From assembly GCA_021613535.1 (NCBI GenBank), contig CP075492.1, positions 6,820,001 through 6,884,000 on the forward strand: a DNA stretch of 64,000 nucleotides. The letters are read 5' to 3'. Source of the stretch: Adineta vaga. Its lineage: Eukaryota; Animalia; Rotifera. The position numbers and the translations under genes are program-made. The notes beneath the pieces were generated by a model. That model searched no databases and had not been told where the DNA came from. It saw only the letters and a list, made by a program, of their open reading frames with translations. Shown here one piece after another: positions 1 to 64,000 of the stretch (its first letter is position 1; each line of letters starts with the position of its first letter).

Positions 1-3000
1 ACATTTCAAAACTACACATCCAATGCCTTCACCACGCACAATTCCATTCGCTTTTGAATCAAAAGTCGCACAACGACTATCAACTGAAAGCATTTCTGCG
101 GCACACGTAATTAAATAAGGCTCTGGATGCAAAATTATATTTACTCCACCGGCTAAAGCAACTGAACATTTTTTATTCCTGAGTTTTTCAATTGCGAGAT
201 CAACAGCAACTAATGAAGAAGAACAAGCCGTGTCGACCGTCATACTAGCTCCATGAAGACCCAATGCAAACGAAATTCTATTTGCCGTTATTGATGGAGA
301 ATTGCCTGTTCCTGCGTAAGAATGTGGACTGTCTGTTACTAACATCCAATCATAATTCATTTGGCCTATAAAAACTCCAGTATTCGAATCTTTTAGTGCT
401 GATTTATCTAAGCCAGCGTTTAAAAAAGCTTCATATGCTACTTCAAGAATAAGCCTCTGTTGAGGATCCATCGTTCTAGCTTCAGCTAGAGGAATATTGA
501 AAAAGTCGTTATCGAACCACTCGACATCGTTTATGAAAGCGCCTTTTTTAGTGTAACTTTTGCCAATCGTCTTTGGATTAGGACTATAAATTTCATTAAT
601 ATCGAATCTTGATGAAGGAACTTCCGTAACACAATTCCGTTTTTCCATGAGCATTGTCCAAAACTCTTCTGCACTAGAAACTCCTCCAGGCAATCTACAG
701 GCCATACCAATGACAGCAATTGAAACATTGTGAGAAATACTTCTTTCACGTGGTTCTGAAGAAAAGTTTTGCCTTTTTCGTAATGAATCAATCGGATGAC
801 CAGTTATCATCTCTGCTATCTGTTTAACTGTCGGATGATTGAACACCAAAGTATATGGTAATTTTTTGTTAATCTCATCAGATAAGTTTTTGCTGAACCT
901 TATTGCAGTAAGTGAAGTCATGCCAAATTCTATGAGACTAGTTGTTGTTTTTAATGACTGTTGAGAATCATTCAGAAGCTCTTGAGCAATCCGAAGGATT
1001 TTAATTTCGAGCTCGTTTCTTTGTAAAGACTCAGTTTTCGTTGAAATTGGAACTTGATTAGGCACAAGTGTAGCTAATATAACGCGATCGATTTTACCGT
1101 TACTATTAAGCGGCATCGAATTTAAGACTATCCACGTTCGAGTCCACATGTAATCAGGCAGACATGAAACTATTCTATCGATAAGTTCTTGTTTCACTTG
1201 ATCCTCGGGTATTCCATCATCAACCTCGACAAAGCCGATAAGTCGCTGCACCGATCCTGGAACAAAGATAACCGCAACCTTTTTAACACAGTTAACTTGT
1301 TCGGCACAATTTTCAATTTCTGTTAATTCAACTCGATAGCCTCCTATTTTTATTTGAGCATCTCGACGGCGCCCAACTATTTGAATTTCACCATTCGACA
1401 AGTAATAGCCTACATCACCCGTGTTATATAAACGGCCGAGAACTCGATGATTAATAAATTTCTCGCTTGTTTTTTCCGAATTTCGAAAGTATCCACGCGC
1501 TAAACCAATTCCTCCAATATAAATTTCGCCTAAAACATTTGCAGGTCGATAAAGTCCACGTTCATCAAGTATATGCATAGTTTGATTTGATAATGGAACA
1601 CCGTAGGGCACTAAATATCCTTTCGGAGATTTGCACGGAAATATTTCATGGATATTCGACCAAATCGATGCTTCTGTTGCGCCACCTAGACATAAGATAC
1701 GAACAGTTGGATGCACTTGTTTCACTAAACGCACAAAATCCATTTTGATAGCGTCCCCGCTGAGCATAATAGATTTGAGAAATTGTACACTTCCGCTTTC
1801 ATTATTTACTGGAATAGTCTCTATTAGCATTTCAAAACTAGTCGGCACACTATTCCAAATAGTGATTTGATGTTTTTGTAGTTGTGACCACCAGTATTCT
1901 GGATCTCGAGTTGCATCTGATTTACAGATTACAACTTTACCACCAACACTTAGTATTCCAAAAATATCCCATACTGATAAATCGAAACTAAGAGAAGAAA
2001 TCGAGAAGACCGAATCATTAGCGCTGAGTCCTAAACGTTCGTTGATATCCAGACAAGTGTTCATTGCACCACGATGAGTTATTTCTACTCCTTTAGGAGT
2101 TCCTTCAGTTCCCGATGTAAATATGATATAAGCCAAACTATCCGGATCAACATGAATTAATTTAGTTTCAGTATCTTTTACGTCTTCTAATGATGCAATG
2201 GAAATTTGGATTATGATTTGATCTTCGGAGGACTTCCAGTTGCGCCCGGTGTTCATCACTTTACTGTGAGATAAAACGACGGGGGTTTCAGCTAATTTTA
2301 GGATAGTTGAAATCCGTAAGTCCGGATCGCTAGGATTTATCGGTAAATATGCAGCTCCTGCTCTTAAAATCCCCAAAATAGCTACTATTTGTTCCCATCC
2401 CTTTTCCATTACAACACCTACTAAGTCGCCTTGTTTAACATTATTTTTTTTCAGAACAGCCATTGCAGCTGAAACCATTTGATCTAGTTTTTTATAAGTG
2501 AATTGAACTTCTTGATCAATGACTGCAATATTTTCGGAGAACTGAACAGCGCTAGTTTCGAAACGTGTATGAAGAAGAAGATTATTGCCAAAATCTCTTT
2601 TGGTAGCATTGATTTCAAATCTTAAATTTTGGACGGATGCAGGAAGAGCTACTTCGATAGTTTCTTTCGGCCATGTGTCCTGAGATAAACTCTCGAGTAG
2701 CAATCGATAAGCTTCCATCATCTCTTTAATTAATACCGGACTGTAAAACATACTATCATAATCCCAATTAATTCGTAGTTCTTTTCCATCATTCGGTCCG
2801 ATTTCATAAACTTGATGATCAAGCCAAACTTGAGGAGTCATTGTTTGTTGGTATACAAGACATGGTACCAATCCATTAATATCAATGAATGGCATTACAT
2901 CGATTCCGAGTAATGATGTAAAAACAATAGGCAATATAAATGATGGGTTTGACATTTTTTCTCGGAGAAGTCGCATCACTTTGAGGCCACTCATATCCTT

Positions 3001-4218
3001 GTGGTTAAGAGCATTGGCCATGTCGGTATGAACTTTCTTTACCTTATCCTGAAAGTTTGAGCATTCAAGGATACTGAGTAGTAACACATTTGTAAAATCT
3101 CCAACTACCTCTGAAAAATTCTTTCCTCCGACATGTCGGTTTGTGATTGTGATGGTTAGAGTGAAGTTAGGCTCATCGGAATATGTTCTCAAAACTTCCG
3201 AAAATGCAGTAAGTATTAATGCGGTAGGTGTGATCTGAAGCTCTTGAGCTCTCATTTTCAAAGCTCGCCATTTCGTTGAATCCAAAGCCAAGCTTATTCG
3301 TTCAAAAGATGGCTCCAAAACAGTTTTCTCAAATTGAACTCGTGGAAGCTGTGGTGGTCCGGGCATGGAATCGAGGCGGTCGTGCCAGTATTTGCGTGAC
3401 GCAGCTGATTCTGATGATGATTGAATGTTAGTGCAATATTCGAAAAATGACAAACCATTATCATCAACAGATTTAATAAAACTTCCATTCTGAATATTAT
3501 TGTAAGCGTAAACTAAATCTCGGATAACGAGAAACGAACTTGCTGCATCCAAAAATATCATGTCTAGAAGAACATGTAGGCGAGTTTTGCCTTCGGGTAA
3601 AATAGTTGCTTCTATTTTCCAGAAACAGTTTGGTTCTTTCTTAAAAGAATTCATACATTCGAAACGACGCTTTTCCAAATTTATTTCAGATCGCTCGACA
3701 CGAATGCCTGAGAAAGAAACATTAAATTCTTCTACGTCACGGATTTCTTGATATTGGTCATCAACAATATGAGCTCTTAACATCGGATGCTTCTCGATCA
3801 CATAATGTATGGCTTGGTTGAACGCAGGAATATCGATTTGATCAAAATCGAATTCACTATAGACTTGACAGGGTAAAAAGCGATCCGATTCAAAACGTCC
3901 AATATAATAAGATTCTTGCATTTCCAAAAATTTTAATTGTTTGGTTTCGATTGTTTTCTTTTCATAAGCCACAGATTCTGTTCCGTTATTTTGCCATAAA
4001 TCGGAAATATTTTGGAGAGTCAAATTGTACAACTCTAAAAGTGAGGGTGAAGAATCGAGCAGGTTCTGCAGAATGGATATTTGAAGCGAGTCGATACCAA
4101 AATCAACAAGCTTTGTATTAAAACTGCCAAGAATTTCTTCTCGGCTTATTTTAAGTATTTCGGTAAGTTTATTGACAAGAACTGAGTTACCAGTTTGAGT
4201 CTTTTTTGAAGTGTTCAT
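1..4218 (-). CDS. Hybrid NRPS-PKS, T-Cy(heterocyclisation)-A(Cys)-T-KS, 3'-partial (continues beyond position 1)
   Basis: Manual translation from ATG 4218; the frame was spot-checked as identical at 4081, 3541, 2821, 901 and 1 (1406 codons). Motifs: carrier DFGIDSL (~4090); Cy FLEMQESYYIGR, KHPMLRA, DMIFLDAAS (DxxxxDxxS, ~3550), TPQVWLDHQ (~2825); A-domain YIIFTSGTEGTPKG, FDLSVWD, IWNSVP, LSGD, GGATEASIWS, LYNTGD, NGKIDR; second carrier EFGMTSL (~920); KS IAVIGMACRLPGG, MDPQQR, DTACSSSL (~225), RGEG. Confidence 0.95.
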   Translation of the reverse strand, partial: MNTSKKTQTGNSVLVNKLTEILKISREEILGSFNTKLVDFGIDSLQISILQNLLDSSPSLLELYNLTLQNISDLWQNNGTESVAYEKKTIETKQLKFLEMQESYYIGRFESDRFLPCQVYSEFDFDQIDIPAFNQAIHYVIEKHPMLRAHIVDDQYQEIRDVEEFNVSFSGIRVERSEINLEKRRFECMNSFKKEPNCFWKIEATILPEGKTRLHVLLDMIFLDAASSFLVIRDLVYAYNNIQNGSFIKSVDDNGLSFFEYCTNIQSSSESAASRKYWHDRLDSMPGPPQLPRVQFEKTVLEPSFERISLALDSTKWRALKMRAQELQITPTALILTAFSEVLRTYSDEPNFTLTITITNRHVGGKNFSEVVGDFTNVLLLSILECSNFQDKVKKVHTDMANALNHKDMSGLKVMRLLREKMSNPSFILPIVFTSLLGIDVMPFIDINGLVPCLVYQQTMTPQVWLDHQVYEIGPNDGKELRINWDYDSMFYSPVLIKEMMEAYRLLLESLSQDTWPKETIEVALPASVQNLRFEINATKRDFGNNLLLHTRFETSAVQFSENIAVIDQEVQFTYKKLDQMVSAAMAVLKKNNVKQGDLVGVVMEKGWEQIVAILGILRAGAAYLPINPSDPDLRISTILKLAETPVVLSHSKVMNTGRNWKSSEDQIIIQISIASLEDVKDTETKLIHVDPDSLAYIIFTSGTEGTPKGVEITHRGAMNTCLDINERLGLSANDSVFSISSLSFDLSVWDIFGILSVGGKVVICKSDATRDPEYWWSQLQKHQITIWNSVPTSFEMLIETIPVNNESGSVQFLKSIMLSGDAIKMDFVRLVKQVHPTVRILCLGGATEASIWSNIHEIFPCKSPKGYLVPYGVPLSNQTMHILDERGLYRPANVLGEIYIGGIGLARGYFRNSEKTSEKFINHRVLGRLYNTGDVGYYLSNGEIQIVGRRRDAQIKIGGYRVELTEIENCAEQVNCVKKVAVIFVPGSVQRLIGFVEVDDGIPEDQVKQELIDRIVSCLPDYMWTRTWIVLNSMPLNSNGKIDRVILATLVPNQVPISTKTESLQRNELEIKILRIAQELLNDSQQSLKTTTSLIEFGMTSLTAIRFSKNLSDEINKKLPYTLVFNHPTVKQIAEMITGHPIDSLRKRQNFSSEPRERSISHNVSIAVIGMACRLPGGVSSAEEFWTMLMEKRNCVTEVPSSRFDINEIYSPNPKTIGKSYTKKGAFINDVEWFDNDFFNIPLAEARTMDPQQRLILEVAYEAFLNAGLDKSALKDSNTGVFIGQMNYDWMLVTDSPHSYAGTGNSPSITANRISFALGLHGASMTVDTACSSSLVAVDLAIEKLRNKKCSVALAGGVNIILHPEPYLITCAAEMLSVDSRCATFDSKANGIVRGEGIGCVVLKC

Positions 4219-4527
4219 TTACAAAAATATTGTTACAATAAATTCAATTCTAGAAAATAAAAAGATTAATGTAAGATAATTATATTCTTGCAATACATTC
4301 GCTACAGTATGACTTAAAGATCCAAGAATACCCCTGTATAATGTTCTTTGAGGATCCAGCAGTTTGGGGATTTCCTTTGAAAGAAACTTCAGAGAATACC
4401 AATTAGAAAAACAAGCAGACAGTGATGAACCCAAAGGGAGGATTATGGTGATGGAGCCCCCTCCCCCCCAAATTAAAATATCATACTATTCGACAGAAGG
4501 AAACGACCAACCAAATAAAATTTCTGA

Positions 4528-5026
4528 TATATAGTATGAACAATAGAACTGAATTTAATGTTGAATAGATATATACGTATATCTATGAATAGTTTAATTT
4601 GACAGGAATTTTTGATCTTAATCGATCATTTTCAACTATAACACACCCTTTACAAATAGATAGAATCCATAACATGAGTAAAAGTAAGTAGATAGATCGG
4701 GATTAACATCAAGAATACCGGGTATTGGAGACAAAATTCAATTTTAAAGCCAATGGTCCTGAGTATTGATATTAAAGTTTGGTATTGATGTCGAGGTCAA
4801 GTTAAACAATAAAAACAAACAGAAATATTAAAAAATGCAGTTTTTCAACATCTAACTTCATTTCTTATTTCGCTATTAACATCTTTCTGCGTTGTAAAGA
4901 TCGTGCTGTAGTTGGAAATGATCGACTAAGATCAAAAACTCCTGTCAAATAAAGTATTCGTACATATATATATATACGTATATATCGATTCAACATCAAA
5001 TATAGTTCTATTGTTCATACAATATA
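4528..5026. mobile_element. Foldback/MITE-like element with ~115-bp imperfect terminal inverted repeats
   Basis: 4528-4642 (atagtatgaacaatagaact...ttgacaggaatttttgatcttaatcgatcattttcaactata) is the imperfect reverse complement of 4906-5026 (tgtagttggaaatgatcgactaagatcaaaaactcctgtcaa...agttctattgttcatacaata). No ORF. Confidence 0.7.
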
Positions 5027-5924
5027 CAGTAAAACCTCTCTAATGTGAACACCGTCGAGATCAACCACAAGTGTTCAGTATAACAGAGTGTTCGTAAAGG
5101 AGGGGTAAATAGAAAAATAGATCAGAACATCATTTTGGTGATTTAATCACAACTTTAAAGTGAATTAATTTAGTTTATTCAATTAAATAAACATTCATAT
5201 AATACTCTGAAAATAAATAAGGAGTTTTCCAGAACCTTTTTAGGGGTTCAGCCCGCTGGTAAAATTCAGAACCCTCCGGTATGACTAGTAGAACCCTTCG
5301 TGGTTTAGAATTATATGGCAGAACCTTTTGTAGTTCAGAATTGCTGCCCGAAACCGTTGTTGGTTCGTCATATGACAGACAGAACGTTTTCTGGTTCTGT
5401 GAATGGTGCAGAACCATAAAAGGTTTTGGAAGACTCCTTTTTTTCTTTCAGAGTAGATTCGTAACAGAAAAAGTAAAGTACTTAGTTACTTGGACGAGCT
5501 ATTAGGTCGAAAAAAATCCAAAATATACTTCTGTTTAGAATTGTTTATTCACGATAAGTTAAATTAAACCAGCTTCGTTTTGTTTAATCACATAAAATTT
5601 ATCTTCCAACGTAAGATCATTAGGAGTAGTCATGATTGAAACGACTAAATAAATTACACCGTAGTTATTACAAGTGTGTTTGTTTTATCATTGTTTTCTT
5701 CTCTTTCTCTCTTTATGTATATTAATTAAGTCAAGCTATACATCCAATAGGCTTTTCAATGCATGCCTCTTTCAGCCCAATCATACAACTTTATATGACG
5801 CCGCCCTCTACATATGTTCATATCAGCCAGGTCAACGTGTACAAATATGACTAAAAAAAGTTTTCACATTCGGAATTAACGGGTGTTCGTAAAGGAGGCG
5901 TGTTCATAAAGTGGGGTTCTACTG
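5027..5924. mobile_element. pogo/Tigger-like non-autonomous DNA transposon
   Basis: Left end TA|CAGTAAAACCTC and right end GGGGTTCTACTG match the CAGTnnAACC TIR type. The subterminal motif gtgttcgtaaaggagg occurs near both ends (~5088 and ~5883). Confidence 0.65.
5203..5455. mobile_element. Nested MITE (EnSpm/CMC-like) with AGAACC subrepeats
   Basis: TIR pair tactctgaaaataaataaggagttttccagaacctttt / aaaaggttttggaagactccttttttt ctttcagagta; several internal agaacc/ggttct motifs. Family assignment is tentative. Confidence 0.65.
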
Positions 5925-5927
5925 CAT

Positions 5928-6204
5928 CCCAGAACGACGGTTCCTGGGAGCGGTATTCCGGTTATTTTCGATGAAAACCTGCAGCATATCTATGTTTTCC
6001 GTGTTGGACACCATGGGAAAGTGCCTGTAATCCTGCTGAGGGAATCGGTGATCGTATCCGACTGTTGGTTACGGTAGGTTCTTGTCGGTTTCCAATAAAA
6101 CCGGGTGAATCCGATGATAGGATTTGGTCACCCGAATACGGCTTCCATGAAATCTCGGGAAGGTCACGAAACTGCACGGTTCCGGACCTAATAGTTTGAC
6201 TGGG
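5928..6204. mobile_element. GC-rich MITE with CCCAG...CTGGG termini
   Basis: at|CCCAG...CTGGG|at; GC content is higher than the flanks, with repeated ccgg/cgga motifs. A related fragment ending ctggg lies at ~8500-8639. Confidence 0.55.
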
Positions 6205-6775
6205 ATATTTGACATTAAAATTTCATGTATTATAATACTATGTTACGCTAAACTTTCTGAATTCTCATCAAAATTAACAAAAATCCCGAAATTAGTGTGT
6301 AATTACCAAAAATACAGCTTATTTATCAATTAGTGTCTAGTTTGTCTCTCTCTGCTCTCATACGTAGAGCTGCATACTTAGTATCACAATGAGAAATTTT
6401 AGAATTTTCCTCGAAATTACTGAAAATTGTTACCTGCGGTATTCTGATTGGACTCTATGGTCTTTTTGAATTCTTTCTGAATTCAAAATCACAAGAGACC
6501 ATGATTTTTTTCACAGAACCCTGAGTATACGGGTCTAAAGCTAACAATTGATTTTATTTAGTAAATGACAGTCCCTCTTATATACCAAAGTGGTGCTACT
6601 CACCATTGCTCCTATTATTTTTCATGATCCAAATAATTTCATTTGACCCTGACCAGACATAATTCTAGTACTATATTCATTGAGTCACTTTATTGATGAT
6701 TAATGATAAAAATGTATATACTCAATTGGGTATTTTCATCGAAATTCAATTCTGATCTTTCAACTAGTATGTATA

Positions 6776-7508
6776 CCCACGAAAATATTTTTTAGCAAAA
6801 CCGCTGATATCACCGGTTTTTATACAGCACACCACGGTGTGATTTTAATAGCCGCCGTTAGTGGCGGTTTTTAGGCCAGCGGTAAAAGCAAATCGCGATG
6901 TACCAACTACTGACCGCGGTTTCATATTCCGCGGTGTGGAAGTCAATAACCGCGGTTTTCTTGTACTGCGATTATTATTGGTTTAATACATCACTGTGCG
7001 GATGCCAATAACCACGTTTTGGATAAAACCGCGATGTACTAGTTTATGAACGCGGTATATCAATCAAAAACCGAATATGTAATGCCTCAGAGGGTGTCGT
7101 GCCTTGTTTTTTCGTAACTTTTTCCACAAATTTTCTTGTGTGACTCAGTCATTGAAAATGACACAGTAGTCTAATGGGACTTGTAGAAGTTCCTACATCG
7201 CCCCTCGAACGGCGACTCCTCTTGGAGGCGGGTGGCTGGGTCGCCATAACCGGATTTTACGTGGATCTGGTTGATTATGGAAAGTGATGTTGTGAGGCGG
7301 TATTTCAAAATGCGGTTTTTGACGGTTTTCTTGAGCAGTGGTAATCAGACCATTAATAAGGTGTGAAAAACCGCAGAACACCGCGATTTGAGACGATATT
7401 CGACACCTTCATTAACGGTCTGACTTCCGCGGTGAGAAAAAACCGTCGTTGACCGCGGTCTGAAAAACCGCCGAATAGCAGCGGTTTTTTGCCTTTTTTT
7501 CTCATGGG
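6776..7508. mobile_element. GC-rich MITE with CCCA...TGGG termini and CCGCGG subrepeats
   Basis: Left cccacgaaaa...gcaaaaccgctg pairs with right cagcggttttttgc...ttttctcatggg; many internal ccgcg/cgcggt motifs; no credible ORF. Confidence 0.6.
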
Positions 7509-7757
7509 TGGTGGGTGCCATTATGGAAGGTGCTGTTCGGTTAGATCTCTAAGCTCCGCAATATATGTACAGATGAGATCCGATTTTTTTTCAAAATTCA
7601 ATTTGAAATTTAAAAGAATATAGACTCAGGTCGAAAGACTCGAAGACCCAAACAATTTGAGTTTGGTGCATGCCTATGGATATCAAATAGAGATTGGCAA
7701 CATAATTAGCAATTTAAGTGAAAACGATTTCCATGCATGTGTTTCATTCGTAGCTAC

Positions 7758-8992
7758 ACCTATTCTAGTTTATTCTCATTCGGTTTTATGATTGAGTTTC
7801 TCTAAACAGAGACTTACTTGTGATTGACGGTCGATGAAAATGAATGCTTTATTATTTCGAAACAAGTTGCTTTTATAGTTCGAAAAAAAAGAGTCTCATC
7901 TTGATGAAACTGGAAAGTAGAAGTAAATATTGACTCACTTCTGATCCATCACATGATGGGAAAGATGAAGTAGACATACACACTTAAATGCGAAAGAGCT
8001 CGGGAAAAAATAAATTCCCTAGAACGAAACTCGTCATTGTTTCAACAAAGAATGACTAATAAGTGCAAAATTCGATGTGATGATTTTGGAGTATTTCTGA
8101 TTCGCACACAAAACTGAGCTGCAGTAAAAACCGTTTTCAGGGTATAGGTGAGGGTGCAGATGCGATTATGGAGGTGACTGTAGGTAGCAAAAGCACATAC
8201 TCGCGCTCACACATACCCTTTCAGTCGAACCCAACTTAGAAGCACACTCACTCTCAATTTGGTAGGATTCGTAATATTACTGGCTTCTTACAGTATAATT
8301 AGTCTGCATTAGATACACATCGAATTTAATTAGCAAAAATATATATGGGATTCAATAGTATGTAGAGAAATGAGCATGGGAATCGTTTAGTTGTAGAAAA
8401 AATTCGGTCGTACATCGAGGAATCAGCTCGAAATATAACGAATACGTTCGACTGCATGAAGAAAGTATCGAATAATGCTACGATAAAATAGCGTTATCCG
8501 ACTGAAAGTGGTCCTTTGTGTAGGATCGAGACGTTTTCCGAAGTTTTACGATGACCGCATCTGGTCAGTTTTCATCATGTCATTGAAGTGGATCCGATGA
8601 TTTCTTGTCGGATCTAATAGTCGAAATGAATCACCTGGGTGTATGCGAATCAGAAATACTCCAAAATCATCACATCGAATTTTGCACTTATTAGTCATTC
8701 TTTGTTGAAACAATGACGAGTTTCGTTCTAGGGAATTTATTTTTTCCCGAGCTCTTTCGCATTTAAGTGTGTATGTCTACTTCATCTTTCCCATCATGTG
8801 ATGGATCAGAAGTGAGTCAATATTTACTTCTACTTTCCAGTTTCATCAAGATGAGACTCTTTTTTTTCGAACTATAAAAGCAACTTGTTTCGAAATAATA
8901 AAGCATTCATTTTCATCGACCGTCAATCACAAGTAAGTCTCTGTTTAGAGAAACTCAATCATAAAACCGAATGAGAATAAACTAGAATAGGT
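7758..8992. repeat. 353-bp near-perfect inverted repeat (7758-8110 / 8640-8992) with 529-bp spacer
   Basis: By eye the arms are reverse complements with one mismatch (8107/8643); no target-site duplication is visible. Confidence 0.92.
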
Positions 8993-9824
8993 CAACGTGC
9001 GCGTGAGGATGTGGTTTATGATTCCTTTACATCTTCGTGGATCCATCATGGGCACGTCATCAATCCTTTGAAGCATACAACGGAATAGTGTTCGAGCGCG
9101 ATCACAATTATTACTGACGAAGCAAAAGAATGATTTATTAATATCTATTATTATTGTTTTTGCCGCACATGATTTAGATGAAGATAAAAAAACGGTTAAA
9201 TGGGTTTTTTCTGTTTTATGATTATTATCCAAGTCATTGTGAGTCATACTCTTTCGCAGAAATGAGTAATCCTATTTTTTGAAAGTTAGAATCAATATCA
9301 ATAGATGTGTAGGGCAACTGCTAGTGGTTCATGTTCACAATAGTGTGGCCCGGATTTTTGACCAATAGGCAAACTTTGCTAGTGTAGAAAAAAACCATTC
9401 TATGAAATGGGCAAGGTTTTCTTTGATAGGCCAAGCATTTTTTTCTACCTCAGCGAAGATGAAGAAAGAGGAAAAACGAAAAAAAAATATACAATTGAAC
9501 ACTTAAAGTTTTGTTGTTCTCTTTTCCTCTATCAACTCTTCGCGAAAAGAAGTTAGAAAAATGCATCTGTGATTCAGATCGAAAGAAAAGATATTAAATA
9601 ATCCAAAATGGATATAAAACTTTCGAAAGCGTCCTATTTCGATGAGGAAGACTTACTATTATGAAACTACAGTGAGTAGATCTCCAATCGAAATTAGCAT
9701 TTGCCAACTTATCCCCCTCTCATGGGTACGTCATTTCATGTTTATTTCCCTAAAGAATGCAGAGAGTAACTGATTATTACAGATGGTCAATTGGGAAGAA
9801 AACAGAAAGATATTCACAAAGGTA

Positions 9825-10929
9825 TCAGAGAAGAATCTTTGTGACAATTTTTGATATAAGAGGCTCTAGCGCTAATGGAGCTACGCTTTTCTTTATTGCT
9901 TCATACCATGTATTGCATCGTTCTAACATAAAACAGTCACTTATATACCCTTCCGAAAGAGAAAAGGACAAATGATTACAAGGATAGAATACGGAATAAG
10001 GACGAAGTGCAAAGTAAGGACAAATATAAGCATGTGACGTTTTCCACTGATTCACCACATTCTGACTACTATCTAAGAATATTAAAAAGACAAAAATAAA
10101 GTTTGTTTTTGCTTCAGTTAATTTCGCTATATATTCATCTTCTTTTGATGATCCAGTAAAACGTTTGAACAATAAACCTTTGTTGAAATAATTTGATATT
10201 CCTGGTCGTTCTAGCATCACCTTTTCTAATTTGACCAAAGCTTGACGATCATCTTCACCAGGTAACATTTTTTCAGTATAATCTCGTGCAAGTGTAAATG
10301 CTTCGAAGACGAAATAATCAGCGATAGTTGGTTCTGTTTGATCATAGAAAAACGATGTTGAACTTTTTTTCAATAAATTATTCAATGCTTTCAAATCATT
10401 TGGAACCTTTTTTGTCATACGATTCATCGGGTTACTTTCAGTAACAAAATCAGCAGCACTCCAAATACATGTTAAAACATTTGAGATGATATCAGTATAT
10501 GCACATGAAACAACACCATCAATATATCCGTGTAGAACATCTTCTTCATCGATTGATGATGTTAATTTACCATATAAATCAAATTTTCGTGCTAAATATT
10601 GTCCTGTGAAAAATAAAAGAGATAAAAAATATCTAAAGTTTATAATCATATGTATTAAACGTACCAATAGGTAAAGTTTGGGCAAAAATATGTTTATCGT
10701 TCCAATGAAGAACAGGTAAATTGCGGAAAGGACCAGATATATTTTCATCAGCTTTATGTTGTACCCATGATTCGAGTGCCTTTTCAATTAATTCAAAATC
10801 TTCTTGATAATCGACATTTTTATTCGTTGCAGCAATATCTGCTAACATATATCGAACAGATTGAACGCGACCACGAGCATTCCAATAACGAAGTCGAATT
10901 TTGATAGGTTCTGATGTTTTTGTAGACAT
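9825..10929 (-). CDS. Glutathione S-transferase (2 exons; 3' end uncertain)
   Basis: N-terminal RYWNARGRVQSVRYML, F-x-NLP and AQTLPI motifs; intron 10604-10664; C-domain EPTIADYFVFE. GST-like sequence ends near 10100, but the frame stays open to 9825. Confidence 0.85.
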
Positions 10930-11214
10930 AATATTCACTGTCGAGGAAAAATAACAAATGTACACGTTTTATGTCGAGGAGTGTCATTTAAAGGATGAAA
11001 AAAAACATCGACAACAGCATGACTAGGCGTTTTTTCCTCTTATCCTCTAGTTTATCTTGTAAATAGGTCACTAACACAGTTATGAGTTATCAAGAGACCA
11101 TCTATTTACTGAATTTATAAGTATATATTTTTATTATCAAAAACAAAAAGATGTTCTGTTTCAATTAAAACGAATATTACAAAATTTGAATTTTTCTTCG
11201 ATGTTTTTTTTTTT

Positions 11215-14148
11215 CTATACATAAAGACTATCTGATGTAAATGCTGATGTATCTAGATTCGTAATTTGATGATGTTCAACTAAGGCATATAATTGTTCGA
11301 AACGTTTGAGACTATCTTGATAGGCTTGTTGTGATGAATGTATTGAATCTACCGATGCAGATGGTGGTCGAATAGTTAATTGTTGTACATGATCCGATGA
11401 AATATCCGATGATCCATAAACACCTTCATCGATATCAGGACCAATCAGTCGATTATTTAAATGTGTTAAATATCTTTGAACCTAAACAATTTCATGTTGA
11501 TAAGATTACTTTTCGATAGAGACGAGAAAAACGGTTTTAAATTACCTTTTCGGAATAATCAAAATCACTTTGATGGATACCGCTCGGCTTGATTACTTTC
11601 ATATCTACTGCTGCTGCTTGTTGAACTCCATATTGATAGACACGATTCGATGAATTCTTAAAGAACAAAGAAATTTAATCGTATTTTGTTTTCTTGAAGG
11701 AAAAGAAATTGAAGAGATTAATGTAGCATACAATCATTAATCTATATATAAACATACATATCGTCTATTCAAATGAAGCAAGGTCAAATAACAATAGAAA
11801 ATCAGTTATGGGTGTCAAAATAAGAAAACAATTCAATGTAAGAAACTTTCACTCTGATCATTTCGTTCGCACTATCCAAAAGACATGTGAACGTGATCAG
11901 TTATTATCATATTTGTTCGTATTACGTTTCCTTATTCCTATTCAAATACGTAAATTCTTTTGATCATCTAATAGGAAAAATGATCTAACTGTGTCTATTT
12001 GTTTTTTTTCTTCTCCCAATAGCAAATAGAGTAACTTACCAATCTATCGTCGAAAATTTCGATTGTTGTCTTTTGCGATGAACCTGTTCGTTCATTTGAA
12101 CTTGTTGTACTACCATTCGATGATGAATTGGGAATGGATTTGTTCGATGGATTTCTTTGTTTTCTTCGTAAGATAAAGGCGATTAGAAAACATACGGAAA
12201 TTAAGATTGCAGCAAGAAAAATAATAATAAAAAATGTAATAAATAAGACTAAAGTTGTATTTTCCATTGGCAAACTTTTTGTTAACATTGTTTCATTGAT
12301 TGAATGTATTCGAATGGGTATCGATATTGTATTCGTTAGATTTCCACTATCATAAACAGTGACATTAATGATAAATGTTCCTGGCATGTCAGGCATTGAA
12401 CGAAGAATTAATGTTCCATTATTAATTAGATTTATATCGAGCGATGGTGAAACGGTGTATGAATATGAGAAAATATTCGATTGAGAATGATCACGATCTT
12501 GAATGATGAATTGAGTAAGAATAAATGGAACATCAGTTGTTTCATAAGGAATTAATAATGATTGATTAACAGGTAATGAAGAAATAATCTCAGGTGGATT
12601 ATCATTACAATCTTCAATCAATAGATGAAGTAATGTAGATGAGGATAAAGATGGAATACCAAAATCAACACATTGTAAATGAATAACAACTGATTGTTCA
12701 CTTTCATAATCGAATGATGAAGAATTTGTTGTTTGTAATGAATATGCATTTGTTGTCAAATAGATTAGATTTAAACGAGTATCATTCAATGTACAACTTA
12801 CACGACCATTATCACCAGAATCTTCATCAGTAATATAAATATACAATAAAGGTGTATCTAGATAGATAGATTTATATTTCGAAAGTCATGTTTTCCAAAA
12901 CTATATCTTACGTACCTTTTAATGTACATTCTGGTAGATTGATCAAACGATTATTCATTTTAGTTCCATTAACTTCAGTTAATAAAACATCTGGAGAATG
13001 ATCATTAACATCTGTTACATCAATAATCAATGTTGCATAATTGGTCAGCTGTGGCACACCATTATCTTGTGCTATAAAATTGGTAATTGAACAAGTAAAA
13101 GAATCGATTAAAAAAATCTACCTTTTATTGTGAATGAATATGTTCGTATTTTTTCATAATCTAAAGATTTCTTCAAGTAGATTTCACCTGTCTGTTGATT
13201 GATGATAAATGTTGATGAATGATCATCGATTGAATACGTTATTCGAGCATTCTCATTCTCATCTCGATCAGTTGCATGAATTTTTAAAATAATCGAATCA
13301 ATTGGATAATTTTCTGGAAGTGATTTTTGATATATCATTTGTTCAAAGATCGGAGCATTATCATTAACACTAAGAATGAATTCTAAGTTTTTCAACGAAA
13401 ACAGTAACCAAAAATACTTGACTTACTCAGTTATCATAACTTCAATACTTTGTTCTCCCGATAATGCCGGTTGTCCACCATCATAAGCAATGAGTTTCAA
13501 TAAATAGCTTGATTTCATTTCACGATCTAACATTTCATTTAGTTTTAGAATGGGCTTCGAAGTTCTAATCAAACGAAATGGATTGATTCCGATTGGATAT
13601 AAATCATATTTTTGAATGGATAACAACCCATAATCATCATCAATTGCTGAATCTAATGGAATTTCATAACCAATCGGAACATTTTCTGCAATTGATAGTC
13701 TAATAATTGGTTGTTTAAATGTTGGTGAATGATCATTGATATCTATAAGTAGACAAACAGAAAAGCAAAGAAGAGGAAATTGAAGAATACATTATCAAAA
13801 ATATTTACCTTCAATGATAATTTGAATTGTTCGAATAGAAATATTACTTGGTGAAAATGTTTGTAAGAAACTCAAATTTACCAAACATTCCGAACAATTA
13901 CAAAGTTTTTTTTCACAAAATTCTTCTCGATCAATTACTTGATTTGTGGTATATAATGAGTGATCAGAATGAAGATTGAAATGCGTTTGAAATGAATAGG
14001 ATGATGGTAACCATTGAAGAATAGACGATGAAGAAATCGTTGGAAATAATAATGTATTTGATGGAAGTTCTTCATGAATATTTATTATTGAAGTGTTATT
14101 TTCAAAGGCAAATACGGAGATGAATAGAAGAAAATATAGGAGCAACAT
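11215..14148 (-). CDS. Protocadherin-like cell adhesion protein (multi-exon)
   Basis: Signal peptide; cadherin motifs IDREEFCE, DINDHSP, LDREM, VNDNAP, LDYE, DVNDHSP, DCNDNPP; TM helix at ~12170-12250; cytoplasmic tail ends SLYV-stop at 11215. Confidence 0.9.
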
Positions 14149-16234
14149 TTCCAATCTGAAAAGTTTATCAATGGATTATAATTTTTTTTTGAAATATCGG
14201 ACCGTTTGAATTTGATGAACAAAGACAAGTGAACGTTTTTTCTTACCTGATTTAAGATCGTCTACGTTACTGATTTATGAAAGGTATCAATGCGATTTGA
14301 AGTAAACACTTTATGAAATTGCTCTTGAGCTGAACACAGCAGGAATGATGGTCACAACTGTCCATTCGTTCTTTTGTATATGTATACACGAGCTGGTTCC
14401 CTCCTCTCTTTTCTTGTTCTCTGTTCAATCGAAAGGAATAAAATGAACTTTCTCTTCTTCTCATTTTCTTTCTTTACTCATTAGATTTAATCACATTTCG
14501 ATTCACCGTTTCAACTAAACCAATCGAGAGAATTTAATTGATTTTTTCCTTTCTCTCCCTCTCTCTTCTCGAGATGATACACCGTGAATAACAGGTGCAG
14601 ATATTAACCTTTGTCACGATTTTTTTTATCTTCTACTGGTGAACGCGGGTGAACATCAGAGATCACTGTCATGTATGAAGATGACATCATAAACATACAC
14701 TCGATTGATCTACTGAGAGATGTCTAGTGTCTAGGTGTTTGATGATCGGCATTCACACATATACTTGAAAAAAAACATCATAATACATGTATTTAGTGGA
14801 CTTTAGGGAGCGAACAAATCGAAATCAATTATTCGACATTGTTTTTTGATTATTTAGACAAAATGACCATATGTCTATATGTCAAGCAATTATAGAATAG
14901 ATGTGTTTTTTCTATTCTCAGTACTCAATGTATCGTTTACAACGAAAGAGAGAACGCACACAACGGGATATTCTGATTTTCAATTTTATAATTACTCAGA
15001 TGAAAACGAAGTCATATGGGATAATTGATATCCTCATTTGTTAACAATATAAGTCACGAAAACGAACAGCATGTGCATCTTATATTCATTCATTTAGATC
15101 ATCTTATTTCCACATGTCTTGTTTTTTTTTTGTTGAAAATATTACCTGAAACTTTGTTAAACACCGATGAATTCACGTGATTGAGAGAGTAGAGAAAATA
15201 TCACATTATTGTTTCATTCGTGATCATAATTTAACAATCGCATGTTTGAAAAATATTTTGACCCGCACAATTGAAATGCGCGTGTGAGTGTCTTTGTGTC
15301 ACTTAATAGAGACATATACACAAATAGAAAACAAAAGATTTGATTCCATTCATTTGTCAAGTATAATTTACATTTTCGTACCGCTTATATGTCTGTACGT
15401 TCAATGAGTCTGTGTTTGTATGTTTTAACTCATTAGAAGAAAGAAGAAAAAGAAAACTTCGTTGGGAGCATATTTGTCATCTTACAACAGTCGCAAAAGA
15501 ATTGAACAAAAGGATCAAACGTAAGGCTAAAGATGATGATTGTTGTGCACAGATGCCGATAAGAGACTAACTCGTATTGACTTTCGTTTCTTCCAAATGA
15601 TACATTGACATAATTGGATTTTATTTTCTTATACGATTAACATGTTGTTTTTTTTTAAGTTTTAGTTTTATTTGAAAATTATTTCCTTATTTGTTTCAGT
15701 ACATAACGATAGATCAAATTACTATTCATCATTTTCTAATTGACATACATGTGCATTCATGTCAATACATATCTGATCTGTCAAGAGTAAAGGATTAAAG
15801 TTCATCAACAGCTTTTTATTTGTCTAAACGTGAACTTCATAGTTAGAAATGAACAAATGTTTGTAGAGAATAAATTTTCGATTCAATGAATATAACTTTT
15901 TATTTATTCTAATGACCTAGAATTTAAGAAAATGAATTCAACTGAATACATATACTTCTCATAATAGAGACATCAGTACAGACAATACATAGATCAGATA
16001 GAAGATATATGTGTGTCGAAAACTAATTAACCTATAATATGAATTTAATCATATTTGATCGAGAGATTGTTTATCAAACTAATATAGAATCCGATGAGAT
16101 GATCTATTTTTTTGTTAGATCATGAATATCAAGGAGAAAAAATTGTTTTCTATATTCATCTATAGTACAAAGTAAGATTTTTTTATTTGAAAAATCAAGT
16201 GAAACAAATAAAACATAAGATTTCCTATTTTGAA

Positions 16235-17280
16235 TTAATTTTTCATTTGTTGAGCATATGCTGATAAATAAGCTCGATCATATTCAATCGTACATGATAC
16301 ATCCGACCAAAAATTATCGAATGTTGCTAAGATTGTTTTAATCGAGAGAGCAGCTGTAAAACATCGAAGATTTTCTAAGATTACAACTTGTAAATGGCCA
16401 ATTAACTTTTTCAATTGATAACCATTATCAAAATCTTCACCCATGGATGAACCAGATAATTCTAAACTTTCTAAATTTGGCATTGATTTAATTAAATCTC
16501 CTAAATGAATATATGAAACAAAATGAATTTCTAATTTTAAATGTACAAGATTGATCATCATTGGCAATGGTACTGAAGTTAATGTTGTATCTTCTGGTCC
16601 AAAATTAGTTAATTTCATATTTAAATATTGTAAATTCGGTGTTTGTATAAGAAGATTACTTAAACTATATAAAATACATCCAATAGTCATTTGTTCAATC
16701 TTTGTTTTTGAACCCCAAACAAAAAGAACATTTGTTTCTTCATCCGAATTTGTACATTCATAAGATTTTAATTCAGGTAAAATATTTCCACAAAAGATTG
16801 CTAATGTTAAAACATCAATTTCACCAATTGATTGAATACATAAATGTTTCAATGATTTTAAATTTGAAATGTATTTTACTACAGATGCTTTGTCTATAGG
16901 AGAGAAATAGAATATTTTCCGAAAGAAGAACGAATTTAATTTGTTTTACCTTTTCTAATACGAACTCGACGAAGTCGCAAGGATTGAAGAGCAAATAAAT
17001 CACTTTCTCGACATGCAAACATAAACATTCGGATATGTTTGTCATGAATTAGTGTAATTGCTGTTAAAGAATTTGCCATTGGAGACCATATTGAACTTTT
17101 GAACATATCTTTATCACGTATATATTTTGAATTTAATTTCAAATTCAATTGATGATCTTTTACTAAACGATTGAAACGATTGTTTAAGTTATTAAAAGCT
17201 TTGAATAAGTGATAAGCATCAAAATATTCGAAAATTTCCAGGATAATTTCATTACTTAAGATTTCGAGTACTTTCACCAT
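16235..17280 (-). CDS. F-box/LRR-like protein (2 exons)
   Basis: N-terminal LEILSNEIILEIFEYF...FNNLNNRFNRL F-box-like motif; intron 16894-16949; degenerate LRRs (PNLQYL, PNLESLEL). Confidence 0.8.
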
Positions 17281-18594
17281 TGCAACGTATGACGAATATC
17301 GTATCGTCTTCTTCAACTGTTTCCATAATCGTATGTTTATTATCATTCATGATTGGTCTATACAAATTTGGACAAAGAATTTTAAAAAATGATTCAAAAC
17401 ACCCATGGTGGCGCTAGCAGTAACAAAAAAGCAATGATAACTGATCGAAGATTCATTTGAAATTGAAAAATTCTCGCAGATATTATATAGAAATGAAAAT
17501 GAATCGAAAAAATCTCATCAGAATCGTTCAAATAAATATCAGCTATTATTAATCATTATCAATGGTTTTTCACATAAGCAAATTGACTTCATATTTTTTG
17601 TTTTTGTTTTTTCGTCCAAAATATCATTTTACCATATACATTCTTTCTTTTCGTACGTACAATCGGCATAGACATAGAAAAATAAAAGCCAGTAAGATGT
17701 TTATATCGATAGTATGCAAACAGAAAAACTAGTGATGAGAATGAAAAACGCGGTCAAAATAGTCTCTTATTCCGTTTTTCTCTCTTTCCTTTTCTCTAGG
17801 CATACACGCGTGCACACAATATTTATCTCTTTTGTCGATTGCGAGAAAGAAAAAGAACGACAACGTACTCAGATGATTTTTTCTTCTTTTCTACTACTAA
17901 ACCAAAGAAGAAAAACAGTCGGTGACGAACGACTACGAGTCTAGATCATTTCATATCGCTAAACGGAGTGTTTGAGAAGTAGAAAAACATCACATCGCTA
18001 GATTTTCTATTATCATTCGTACAGAAAAGAAACTTGTCCTCATAATCTTCTTTAGTGAGGAACACATTTCATATCAGTAAATGTTTTTTCTCTTGAGATA
18101 AAGACTTTGCGATGTAATTTGTTGCTGACAAGAAGAACAAAACACATTCTATTGTGCTTTTTGTTTTTGATGACCTTGTTATCAACATCTTACTTAGTAA
18201 TGATAAAAATATCGAAAGAAGATTTCATATTCGAGAAATATTTATTTAAGTCTCGATTTAATCATTTGTAATTAGTTATACATCGTGACATGCACTTTGA
18301 GTTCGAAAATTGGAACAATAGTCTTTTGTTTCATCGTTCCTATGAATGAGCATAGTCAATGAGAATTGTTAGCATTTACTATATTATATGAGAGCGATTC
18401 GTCGACGTTACATGTATGAAATAGAGTGCATGCTTGTATGTTATCTTATCATATATAGAAAAAAAGAAAAATAGATGGTCTGATCTTCGTAAACATTTAT
18501 GTTCTTATATAGTTATATATGTATTCTCTTATTTAGTAGATTAATAGCATCAGGTGTGCGATATTTATTCATAATATTTTATTCAACTTCAATC

Positions 18595-19407
18595 ATGTCC
18601 TCGCCGTATTATCGCTTTATTTTTGAACATTTCAAAATGGAAATACCATATACGAATGAAATAATGCATCTCTATCCACCATGGACATACGTGATATCAT
18701 TAGGATCATGTTTGTTTTATCTATTCTTAATTACAATGATATTTCCATTATTTACATCGAAATTATCATCGAAATTTAAGGAATCATTTGCAAAAATTCA
18801 TCATGCATTATTATTCGTATATTCTCTCTTTTCATTTCTTGCAGCTCTCTATCATCTTGTTGTAACCGGAGAAATCACCAGTTGGTCACGAATTATCTGT
18901 GAGCCCTTACCTCCGTGGCTTCGTGCAATATCAATTACATTTACATTATCAAAAATATGGGAATGGATTGATACAGCAATTCTTATCTGGAAAGGACATT
19001 CATTGAAAAAGATTGGTTTTCTTCATACTTATCATCATGCAACAACATTTTTATTAATGTTATGTGTCATGAATTTACCTGGTCCAGAAAAATGTGGAAT
19101 GTTACTGAATGGTTTTGTTCATGTTCTTATGTATTATCATTTTGCTTTTCGTCTATCGAAAATCTTTCGACCGATTATAACAGGATTACAAATTATACAA
19201 TTGATAACATTAACATATATGTGGCATATTGTACCTGATCTTTGTCCAAATTATCGCACTTTTCCTCGTGATCATTTGATTATTTTTCTAATTCCGTATG
19301 CTTTAGTACCAGTTTATTGTTTGTTTTTCTTTAAATTTTTCATCGAACAATATCTTTTTTCGTCATCCGAAAAAGTCAAATCTTCTGTCAGTCGGAAAAA
19401 AGAATAA
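18595..19407 (+). CDS. Fatty acid elongase, GNS1/SUR4 (ELOVL) family, intronless
   Basis: Motifs SKIWEWIDT, FLHTYHH, NGFVHVLMYYHF, ITGLQIIQ; multiple TM helices; C-terminal RKKE ER-retrieval-like signal. Confidence 0.92.
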   Translation: MSSPYYRFIFEHFKMEIPYTNEIMHLYPPWTYVISLGSCLFYLFLITMIFPLFTSKLSSKFKESFAKIHHALLFVYSLFSFLAALYHLVVTGEITSWSRIICEPLPPWLRAISITFTLSKIWEWIDTAILIWKGHSLKKIGFLHTYHHATTFLLMLCVMNLPGPEKCGMLLNGFVHVLMYYHFAFRLSKIFRPIITGLQIIQLITLTYMWHIVPDLCPNYRTFPRDHLIIFLIPYALVPVYCLFFFKFFIEQYLFSSSEKVKSSVSRKKE

Positions 19408-19937
19408 AAAAAGAAGATTAGTTAATTCTATTTCCAAGTGTGGATTTAGTTCTATTTTTGATGTCATTACAAAATTCTTTAGTTAATAAATCACTAAGAT
19501 CATGTTTCTTCATACTTTATAACTTTAAGAACATTAATCGATATATCGTTCAATATAAACACAAACGTATAGATACATTTGCATAGAAGGATTTTTTTCC
19601 TCGAATGTTCTCTCATTGGAAAAAGATATTCTAAGTCGTGATAATTTTGAGAAGCGCTTAAGTAAAAATACTATATCATTCGGTTCATTGATGAAAAACA
19701 CATGACAAAATCGATTCGTAAGATCATTAACTCGAAAATGAACACATTTTCAATGATTAATAGTGAATCAGAGCACAACATCGACACACACCCATACCCT
19801 ATTTGCACACTCAAAATCGATTTCTTCAAAAGTTATTTTTCATGAACTAACGATACTATTTTATTTATTGTAAATCATGTTTACATTCAAATTAACAAAT
19901 ATAAAGACAAAAAATTGATCAGAATCTATGTATAGTT

Positions 19938-22508
19938 CTATGTTACTTTATTCCAGTTGATTTTCGTTGATTTCATCAATGTAATTAATCCAATAGGTAA
20001 ATTATCACTATCAATGAAGTCTAGCTGATTGAACGTACTTTTAATTTGTTCACCATAGTAACAAGCTAACCACAAAATACAATCATTACTGCCTGGATTT
20101 CGTCTTCCACGATGTCTAGGTGTGATTCCTTCTATTCCATCAAGAACATTTTGTATTTCATCATGGAAACTTTCAGCTATAATCGGCTCCGACATTTGAG
20201 TAATTCCTAACATTTCATGATACGTTTCGAACCAGTGCATATGGTGATTTTCACGATTTTTTACATATTCGTCAAAGGTGATTAACTTTCCATCTTGACG
20301 AATATACTCTTTTATCGCGTTACATCCTCGAGGTTTTACGGTTTGTTCATATTTTTCGACTAATTCAGCATACAATTCGACATCTTTCGCTGGTAACTGG
20401 TCGAAAGTAGTCATTACTGTGGAAAGTAACCAATCACGATAACTATACAAAGTAAGATAGATATGTTTTAGATCTAATCCACCTTGAACTAATGGCCAAT
20501 AGAACCAAGCTTCACAGAGTTGATCTGTTGAACAACTTGGAAATTGCTCTTGGATTCGTTTCGTAAGAATTATTAAAATATTTCCATCTGTTTCCGGAAA
20601 AATATATCGATGAATAAATTGGAATGTTTCAACCACCTGTTCGATATGGTATGTACCCAAAACATTGGCAAATCGACCAAAATTTCTCATAAAAAAAGAA
20701 ATATATTGATTATATATTTCAACCCATTCTAATATAGTCGATGCACTGATCAATCGAGTCTTCATTTCATCGAGAAATGGAACTACAGCTGGACGATCAA
20801 TGATAAAACGACCCGATGATTGTAAAATGAGAAGTCTCCATTTCAATTCTTTCAATGGCAGCACGGTACTACTTGTAGATTGAACAGTATGATTAGGGTT
20901 ATTCGATGGTTGAATTTGAACCGAACCACATTTTTCGGCATTGAATTTTAATCCCGACAATTGTACATATTCATTCATCAATAACCAAGCTTGTTCCACT
21001 TTAGCGGTATCGTAGTGAAAAAACCAAAAATCATCATGAAGACGATAATTAAAGATGCCTGTATTTCGATAGACGTAAAGATCCATACCAAAAATAAGTA
21101 ATTCAGAAAATAAGTAAGACATCGAATGTGAAATGGGCACACCACGTTGACGTTGACGAGGCACGTCTCCTGGTTTATAGTACACCGATTGTTTGAGAAA
21201 TCGATCAAAGAAATCGAGCCAGATTTGTGGCATGCCACACGATTCAAGAAAGATTTGAATAATTTCATGTGAAATCGATGGTCCAAACCATTCAAGATCA
21301 GTTGTAACTACAGTGAATGGTACAGTTGGTCTTAAAACTTGATGTAGTTGAATTTCAACATTAATTATATGAAATAGTTTCGTTTTTAAATCGAGAGAAG
21401 ATGTTTCTTCATAGGCAGCCAAGCCCGATTCACAATTACGTTCATCTGGTAATGACGCCATCCAATAATCATTCTGTTGCATTGTAAATCGTTCATTTTG
21501 AATGGAATTTGTTGCACATTTATTTCGTGCTTTTTTCGTTAATATTTGAAAAAGTTCTTTCAATTCCTTTTTAAAATGATAACTCCATTTCAAACCGATA
21601 TGTTCAAGAAAAATAGCAGTAAGAAAATCTTCTTCATAGTAACATCGATATTTTCCTGCTAAATTTCGACGAAAAATCCCACGAACACCTTCTGTTGTCC
21701 ATTTCCAATCGGTTAGCTCAGATATCATTAATGTTAATGATGATGCAAATTCATTCACAACATTGTCATCCAATTGTAGTTTTGTTAATAATCTTTTTCG
21801 ATATTCATCGAGTAAAGTTTGATTAAGTAGACTACTGATTGCTCGTCGAACAGCGTGCGACGAAACTTTTTCAGTCAGCAATATTTTACTGTATTTTTCT
21901 GTTTCGTGTTTAAACCGATGAAAAGCATGTTCAAATTTTTGTTCATCATCTACAGAAGAAAATAGTTTTGTCTGTAGAAAATGGCGCCATTGATCTAAAT
22001 CCAAATTTGGTCGTTCAAAAATAATTTTCTCTAAATGTTCATTAGTTAATAAACTATCTTTGGTTGTTGTCACTTCTAATGGTGTAAATTCATTTTGTTG
22101 TTTGGATAACCATTGTGACATGATAAGACCAAATAAATAGTTATATTCTGAACATTTTTTACCACCAACGATAACTTTTAGTAATTCTTGATATTAATTT
22201 TCAAGTAAATTTAATGACGTTGAAGTATTAGCTTTGGCAATAGTCATAAATGTATCGAAGTTTCTCAAATATCGTGCTTTACCATCTTCACCATACAAGC
22301 GTTCGATACTTTCACTTAACATTTGAATTTTATCGAAAAGTGAAATGGTAGAATCAGCTTTTTGTGACATAATTCGAGCATATTCTTCTTCGAATTTCAT
22401 TTTTCGTTGTTTAAAACGATCTAATTTCAATTTAGTCATCATACTTAATGCTTCACGATCAGGTGGTATAGAAATCACACTTCTATCTGTGTTCTTCATG
22501 GTAGACAT
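19938..22508 (-). pseudogene. rvt: rvt cellular reverse transcriptase interrupted by one in-frame TAA (22194-22196)
   Basis: ORFs 22194-22508 and 19938-22121 share a frame and are joined by 24 open codons (856 codons in total). rvt-type motifs RRNLAGKYRCYYEEDFLTAIFLEHIG, TDLEWFGPSISH, RGVPISHSMS and the catalytic YRLHDDFWF are present. No endonuclease, RNase H or LTRs. Confidence 0.88.
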
Positions 22509-22584
22509 TGTAGTGTAAACGTGCTTTCAATAGAATAGAAACAATGCTTTTATACTCTATGTAATTGCAAAATCTAAGAGGTAA

Positions 22585-22754
22585 GGGGTCAAGCACACTA
22601 TAACAAATAAAATACAATTAAAACAAAAATAAACACATGATTGGTTCATTCTTATTTAAGTCAGGTTCATTATCTGACTCAAACGTGAATTAATGAACAT
22701 CATTGGTCAATTCTGCTTTAATTCTGTTTTATTTTTTATAGTGTGTTTGACCCC
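22585..22754. mobile_element. PIF/Harbinger (Tourist-like) MITE, 170 bp, TAA target-site duplication
   Basis: TAA|GGGGTCAAGCACACTATAA...TTATAGTGTGTTTGACCCC|TAA with long imperfect TIRs. Confidence 0.85.
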
Positions 22755-23335
22755 TAATTCCCATTGGCATATGCTACGAAGGGAAATCTCCTCTATTCTG
22801 ATTGTTATATCATGACGTCATGTTCTCTCCATGTGTCATGTGTGTTCTCTAATCTTCTTGGTCTTTTCTCAAATTTATATAAACCCGATGCTTATAAATA
22901 ATAAAAACCTCTTGTCTACAAGTACATATCGATATAGTATTCTTCTATCGCTGTCAATCGAGTAGTTGAACATCAATACTTCACAAGAGAGATATAATAT
23001 TCACGTTGCCTCAGTCAAATATGATGTACTTGTTATGAAACTTTCACTTGTGCAAGGATAATTACAGTAACTCAATGTATAAGAATTTTTCAATATCGAA
23101 GATTCGTATATTTGATGAAAAACCTACTAACTATTGTATTGTATGTAATTATTGGTTATTTATTTGTTATAGTAAAAATAAGTGAAGAACGAAACAATGT
23201 GACTATTCATAAACAATATTTCTTTCTTCAGATTCAATCGATCGATACGATTAACTATGCACAACATGGACAAGGTAGAACAACAAATAGTAAGCACTCA
23301 TATAAATTCAGAAAAAAAAATCATTTGCTGATATT

Positions 23336-23928
23336 ATGTCTAAGGATCAAAAACTAAAACAACGTGTTATAATTATACATGGTAGTGCAATGACACCTGG
23401 TATTGCCAATCGGTATTGGTATAAATGGTTACAAACAGAATTAATGAAGTTAGGTATCGATGCTATTGCACCAGCTTTTCCCGATGAAAAAGAAGCGAAA
23501 GATTCCATTTGGATACCATTTTTGATTGATAATTTAAAAGTTACAGAAGTAAGTTAGATTTATACAGAGATTCGATGTATCTCAATATCTTTTTCTAGAA
23601 TGATATTTTAGTTGGACATAGTTCAGGAGCAATGGCTATTCTAAGATTGTGCGAACAAATGAAAGTCAAAGGTATTGTATTAGCATCAGCTGGTTATGAT
23701 AAAACTGAAAAAACTTCAAACTGGGATTGGAAGAAGATTAAATCAAATACACAATGGATTGAACAATTTCATAGTTCAGATGATCCATTTACACCAGTTG
23801 AAAGTAGTCGTCATATAGCTAAAGAATTACAAAGTACATATCATGAATTTAATGATCGAAATCATTTCCTATGTCCTGAATTTCCAGATATAATTCATGT
23901 TATTAAATCTTATTGTCAACTATCATAA
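23336..23928 (+). CDS. RBBP9/YdeN-family alpha/beta serine hydrolase (2 exons)
   Basis: IIIHG, WYKWL, nucleophile LVGHSSGA, HSSDDPF and NHF motifs; intron 23549-23598. Confidence 0.9.
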
Positions 23929-24150
23929 ATAAAAACATTCTCTTGATTCATACAAATGTTATTTAGTCAGTTGTAACCGTATTTTTCTTTTTCTTTACGA
24001 ATAATACTTCGAGAAGTATTGTATGATGCGATGACTCAAGCAGAATATTGACGACATATCGCATGTAACTAACTAGCGTAAAATACGTGTTGACAGACAG
24101 AAAAAAACAAAAACATATTCTTACAAAGTTTAGAAAGATTGAATAAGAAT

Positions 24151-27100
24151 ATGTCTGTATCAAATGATGATCTTTCGAAAATTAATTTCGATTCACAATG
24201 GGAATGCTTACAACAATCGATTGATAAATTCAACGATGCGGATATCTTAAGCCTAGCAACTATGAACGATAATTACCAATGGTCGTCAATTAAATTACCA
24301 CATTTCAACGAACAAAATAACAATTCAACGATGAACTCAAATGATTGGTGGTATCGTAAACAATTCCATTGGATTTCATCAGACCAACAAGTGTATCTGA
24401 ATTTTAAACCATCTCAAAATACATCAAATAACAAAACAACGATATGGCTGAATCAAACGGAAATCTTTTCTGGTTCATTAATGTCATTACAGAAGTCAAT
24501 TGAATTAACTCCCTATGTATTAATCGATGAGGATTCAAATAATACACTATTAATATATTGTTCAAATATGACACTTTCGTATCATCTACGTCTTTTAATT
24601 TATGGTAAAGTAATATATGCTTCTGGACAAATTCAAGTTGATGAAAATCCAAATCCAACTCAAGAAAATAAAAATGTTCTTCAATATACCGTTTCTTTAG
24701 CTGATAATGATGGACGTATTTCTGTAGATTTTGATACAAAACAGAAATATAATGAAAGTGAACATTTATGGAAAACACCTATCGCTGAAGAAAAGACAGT
24801 TGACATTCAAGAACCTTTCGATGATGACATATCAATTCCACGTCTTGCTATTGTTATACTTATTGTTGGTACAAGAGGTGATGTACAACCTTTTATTGCG
24901 TAAGTATTATTTCTCAGATGATCTATTATAGCGATTGAGAAAATATTTGTAGTCTTGGACAAGCACTGCGTACAGCTGGCCATCGTGTTCGATTAGCTAC
25001 ACATGAAACATTTCGATCATTTGTTCGTGGTAATGGTTTGGAATTCTATCCATTAGCTGGTGATCCTGCTGATTTAATGGAATTTATGGTGAAAAATGCC
25101 GGTATTGTTCCGTCGATGAGTAGTATTATTGCAGGTGATGTTACAAAAAAACGGCAATCCCTTTCTGATATTCTTACATCAACATGGAATGCATGTATAG
25201 CAGATGATGATGAAACATCACTTCCATTTCGAGCAGAAGCAATTATTGCTAATCCACCATCTTTTGGACATATACATTGTGCTGAAAAATTACGAATTCC
25301 ATTACATATTATGTTTACTATGCCTTATTCACCTACAAGTGCTTTTCCACATCCATTATGTAATATTGAAAGTTGCAAAGGACCAATGGAAAAAATCAAT
25401 CGTTATTCTTATGATGTTATAGAAATGCTGGTAAGTATTGTTCGAAAGAAGCAAAGGATCAAAATGATTTATGATATCTTCTATAGACATGGAGTGGAAT
25501 GGGAGATATTGTTAATAAATTCCGGAAAAAAATCTTAAATCTTTCAACAATACGCACTCGTCAAGCTGTCAGAGCAATGGTCGATGAACGAGTACCACAT
25601 ACGTACTGTTGGTCACCTTCGATCGTATCGAAACCGCATGATTGGGGATCACATATTAATGTATCGGGATTTTTCTTTCTTAATCTTGGCACAGCATATA
25701 CTGATCCACCTCTAGATTTACTCAATTTTCTGGGATTAAACATTCAGCACACTAATGATAATGATAAATTACCTCCACCGATTTATATTGGTTTTGGTTC
25801 GATTACAGGACATGATTCGAATCGTCTTTTGAAAATTATCATTGAAGTTCTTGCTGAAACTGGTTATCGAGCTTTACTTGCTGGTTTTAAAATCGAAGCA
25901 GAAAATTTACCAAGTAATATTTTTCTAATTGGTAATGTACCACATGATTGGCTTTTTCAACATGGTATGTCGAGTATACATAAAACTAGTTATATCTCTC
26001 TCTCTCTCTCTCTTTCAATTTCAGTCAGTGCTGTATGTCATCATGGTGGAGCAGGTACAACTGCTGCTGGTTTACGTGCTGGTAAACCAACGATTATTGT
26101 TCCATTTTTTGGAGATCAATTCTTTTGGGGTAGCGTTATAGAACGAAGTGGTGCTGGACCAAATCCATTACCTGGAAAAAGTGTAACAGTTGAACAGTTA
26201 GTTGATGCTTTTAAATTTGTTCATACATCTGCAGCAAGAGAAGCTGCTGAACGTATACGAGTGGCTTTGTTAGAAGAAAATGGATGTGAAACAGCAGTGC
26301 ATATATTTCATGCTAGTTTACCTCTATTACGTATACGTAGTGATCTGGAATCAACATTTGCAGCTTGTTATCGTGTGAATAGATATAACATACAAATCTC
26401 ACGACCAGTTGCTCAAGTACTTGTATCTTCTGGTATGATAGAAGAATCAGATCTTACCTATCATATAACGCGAGAATGGCAATTCGCACATAATAACAAA
26501 GTAAGTGTACCAACTCATGGTATTATTCAACATACGTCAAAAGCTCTTTCCAGTATGTTTACTGATACAAAGAAAGGAATAAAACAAGTTACTAGTAGTG
26601 ATGATCTACTAGTAGGTGCAAAAGATGCAGCTGAAACTGTTGTTAAAGGGGTTGGTCGTGGCCTTGGACATATATCAATAGGATGCTTAACTCTATATGG
26701 TGAAATTACAGATGTACTAGATCGTGTTCCTTCACTTTATGATCCATACAGGTGAGATGATCTAGATCGAATATAAAATCATACATTTTAAACAAAAGTT
26801 AATAATATTATGTTTATTTTTATTGTAGTGAACCAAGTACATATAAACCACATCGTGTTACAGGTTTCAAATCAGGAGTCAAAGTAGCTAGACAATCGTT
26901 ATGGTATGGTTGGAAAGATGGTGTTACTGGTATTGTAAAAGAACCATTTGTTGGCTATAAACGTCATGGTATATTGGGTGGTGCAGGTGGAGCATTATTA
27001 GGTACTGTTAATGTTCTCGTTAAGCCTACAACTGCGACTCTTTCTTCCGTTACATGGTTAAGTCGAGGTACTTATGCTACTGTTAAGAAAGCAGTAAAAA

Positions 27101-27408
27101 ATTGTGATACAAGCAAAAAAAATACTGAAAACAAATCAACAGCATCAGCGCCAAGTTCACCAATGATAGGTTACAAACAACAACAACATGAAAGAGATAT
27201 TAATTTTCAGAGCGATAATGATGATCATGAGAGTATTGGAATCTCTCAAGTTGCTAAAATAGCAGCAGAAGATTCAGGTTTTCATCCTAGACTTTGTCAA
27301 CAGATTCTAGATGAATTCACTCGTATCAAATCAAATCAAGAATGTCTAAATCCAAACAATATTGCATCGTCTTTGACAAAATTCATACCGCAATCACTTC
27401 GTCTTTAA
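24151..27408 (+). CDS. Sterol 3-beta-glucosyltransferase-like (UGT80/ATG26-type) with N-terminal GH2-type sugar-binding domain
   Basis: IVGTRGDVQPF, GHRVRLATH, IIANPPSFGHIHCAE, IYIGFGSI, VPHDWLF, HHGGAGTTAAGL, VPFFGDQFFWG; introns near 24900, 25431, 25965 and 26752. Confidence 0.92.
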
Positions 27409-27493
27409 AATAACATATGGTTTTTTTTCTGCAGCACCTATATAAATCAATAAAAATATCTTGTTTTATGACCAATAAGATTTTTACCGTAGT

Positions 27494-28400
27494 ATGCACA
27501 TTCTAATCAATGATTGGAGTTACACGACGTTACATGATATATAAAAACTGTTTCACAATAATTATCGTCATTTGACTGATTATAAAGCAGAAAAAAAGTC
27601 GATCACTATATAAAAATAAATTGTCTGAAATTGATGAATGGAAAATAGAACTTAAAAAAAACTCAATCAAATTTATGAACGTGAATTTCAACTGATCAAT
27701 CAACGAGAAAATCTTTTAATGAGTTTTTATAAACATCTATTCGAACAGCGCATCGTGCTCGATTCCAATTAGAACGTTTGCAAATTCACCTTTTCCATTA
27801 CAAACCAAAATTAACATTTAAGATCATCTATCCAATGTACATAGATTCATTTTTAAGGAGAGAATAGATTATCTATCAAACAGCGAGTTTGTTCATCGGT
27901 TTTCGATTAGAGATACTCGATGAAATTAGTGACCATTGTCAATGCTTATCTAACAGCTTGTCATAAAAAACCACCCGAAGATGAAAAACTGCTTCTTTTA
28001 AATGAACATTTAACAATATATCCATGAACTAGAAAATAATTTTAATGTTTTAACTGGTATAAAACCATTCTTTTACGATAATCCATGTGAAGATAAAAAT
28101 ATATAAGAATATTCTATAACAAGTGGTATCATGTCATTCTTATTACAATTTTTTCTCAATCATAAATCTATCAATCGTCAATTGATACTCGACTGATATA
28201 ATAGTAATCCAGGAAATGATTATTAAGGTTTTAATGAAGCAAAACAATTCGCTAAATCTTTTGTTCTAAACATTATCTTTATAAAATCTATACGAACGGA
28301 TCATTAGAAATAGGATTCTATATTTATTTTGTCTCGCGATTGTATGAATTTGATACGTTATTTTATTGGGATAACCGATGATCCCTTGATACCAAAACCC
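27494..28400 (+). pseudogene. Degraded coding remnant(s)
   Basis: Coding-like fragments broken by stops and frameshifts: LSEIDEWKIELKK/LNQIYEREFQLINQRENLL (coiled-coil-like) and IHELENNFNVLTGIKPFFYDNPCED...GFNEAKQFAKS. Confidence 0.3.
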
Positions 28401-29076
28401 ATTACGGTATCAAACATCAGAGAAAAAACATAAGTTGTTGTTTGATTGTTTTATATCTTAGATAAACTGAAACTAGCATTACAACCATCATAAGTCCTGT
28501 CGATAATCTGAATCGATCAGGGTAATAGGAATACTTTGATTGATATAAGGGTGTCTTTATTCTGAGCAACTTTCATCGAGACGTTAGACAAATCATTACT
28601 AAAGAACAAATGATCACAAGAAAATATCTTGTGATATACTCCACACGTTTTATTTTCTCTTGAAAAATACTTATCTGATAAAACGATCGACATAAATTAT
28701 TATATTCGCCTACGTAATCTTTCACGATGAGTATAAATCATTTAAATTTCTTTGTAAAATTACACCTAAGTCAAGAGTTTCATCTTCAATTTTGTTAAAT
28801 ATCATACTTAACATATTGAACGAATCATTTGAAAAGAATCTTTCCTTGAAATAACCTATTTGATTGAATCAATTGAAAGAAGAGGAAGAAAAAAAAACGA
28901 AGTACGAACGATTTTTTCGTTTTTTTTCCGATAATACATAAGAATCGAATCAGACTCTCACATTATGTTACCGGGTATCTTAAATCAACAAAAAATAAAA
29001 GAACGAAAATCAGTTTGAATACAAATCGAAAAAAATCAGCTACAGGCAGCATTACTACGCCTCTCACTCGACAACA

Positions 29077-29700
29077 ATGGGATCAAAAAATGGTAAATAC
29101 GATTTTGAACATGAAAATTCATTATCAAATGGAAATGACACTCTACCATCTTGTTCAATCAATACAAATGAATCATTCATTAGTAAAATATCCAAACATA
29201 ATGGTAATTTGCAACCAAAATGTATTCATCAAGATGTATTAATTGATCCTTCGGCAACTGATATCGATCATTTATCTCTCGTCTGGCTTGATCCTGATAT
29301 TCGTCGTCGAGTATCAAATATTGATACGGAAGTGAAGCTGAAAAATCTCATTAATTACGTTCGAATATTCGATCGTGTTGATGTATGTGAAAGATATATT
29401 AAACAAATAGGTAAAATGAATAAAAATAGTAATGTAAGCAAAGAAAATTTACTTGTAATTATTTCTACAACATTGGCTCCAACACTTATTCCACATTTAC
29501 ATGACCTTGCACAAGTAAAATATGTTTATGTCTATGGAAAATCAAATACAATTTCAAAAGCACATGAAGAATGGTTGAAAAGATATAATAAAGTATGAAT
29601 ATAATATGAATTCTTCTCATTCTGGCTTTAATTTTAGGTTAAAGGTGTATTTAGTTCATCTCGCTCATTAATTGCTCAAATAACTGAAGATCAAAATTAA
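29077..29700 (+). CDS. Small protein with stand-alone receiver-like alpha/beta domain (LVWLD...IYVY), possible N-myristoylation
   Basis: MGSK start; SLVWLD, VRIFD..D.C..YI, LLVIIS, IPHLHDLAQVKYVYVY, KVKGVF; intron 29593-29637; stop at 29700. Confidence 0.75.
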
Positions 29701-29954
29701 ATGAACAGTTTGTCTGTTTTTTTCGTTATGTATCATATGAAGATAAATGCTTTCTAATTGTTTTTATTCAATCAATACGAAAACCATCAAGGTTTTGATT
29801 TATTTATTTTCCTTGTCTGTTGTCGAAATAAATGAGTGATAAAAAAGAAGAAGAAGAAGAAGAAGATGAAGAGAGGACATATCAATCATATTGTTGTTTT
29901 AAACTATTGACAGTGTATAATGTTTCTTAAGACAGACAGTTGTTATCGTCCGAT

Positions 29955-31997
29955 TTAATTTATTGATTTAGACGCATTCATTAATTCTTCATAAGTTTCA
30001 CGCCACATTCGACCAGATTTTTCCAGTGAACTAAAATCAATTCAAATATTAATCATTCATATTCTCGAAAAATGTTTTACTTACGTCAAAATATCCACAA
30101 ATGCTCGTCCCATAGGTTTAACAATATATGGTATATCATATTTACGACACAAATCAATGACATCCGATTGAACTTTATAAAGATTATGACGAGGCATCAT
30201 AGGAAATAAACTAAAAATAGAAAAGATAGATAACTTGTTTTCTTTTTGACATTATCAATCAATCGACATACTGATGTTCAATTTGAAAATTTAAATGACC
30301 AGTAAACCAATCATTAAAATGTGATTTTTCAATATTACATGTTGCTTTTAATTGCATACGAAACCAGCTAGATTTAACATCATCATGTTCGACATCCATA
30401 ACAACATGATTGGATTGCGTCACCACAACTAAACCGAACGAATTCAATAATGAAAAGAAATCAATGAAGATTTCAACTTACCAAACCAAGTTCCTTCGAA
30501 TAATCTATTGAATAAATCAAGTATATGAAATTATTCAAAAAGAGATAGAAAACTATCAAACTTACCGAATGACAAAAAGTAATTTCAATGCGCCAAATAA
30601 TCCAAGTTTCAATGGCATTAAAGAAAAGAATTTGACGTAGAATAAACTTAACCAAAATACATCCTATACGAAATGAAACAAACTAAATTTGATAATAATA
30701 TTGATGTTTATCTTTACCATCCATTTTTTTCGTTTAACTGCATGTTTAATTGTCGTAAATTGAAAGTAGAGAGGAAATAAAAGAGGTGCAGCTAAAAAAA
30801 CAAACAAATAAATCTCGAAAGAAAAATTGAAGAAAAAAAAACGTCTTACCAATAAAGAAATATAAATATTGAAGATTATATGGTAAACTTTTTCCATATT
30901 TTACATTTCGATGAGCTGCCTAAAGATAGAAGCTATTTTATTGAAGAAAATCATTTGCATTCAATTTACTCGTATGGGAAGTTTATTACCAAGTACAAAG
31001 ACTGGTTCAATACGTGTATCCGGATCTTTATCAATAATATTCGGTTTTGAATGATGTTGAAAATGCATATGATTCCACCAATCTGCACTTGCACCCTACA
31101 CGAAAAAGAAAATATGTCAATATGCACATTTATCTCGTCAAATTAAATATACTTTAGTAAAACCAATATACATTTGATGTAATAAATGATTCCATTTACT
31201 CTTTTGAAATACCGATAAATGTCCAAAATCATGTTGAAGCCAACCACATTGCGCCTATTGATGTAAAACATATACTTATCCATATGAAGAAGAAACATTT
31301 AAATCATACTTCTGCAACAACATAGAGAACAACGGAAGCTATATAAGGTAACCAGCCAGTACCATATCGAAAAAGAACATAATATGCCGCGAATTCAATT
31401 ACTAAGATATGTAAACATGCAAGGAAGAAAAAGAAGCGACTTGATTGGAAAAGTTTCTAAAAATATAAGAAAGCAAATTTAGTGGATGAGATATGAAGAT
31501 TAAAATCCAATTTACTTTAGAAATGGCTTTTTGTCTCAATTTTTCGAAATCATCTTTTAAAGCTTGATCTTCTACAACTTGATCTTCATCATTAACAACA
31601 TCGCCGATATAGAATGGTTTAAGATATTTTTGAACACGATGTATTTCAGGATGAAGAGCATGAAATGCTTCCTAATTAAAACAAAAAGAAACTACGTTAT
31701 CAAAAATCGTTTTCTTTTCCTTCAAAGTCTTACGCTTGCATCTTGACCAGCATAATGATTAAGAACCATTTGTCCGCCTGGATGTTTTAACCATTTTGTT
31801 ACATCGTAAACACGATTATCGATCACCAACCATCGATCTTTTTTATTGGAATGACGACGAATTTCTTCCCATGTGAATTGTCCTTTTTGGCTGCTATTTT
31901 CATGTAACATTGGATTCAATGTTGTCATCATTGATGAATCGTCGTTTTGCTCATCAGTGACAATGGGAGGATCCCAATTTTTACTACCTTTACCCAT
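29955..31997 (-). CDS. Front-end fatty acid desaturase (FADS1/2-like, multi-exon)
   Basis: Cytochrome b5 HPGG plus His boxes HDFGH, HFQHH and QIEHH; [10 protein letters not shown]; about 10 short introns. Confidence 0.95.
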
Positions 31998-32790
31998 TCT
32001 AATTTGATGATCTAGAAAGAATTTTTATATGACAATTTCTTTCTTCTATGATCTCATTTTCCTAATTATATAGAATATCATCTAAACACTTATTTTACAG
32101 CTAGAGAAACAAAGTTTTCCTGCTATTATGTTGAAACTACGATAAAAGGAAAGACGTAGAAAAAAAAACCGAGCAAAGCGAATCGACATGAGATATTGTT
32201 TCCTCTTACTCAATGCCTAATAGAAGGGAGTAATAAGAAAAGACGCAGGAAAAAAAAGACGAAGAAAAAAAAAGCATTTACCGCTAACATCGAGCGCATC
32301 AGCAAGAGAAAAACAATGACGACTGGAGCCTCGCTAGAGAAGAAAGAGGAAAAAAAATCTGTCAAATATTTTATACTCGTCAACGATGGTGTCGAAGAAA
32401 GAAAAGACTGAATGAATCAATTGTCTTATTGAATAAAATCCAAATCTTCTGAGGACTTTCTAAAAGACAGTAGAACGTTTAATTTGGTTGTCTATTTTAA
32501 TAATAACGAATTGATGAATCTTATCAGAAGAATATAAATATTTACTTAAGAATAAAGATAGAATTTAATGCGACGAAACATTGATAAGAGATAAGTTAAA
32601 TAAATCTTATAAAAAGTATGTTACGTAAAGTTTTATATTCCGAAAAACAAAGATCATTTGGAATAAAAACATGATTTGTACGTTCAGCATATCAATGTCC
32701 TTGTGATACATATTCTATATTTATCTAGAAAAGATAAACAAGTGACTAGAAGAAAAAAAACAATTATACAGGTAAAAAGAACGAATGAGA

Positions 32791-33568
32791 TTATATTTCA
32801 CATGAAAATCGCTGACGTATTTTCGACAAAAGTTTATATTTGTCAGCATAATAGTAAATAAATAATCCTACAAATAACCAAGAAAACAACAAGGCATAAT
32901 CAAACGATGGTTCAAATATTGTTGTTACAGGTCCTAGACGATCTTCTTCTCCAATAGTTATATTATTCGTTTGATTTAAATCTAGAATTCAAAATATAAT
33001 ACATACGTATTTCTCTCTGCATATTCGTGAGTTTTCTTACGTAATGTTGATTCGATTAATGACAGTAATATTTGAATATCATTCGTACTGTTTAATCTTG
33101 CTAATAATTTATTTTTACGTAGTATAAATACACTTGGTACAGCATTTGTACCAAAATACGTCATATAACTAGGAGAAAAATGAAAGATAATTAATCAATT
33201 GGATGATTCGTGTCCTACCGGAGCGATTTTGAGACATCATATGCCACGAAATCTAGACCAGGAAATGAACGAGGTATTGCATTAAAATATGGTGCAAATC
33301 GAACAGAAAATTGACACCAACGAGCAAAAAATAAAAGTATATAACAATCGAAATGCGTTGGTGCACGCATAAGATAATTACTATCAACAAGTTGAACATG
33401 ATTCGTATAATTTTCTGTCATATTATGTAATTGACAAGGAATAAATGGTGGTTGAAATGGAAGAAAATTTAAACTACTATTCGAAAGATTCGTAGTTAAA
33501 GATGTTGATTGACATTGATGAACAGTTGAAGGAATGTAATGAAAGATTTCATAGATTGACGATGACAT
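32791..33568 (-). CDS. TXNDC15: Thioredoxin domain-containing protein 15-like (5' end uncertain)
   Basis: LFFARWCQFS (CxxS) ...APYFNAIPRSFP, FGTNAVP; C-terminal TM FDYALLFSWLFV; 3 exons; stop at 32791. Confidence 0.8.
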
Positions 33569-34039
33569 GAGTGAAAAATCTTTCTAAAATGAAAATTTTT
33601 GTGAAAAATAATTAAATATAATTAAGACTTATAATATAGTGCATTTTCAATAAGATTTATCGATCTATCGTATGTGAACTCAACCTTATATTCAATCAAT
33701 CAAAAAATGTTATCTGTCCTTTCTTTTTCTAAAAAAAAGAAAACAATTGTTTTACACTATTGGTTCAAAATATTGACTAATAAAACTAATTATGTTCTAT
33801 CGTCGTTTATTTTTTCTTTCTTTCTCCTCAAATCCTACCTTAAATCATAACAAAAACAACTTATGATGTATTCATATCAGATGAGTTCCTTTTCATATCG
33901 ATTGTAGCGACAAAGATAAGGGAGGTTAAGGGACTATGTTACAAAACATGGCGAAAGCTTCTTTTTTTCCTCTACTAAGAAGACGGTCGATTTCGATGAA
34001 TGAGACAACATTCAAATTCTTTACTTCTTTTTTATAGAT

Positions 34040-37000
34040 ATGTCTTATGATTATTATGAAGTTCTTCTCATATTTTCTCTTTTATTTACATTAACCTCTG
34101 CCTGTTCAAATAATTCGTATTATAATTTATCATTTGGTCATATTGAAAATGTGAATTTTTTTTCGGGTAAATTTCAATCGAACAATATCTCCTGTTCATG
34201 GCGAATTCATAATGAAAAAGATAATATTCGATCATATTACATTATCTCATTACGTCAAATTGAAATTGATAATAATGAAAAATCTCTCCCTAATGAATTA
34301 GTATTAAAAACTGACCAAAAACAAATCATACTCAACAATATAAATCAACGAATTATATTGATTCCATCGTCCGGACATTTACAAATTGATCTTCAACAGA
34401 AAACTCAAACAACCAGTTTAAATATTCATCGTTTTCTACTGGAATTTCTCTATGTAAATAATAATACTAATGGTGATTTTTTTCGTTGCTCAAAAAGCGG
34501 AATACTCATTCCAAAACAATGGAAATGTAATTGTTTATATGAATGTTTAATAGATGATTATAGTGACGAAGAAAATTGTCCCGTTTGTTCAATAGTTCAA
34601 TCAACAAATAGTTTATTATGTCATTCAAATGAATATTGGTGTTTACCAATGAATAATCACACTGCCGATAAAATTGATTCAAAAGGTAAAAATTTTCTAT
34701 TTGATAAGCATCTGCATGATGTTTTTGTATAAATATGTAGTAAACACATATTGACTATGTCTGTATCATATAACTCGAATATGCTCAAGGGCAAATCATA
34801 TTTATCAAGTTTATTAGAAAAAAAAGGAACTCATTAGTACGGGTTATATCCTTACCCTCGAACTCATTAAATGCGTAGAGAAAAATGAGAAGATTATGTT
34901 TGCACTTATAAATTTCTTTGAAAGAAGATTAATTGAGCTGACTGATACCCTGTTTATTTATAGATGAGATTCTTTCAAGATCAAAACAGAAATGATTATA
35001 GGAAGAACGCAATAGTGAATTGATGACGTATTACTAATGTTATGTTTTTTAATTTAAAAACTAAATGAAAGAATGCAGAAAAACAGATGTGATAATTGAC
35101 AGCTTAGCAATGATGTTTTCTTTTCAATCTTATTTTATAAGGTTCCATTAAAGATTTATTTCTAATCTTTTCAGGTGTTTGTATTCCATATACTCAATCA
35201 TCTTCTCAATGTTCGTATACATCTCGATGTGAAACAATCGTTACATATTCACAAAATCATGGAGACATTGCAGTGAATAATGCAATGCTTTCTAATCGTC
35301 AATCATTATGTTTAATTCTCATTGCAGAAGAAAAACATAAGATAAAATTAATTTTAAATCAATTTAAATTTCTTGAAGAACGACCAGATTTAGAATTTGT
35401 TGTCTATGATGGAAGTGAAGAACAAAATCAAATATTAACTTCATCAAATTGGTATTCATCAAAACAAATTGTTCAAACTTATCAACATCATTTGATGACT
35501 ATTGTGATACGAAAACATTCAAAAAGTAATCCAAATGAATTCTTTCCTGTAGAAGAATCTTATGAAAATACAATTCTATTGAATATAACATGGTTAACTA
35601 GTTTATGTCCCGATGATGAAATGGTATGTAGTGGACATTTTGAATCAAAATGTTTTACTAAACAACAACGTTGTGATGGTTCGTAATAATTTGATGAGAA
35701 AATTTATTTTCAAAAATTCTATTCTTAGGTGTTTGGGATTGTATTAGTGGAGATGATGAAATAGGCTGTTTTCCAACTTTATGTCCAACATCATTTTTAT
35801 GTAATGATCCAATACATTTACCAACGGATCGACCAAGATGTTATACATGGTATGAACGATGCAATGGAAATGCATTTTGTGCAAATCGTACCGATGAAAG
35901 AAATTGTACAAACTGGTGGTGTAATTCCAATAATGGAACTTTTCTTTGTAAAAATCGAAATTGTATTTATGAAACATGGGTTTGTGATGGTAAGTTAGAA
36001 AATGGCATGTCTCAGTTTGAGAAGAGAAAGATAAGTGTAAATATTGAATTATCAGACATGCGATCATTATAGTGAATGTAATCATTAGTTATTTTGTATA
36101 TAGTTTTAGTGTGAGTTTCTCTTTCATGTCATATAAATCACAGAAACAATCGTTACCTGGAAAAAGTAATCATTTGTTTACCTACACTTCCCTTGATGAT
36201 ATTTTTCATAAATGTAAATAAAAGAAACCCTATAAATTACTTTTTCTTTTCAAGGTACGGATGATTGTGGTGATAATTCTGATGAAACAAATTGTCCATC
36301 TCGTATTCCACGTCGAGTTGTGACAGCTGCTGTGATTGGTGCTACAATTTGTTCGACACTGTTTATAATAGCACTTGCATGTACATGTAAACTTTTTCAT
36401 TTGCGTTCCGCTGAACAACGAGCTTCATATCGTTTATTAAATCCTCAACGATATATCGAACAACGACGAGAAGAACTTCAACGACATTCTAGTCGTCATC
36501 AATCATCGAGTGATGATTTACCATTGATAACAGATGAACCTCGACGTGTCGCACCACCATCATACAATCAAACGATGGGTTTTTCGGATGATAATGAAGA
36601 ACGACAAGCATTTCTTGCCGAACATTTACGAATGGCTGGTCTTGCAAATTTTATTCCATCATCAATAGCAAATTCTAGCGCAAGAACATCAAGATATCGA
36701 AATCGAAGACATCGGCGACATCGTCATCAGCACCATTATCATCGTCATTCTCATCGACGAATCGAAAGTGAAAGTAAATAGAAGATCTTTTTAAAAATTG
36801 TTCTACTCATAATTTTATTTAGATTCGCATACTACTCTACTTGAACCTCTTGTTACTAATTCACATTCTCTTGCACCTGCTGCTGCTGCTGCTGCTGCTA
36901 CTACTCCGTCCGTCAGTCGCTTTAATCGTTTTCGTTCACAATTTCGCTCTTTATTTACAACAAATCTTTCAGTGAACAATAACCATATTCCTGCAAATGA

Positions 37001-37340
37001 AATTGACACATGTGAACACCGTCTTACTTCTCAACCGATTGTTCTTACTACTCGATCTTGTATTGAATCTCATGAACTGCCACCATATACTGAAGAACAA
37101 TTATCATCGATTCGTCGTGAAAATGATATTCAATCATTTCTATCAACTCCATCGGCTAGACCATCATCAACATTACTTCGTATTCGTAAACATCACATAC
37201 CGTTGAATACAATACGAAATCATAATGAACAAGAAGAACAGCAATTGCCATCATCATCGTCATCATCATCACCACCAATAACTACGATGGAAGATGATGA
37301 ACAAGCCAGTAGCGATGATGATAAAATGTTAGTGCCTTGA
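34040..37340 (+). CDS. LRP3/10/12-like receptor (CUB-LDLa-CUB-LDLa-TM)
   Basis: Signal peptide; LDLa motifs (DYSDEENC, CDGVWDC, DCGDNSDETNC); TM TAAVIGATICSTLFIIALACTCKL; cytoplasmic APPSY and PPY; acidic C-terminal DDDKMLVP. Confidence 0.88.
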
Positions 37341-38123
37341 TATGTACATTGATTATTTGTACAAAGACAATTTTTTTTTCTTTACTAACTCGATCTGATG
37401 TTGTGATGCAGAGAAAATTATTATTCCAAATTGTATGTGTGTGTGTCTATTACAGTGATGTTTTCTCTGCTTGTGCAGCAATAACTAATGATATACAGTG
37501 TTTGTATTTTTCTATATACTCACGAAAAAACATAAATTTTTCGCTAACCGTTAACAAAAAAATCGAATTCCTAATTAAACTCTTTACTTACAATCCGAAA
37601 TTTTTTTCTAAAAGCCAATGTATTCATTTCTTCTTATTTTTAAACAAATAGTTTAGCTGTAATCATAATGACTTGAATAGCAAAATCGACATTTTCAGAA
37701 TGCCCTACATTCTCAAACCTGACTTAATATCAGCTCTTGTGCATTGTTACTTAAGAATAATAATCATGATTCTAAAATAGTATTGTCCAAAGTATTTTTT
37801 GTATAATGGACATTTCTAAGAAACTATTCGCATATAATAAACTATACTGCATCAAGTTTCTAAGCAACCATCAACGCCATCTTTTTGATACCTTGATGAA
37901 ATATTCTGATTGGTCAATTGCCAGTGCATTATATGTATACGTCTGTTTTCAATTGATTGATGTAAAATACTTCTTTTCCTAGTCGTTTTATTTCATATAG
38001 AATAAGTACAAGAAAAGAGACAAACCTTGCTTACGTTTTTTTTGAAAAAAGCGTTTCATTGAAGCAGAACGAATAGTATTTCCTTGATACTGGTTGAACG
38101 AAGAAATAAAAAAAACGCTTAAC

Positions 38124-40460
38124 ATGGATATGTTTATGTTTGCTCTTGGATTTCTCATATTTCTCTGTGCTATAATCCATTTCTATACACGACAAGTTCA
38201 ACAACAACCAAAAGATCCATCTTTTCGAGGATTTCAACAAACTTATTTAATCGTTTATTTATTAGCCGTTGGTAATAATTTATCTTTGAAAAAAAAGAAA
38301 GAAGTTTTCTCAATCACTTTGTTCTTTATTAATTATTAGCTGCTGATTGGCTTCAAGGACCTCATGTCTACGCATTGTATGAGAGTTATGGCATACAAAA
38401 ACATGAAATTGAAGTACTTTTTATTGCTGGTTTTGGATCTTCCATGATCTTTGGTACAGTTATTGCATCGTTAGCTGATAAATAGTAAATAAATGATATT
38501 TCTTCTTTTCATTTTCTAAATCTATTTTGATCATTTAGTGGAAGACGAAATACATGTTTGATGTATGGTATTCTTTACGGTATAGCATGCGCAACTAAGG
38601 TTAATAATTGATAAGAAACTGTTTTTTTTATCAATGAGAAGAATGTTTGTTCATTTTGTTTTCAGCATTTTCCGAATTTTTACATTCTACTTTTTGGACG
38701 ATTACTTGCTGGAATAGCTACATCAATTTTATTTAGTGCATTCGAATCCTGGTTAATCTGTGAACATCAACGTGTAAGATTTGACTTTTAAAAATCAATT
38801 GAAATAATTATATTTAATTCAATTTCTTATAGAGAAATTATGAACCGGAAACATTAACAATTATCTTTGCGAATGCAGCATTTGGAAATTCATTAGTTGC
38901 TATTATATCGGGAATTGCAGCACAACTTGTAGCGAATACATTTGGATATGTGTAAGTATTTTTCGATAAATTATTCACTTCGATATAGATGAATGAAAAT
39001 GTCTATTTTATTGTGTAGAGCACCATTCGATAGTGCGATTCTTTCGTTTATTGCCATGTGTGCATTATTAATAACAACCTGGTCAGAAAATCATGGAGAT
39101 GCAAACGCTCCAATTGCTCAATCATTTGTTTCTGCTTGGAACGCAATTAAATCTGGTAAAAGAAATTTCATGAAAAATAATTGATTGTGAAAATAATGAT
39201 ATGTCACTATTTTAGATCGAAGAATCTGTCTTCTTGGTATTGTTCAAGCTTTATTTGAAGCATCAATGTATGTTTTTGTTCTTGAATGGACACCGGCATT
39301 AACACAAGCATTGAATAAATCTGTTATTGACAAAACAGATAATAAAAATCCACCAATTCCACATGGTTTGAATATTACTTGATTTAATGAACAAATCTAA
39401 AATTAGAACGTTATTTTTAGGTTATGTTTTTGCAAGTTATATGGTTTCAATGATGATAGGATCGAATTTATTCAAAGTTTTATGTAATTATACAACACCT
39501 GAATCATTTATGAGGTAAGAATTGATTGTTCTCCTTTGAATTCATGAACTCTCTCTCTCTCTCTCTTGTTCTTTTTTAGACCAGTAGTTTTCATCTCGGC
39601 TTTATGTATGAGTGTACCAGTGTTTATGCCAACGGTAAAGGACAACTATCTATTGATGTAAACTTCAATAAGATTGCTTTTGCAGGCTCAATCGATTATG
39701 TTCGCTGCATTTCTGATCTTTGAATCTTGTGTTGGCATTTTCTGGCCGTAAGTCATTTGGAAAAGAAATATTTTTAGGATCGTTTTTTTAATGAAACTAC
39801 CGATTTATTAGAAGAGTGATAAAAATTGATTTTAATGAATGATCTTCTATTTTTAACAACCAAGAAATATGCTTGAAGTATTCTTGACTGCAAAGATAAT
39901 CCTTTATATCTTAAATGAAGGCAATCTTTTGATGAGACTGTCTTCTATTCTAATCATGTGATGACATACTTCTTCTTTGTTTCATTATAGAGCTATGGCA
40001 CAGATGCGTAGCAAATATGTTCCGGAAGAAGGTTAGTTTCAAATCTAATTTGTTCTCTTCTTATTTAACATCATTACTATATTAAAGCTCGTGCTACTGT
40101 GATGAATTATTTTCGTATTCCATTGAATTTAATTGTCGTGATTATTTTACTCAAAGTAAATTTCATTTGAAACTATATTTTCAAATCATCTCTATTCTAT
40201 CTTTAGGATTTTCAATTGAAAATTATTTTCAGTAGTTGCATTCTTTTCTTAACTTTGGCTGGTATCAGTATATTTTTATTACATCGGTATGAAAATATAA
40301 AATGATGTGAAAAATAACAATAGTTTTTCTTTATATTTCAAGAATATCATTACATGCAACGAAATCAATATCACCTTTGAATAATATTGTTACTGTTCCG
40401 CAACACGGTCTTAAATCATCAACAGATAATATTCATGAGAAACATTCAGATACTCTTTAA
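38124..40460 (+). CDS. MFSD5: Molybdate-anion transporter (MFS, multi-exon)
   Basis: YLLAVAADWLQGPHVYALY, LFIAGFGSS, LFSAFESWL, WSENHG, LFEASMYVFVLEWTP, RATVMNYFRIPLN. Confidence 0.92.
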
Positions 40461-41190
40461 ATTTGAATTTCCAAATTATCATATTATTGTATTCTTTTCG
40501 TGATAAAAACTTAATCTTCTTTTCCGCTTTTAGTACTAACCAATATTTCGTGATATGAGTTTTCTATATTAATCGAATCTCGCTTTCCATTCTTAATAAT
40601 TACGTTGTTTTCGCACTATTTTACTTTGAATTTCAGTTTAATCAAATACGATTTATTTAATCGAAGAAAAGAAAAATACAAATATAATATTCTATTTATT
40701 GTTCTTAATATTGTTTATCATAAGATGTCTTTTTCTTTTCCTTATCGTTCTATTTTTCTTTCTGTTCTCTCAGGTGTTTTGGTTGCGCTTTGTATATATA
40801 TATCTAGCCATTCATAATCGAGGGTTTCGAAAAACAACAGGATCAGTCCGTCATCGCATGTTTTCTTTTCACGAACGAGAAAAAGAATCCAATAATCGAA
40901 CTATATCGATGGAGAGAAAAGAATAAGGAAAATATACACATATATGATAGACACTTTTATCGTACACTTGACTGGACATTATGTCTGAACAGAATGATCA
41001 ACAGAAAACGAGTCAGGTATGTGACAAAAGTGAAAGAGAGTGAGAGAGAGGGAGGGAGAAAGATATAACTTTTCTTTTCTATTTTCAAGAAGAACTATCT
41101 AAAGAAGATTATTGAACTTTGTACTATTAACTTTATTTTTTATGTTTGTATTCTAGAATTTAATTAATATATTGAATAAATAATAAAATC

Positions 41191-42639
41191 ATGGTGACAA
41201 CAGCACAAATTTTCACAATCGTAGGACTTCTATGTACACCAATGATCAGCATAGCTACTCTTGTACTTACACTTGCTGCATTGAATTTGTCACTTGGAGT
41301 ACGAAAATTATATGTTAAATTACTTGGATATCTATTTGATTATGCCACAAAGATTAAAAAAGATAGAGAAGTTACAATTGACTCTTCAAATTCCAATACA
41401 TCTAATCTATCAACACCGATTGTAGAAAAATTACCTGATGATCCGATTGAAATCACTTCAGAAACACCTTTACTTAGTGATTCAAACAAATCAAATGATG
41501 CACCTACTGATGTTTATCAAAAAACATCACGAGGTTCATCACAGACAGATATTCAATTTAGACTAGGTAAATCTATGTGTAAAAATAAGTGATATATATT
41601 TATTTTCTATTTATTTTAAGGAGATATAATGGATTATACACGTCAAGGTCTTGAAGCCATTGTTGATGATGAAGTAACAAAACGTTTTACATCAGCTGAA
41701 GAAATGGCTGTTTGGAATTTATTAACTCGTACTCAACAACAACATGAATATTTCTCTTTGCGTGTTACTATACTTTGGTTTCTTGGCTTTTGTATTCGTT
41801 ATTTTATCTTATTTCCATTTCGTCTTTGTCTATTTATGCTCGCTATCTTTTGGATGTTAGGTTCAGCAGTATTTCTCAAATATTTTCCAGGACAAAATGC
41901 CAAATTACGATATGGATTTTACATTAATATTGTTCTACATCGTATTTTATCACGTGTCTTCTCTGCAATAATAACATATCATAATACGGAATATCGCGCT
42001 AAATGTGGTTCAATTTGTGTTGCTAACCATACTTCACCTATTGATGTGATTATTCTCTCAACTGACAATAGTTTTTCTATGATTGGACAAAAACATGGCG
42101 GCTTCTTTGGCATGGTTCAACGAACTTTATCAAATACAGCTAATCATATTTGGTTTGAACGTTCCGAAGCAAAAGATCGTCATATGGTAGCAGAAAAAAT
42201 GCGTGAACATATTCAAATTGAAAATAATTTACCAATATTAATCTTTCCGGAAGGAACATGTATTAATAATACATCTGTTATGATGTTTAAAAAGGGTTGT
42301 TTTGAAATACGAGAAGCACCAATCTATCCTGTTGCGATTAAATATGATAATCGTTTTGGTGATGCATTTTGGAATTCATCTAAACATGATTTATTTCAAT
42401 ATTTAATCTTAATGATGACATCATGGGCGATTGTTGTTGATGTTTATTATTTACCACCAATGACAAATGAAGTAGATGAATCCTCAGTCGATTTCGCTCG
42501 TCGTGTCAAAGCAGCGATTGCAAAACAAGGTGGCTTCGTCGATTTAGAATGGGATGGTGGATTAAAACGTGCTTTGCCCAAGGCAGATTTCAAAGCAGAA
42601 GAGCAACGAAAATTTTATGAAATGTTAAAAACAGAATAA
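41191..42639 (+). CDS. Glycerol-3-phosphate acyltransferase 3/4-like (2 exons)
   Basis: VANHTSPID, WFER, IFPEGTC and YPVAIKY motifs; intron 41567-41620. Confidence 0.95.
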
Positions 42640-42855
42640 ATATCTAGTCGGAGTTCATCGAGTGAAAACAAACAAAAAGCGATTAATTATGTTCCTTTTC
42701 ATTTTCTTTTCTTCTTCTTGTACAAACAGTTTATTTTTCCGAAAAAGATAAACAAGTTCACATTTTTCTTTTTCTATAAAAGTATTGGATATATTCTTGT
42801 TGTTGTGTCATTTGTTCTTTCTAGATTGTACTATTGAATCGAATTTTTTTTAACA

Positions 42856-43450
42856 ATGCCAATTAGTCAACCAGCTAAACCACCACGTTATTCAGCAACA
42901 TGTAAGTTACTTGTGTTCGTAGTGGAATATATTCTTTATTTGTTCGAGATGATTAGATGAAGATGATACGTATCAATATCGACATGTTATTTTGGATAAA
43001 GGTATGGTTTCATTGATACCAAAAAATCGTTTAATGGACGAATGTGAATGGCGAGCTTTGGGAATTAAACAAGGAGCCAATTGGGAACATTATCTTATTC
43101 ATAAACCAGGTTAAAAAAAACGCATTCTTTTAAATCTTAATTTTATGAATATTCTATTCATTTATTTAGAACCATTTGTTCTTATGTTCCGTCGTTCTTT
43201 AAAGTATCGTGTCAATTCTGATTCATCAATTTTTCAACAACAAAATACTCATTTTCCAACGACACGTATACCACTCAGTGCAACAATGAATTCTTCATCG
43301 ACTTATCCTCTTGGTGATGCAACAAATACGAAAAATAATTTCAATTTTCGTGATACTCTTCGAATGGCTGTAAATCCTTATAAATTAATCAATAGTAATT
43401 ATAATGATGATTATCGTGGATCAAATTTTGAAAGTCATTGTGATAGATAA
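42856..43450 (+). CDS. Divergent CKS paralog with C-terminal extension (3 exons)
   Basis: RYSATYEDDTYQYRHVIL, RLMDECEWRALGIKQ, HYLIHKPEPFVLMFRR, followed by an ~85-aa Ser/Asn-rich tail. Confidence 0.85.
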
Positions 43451-43639
43451 GCCGTATTGATGGAATGTTTCTTTTTCTTTTTTCTTCTCGTTATTAATGT
43501 CAGATAACATATATCTTGTGAATTTAGACTTTTTCTTTTTAAATATTTTATTCATTCAACGAACAATTGAATTCATTTTAGATAGTAAAAAAAAGACAAT
43601 ATTCTTGTCATTTGTCGTCGTTCTTCTTTTCCCAGCAAA

Positions 43640-44090
43640 ATGGCCGCAAAAGATGCAGCACAAAAAGATAAAGAATCACAAAAAGAACAGATCTATTATT
43701 CAGATACATATAAAGATGTAAGAAAATAGTTTTCTTTTATGAATTTCCAATTGTTTACTTTTTCGTTTAGGAAATGTATGAATATCGTCATGTAATTTTA
43801 CCTAAAGAAATTGCTAAAAAAGTACCAAAAGGTCGATTACTAACTGAAAATGAATGGCGTCATCTTGGCGTTCAACAATCACTCGGTTGGGTTCATTTTA
43901 TGATACATGAGCCAGGTAAATTACTGATTGTCATAACAATGAATTGTTCTCATTCCATATTCGTTTCTTTTAAGAACCACATATTCTACTATTTCGTCGT
44001 TCACTTAAAGTTAGCCTACAAGTTCACCAGCATCGAGCAGCAGCTGCTCAAGCGCAACAACAACAGTACAATGCCTTACATATGAAATAG
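43640..44090 (+). CDS. CKS1: Cyclin-dependent kinases regulatory subunit (3 exons)
   Basis: [51 protein letters not shown]. Confidence 0.93.
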
Positions 44091-44676
44091 CATTTCGGTT
44101 TTCTTTTTCATTCTACCCGTGACATAACATACCACATTGTAGTATTGGGCATGTGTGTACATTTTCTCATACTCTCAGGAAAAAAAACGTCAAAATTCGA
44201 ATGTATGCAAAATGCATGAGGAATTTTTTTTGTCTCTCTTCATTGATATCTATGTATATGTCAGATTTATTTGTGTGCGTGTGTATTAAATAATTTTCCT
44301 TTTTTTCTTGATTTATTTTTTTTGTTCATCTTGCGTTTACTGATCTTAATACGTCGTCTTATCTTTTTTTTTGGTCTGTGGTCTGATTATGGAACAAAAA
44401 TAGGAAAATACAGATTTAAATAATGATAATAGGAGAATAAAGAATATTAATCTATGTAACGAATAAGTTTATGAAACACGAAATATATACGTACGTAGTG
44501 TTATCTATGTCTGTACAAATGTACGAGATTTGTGATGAATGAACAAGAATCTCTTCAGAAACTGTTCTTAGAGAAGAGAAAATAAGATCGAACGAGAATT
44601 TTGTTTATATTTGCTTGTTTTTCTTCTATTGAAGAACACCGACATATTTTGATACTATTTTAGATCAAATTCTAGA

Positions 44677-45241
44677 ATGAAACTATCTTTTATCATCATA
44701 ATTTGTTCATTATTTGCAATCGAAAGTAGTTTTTTATAAGTGTAAAATGACATTTCATGTAACAATGAAGTTTTAGGTCTTTGTCGATCTTCAACTCATA
44801 GCTCGAAGTCGGAATGTCCAACGGGTGTACAGAAAGTTGCTTGCTTCGTCGATCCATGTTTTGTAAATTATATTCTGAGAATTAGTATTTTGAATATGTT
44901 TTATTCACCGTATAGATGAAGACATGTCAAACAGATTCAACATTAAAATGTATTTCGGATTATTGTGATGGTTGCAATGCTAAATGGATGAAACCCAATG
45001 GTGAAACAACTCAATGTCCTCCTAAGAAGAAATCTCGATGTCCATTTGGTCAAAAAGAGGTACAATGTTTTAAAGATCCATGCCAAGTAAGTAGTATCGT
45101 AAAATAATGAAGTTCCTCTTACATTTTCTTCACTAGGGTGAAACATGTCCACGAGATCCATCAGCAAAATGTATTTCAAACTATTGTGGTGGATGCAATT
45201 TCTCATGGAAGAAATCCAATGGAAAGAAAGCTCGATGTTAA
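44677..45241 (+). CDS. Small secreted cysteine-rich protein with two 6-Cys repeats (4 exons)
   Basis: Signal peptide MKLSFIIIICSLFAIE; two copies of CP-x5-V-x-CF-x-DPC-x2-TC-x6-CIS-[DN]-YC-[DG]-GCN; Lys/Arg-rich. Confidence 0.8.
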
Positions 45242-45499
45242 TACCAATCATAATGAACTACTTTCTTAATCTCTCTATATTTTTTTCAGTATTTGTCATA
45301 AACAAATGAATAATCAACAAAGATATACAACAGTTCAATGCTATTTTACACAAACTTTTAGCTAGTTTGAAAATCATGACTGAGTTACACCTCATATTTT
45401 AACATACATTACAGTACGAAATACATGTTTATAACACAGCCTATCAAGCAAGGCATGCTCAAAAACGAAACTATAAAAAAATCGATAATACATAACATC

Positions 45500-46793
45500 T
45501 TATTTCATTGATCGTCGCCGAATAGCATTCGTCATACAATGTGCACCACCGCCACCCTCCAGTAGACCTCGAATAGGAATTGTTCCAACTTGACAGACAT
45601 TACTTTCAGTCATTTGTGTAACGATTCCTTTTTCACAATCACTACCTGCATAAGTCACCACATGATAATTATCAATGACAACTACATTGTGTCGACAATG
45701 ACGTTGTTCATAAACAGATGTTTCTTCATCTAATGCATCATAAAAGATCAATTCAGGATCATTCAATACTTTCCCAAGTGCTTCACGAACATTACAGCCA
45801 TGTGATATCCATTCAACATCACTATCTTTCTTTTCTAATGTGAATACTTCCATTGTTTCCTAATGATCCATGTAATGTAAATGCATGTTTACCAACTGAA
45901 CTTAGAACTGTGTCCAAATGCATATAACATCGATTAGGTGGAATGTTTATAGCAATCACTTGATGAAATAATCCTGTTCGAGCAACTGCTTCGATACCAG
46001 CACGATTTGTTCTTTCACTACATCCAATCATCACAACACCGTTACCAATATAAGCAACATCACCACCTTCGATTGTTGGCATATCATTATCATTATTGTT
46101 GTGATCTTTGCTTGCTCGCCATTCAACAAGTTTCAGTCCAGATGTTGACAAACATGGATGGTATTGAAAAATGATTTGTATAAGAAAGGGTTCGTTTCGT
46201 CGAGCTGGTTTATTCATTTGCCAGATGAAGACATTTTTTTCCATGATGGAAAAACCGTCACGCGTAAAGAGCAGATTTGGTAATGGTTGAATGACATAAT
46301 GATGATTGAGATGTTTGGTTTTGAGCAGTTCTCGTGCATGATCAGATGTACCGAGTTCATCTGGTGAACAGCTAACGCCAACAATAACATCTTGTGCTAA
46401 TTGTTCGGGTGTTCGATCAAGCAGCCACTGTCGAAGAGTTGATAATGCTTGTTGTTGATCCGGTTGATTGAGATGCGAATGAGCAATTAATCCATCAATC
46501 AGATGTTTTCGTGCTTCAGCACTAGCAGTGAGTGTTTCAAGCAAGAGATCAGTTAGATAAAGAACATGTACTCCATGTTGACGAAGATATTGTGAAAATA
46601 TATCGTGTGATTGATGTGTCTGATCGATGTTTGGAAGTGCATCGTAGAGCACATGATCGAGAGTATCTTCTGTTAGTCGAAGAAGTTCTCGACCAGGTCG
46701 ATGCATGATGACGATGTCGAGTTTTCCACATTCTGATTCGACACCAACACCTAGTTCATCGATTGTGTCTTTGGTTGATTTCGATATTGTCAT
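45500..46793 (-). pseudogene. arcA: Arginine deiminase, frameshifted copy (2-bp deletion at ~45860)
   Basis: ORFs 45822-46793 and 45500-45853 together match the neighbouring copy; TTA G--GAA ACA ATG versus TTA GCT GAA ATA ATG. Motifs FTRD, EGGD, MHLDT, GGAHCMT. Confidence 0.9.
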
Positions 46794-47775
46794 TTATCTA
46801 GACAGTGAGTAAGGTATGAAAAACGATTTTCTCCCGATGATTTGGGATATTTCTCTCCGCTGTGCACAACGTGCAGCAAGGGTAAAAATGATTTACCTGT
46901 TATGCATCGTCGTCATGAAAAAAGCACACCTTTTCATTAATACACTTTTCGAACAAATAAAATGGTAGATCAAATTAGTTTTCATTGCACATGTCTTATT
47001 TCGTTCTCTTCCTTTTTGTTTTTCCGTGAGAAACATATGAGTACAAAATGTATTATAGCTGTAAGCGATGTATTACATATTTGTACTGATAACAATTGTA
47101 TATTTTAAAATGCGGAAGAATAGAAACGATGATTCTATACGTCGCCAATGAAACAAACATTTTCGACATAAAGATATCTTCTGAAAAGACGCTCGAAATA
47201 TAGATTGACGAATTCTTTTGATCATTTGGTTACTATTTTTGGCACTCACCAACCAACTTCCATTATACATCCAATCTATTCACACATTTGCTGAATATAA
47301 CCTTTTCCAGTTAATTCTGATCATGCTGTTAAATAATAGATGTTATCGTGTGTATGGTGCTGATCAGAAACAACATGAAACAATCTGAAATGTTCTAGCT
47401 TCGAATCCTGTTTCGATGACTTGGTTCGAATATCATAGATGTGACAAATTCTGGACTAGATCGTTTGACACAACATTTCGTATTCAAGAACACAAAGTTA
47501 TGGTTTCAATGTTTAATTAGCTAAAATCATTGATATTGATTGTTATGCGACAAATTTGTCAAAACTTGAATATCTTTAACTAGTTCCATCTCAGATTAAT
47601 GATTAGAAAATGAATTTATTAGTAAAATTAAATCGAATGGTAAAAATGAACGAGGTAATTTCATAAAAGAAAAGTTTTCAAACATTTGGTATATTATGCA
47701 GAAACCAACAACGATGACACATATACAATAGAAAAAAATTAATCAGCTATATTAAATTAACAAAGAAAGCGAATG

Positions 47776-49074
47776 TTAGTTTATTGGACGTCGTCGTAAA
47801 GCATTCGTCATACAGTGTACTCCACCACCACCTTCTGATAAACCTTGAGAAGGTATTGTTCTAACACGACACACATTATTTTTTATCATTTGCTTAACGA
47901 TTCCTTTTTCACAATCACTACCTGCATAAGTCACCACATGATAATTATCAATGACAACCACATTGTGTCGACAATGACGTTGTTCATAAACAGATGTTTC
48001 TTCATCTAATGCATCATAAAAGATCAACTCAGGATCATTTAGTACTTTTCCAAGTGCTTCACGAACATTACAGCCATGTGATATCCATTCAACATCACTA
48101 TCTTTCTTTTCTAATGTGAATACTTCCATTATTTCAGCTAATGATCCATGTAATGTAAATGCATGTTTACCAACTGAACTTAGAACTGTGTCCAAATGCA
48201 TATAACATCGATTAGGTGGAATGTTTATCGCAATCACTCGATGAAATAATCCTGTTCGAGCAACTGCTTCGATACCAGCACGATTTGTTCTTTCACTACA
48301 TCCAATCATCACAACACCGTTACCAATATAAGCAACATCACCACCTTCGATTGTTGGCATATCGCTGTCATTATTGTTGTGATCTTTGCTTGCTCGCCAT
48401 TCAACGAGTTTCAGTCCTGATGTTGACAAACATGGATGGTATTGAAAAATGATTTGTATAAGAAAGGGTTCGTTTCGTCGAGCTGGCTTGTTCATTTGCC
48501 AAATGAAGACATTCTTTTCCATGATGGAAAAACCGTCACGCATAAAGAGTAGATTTGGTAATGGTTGAATGACATAATGATGATTGAGATGCTTGGTTTT
48601 GAGCAGTTCTCGTGCATGATCAGATGTACCGAGTTCATCTGATGAACAGCTAACGCCAACAATAACATCTTGTGCCAGTTGTTCGGGTGTCCGATCAAGT
48701 AGCCACTGTCGAAGAGTTGATAATGCTTGTTGTTGATCCGGTTGATTGAGATGAGAATGAGCAATTAATCCATCAATCAAATGTTTTCGTGCTTCAACAC
48801 TAGCAGTGAGCGTTTCAAGCAAGAGATCAGCTAGATAAAGAACATGCACTCCATGTTGACGAAGATATTGTGAAAAGATATCGTGTGATTGATGTGTCTG
48901 ATCGATGTTTGGAAGCGCATCGTAGAGCAGATGATGAAGATTATCTTTCGTTAGTCGAAGAAGTTCTCGACCAGGTCGATGCATGATGACGATGTCGAGT
49001 TTTCCACATTCTGATTCGACACCAACACCAAATTCATCGATTGTATCTTTGGTTGTTGAGGTTGACGCTACCAT
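47776..49074 (-). CDS. arcA: Arginine deiminase (amidinotransferase fold), intronless
   Basis: V-x-SE-x-GKL, HRPG-x-E, PLPNLLFMRD, IEGGD, G-x-SERT, MHLDT and the catalytic GGGVHCMT. Confidence 0.93.
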   Translation of the reverse strand: MVASTSTTKDTIDEFGVGVESECGKLDIVIMHRPGRELLRLTKDNLHHLLYDALPNIDQTHQSHDIFSQYLRQHGVHVLYLADLLLETLTASVEARKHLIDGLIAHSHLNQPDQQQALSTLRQWLLDRTPEQLAQDVIVGVSCSSDELGTSDHARELLKTKHLNHHYVIQPLPNLLFMRDGFSIMEKNVFIWQMNKPARRNEPFLIQIIFQYHPCLSTSGLKLVEWRASKDHNNNDSDMPTIEGGDVAYIGNGVVMIGCSERTNRAGIEAVARTGLFHRVIAINIPPNRCYMHLDTVLSSVGKHAFTLHGSLAEIMEVFTLEKKDSDVEWISHGCNVREALGKVLNDPELIFYDALDEETSVYEQRHCRHNVVVIDNYHVVTYAGSDCEKGIVKQMIKNNVCRVRTIPSQGLSEGGGGVHCMTNALRRRPIN

Positions 49075-50559
49075 TTGCTTGATCGAAGTGAATCGTAGAA
49101 ACTATCTACAATTAAATAACTCAAATTATTCTCTCCGTAGGAAACTGTTTTTCCAATCATAAACCAAAGTCATCGAAATGAATACATTTTATTTTGATTC
49201 AGATGAAATCGAATCTGAGACTGATACTTGCCGTATACAATACAAATAAAACGTACTAACACCAAATGATGAAAAGTAGGTATAATATATCTCTGCTACG
49301 ACACTGATCTACTCTTTGAAATAAACGAGTAGTATCGGTTGAAATGAATCATGGCTTTTCATTTATTCAAATTCATATCTCACTGTCGGGATGATAATAC
49401 CATGATTTTAGTATTTGACCTTAGATAATATATTCTCCTCTCGGTCAAAGTATAAGTGAAAATGATTTATCCAATGAAAATACGTATAACGAACTTTGAT
49501 TACTCATGTAAATGCATCTTTTTCTCCTTATATTTTCTCAATATATAATTGTAAAACGTCGATCAATTCAGTTTGAATACCAAATTCTACTTCAATACTA
49601 TAATTTGAACAGTTAAACTGACAAGCGAGACTGTAACTACACGAATTACTATGATATTTTTTTTTCAGTATACTTTTGTCCCTGATGACCTGTGTGAAAA
49701 TGTTTGTACTTACTACTTAATTGCACTGAACAAGTTTAATGCTTCGCAAGTATGATACGAAAGCAAAAGGACAACAATCTGTATGATAGAAGTCAGAAAA
49801 GAAGGTGTGGTTATTGATACCACTAACGTTATCAGTGGAAATGACATATAATAGCGTATGACTCTTCAAGTATGTTCCTATACCTATGAGCATTTAGAGA
49901 CAATAATCACCGTGATTGTGACTACAACTATTCGTATCATATTCTCTTTCTCTTTTTATACAACCTTATTTCTATCATTTTCATTGACATTCATATCTCT
50001 TCGAATATGCATTGCAATCTATTAGATACTTGAGGCACTGCGATAGGACCTAAAGTCATTCAATGTACTTTACATACGTTGAATCTGATAGATATTTAAA
50101 AGAAAACTTCTACAAAAATCTGCTTCGATAGTTTTATAACAGAAGATATTTCTTCTAGATCCAAATGATGAGACAATTAGAGAGATATATACACATTACC
50201 TTGCAATTTTAAAATTCTGGTTTTAAATTGATCAAATCAATTGTAATCTATCGACCGTGATTATTTTGATAAAACTTACAAAAGTGAATCGATTTTTACA
50301 TACTGTATTGACAAATAACTATTGAATGGAAAATTCTCAATCATGAATGATTCATAGTTATCTTTAAGTATATGAATCAATTCTTTTGTTCTTCGTCGTT
50401 TCTTTCGATATTCTACATTCGTTGATAGACACGACATGTTTCTCTTTTCATCGCTATATAGATTATCTAATCGATGTTCTGATAAGAAGGAAACTTACAA
50501 GATACTCGAATCAGTTTTATTTATGCTTATTTTTGGAATTATTTCAAACATAAAATGTG

Positions 50560-51258
50560 TCAATCTAGTCGATTTCTATACCAATGATTAAGTATTCGAT
50601 TACGAGCATGATGTTCCAACAGCTGTTGTGTTTTAATTCGACTATTATCTCTTGTAATCATATGTTCAAAATCAAAATTTAATGTAAATGTTAATACATC
50701 ATTTGGACATAAATGAACATTACTATAATTATCAGTAACATTTCCTGATAGAATTTTAAAGCCTTCTCCTTCAATGTAGGTGCCATTCAATGGACCAGTA
50801 GTATAAATTAATTGTTGAAGAACTGGCGAAGCTTGTTTAACATAAATAACTGAATCTTGATGATATTTTTCACCCAATTCATATATAATTGTACGTTCTT
50901 GATCAGGTGATTGATTATGAAGAACAACAAGAAAACTATCTTCAATTGCACCATCGTACTTTCCAAGAACATTTGAATATAAAAAAGTATTTGTTAGATC
51001 ATTTGATAAATTTCCAAGACTTTCTTGTATCATTACATCCGTTAAAATAAATTCATTAGATGATAAACTTGGATTACGTCCTGCACTGATAATTGCATAT
51101 CCACCATTATTTAATAAATTGATCAATGTTGTATTCGAAAATGTAATTGGATTCATTGATGAAATCCATGTTCCTAAATGAGAGATGAAAAAGAATTCAA
51201 ATTTGTATTTTTCTTTACCTGAAATCAATGGAACAAGTAGTAAGAAACTCAACATCAT
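50560..51258 (-). CDS. Secreted protein with DUF3293-like (phage/bacterial-type) domain
   Basis: Signal peptide; probable in-frame 45-bp GT-AG intron at 51174-51218; motifs YAIISAGRNP, GKYDG..EDSFLV, LGEKYHQDSVIY. Confidence 0.6.
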   Translation of the reverse strand: MMLSFLLLVPLISGKEKYKFEFFFISHLGTWISSMNPITFSNTTLINLLNNGGYAIISAGRNPSLSSNEFILTDVMIQESLGNLSNDLTNTFLYSNVLGKYDGAIEDSFLVVLHNQSPDQERTIIYELGEKYHQDSVIYVKQASPVLQQLIYTTGPLNGTYIEGEGFKILSGNVTDNYSNVHLCPNDVLTFTLNFDFEHMITRDNSRIKTQQLLEHHARNRILNHWYRNRLD

Positions 51259-51696
51259 AAAATGCGGGATCTCATTCAGTATTTGATGTTTTTAAGTCAT
51301 GAAAACATACCTCAGTATAATCCATTGCCAAACAAAAGATAAAACAGCTTAATATCGAGATACTTGTCACATGGTATGATGATAAGACGAAATTTTATTG
51401 AAAAAAATCGACGAACGATTTATGTTGAAAAGCTGAAAGACATTGTTATTATAAGTTGTTCAACTTTGGAATATCTACTGGCGACATCTAACTAGAATAA
51501 AATTTGAATGTTGTCCTTGACATCAATGGACAAGTAGAAATTTATGGATTCAAACATTTGAACATTTAATTTGATTGATCGTACTTTTCGTTCGTTTACT
51601 GTCTGACTTTTTTCTTCGAATAAAGATCAGGTATGTTCTTTATTAATTCTCAATTGAAATCTTAAATTTATCGATATATTTCACTCGAAGAGAATC

Positions 51697-54345
51697 ATGT
51701 TGTCTGGACATAATGGGACAGCTACTGTTGAAGTATGAAATAGTTTATTTAATTAAGTATTTGCAAGAAAAAAATCATTATCTTTTGTAGACATTAGCCG
51801 AAGTATTTCGCTGTTTTATTTGTATGGAAAAATTACGTGATGCTCGATTGTGTCCACATTGTTCGAAGTTATGCTGTTATCCATGCATTCGAGTAAGTCA
51901 AAATTATTGTTTTGTTTTTTGTAATTGAAAATTTTCAATGTGAATTTATAGCGTTGGTTGGCTGATCAAAATCAATGTCCACATTGTCGAGCAACACTCC
52001 ATCTACATGATCTGGTCAATTGTCGATGGGCAGAAGAAGTAACTACACAACTTGATACACTAAAAACTAATGAAATAAGTAAACAAAAAGGCGAAGAAAA
52101 GGACAAGTAAGTTTTATTATTTTGCAATTGAAATCGTCATTTTGTTTTTCAATTTCTTTTCTAGATGTGAATTACATAAGGAAAAACTCACAGTTTATTG
52201 CACAACATGTTCAAAATGTATTTGTCATCAATGTGCTCTATTCAATGGTTCTGTAAGTATTTCTTTTTCTTTGGATTCAATAGAACTTATCCTTTACATA
52301 TACATAGCATACTGGACATAGTTTCCTTCCACTTGATGATATCTATAGAACAAACATATCTTTAGTTAATGAACATCTAGGAAAATTAAAACGACGACAT
52401 GTAGATCTGATTTGTTTAGCACAAGATGTGGTATGTGATTGAATACGAACGAAATATTTACTAAATGTATGTTTAGGAACGTAATGTTGAAAATGTAAAA
52501 TTAGCAAAAGATGAACGATTAAGAGAAATACACAATGTAATACAAACAATGCAAATGAAACTAGATGAACAGTATAAGATTAAAATGGATGTTTTAGATG
52601 GTAAGATAAATAATTAGACTTTGAATACAAATCATGTACTTCTCTTCAAGCACAACGTTCTCAATTGTCGGATGAAACCGAATTAATTGAACGTACACTT
52701 CATAATATTGAACATCGTTTATCAACAAATGGTAAAGCAGAAGTTATCAATAAACAACAAGATCTTCTTGATTCAATTCAAGTAATTTGTCAAAAACCAA
52801 TGATAAATTATGTTACAACACCCATATCTTCTGATTTTCTCAGGTATAATATTCGCATTGAATTATATTCATATCTTATTGAAAATTCTCTTGTGTATTT
52901 AGTGAAATTGTTCCTTCATACAATTCGAATACATTTATAATTACAAATTTTTCAATTCGTCGCCAAAATGTCGATCCAATTTATAGTCAACCATTACATA
53001 TCAATGGTTTAACATGGCGTCTGAAAGTTTATCCCGATGGAAATGGTACTGTGCGTGGTACTTATCTATCAGTTTTTCTTGAATTAACAACTGGTTTAAA
53101 TGAACCATCGAAATATGAATATCGAATTGAAATGATTCATCAATTAAGTAAAGATCCATCCAAGAATATTATACGAGAATTTGCATCCGATTTCGAAGTT
53201 GGAGAATGTTGGGGTTATAATAAATTTTTTTCACTTGAAGCATTGACAACTGAAGGTTTTCTTGATACGATCAATGATACATTGATCATTCGTTTTCAAG
53301 TTCGTCCACCAACATATCAACAGAAATGTCGTGATCAACAATGGTATATCAAACACGTTGAACATGAGAATCAACATTTAAATAATGAAATTAAAAGTTT
53401 ACAAGAAAAAATTCTTTTTCTAATGACAAAAAATAAATTTAATGGAAATATAATATCAACAATTGTTGCAGGTCTTGATGAAGAAGAAATTACAGAAACA
53501 GTCGTTGATGTTAGCGATATGAATGATGATCATGAATACATGTTTCTTAAGGTACGAAGAATAATTCTTTTTCTCTTTCGAATTCGAACATTTTTTTTCT
53601 AGTCGGATCAAACTATTTCTGAAGATGATGATGATGACGATGATGATGATAATAAGTAAGATTTATTCGATGTCTTAGATATAATAGATTAAGCCTGATT
53701 TGTTTTTGTTTATAGTTTAGCAGAAAATGACGTTGAAGAAGAATCACCTTCACCAGAAAGTGGTTCATCAGCACCAGCTGAACAAAATCTTCCTCGTCGT
53801 TCATCACCTCGAACAACGGTTTCAGTAACTGGTGCATCTAAATTCAATTCCATTACAACTGATTCTGTGACATTGAATCTAATTCGAGATGAGAATGACG
53901 AAGAAGTACAAAATGCGTTCAATGCATCGAAAAATGAATCAAATATTTTTGATGATACATTACCCTTTATTATTGATGAGAATATCATACTTTCAAATAT
54001 TCTCAAACGTACTTCAAATAATGAACAAAATGAAGGTATATTTATCAAGAAATTCATAGTTAGTTTGACATTTTTTCTATAGATAATTCAACATTATTTC
54101 GGCCAATTCCACAGAATAATTCCAATGAATCTGCACATAATTCCAGTGATTTCCTTCCATATCATGCTCCACAAAATCAAACATCATTAAATAATTTAAT
54201 GTTGCTTAATTCTTCAAGTTATCGAATTCGATCGCCGAATGATCGTCAATCCCGTCCACGTTCTCATCATCGACGTATAAATCCAGCTCAAACAAATACA
54301 AATGAAGATGGAAAATCTGAACCAAATAATCTTGCGAAAAAATAG
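51697..54345 (+). CDS. TRIM37: E3 ubiquitin ligase TRIM37 (RING-Bbox-CC-MATH)
   Basis: [29 protein letters not shown]-box [23 protein letters not shown]...YLSVFLEL...[18 protein letters not shown]. Confidence 0.95.
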
Positions 54346-54555
54346 TTTAGTCTCGATTGAAATATCTTACGGTGATATTGTCTTTTGCTGCTATATACCT
54401 ATACATAAATTTATTTTAAATGATTACAAATATTTGCACCAGTGTGTGAGTGTGTGTGTTTATTATTTATTCTTTTATAATATAAAAACAAAGATTAGTT
54501 TTCTGATTTGAAAATTTCAAATAAATATCTTAATAAATTTGAAGAGAAAGACTCT

Positions 54556-55464
54556 TTAGCAAACTAGATTGTTTGTTGCCGGTGGAAGATTGAAACATTT
54601 TCGAATACGATGATATGTTCGTACTCGTGCGGCTTGCATATTATGTCCAGGTTTACCTGAACATTCATATTCATTTATTTTACGTGTACTTTCACCGAAC
54701 TTATCGTTTTGTGCTAATTTATCCATACCAGTTTCTTTAAAATACCAAATCGCTGTTGCAGCGGCAATTTTTTCGGATTGACTAACAAGATTAGGTTCTT
54801 TTAACAAATCAAGACCAACAGCTTTCCCAGCATTATGATAATTACAAGGATAAGATATTTGAAACCATCCTCGACCACAATATTTTACATTTGAATGTGC
54901 TTGAACCCCACACCAAGATGTTTGATAATTATTACAGGCTTAAAAGTTGATCAAATCAAAAAAAATATGAAGAAAACTCCTCACTGATAACTTACAATTA
55001 CGTTCAACACAATATTCTTCAAGAGTTATTAAACCATCTGTTTCATGTGAAACATGAGAAAGAAATACAGCTGCTTCGTTACCATTTGCCGGTTTCCATT
55101 TCATTAATTCCATTGCTTCAAGTAAACCTTGAAAACGACGTGCACGTAATCCAGAATCAAGTTTTGGAAAAGCACAGGCAAATATTTCGACTGTAATATT
55201 AGAATCAGGTTGTTTTTCCTTATTCTTTTTCACCTGAACTTTTCTCGTGGCATTTTTACATGGTCCAGATTGACAATTAATTCCACAATATTCATCGGTT
55301 TTACCACAATAACCCCATTTGGAACAACATTCATTTGGTGGACAGAAACATATTTCTCGAGTTAAACGTTTTAAATTGTTTACCAAATGATGGCTACCTT
55401 CAGTTTCCTTTAATATTTCTAACATGCATAGTATTAACACGAACGATATTTGAATGAGATGCAT
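54556..55464 (-). CDS. GH19 chitinase with N-terminal hevein (CBM18) domain (2 exons)
   Basis: Signal peptide; CPPNECCSKWGYCGKTDEYCG..CQSGPC; FLSHVSHETDG, YCGRGWFQIS...NY, TRKIN..EC; intron 54939-54995. Confidence 0.93.
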
Positions 55465-56300
55465 TACGCAAGATAAAAATCAGTTATCTGTTCGTTACTT
55501 GTACATGTACATGTGTTTATATATATATATATGCGCAAAACTGATACTATGCTTTGTATTTAATATCTCTTCTCTTCTTCATCATAGTTTACATTTTTAT
55601 GATAAGTACACCTACGCCTTTACTCAATTGACAAAAAATGTTAAATACCAACAGATAATGGAATATATTTCTAAGCATATATATATATATATATGTATAT
55701 CATTTCTTTAACATTCATACAGTAATGTCTTGAAGACTTATCATATTACTCTTCTTTTTCTTTTGTCTATCTATTGTATAAATATAGGAGATAAGTGATC
55801 GTGAGAATATTTTCTTGTTTAAACATATCACCAACGAAGTATTTGATTAGCAAATACTTATGTTAGGAAAAAAAGCATCATGTCTAACTTGAGACAGATA
55901 AAGATATTTTATGCCAATTTTAATTGCTTGAAGGGAAAAAGAAGAAGAAGATGTATTCAATGTGACAATTTGCTTTTGTTTTTTCTTCTCTCGATGATGT
56001 TTCATTTTGTTGGAGAGAGAAAGATAATAAGAATAAAAGATTCGACACAACTTTTTTTTCTTCTATACTATCGCAAGTAATGATTGGTGCCTGTAGGTTG
56101 TTTCTTCGCTTGATTGAGTCCAGACATGGATTTGAGGATAAGCTTGTTGTTTAAATTCTTCTTAATGTTAGTAATGGTGAATTTAAGATCTATCTCTTTA
56201 ATCAATAATCATGTAACATCGGTAATATCATCATTTGATTTTTCTCTTTTCATCGATGATTATAGCTAAGTAATCGGCATTACAATCGATTTATTCGTTC

Positions 56301-56371
56301 TCTTTTCTTTCTTTCTCTTTCTCTTTCTCTTTCTCTTTTCCTTTCTTGTTCTCTCTCTCTCTCTCTCTCTC
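56301..56371. repeat. Polypyrimidine (CTCTTT)n/(CT)n microsatellite upstream of slit
   Basis: Direct reading: ctttctctttctctttctctttctc...ctctctctctctctctctctc. Confidence 0.8.
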
Positions 56372-56536
56372 GCTTGTGAGAAAAGAAGAAAAATTGATGA
56401 GAATGTCCAGTGCACATATGTGAATAGAGACCATCATTCGTCTCATCTTATAACAATTATCGCATTTCTTCTTCTTCTTCCATGTCTCATCTTCTGTCCA
56501 TTTGAAACTTCTATTTAACCACAAAGTCACAATCAA

Positions 56537-59500
56537 ATGATCAAAATCAACACAATTCTCATTTGTATCATTTTATTCTTTCAATTATGCTTTACCAATG
56601 CATGTCCATCACTATGTTCATGTCATGGAACAAATGTTGATTGTAGCAATCGAAATCTACAAATAATCCCATCTGGAATACCAAGAAATGTATTAAAACT
56701 GTAAGTTTAATGATCATATCATTGAAAATGTTTGTTCTATCAATCTACTCAGATTTCCTAAGAAGTCTAATGATCAATTTGCGTGTCCTTCATAATAGAG
56801 ATATCAGTTCATTAATTGTTCTTTTTCATGAAATATTATCATTCATAGTTAAAAATTCTGTTCAAGATGATATCTTTGTTTGATTCTTGACGATTGATTA
56901 CATCATGAAAAATGAAAAATCTTTTTATGCAATAATTTCAAGTGAAATCATATTAAAACATGCTAATTGTAAATAAAAGTCAAGTGTAAAATAAACTTTC
57001 ATTATGAAATGAAAAGAAGAAACATTTGACATATGAATGTGATTACATCAGATTATTGTTTCTTTCTTCTAGAGATTTACAATTCAATAATATATCAATT
57101 ATACGAAAAGATGATTTCAAAGCATTTCGTCAGATACAAATCTTGTAAGTATGATTAATGATACGATATACAAATCAATTGTAAATCATGTCTGTTATTT
57201 CTCATATAAAATAACAACAGACAAAGTAATCGATGATCATCTTTTGAACTTTCATCGTTTATTGACAAGGTTAAGAGTTGTATTCTTTTTTTCTTCTTCT
57301 TCATTCGGATGTTTGAATCATGACAAGGTCAAGTGGTTAAATAAATAACAAAAGAAGAAGAACAAAAAATCAATTCAAATCACGTCAAAAAAATATTTAT
57401 TCTTTTTATCTAGAAATCTTCAAGATAATCAAATACATACAATTGATACAGATGCCTTTAAAGATCTAATATCATTAGAAAAATTGTAAGTCAATTATGG
57501 ATATCATTCATTTGATTGCGAGAGTAGAATATTGGTAGAAGGAAGTAATGTAACTTCCATTCCTGCTATGCTTATAGTCAATAGTAATGAGAGACGATCA
57601 AAATGATCGAGTGTATTTATGTAATAGAAATATAACTGACTAGAAAATGTAGGAAAAAGAATGATAATGATGATGATGGCAGATAAATAGAATGTTTGGT
57701 TGATAAATGAGTTACAATATGTTTATGTTTTTATAGACGTCTCAATGGCAATAAACTAAATCACTTTACAGATGGCATGTTTAGTACTCTTAAACAACTT
57801 CAACGATTGTATGTTGATGAAAATCTTGAAGATTGAAAATTCCATCGAATTTATTTCTAGAGATCTTAGTTCTAATCGATTACGAGCTATTAAAATGGAT
57901 ATGTTTCAAGGTTTACAGGAAATGAATAATTTGTAAGTGTTTTTACAAGCAAAGAACTTGATTGTACGTGGATTTTATTTTCTTCTGATAGACAATTGGA
58001 TCATAATGAAATTTCCTGTATTGAATCTGAAGCTTTTAATGATTTAAAACGATTGGAAATTATGTAAGTAGGATGATTTAAAATAGATTTCATTCAATTT
58101 TGTTTATTAGAACATTGAATTCAAATAATTTAACAACATTACCTATGTTACCATTTGAACAATTTCGTAATTTAAGAGTTTTGTAAGTAGATTTTGATTA
58201 ATTCTGAAAGTTTCCATTCATATTTATTCATCTTGAAAGGCGATTACATGATAATCCATTCATGTGCGATTGTCGTTTATTATGGCTTGCAAAATATCTT
58301 CATACTCATTCATTTCTTGGTATTAATACTCAATGTAAAGATTCTGATACATTGATTTCAAAAGATCTAACTACTTTAATACATAATGAAGGACAATGTA
58401 GTTCAATGGGTAAATGATGATTTGGCAATCGAAAATATTCATATTTGTCTGATATAGATTCGGAAGATATTGAATATCGATGTAATGTATTTATATGTCC
58501 ATATCCATGTGTTTGTTTTAATGGTGTAGTGGATTGTAAAGATAAAGATTTAATAGAAATTCCACGAAATATTCCGGATACAACTATTGAATTGTAAGAA
58601 TTATCGAAGAAGTTCTTTTGAAAAAAAAAAGATGAATGTGTTCATTTGTTTTAGACGTTTGGAAAAGAATCGAATTATGGAAATTCCACCACGAGCTTTT
58701 AGTTATTTGAAAAGACTTCGACGTTTGTAAGAAATCCATTGATTTTAATAATTATTCTTTCGACGATTTGATCAAATTTTAGAGATTTAAGTAATAATTT
58801 AATTTCAACAATCTATCCTGATTCATTTACTGGTCTTAAATCATTGAATTCACTGTAAGTAATTCTATATAAGATTTCGATCTATCTTCTATCATGCATA
58901 CAAATAAAATAGTATTCTCTATCGAAATAATCTGAAAATCTTACCATCAGAAGTATTCAATGAATTGAATAGTCTTCAACTTTTGTGAGTGTCTAAAGAT
59001 GATTAACGCATGTCTATAGCACATTCGTTAGCAAGCATCTACAGTTTTGCCATGGTAATGATCAAAAGCACGAAGCATGTGAATGATTTGTTTTTGTTGA
59101 AAAACAAAGAACAGAAATTCACCTCTTTTTTTTAATTTATTTAATCATTTGCATGAATATATCTATTCTTATAAATCTAGTCTTCTTTCCAACAATCACC
59201 TTGTATATTTACCATTCGGAATATTTCATCACGGATTTCTACATTTGCAACTCTTGTGAGCATGTTATTTTTATCGAGATTGTTCGCAAAAATATTAAAT
59301 AATATTTATTGTTTGAAATTCGATAGATTGTTAAATGCAAATAAAATCGTTTGCATACGTGGCGATACATTTTATGGCTTGGAAAAATTAAGTTTACTAT
59401 CATTGTATGATAATCAATTGAAAACATTAGCTAATGAAACATTTAGTTCATTGAAAAGTCTTCAAACATTGTAATTATGATTGAAAATTGTTGAGATTTA

Positions 59501-62500
59501 GATTTTTTTTTTGTAAAGACATTTAGCTCGAAATCCATTGATATGTGATTGTCATCTTCGATGGTTGAATGCATATTTACGTGAGAAACAAATTGAAACA
59601 AGTGGAGTACGTTGTGCTGGACCTAGACGTATGTTAAAACGTAAATTTGGTGTTTTAAATGATCGACGATTTCGTTGTCGAAGTAAGGAATCTTTCATTT
59701 TTGTTAGTCGATAATAGTTAAATTCTGATTCAGATCGAATGGAATATGAACAAACAGCATATGCAGCTCAGTGTGAAATACAATGTCCTCACAGATGTAC
59801 ATGTCATAAAACAACAGTTAACTGTCGAGGATTACAATTACAAACAATTCCTCATGATCTACCAACATTTACTACTGTACTGTAAGTAATACAATCTATT
59901 ATACGATACTTCGAAATTCTAAGTGATGATTTATTTAGTGATTTTCAAGATAACTTCATCAAACGAATATCACATGATGATAATCTTCGACGTTTGAAAA
60001 GTCTCGTTACACTGTAAGGATTGAAAGAGGGTTTTTTTGTAGATTAAATCTTAACATTTCCTTTATAGTGATTTACGAAATAATCGTTTGGAAGAGATTG
60101 TTGATGATACTTTTGATGGCATTGATTCACTACATGAATTGTAAGCATTTCATTTCGTTTGAAATATTCTTTGACTTTTGATGATGGTTTATAGATTTCT
60201 CAGTAATAACAGTCTTGATAAAATAACATCACAGTCATTAAATGGTTTGAAAAATCTTCAAATATTGTCTTTGGCTGATAATCGTCTTAAATGTATTGAA
60301 CAAGAATCATTCGATCAAATGCAATCTTTATCTGAACTGTAAGATTTTTTCATATTATAGAATTAGTTTGGAATATTATGTTTATATTTATTTTGAGAAA
60401 TCTACAATCAAATCCATTGATATGCAATTGTCATATGAAATGGTTAAAATACAGTAAAATTCTCACTGATTATCCAAAGTAAATACCTCAAACGCTGATT
60501 ACCAATTCTTTTCTTTGTTTTTCTTTCAAAGATGTATATCACCAACTAAACTAAACAATATTCCCGTAAGTTTTTCTTTCCTAGAAAATGTTTTATTCTA
60601 TCTCATCGATCTGTTTCATTTAGATTTCTAACATTGTCGATGAAGATTTTATTTGTAATTGTATGTATTATCCTTATATGTGGTGTATTTATCTGATATG
60701 TAATACTATTTTCATTGCAGCTACGGCAATGGATATTTGTGGCGCATCACCCTTAAATACTTGTCCACAAAATTGTACCTGTTATAATAAAGTTGTTCGA
60801 TGTTCACATGCTCAATTAATTCGTATTCCATATGAAGAAATGCTCGTTGATACTGAAGAACTCTATTTAGATTCAAATAATATCGACGAAATTCCAGTTG
60901 AGTTAGTGAAACGTCTAACTTATCTAACAAGAATTGATTTAAGTTATAATAAATTACGTTCTATACATGGATATTACTTTTCGAATTTAACACGATTGGA
61001 AACATTGATATTATCATATAATAAAATTCAATGTTTGGATTTGAATGCATTCAAAGGATTGAAAAATCTAAGAATTCTGTAAGTATTGTGTAATTAAAGA
61101 TGATTTTTTAAAGAGAAATAGTTGTTGTTGTTTAGATCACTTCATGGAAATGAAATTTCTACAGTAGTCGAAGGAACATTCAAAGATTTGAAAGTTTTAT
61201 CACATATGTAAAGAAGATTTTTTAAATTAAATACCAGGAGAAGACGTATGTTATTTCTTTGTAGTGCTCTAGGTAGTAATCCATTATATTGTGATTGTCA
61301 TCTTTCTTGGTTATCATCATGGATCAAAACTGATTATGTTGAACCTGGTAAGTGAACTAAATCGAAATGATTTAGTGATGGTATGAAAAAATGCCAATGA
61401 CCTTGTTTTATTTGATTAGGTATTGCTCGATGTACAGGACCGAGTCCAATGGCGAACAAACTTCTTCTTACATCTCCAATTACATTTTTTCAATGTTATA
61501 GTATGTAGAATTGCTTTCTATTCTTTTTCATTTGAAACTATTGTGTCATTAGATAAGAGTGAATCAGATTATTATCAACAAAAATGCAATTCTTGTTACA
61601 ATAAATCTATTCAATGTTCTAACAATGGCACATGTCGTTCGTTATCATTAGATAAACATATTTGTGATTGTTTACCGACCTACGATGGAGACTATTGTGA
61701 AAAGATTAGAGACGTTTGTTTGAGCAATCCATGTGAACAACAACAGGGAACCTGTCAATCACTTGCAGATGGTCGTTTTCAATGTCAGTGTTTGCCTGGT
61801 TTTACAGGAAAACAATGTGAAATCAATATTAATGATTGTATTTCGAATCATTGTCAAAATAATGGAACATGTATTGATAGAATCAATGATTATTCATGTC
61901 TATGTTCTGCATCATTCACTGGTACGAAGAATTTAGGATGTGCGAATTATTTTCATTAAGTTTTGTTTTGTTGTTTTGTAGGAAAATATTGTGAAGAAGC
62001 TTTGAATGCATGTAATGAAAATTTCAATCCATGTCAAAATAATGGGCGATGTTTACGAACAGCAAATGGTTACAAGTAAGTTATTAACAATTCAACAAAC
62101 GAATAGAATAGTTTTGGGATGGAAATTTTGATTTAGATGCGATTGTCCTATGGATTTCGACGGAATTAATTGCACAGAGCGTATCAATAAATGCTCAAAT
62201 CATGCCTGTCAATTTGGTGTCTGTATTAATGATGATCATGGATATACATGCAAATGTGATGTTGGTTTTACTGGAAAATATTGTGAAATTGCTCCTCAAC
62301 TTAAATCATCAGAATTACTTGTAAATCAAAGTAGCATTTCACCACTGAAATGTACATCAGATATCTGTTCGAATAATGGCAACTGCTATGAAGAATCGAT
62401 TGATACTCTTCGTTGTCGTTGCTTCGCAGGTTATACTGGTGATCGATGTAAAATGTTCAAGAGTGTTCATTCAAAAACAAATGATTCTTTCATACAATTG

Positions 62501-63579
62501 CCCAAACCAAATGTACATCCACGTTTAAATGTAACAATTGTGTTTAGTACAATGGAAAATAGTGGCATATTAGTTTATTTTGGTCATTTGGGACATTTTG
62601 TTGCAGAATTGTACATGGGACGTATTCGTATTAGTTACGATATTGAAAATTCACCTGGATCAGTTATATTTAGTTATGATGCTGTCAATGATGGTGAGTA
62701 TCACAAAATAAACTTAACTTATAGTGTAGAATAAGAAGAGTTATTTTGTTTTTTTGTAGGAAATATTCATGAACTACAATTGATTAGTATAGGAAGAAAT
62801 CTTAGTTTAACAGTCGATCGAGGTTACACAAGACATATTATTAATCGTGGTATTCATACTTATATGAATACTAGCGATATACGTGCTTTATATATCGGTG
62901 GTGTACCAAATGAATTGATTGATAGAGCACTTCAACTATGGCATATTCGTGAAGCAACTTCGTTTCAAGGTAATTTGTCTTCACATGTTTATCCTTCAAT
63001 ACAGAAGCATACATCTTTAATCATGTATAGTTTACGTTTATTATCCTTTATTTAAGGTTGTATTCATGCACTTTATGTAAATAATGATCCAATCAACTTT
63101 GCTAATGTTGATTATCGTCATAGAATCTTACCTGGTTGTGAAATAAATGAACAAAATAAATTGCCATGTACAACATCAACTTGTCAACATGGACAATGTC
63201 TTCTCGATGGTTTAACTTATAAATGTCGATGTTACAATGGTTTTAGTGGATCCACATGTAGTGAAGGTAAGTTGTGATATCAATCATCATATTGTATTGA
63301 GTTATTCTCATTAAAGCATCAACTGTACCTCGTTCATGTGGGTTAAATATCGAAACTGGATATTACATCGATCCAACAACGAAATGTTCGAGTGTGAAAC
63401 GATTACGTATGACTAAATGCATTGGGAAATGTTCATCTTCTAATGCTACAATAGCATCATGTTGTACACCAGTTGAATCGAAACGTCGATACTTTCGAAT
63501 GAAATGTGCAAGTGGTTTTACTTATAGACAATCGCTTGACTTTTTTCGACAATGTAAATGTTCCACAACTGTTTGCTAA
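56537..63579 (+). CDS. slit: Slit axon-guidance ligand (4 LRR domains, 6 EGF, LamG, EGF, cystine knot)
   Basis: Signal peptide; LRRNT/LRRCT caps; many 72-nt LRR exons; [37 protein letters not shown]; EGF repeats; LamG; C-terminal CC...QCKC. Confidence 0.96.
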
Positions 63580-64000
63580 TTTTTCAAAAAATATCAGTCA
63601 GGTTGAAGCGTCCGAACAGCGAAAGAAAACACTCAGGGCTTATTAATATTTACTGTGTAACGTTTGTTTTTTTTCGTTTTATTTACTTTTCTTCTACGTA
63701 CTTTTGAATTGTATTGTATTTGCTATTTCTTAGTTGAATATTTTTATAAATGAAATATATTCATTGTCACTTTGTTTTATTGAAATGACAATGAAGAATT
63801 GCAGAGTGTGGATGTGGAAGGATAAATTTCATTTCTACATCTATATGCACATCCATACCTCGTTTACTTGATGCTCTGAATTATTAACAGCATAACTAAC
63901 TTGCGTCACTGATTTCTTTAAAGTTTAATAATAAAACTTGCGCTGAAAAAGATCAGGATAGTAAAAGAGATGAAAAGATTTTTCATCAAACGTCTGTATA

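What the first reader, a model, noticed from the sequence alone, without database searches (positions are those of the whole stretch)
1..4218. Hidden thiazoline-type hybrid NRPS-PKS (T-Cy-A(Cys)-T-KS) in an animal-type genome, absent from the ORF track
Seen: an intronless frame of at least 1406 codons with a heterocyclisation domain (DMIFLDAAS instead of HHxxxDG; QESYYIGR; TPQVWLDHQ), an A domain whose hand-read pocket code is about DLWNMSLIWK, and a KS with intact DTACSSS. Established: DL[YF]N[LM]SLIWK is the Cys code, and carrier-Cy-A(Cys) starts yersiniabactin HMWP2 and pyochelin PchE; bdelloids are known to carry horizontally acquired NRPS/PKS genes. Inference: the enzyme condenses Cys onto an acyl/aryl starter, cyclises it to a thiazoline and extends it by polyketide chemistry, giving a metallophore or antimicrobial heterocycle made by the animal. 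No Ox or MT insertion is seen between A8 and A9, so a thiazole would need an oxidase elsewhere.
Basis: partly seen in the sequence, partly recalled or inferred. Interest (0 to 1): 0.9.

Follow-up and report, generated by a model that had tools for sequence, protein, structure and literature searches.

The report
Rotifer's borrowed thiazoline-polyketide assembly line
A tiny animal (the bdelloid rotifer Adineta vaga) carries an intact bacterial-type enzyme assembly line, already published as a fungus-induced foreign gene, whose first module should build a sulfur ring from cysteine; it belongs to a widespread bacterial gene cluster for which I found no described product, and whose companion genes hint at a DNA-damaging toxin.

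Summary
Observation confirmed: 4218→1 (−) is an unbroken 1406-codon T-Cy-A-T-KS frame cut by the window edge. It is not undiscovered: it matches AVAG|g23567 of Adineta vaga (Nowell et al. 2024, PMC11258130), published as an intronless, fungus-induced horizontal acquisition. That text never mentions cyclisation; its SeMPI run drew a linear Cys. The Cy reading holds: DxxxxDxxS and the Thr/Asp/Gln catalytic set are kept, the best solved matches are all Cy domains, and the code is DLWNMSLIWK (Cys). New here: the gene is the deepest sampled branch of a bacterial cluster (Myxococcales, Serratia, Vibrio, Acinetobacter, Bacillus, Chlamydiae) built T-Cy-A-T-KS-(AT)-KR-ACP-TE-[KS-DH-KR-ACP]n-KS-AT-KR-ACP-FMO-FSH1, for which I found no described product. 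Its companion gene mepB came along into the rotifer, and dinB travels with it in several bacteria. No aryl-loading or iron-uptake genes are conserved, so the HMWP2/PchE metallophore analogy is weak; a toxic thiazoline-polyene, possibly DNA-damaging, fits better. The insert sits between two copies of a 3.2-kb GST–cadherin block. The scan noted this gene from the adjacent window, and Cy-A(Cys)-Ox modules in other NRPSs of this genome.

The parts
1..4218 (-). 5' 1406 codons of one intronless NRPS-PKS ORF (AVAG|g23567, with the 3' part probably g23566); continues left of the window (6,630 aa in the Av13 scaffold; about 7,165 codons in this assembly per an unchecked scan note)
3994..4206 (-). N-terminal carrier T1 (GIDSL; Ser44 at 4087-4089), donor of the unknown starter; Ser kept in 11 of 11 full-length family members
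2665..3933 (-). Heterocyclisation (Cy) domain: D219/D224/S227, T434, T461-P-Q, D467, Q469, Y104, R108
1075..2574 (-). Adenylation domain, code DLWNMSLIWK (Cys), no Ox or MT insertion; A3 loop TSGTEG where the family has TSGSTG
805..1002 (-). Carrier T2 (GMTSL, Ser1102)
1..723 (-). KS1 N-terminal part, active Cys1332 (DTACSSS); both His motifs lie beyond the window and are intact in the published protein
4528..6000 (.). Host dispersed repeats and nested inverted repeats upstream of the ATG, reached by the same contig as the ORF
10131..13360 (-). Right copy of a ~3.2-kb GST + cadherin-3' block; its second copy lies on the far side of mepB + NRPS-PKS in the Av13 scaffold

Best explanation
This is the start of a single, intact, horizontally acquired NRPS-PKS gene of A. 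vaga. SHOWN: domain order, catalytic residues, Cys code, linkage to host DNA, membership of a bacterial cluster family, and (published) induction of about 5.7-fold 24 h after fungal infection. INFERRED: the A domain loads L-Cys on T2. The Cy domain condenses it with an acyl group on T1 and cyclodehydrates it to a 2-acyl-derived thiazoline. The starter is most likely a small aliphatic acyl put on by the gene's single malonyl AT or by a PPTase, since no loading enzyme is conserved. Four malonyl extensions follow, three in AT-less modules served by that AT: KS-KR-ACP-TE, two KS-DH-KR-ACP, then KS-AT-KR-ACP. The internal TE probably processes the first beta-hydroxyl (O-acylation or elimination to an alkene). 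A BVMO/FMO-like domain plus an FSH1-like hydrolase with a Cys nucleophile oxidise and release the chain. The product is a thiazoline-polyene toxin used in defence. The co-transferred MepB, and DinB in bacterial copies, are self-protection genes, which points to DNA as a possible target.
For: Cy: the top 8 PDB sequence hits are all Cy domains (EpoB 6.6e-54, HMWP2 2e-52, BmdB 1e-41) against 1e-10 for the best ordinary C domain. HMWP2-Cy2 dyad T1830/D1862 and helper Q1864 map to T434/D467/Q469, invariant in 12 of 12 family rows. Cys: code kept across the family; SeMPI's top call is Cys at 0.25. Family: 41-46% identity over Cy-A against 38% or less for other Cys-Cy modules; clade support 100; same internal TE and FMO-FSH1 end. 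mepB lies in 6 of 17 family loci (Bacillus, Serratia, Xanthomonas, Chlamydiae, an unassigned contig; many loci are cut before its usual place) and in 0 of 76 other Cy-A loci; dinB plus a hydrolase lies in 6 of 17 (three lineages) against dinB in 1 of 76. A MepB-like ORF follows the rotifer gene (read by eye). Expression: T24 log2FC 2.50, -log Padj 14.1, TMM 0.081 to 0.464; four exact 151-nt pieces in a probable RNA run.
Against: No product is known for any member, and no activity was measured. Expression is low. The starter is unidentified. The rotifer's C-terminal domains were read by eye from supplement text, not scanned. The FMO-like domain lacks the His of the FxGxxxH fingerprint, so its chemistry is open. 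Co-occurrence counts are not independent (related strains). No dinB was seen beside the rotifer copy, and MepB's function is unproven. Several B. subtilis copies are fragmented, so the cluster can decay.
Confidence: 0.62

Rival explanations
1. Permuted order: the C-terminal PKS half builds a polyene acyl chain first, the Cys-nucleophile FSH1-like domain transfers it to T1, and Cy-A-T-KS-KR-ACP-TE is the chemically last segment, with the internal TE releasing an acyl-thiazoline beta-hydroxy acid.
For: It would explain both the absence of any loader for T1 and a TE with intact GxSxG right after module 1 in nearly all long members. The TE's closest solved relatives are release-type FAS TEs. The FSH1-like domain has Cys (GFCEG) in all copies seen.
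Against: No KSQ or other loader for KS2 (DTACSS intact). Some B. subtilis copies lack the TE yet keep KS-KR-ACP-FMO-FSH1, although these may be decayed. I know no precedent for such back-transfer.
Confidence: 0.15
2. Metallophore of the yersiniabactin/pyochelin type: an aryl starter on T1, with the thiazoline as a metal ligand.
For: T-Cy-A-T order as in PchE (structure match); enterobactin genes lie near one Serratia copy.
Against: Only one Cy; no aryl-AMP ligase, salicylate synthase, receptor or iron transporter in complete clusters; other Serratia copies sit elsewhere. The companions are mepB, dinB and hydrolases. The published induction is by a pathogen.
Confidence: 0.1
3. A recently captured passenger: intact and weakly transcribed, but making no useful product in the rotifer.
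For: Low TMM; no ortholog in A. ricciae; no variation among lab-line runs, so selection cannot be measured.
Against: About 20 kb without a stop, all catalytic residues kept, regulated up in infection and down in desiccation, and the companion mepB is retained with an added basic N-terminus.
Confidence: 0.12
4. Contaminant or chimeric join.
For: Higher GC than the flanks; no introns.
Against: Same sequence and spacing in two assemblies (5,605 against 5,607 bp to the GST ORF). Identical contig in three studies, running into host repeats. 16 runs from 6 studies hold the stretch or a part of it.
Confidence: 0.01

Closest known systems
AVAG|g23567 / Av20 cluster 3.4 (Nowell et al. 2024, PMC11258130)
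   Same: It is this locus: the same protein over the part compared, the same neighbours; published as intronless, GC-rich, fungus-induced, without ortholog in A. ricciae.
   Different: The paper treats the domain as a plain C domain and predicts a small linear alpiniamide-like polyketide. Its text gives no Cy/thiazoline reading, family assignment, mepB link or flanking duplication. Supplementary Data 9 has 'heterocyclization' BLAST tags for chromosome 1; the file is truncated, so I could not see whether cluster 3.4 has one.
Orphan bacterial T-Cy-A-T-KS...TE...FMO-FSH1 + mepB cluster (Corallococcus, Myxococcus stipitatus, Serratia, Vibrio, Photobacterium, Acinetobacter, Bacillus subtilis, Ca. 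Neptunochlamydia)
   Same: Same domain order, Cys code, internal TE, FMO-FSH1 end and mepB; 41-46% identity over Cy-A and 62-66% over KS1.
   Different: The rotifer has it all in one ORF (bacteria usually split before the last KR), lacks the module-1 AT that most bacteria have, keeps more canonical Cy residues (R108, QVWLD), and branches outside all sampled bacteria. No dinB or hydrolase gene was seen beside it.
PchE / HMWP2 (pyochelin, yersiniabactin)
   Same: Carrier-Cy-A(Cys)-carrier start; same Cy catalytic set.
   Different: No aryl loading, no E/MT insertion, one Cy only, long PKS tail, no iron-uptake genes.
EpoB, curacin CurF-G, myxothiazol MtaD (acyl-thiazol(in)e handed to a PKS; the last two from my own knowledge)
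   Same: Cy-A(Cys)-T feeding a type I KS; EpoB is the best solved match of the Cy domain.
   Different: No upstream PKS to supply the starter, no Ox domain, an internal TE, and oxidative FMO-FSH1 termination.
PKS-associated Baeyer-Villiger oxygenases OocK/PedG (PMC6174933)
   Same: Flavin monooxygenase of BVMO fold tied to a PKS with AT-less modules.
   Different: Here it is fused at the C-terminus to an FSH1-like Cys hydrolase and lacks the fingerprint His; clade membership was not tested.

Membership tests
NRPS heterocyclisation (Cy) domain | DxxxxDxxS in place of HHxxxDG | tested here: met
   D219, D224, S227
NRPS heterocyclisation (Cy) domain | Catalytic Thr-Asp dyad and helper Gln | tested here: met
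   T434, D467, Q469 align with EpoB, HMWP2 and BmdB
NRPS heterocyclisation (Cy) domain | Closer to Cy than to LCL/DCL C domains | tested here: met
   E 1e-34 to 1e-54 for 8 Cy entries against 1e-10 for PvdL
NRPS heterocyclisation (Cy) domain | Cyclodehydration activity | not testable with these tools
   needs an in vitro assay
Cys-activating A domain | Pocket code DL(Y/F/W)N(L/M)SLIWK | tested here: met
   DLWNMSLIWK, conserved in 12 rows; SeMPI top call Cys 0.25
Thiazole-forming module (Cy-A-Ox) | Embedded FMN oxidase | tested here: not met
   no insertion in the A domain, no nitroreductase hit
Yersiniabactin/pyochelin siderophore NRPS | Aryl-acid synthesis and aryl-AMP ligase in the cluster | tested here: not met
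   absent from complete family clusters and from the rotifer flanks
Yersiniabactin/pyochelin siderophore NRPS | Two or more Cy domains and iron-uptake genes | tested here: not met
   one Cy; no receptor or transporter
Orphan Cy...TE...FMO-FSH1/mepB cluster | Cy-A falls in the family clade | tested here: met
   support 100 in three trees
Orphan Cy...TE...FMO-FSH1/mepB cluster | Internal TE, terminal FMO-FSH1(Cys), adjacent mepB | tested here: met
   read by eye in the published protein; scanned in bacterial members
Myxofacycline iso cluster | FAAL start, A-less NRPS with aminotransferase | tested here: not met
Caerulomycin CaeA2 | KS-AT-ACP before Cy-A-PCP-Ct, with a trans flavoprotein | tested here: not met
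   opposite order, no Ct
Genotoxin cluster with DNA-repair self-resistance | DNA repair/tolerance genes co-mobile with the cluster | tested here: inconclusive
   dinB in three lineages and mepB in five plus the rotifer; MepB function unproven; counts not independent
Genotoxin cluster with DNA-repair self-resistance | Product damages DNA | not testable with these tools
   product unknown

The most novel reading that the evidence does not exclude
An animal took up a whole bacterial genotoxin cassette, the assembly line plus its self-protection gene, added a nuclear-targeting-like extension to the protector (MepB), and deploys an undescribed DNA-damaging thiazoline-polyene against a fungal pathogen. 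The same unknown compound class is encoded by Serratia, Vibrio, Acinetobacter, Bacillus, myxobacteria and chlamydiae.
Probability: 0.2. Interest if true: 0.9.

Novelty: new variant of a known kind. Interest (0 to 1): 0.58.

Why it matters
The locus and its HGT are published, so the headline (an animal with an NRPS-PKS) is not new. The added value is a testable chemistry. What bdelloid NRPS/PKS genes actually make is an open question, and bdelloids lack genetics. This gene has orthologous clusters in culturable, tractable bacteria, so the product can be found there and then sought in infected rotifers. The cluster itself is a widespread, mobile orphan with unusual logic (unloaded N-terminal carrier, internal TE, shared AT, FMO-FSH1 release) and DNA-tolerance companions, which makes it a good target for natural-product discovery.

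Tried and rejected
The search of 50% representatives was swamped by multi-module NRPSs and gave nothing specific. Myxofacycline and caerulomycin clusters were checked and rejected on architecture. Paper searches for a described product of the family found none; the library lacks most subscription journals, so this is not proof. A myxobacterial donor, suggested by the paper's best hit, is disfavoured only weakly (AU p = 0.045); tests for Chlamydiae or the AT-less Logan protein as sister did not finish. The full-length rotifer protein exists only as supplement text without a reference, so I did not enter it into any tool; its C-terminal domains were read by eye. Contig depth was not used for copy number.
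Full report
Observation. Six-frame translation shows one stop-free frame of 1406 codons from ATG 4218 to base 1 on the minus strand, with TAA immediately upstream. It is absent from the ORF list because that tool drops ORFs that leave the window. Pfam gives carrier, condensation, AMP-binding, carrier and KS in that order, and a structure model shows a helical carrier at residues 5-74. The ORF is 37.6% GC (GC3 29%) against about 30% for most of the window.

Identity. Short peptide searches in the supplement of Nowell et al. 2024 (PMC11258130) found the same protein: ORF 16 of Adineta vaga scaffold AVAG00146, 17,555-37,447, minus strand, 19,893 bp. By eye it matches the window translation. This is AVAG|g23567, cluster 3.4 on chromosome 3. 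The authors exclude contamination, note few or no introns and a GC peak, find no ortholog in A. ricciae and call it a recent acquisition. It is induced 24 h after fungal infection (log2FC 2.50, -log Padj 14.1, TMM 0.081 to 0.464) and is among genes lowered on entering desiccation. Their main text never uses 'cyclization' or 'thiazol'. SeMPI chose Cys at 0.25 and drew it uncyclised. My own check of linkage: 16 runs from 6 studies hold the stretch or a part of it. Three runs from three studies have the same 9,416-bp contig over window 1-5051 with no differences, ending in host repeats on the right and 4,365 bp beyond the window on the left. That left end is about where a duplicated DH-KR block begins in the published protein. 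A probable RNA run has four exact 151-nt pieces inside the ORF (RNA is a guess).

Cy and A domains. The eight best solved relatives of residues 90-523 are all Cy domains (EpoB, HMWP2, BmdB, PchE, FmoA3); ordinary C domains score at least 24 orders of magnitude lower. The HMWP2-Cy2 dyad T1830/D1862 and helper Q1864 (PMC9547227) correspond to T434/D467/Q469, and DxxxxDxxS is D219/D224/S227. The pocket reads DLWNMSLIWK, the Cys code by established rules, and there is no Ox or MT insertion. So a thiazoline, not a thiazole, is the expected product of this step. This is inference; no activity was measured.

Family. Homolog searches found proteins at 41-46% identity over Cy-A, clearly above other Cys-Cy modules at 38% or less. 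They come from Corallococcus, Myxococcus stipitatus, Serratia, Vibrio, Photobacterium (plasmid), Acinetobacter, Bacillus subtilis, Halalkalibacter, a Xanthomonas MAG and Ca. Neptunochlamydia. They share T-Cy-A-T-KS-(AT)-KR-ACP-TE-[KS-DH-KR-ACP]n-KS-AT-KR-ACP-FMO-FSH1 with varying n. The published rotifer protein, read by eye, has the same plan in one ORF, with a single AT in the last module, an internal TE with GLSFG, and an FSH1-like end with GFCEG. In three trees the rotifer joins the family with support 100 and is sister to all sampled bacterial members with support 98-99. Forcing it with the myxobacterial group is only weakly rejected (p-AU 0.045). The donor lineage is therefore unsampled, and the distance to known bacteria says nothing about the age of the transfer.

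Companions. mepB lies beside the cluster in Bacillus, Serratia, Xanthomonas, Neptunochlamydia (two copies) and a 33%-GC contig, and in none of 76 other Cy-A loci. dinB plus an alpha/beta hydrolase lies beside it in Serratia (at different chromosomal sites), V. parahaemolyticus and a V. vulnificus-like contig, against one dinB in 76 other loci. A MepB-like ORF with a lysine-rich N-terminal extension follows the rotifer gene; its bacterial counterpart matches S. aureus MepB, PDB 4lqe. That MepB has an endonuclease-like fold is from my own knowledge. No aryl-loading or iron-uptake gene is conserved. DNA-repair self-resistance is a known mark of genotoxin clusters (PMC9040887, abstract). I take these companions as a hint, not a result: counts include related strains, and MepB's role is unproven.

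Mechanism. Most likely, Cys is loaded on T2, condensed with a small acyl group on T1 and cyclised. Four malonyl extensions give a thiazoline-polyene. The internal TE acts on the first beta-hydroxyl, as internal TEs do in oocydin and FR901464 (own knowledge). The BVMO-like domain (compare OocK, PMC6174933) and the Cys hydrolase oxidise and release the chain. The main rival keeps the thiazoline chemistry but reverses the order, with the C-terminal half supplying T1 and the TE releasing. A siderophore is less likely, and so is a passenger gene.

Insertion site. mepB and the NRPS-PKS, about 30 kb in all, lie between two direct copies of a ~3.2-kb block of a GST gene plus the 3' part of a cadherin gene. 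The right copy is window ~10,131-13,360; the left copy is in the Av13 scaffold. The core looks near-identical, though Av13 has a gap in the right copy, so some identity may come from collapse. Both edges trail off through diverged, partly synonymous homology (read by eye). This fits an older duplication homogenised by gene conversion, or an ends-in integration of DNA carrying paralogous ends. It means the repeat cannot simply be read as a fresh target duplication that dates the transfer.

Verdict. The locus is already published, and other notes of this scan report Cy-A(Cys)-Ox modules in further A. vaga NRPSs (unchecked), so a Cy domain in this animal is not unique. The new part is the thiazoline reading, the assignment to an orphan mobile bacterial family with culturable members, and the co-transferred mepB. 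Interest 0.58.

Noticed in passing
window 10131-13360 and Av13 scaffold ~10.0-13.3 kb: Direct ~3.2-kb duplication (GST + cadherin 3' part) on both sides of mepB + NRPS-PKS. The right GST lacks its normal last codons and stop; the left cadherin lacks its 5' exons; the edges keep diverged homology.
   Followed up: partly
window 4250-4268 (-): Pyrimidine-rich tract plus TAG 31 nt upstream of the ATG, like a splice or trans-splice acceptor; no Shine-Dalgarno was called in the published run. Chance in AT-rich DNA not tested.
   Followed up: no
window 7758-8110 and 8640-8992: Perfect 353-nt inverted repeat, arms 529 nt apart; probably a young non-autonomous element.
   Followed up: no
window 4528-5026: Nested inverted repeats (59 and 62 nt); dispersed host repeats at 5025-5460 and 5930-6000.
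   Followed up: partly
window 19938-22508 (-): rvt-type reverse transcriptase (name from a scan note), a 727-aa ORF here but split into several ORFs with many substitutions in the Av13 scaffold. From ~16 kb rightwards the two assemblies seem to show different alleles.
   Followed up: partly
window 45822-46793 and 47776-49074 (-): Two arginine deiminase-like ORFs at 39% GC, possibly another foreign acquisition.
   Followed up: no
window 1658-1875: Loose ends and a joint inside the A domain suggest other, related Cys-type A domains elsewhere in the genome.
   Followed up: no
L002, L003 (Bacillus subtilis): Cluster inserted between glmS and ndhF in L002; fragmented, AT-less and shortened in several strains.
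   Followed up: partly
L009 vs L010 (Serratia): The number of near-identical KS-DH-KR-ACP modules differs between strains (module gain or loss by recombination).
   Followed up: partly
L092:4872-8659 (Corallococcus): Tyr-DNA phosphodiesterase and SNF2 helicase genes directly upstream of the cluster.
   Followed up: no
L011 (33% GC Logan contig): Compact complete cluster with PPTase, mepB, a reduced NRPS-PKS, FMO-FSH1 and a metallo-beta-lactamase-fold gene; very long branch.
   Followed up: partly
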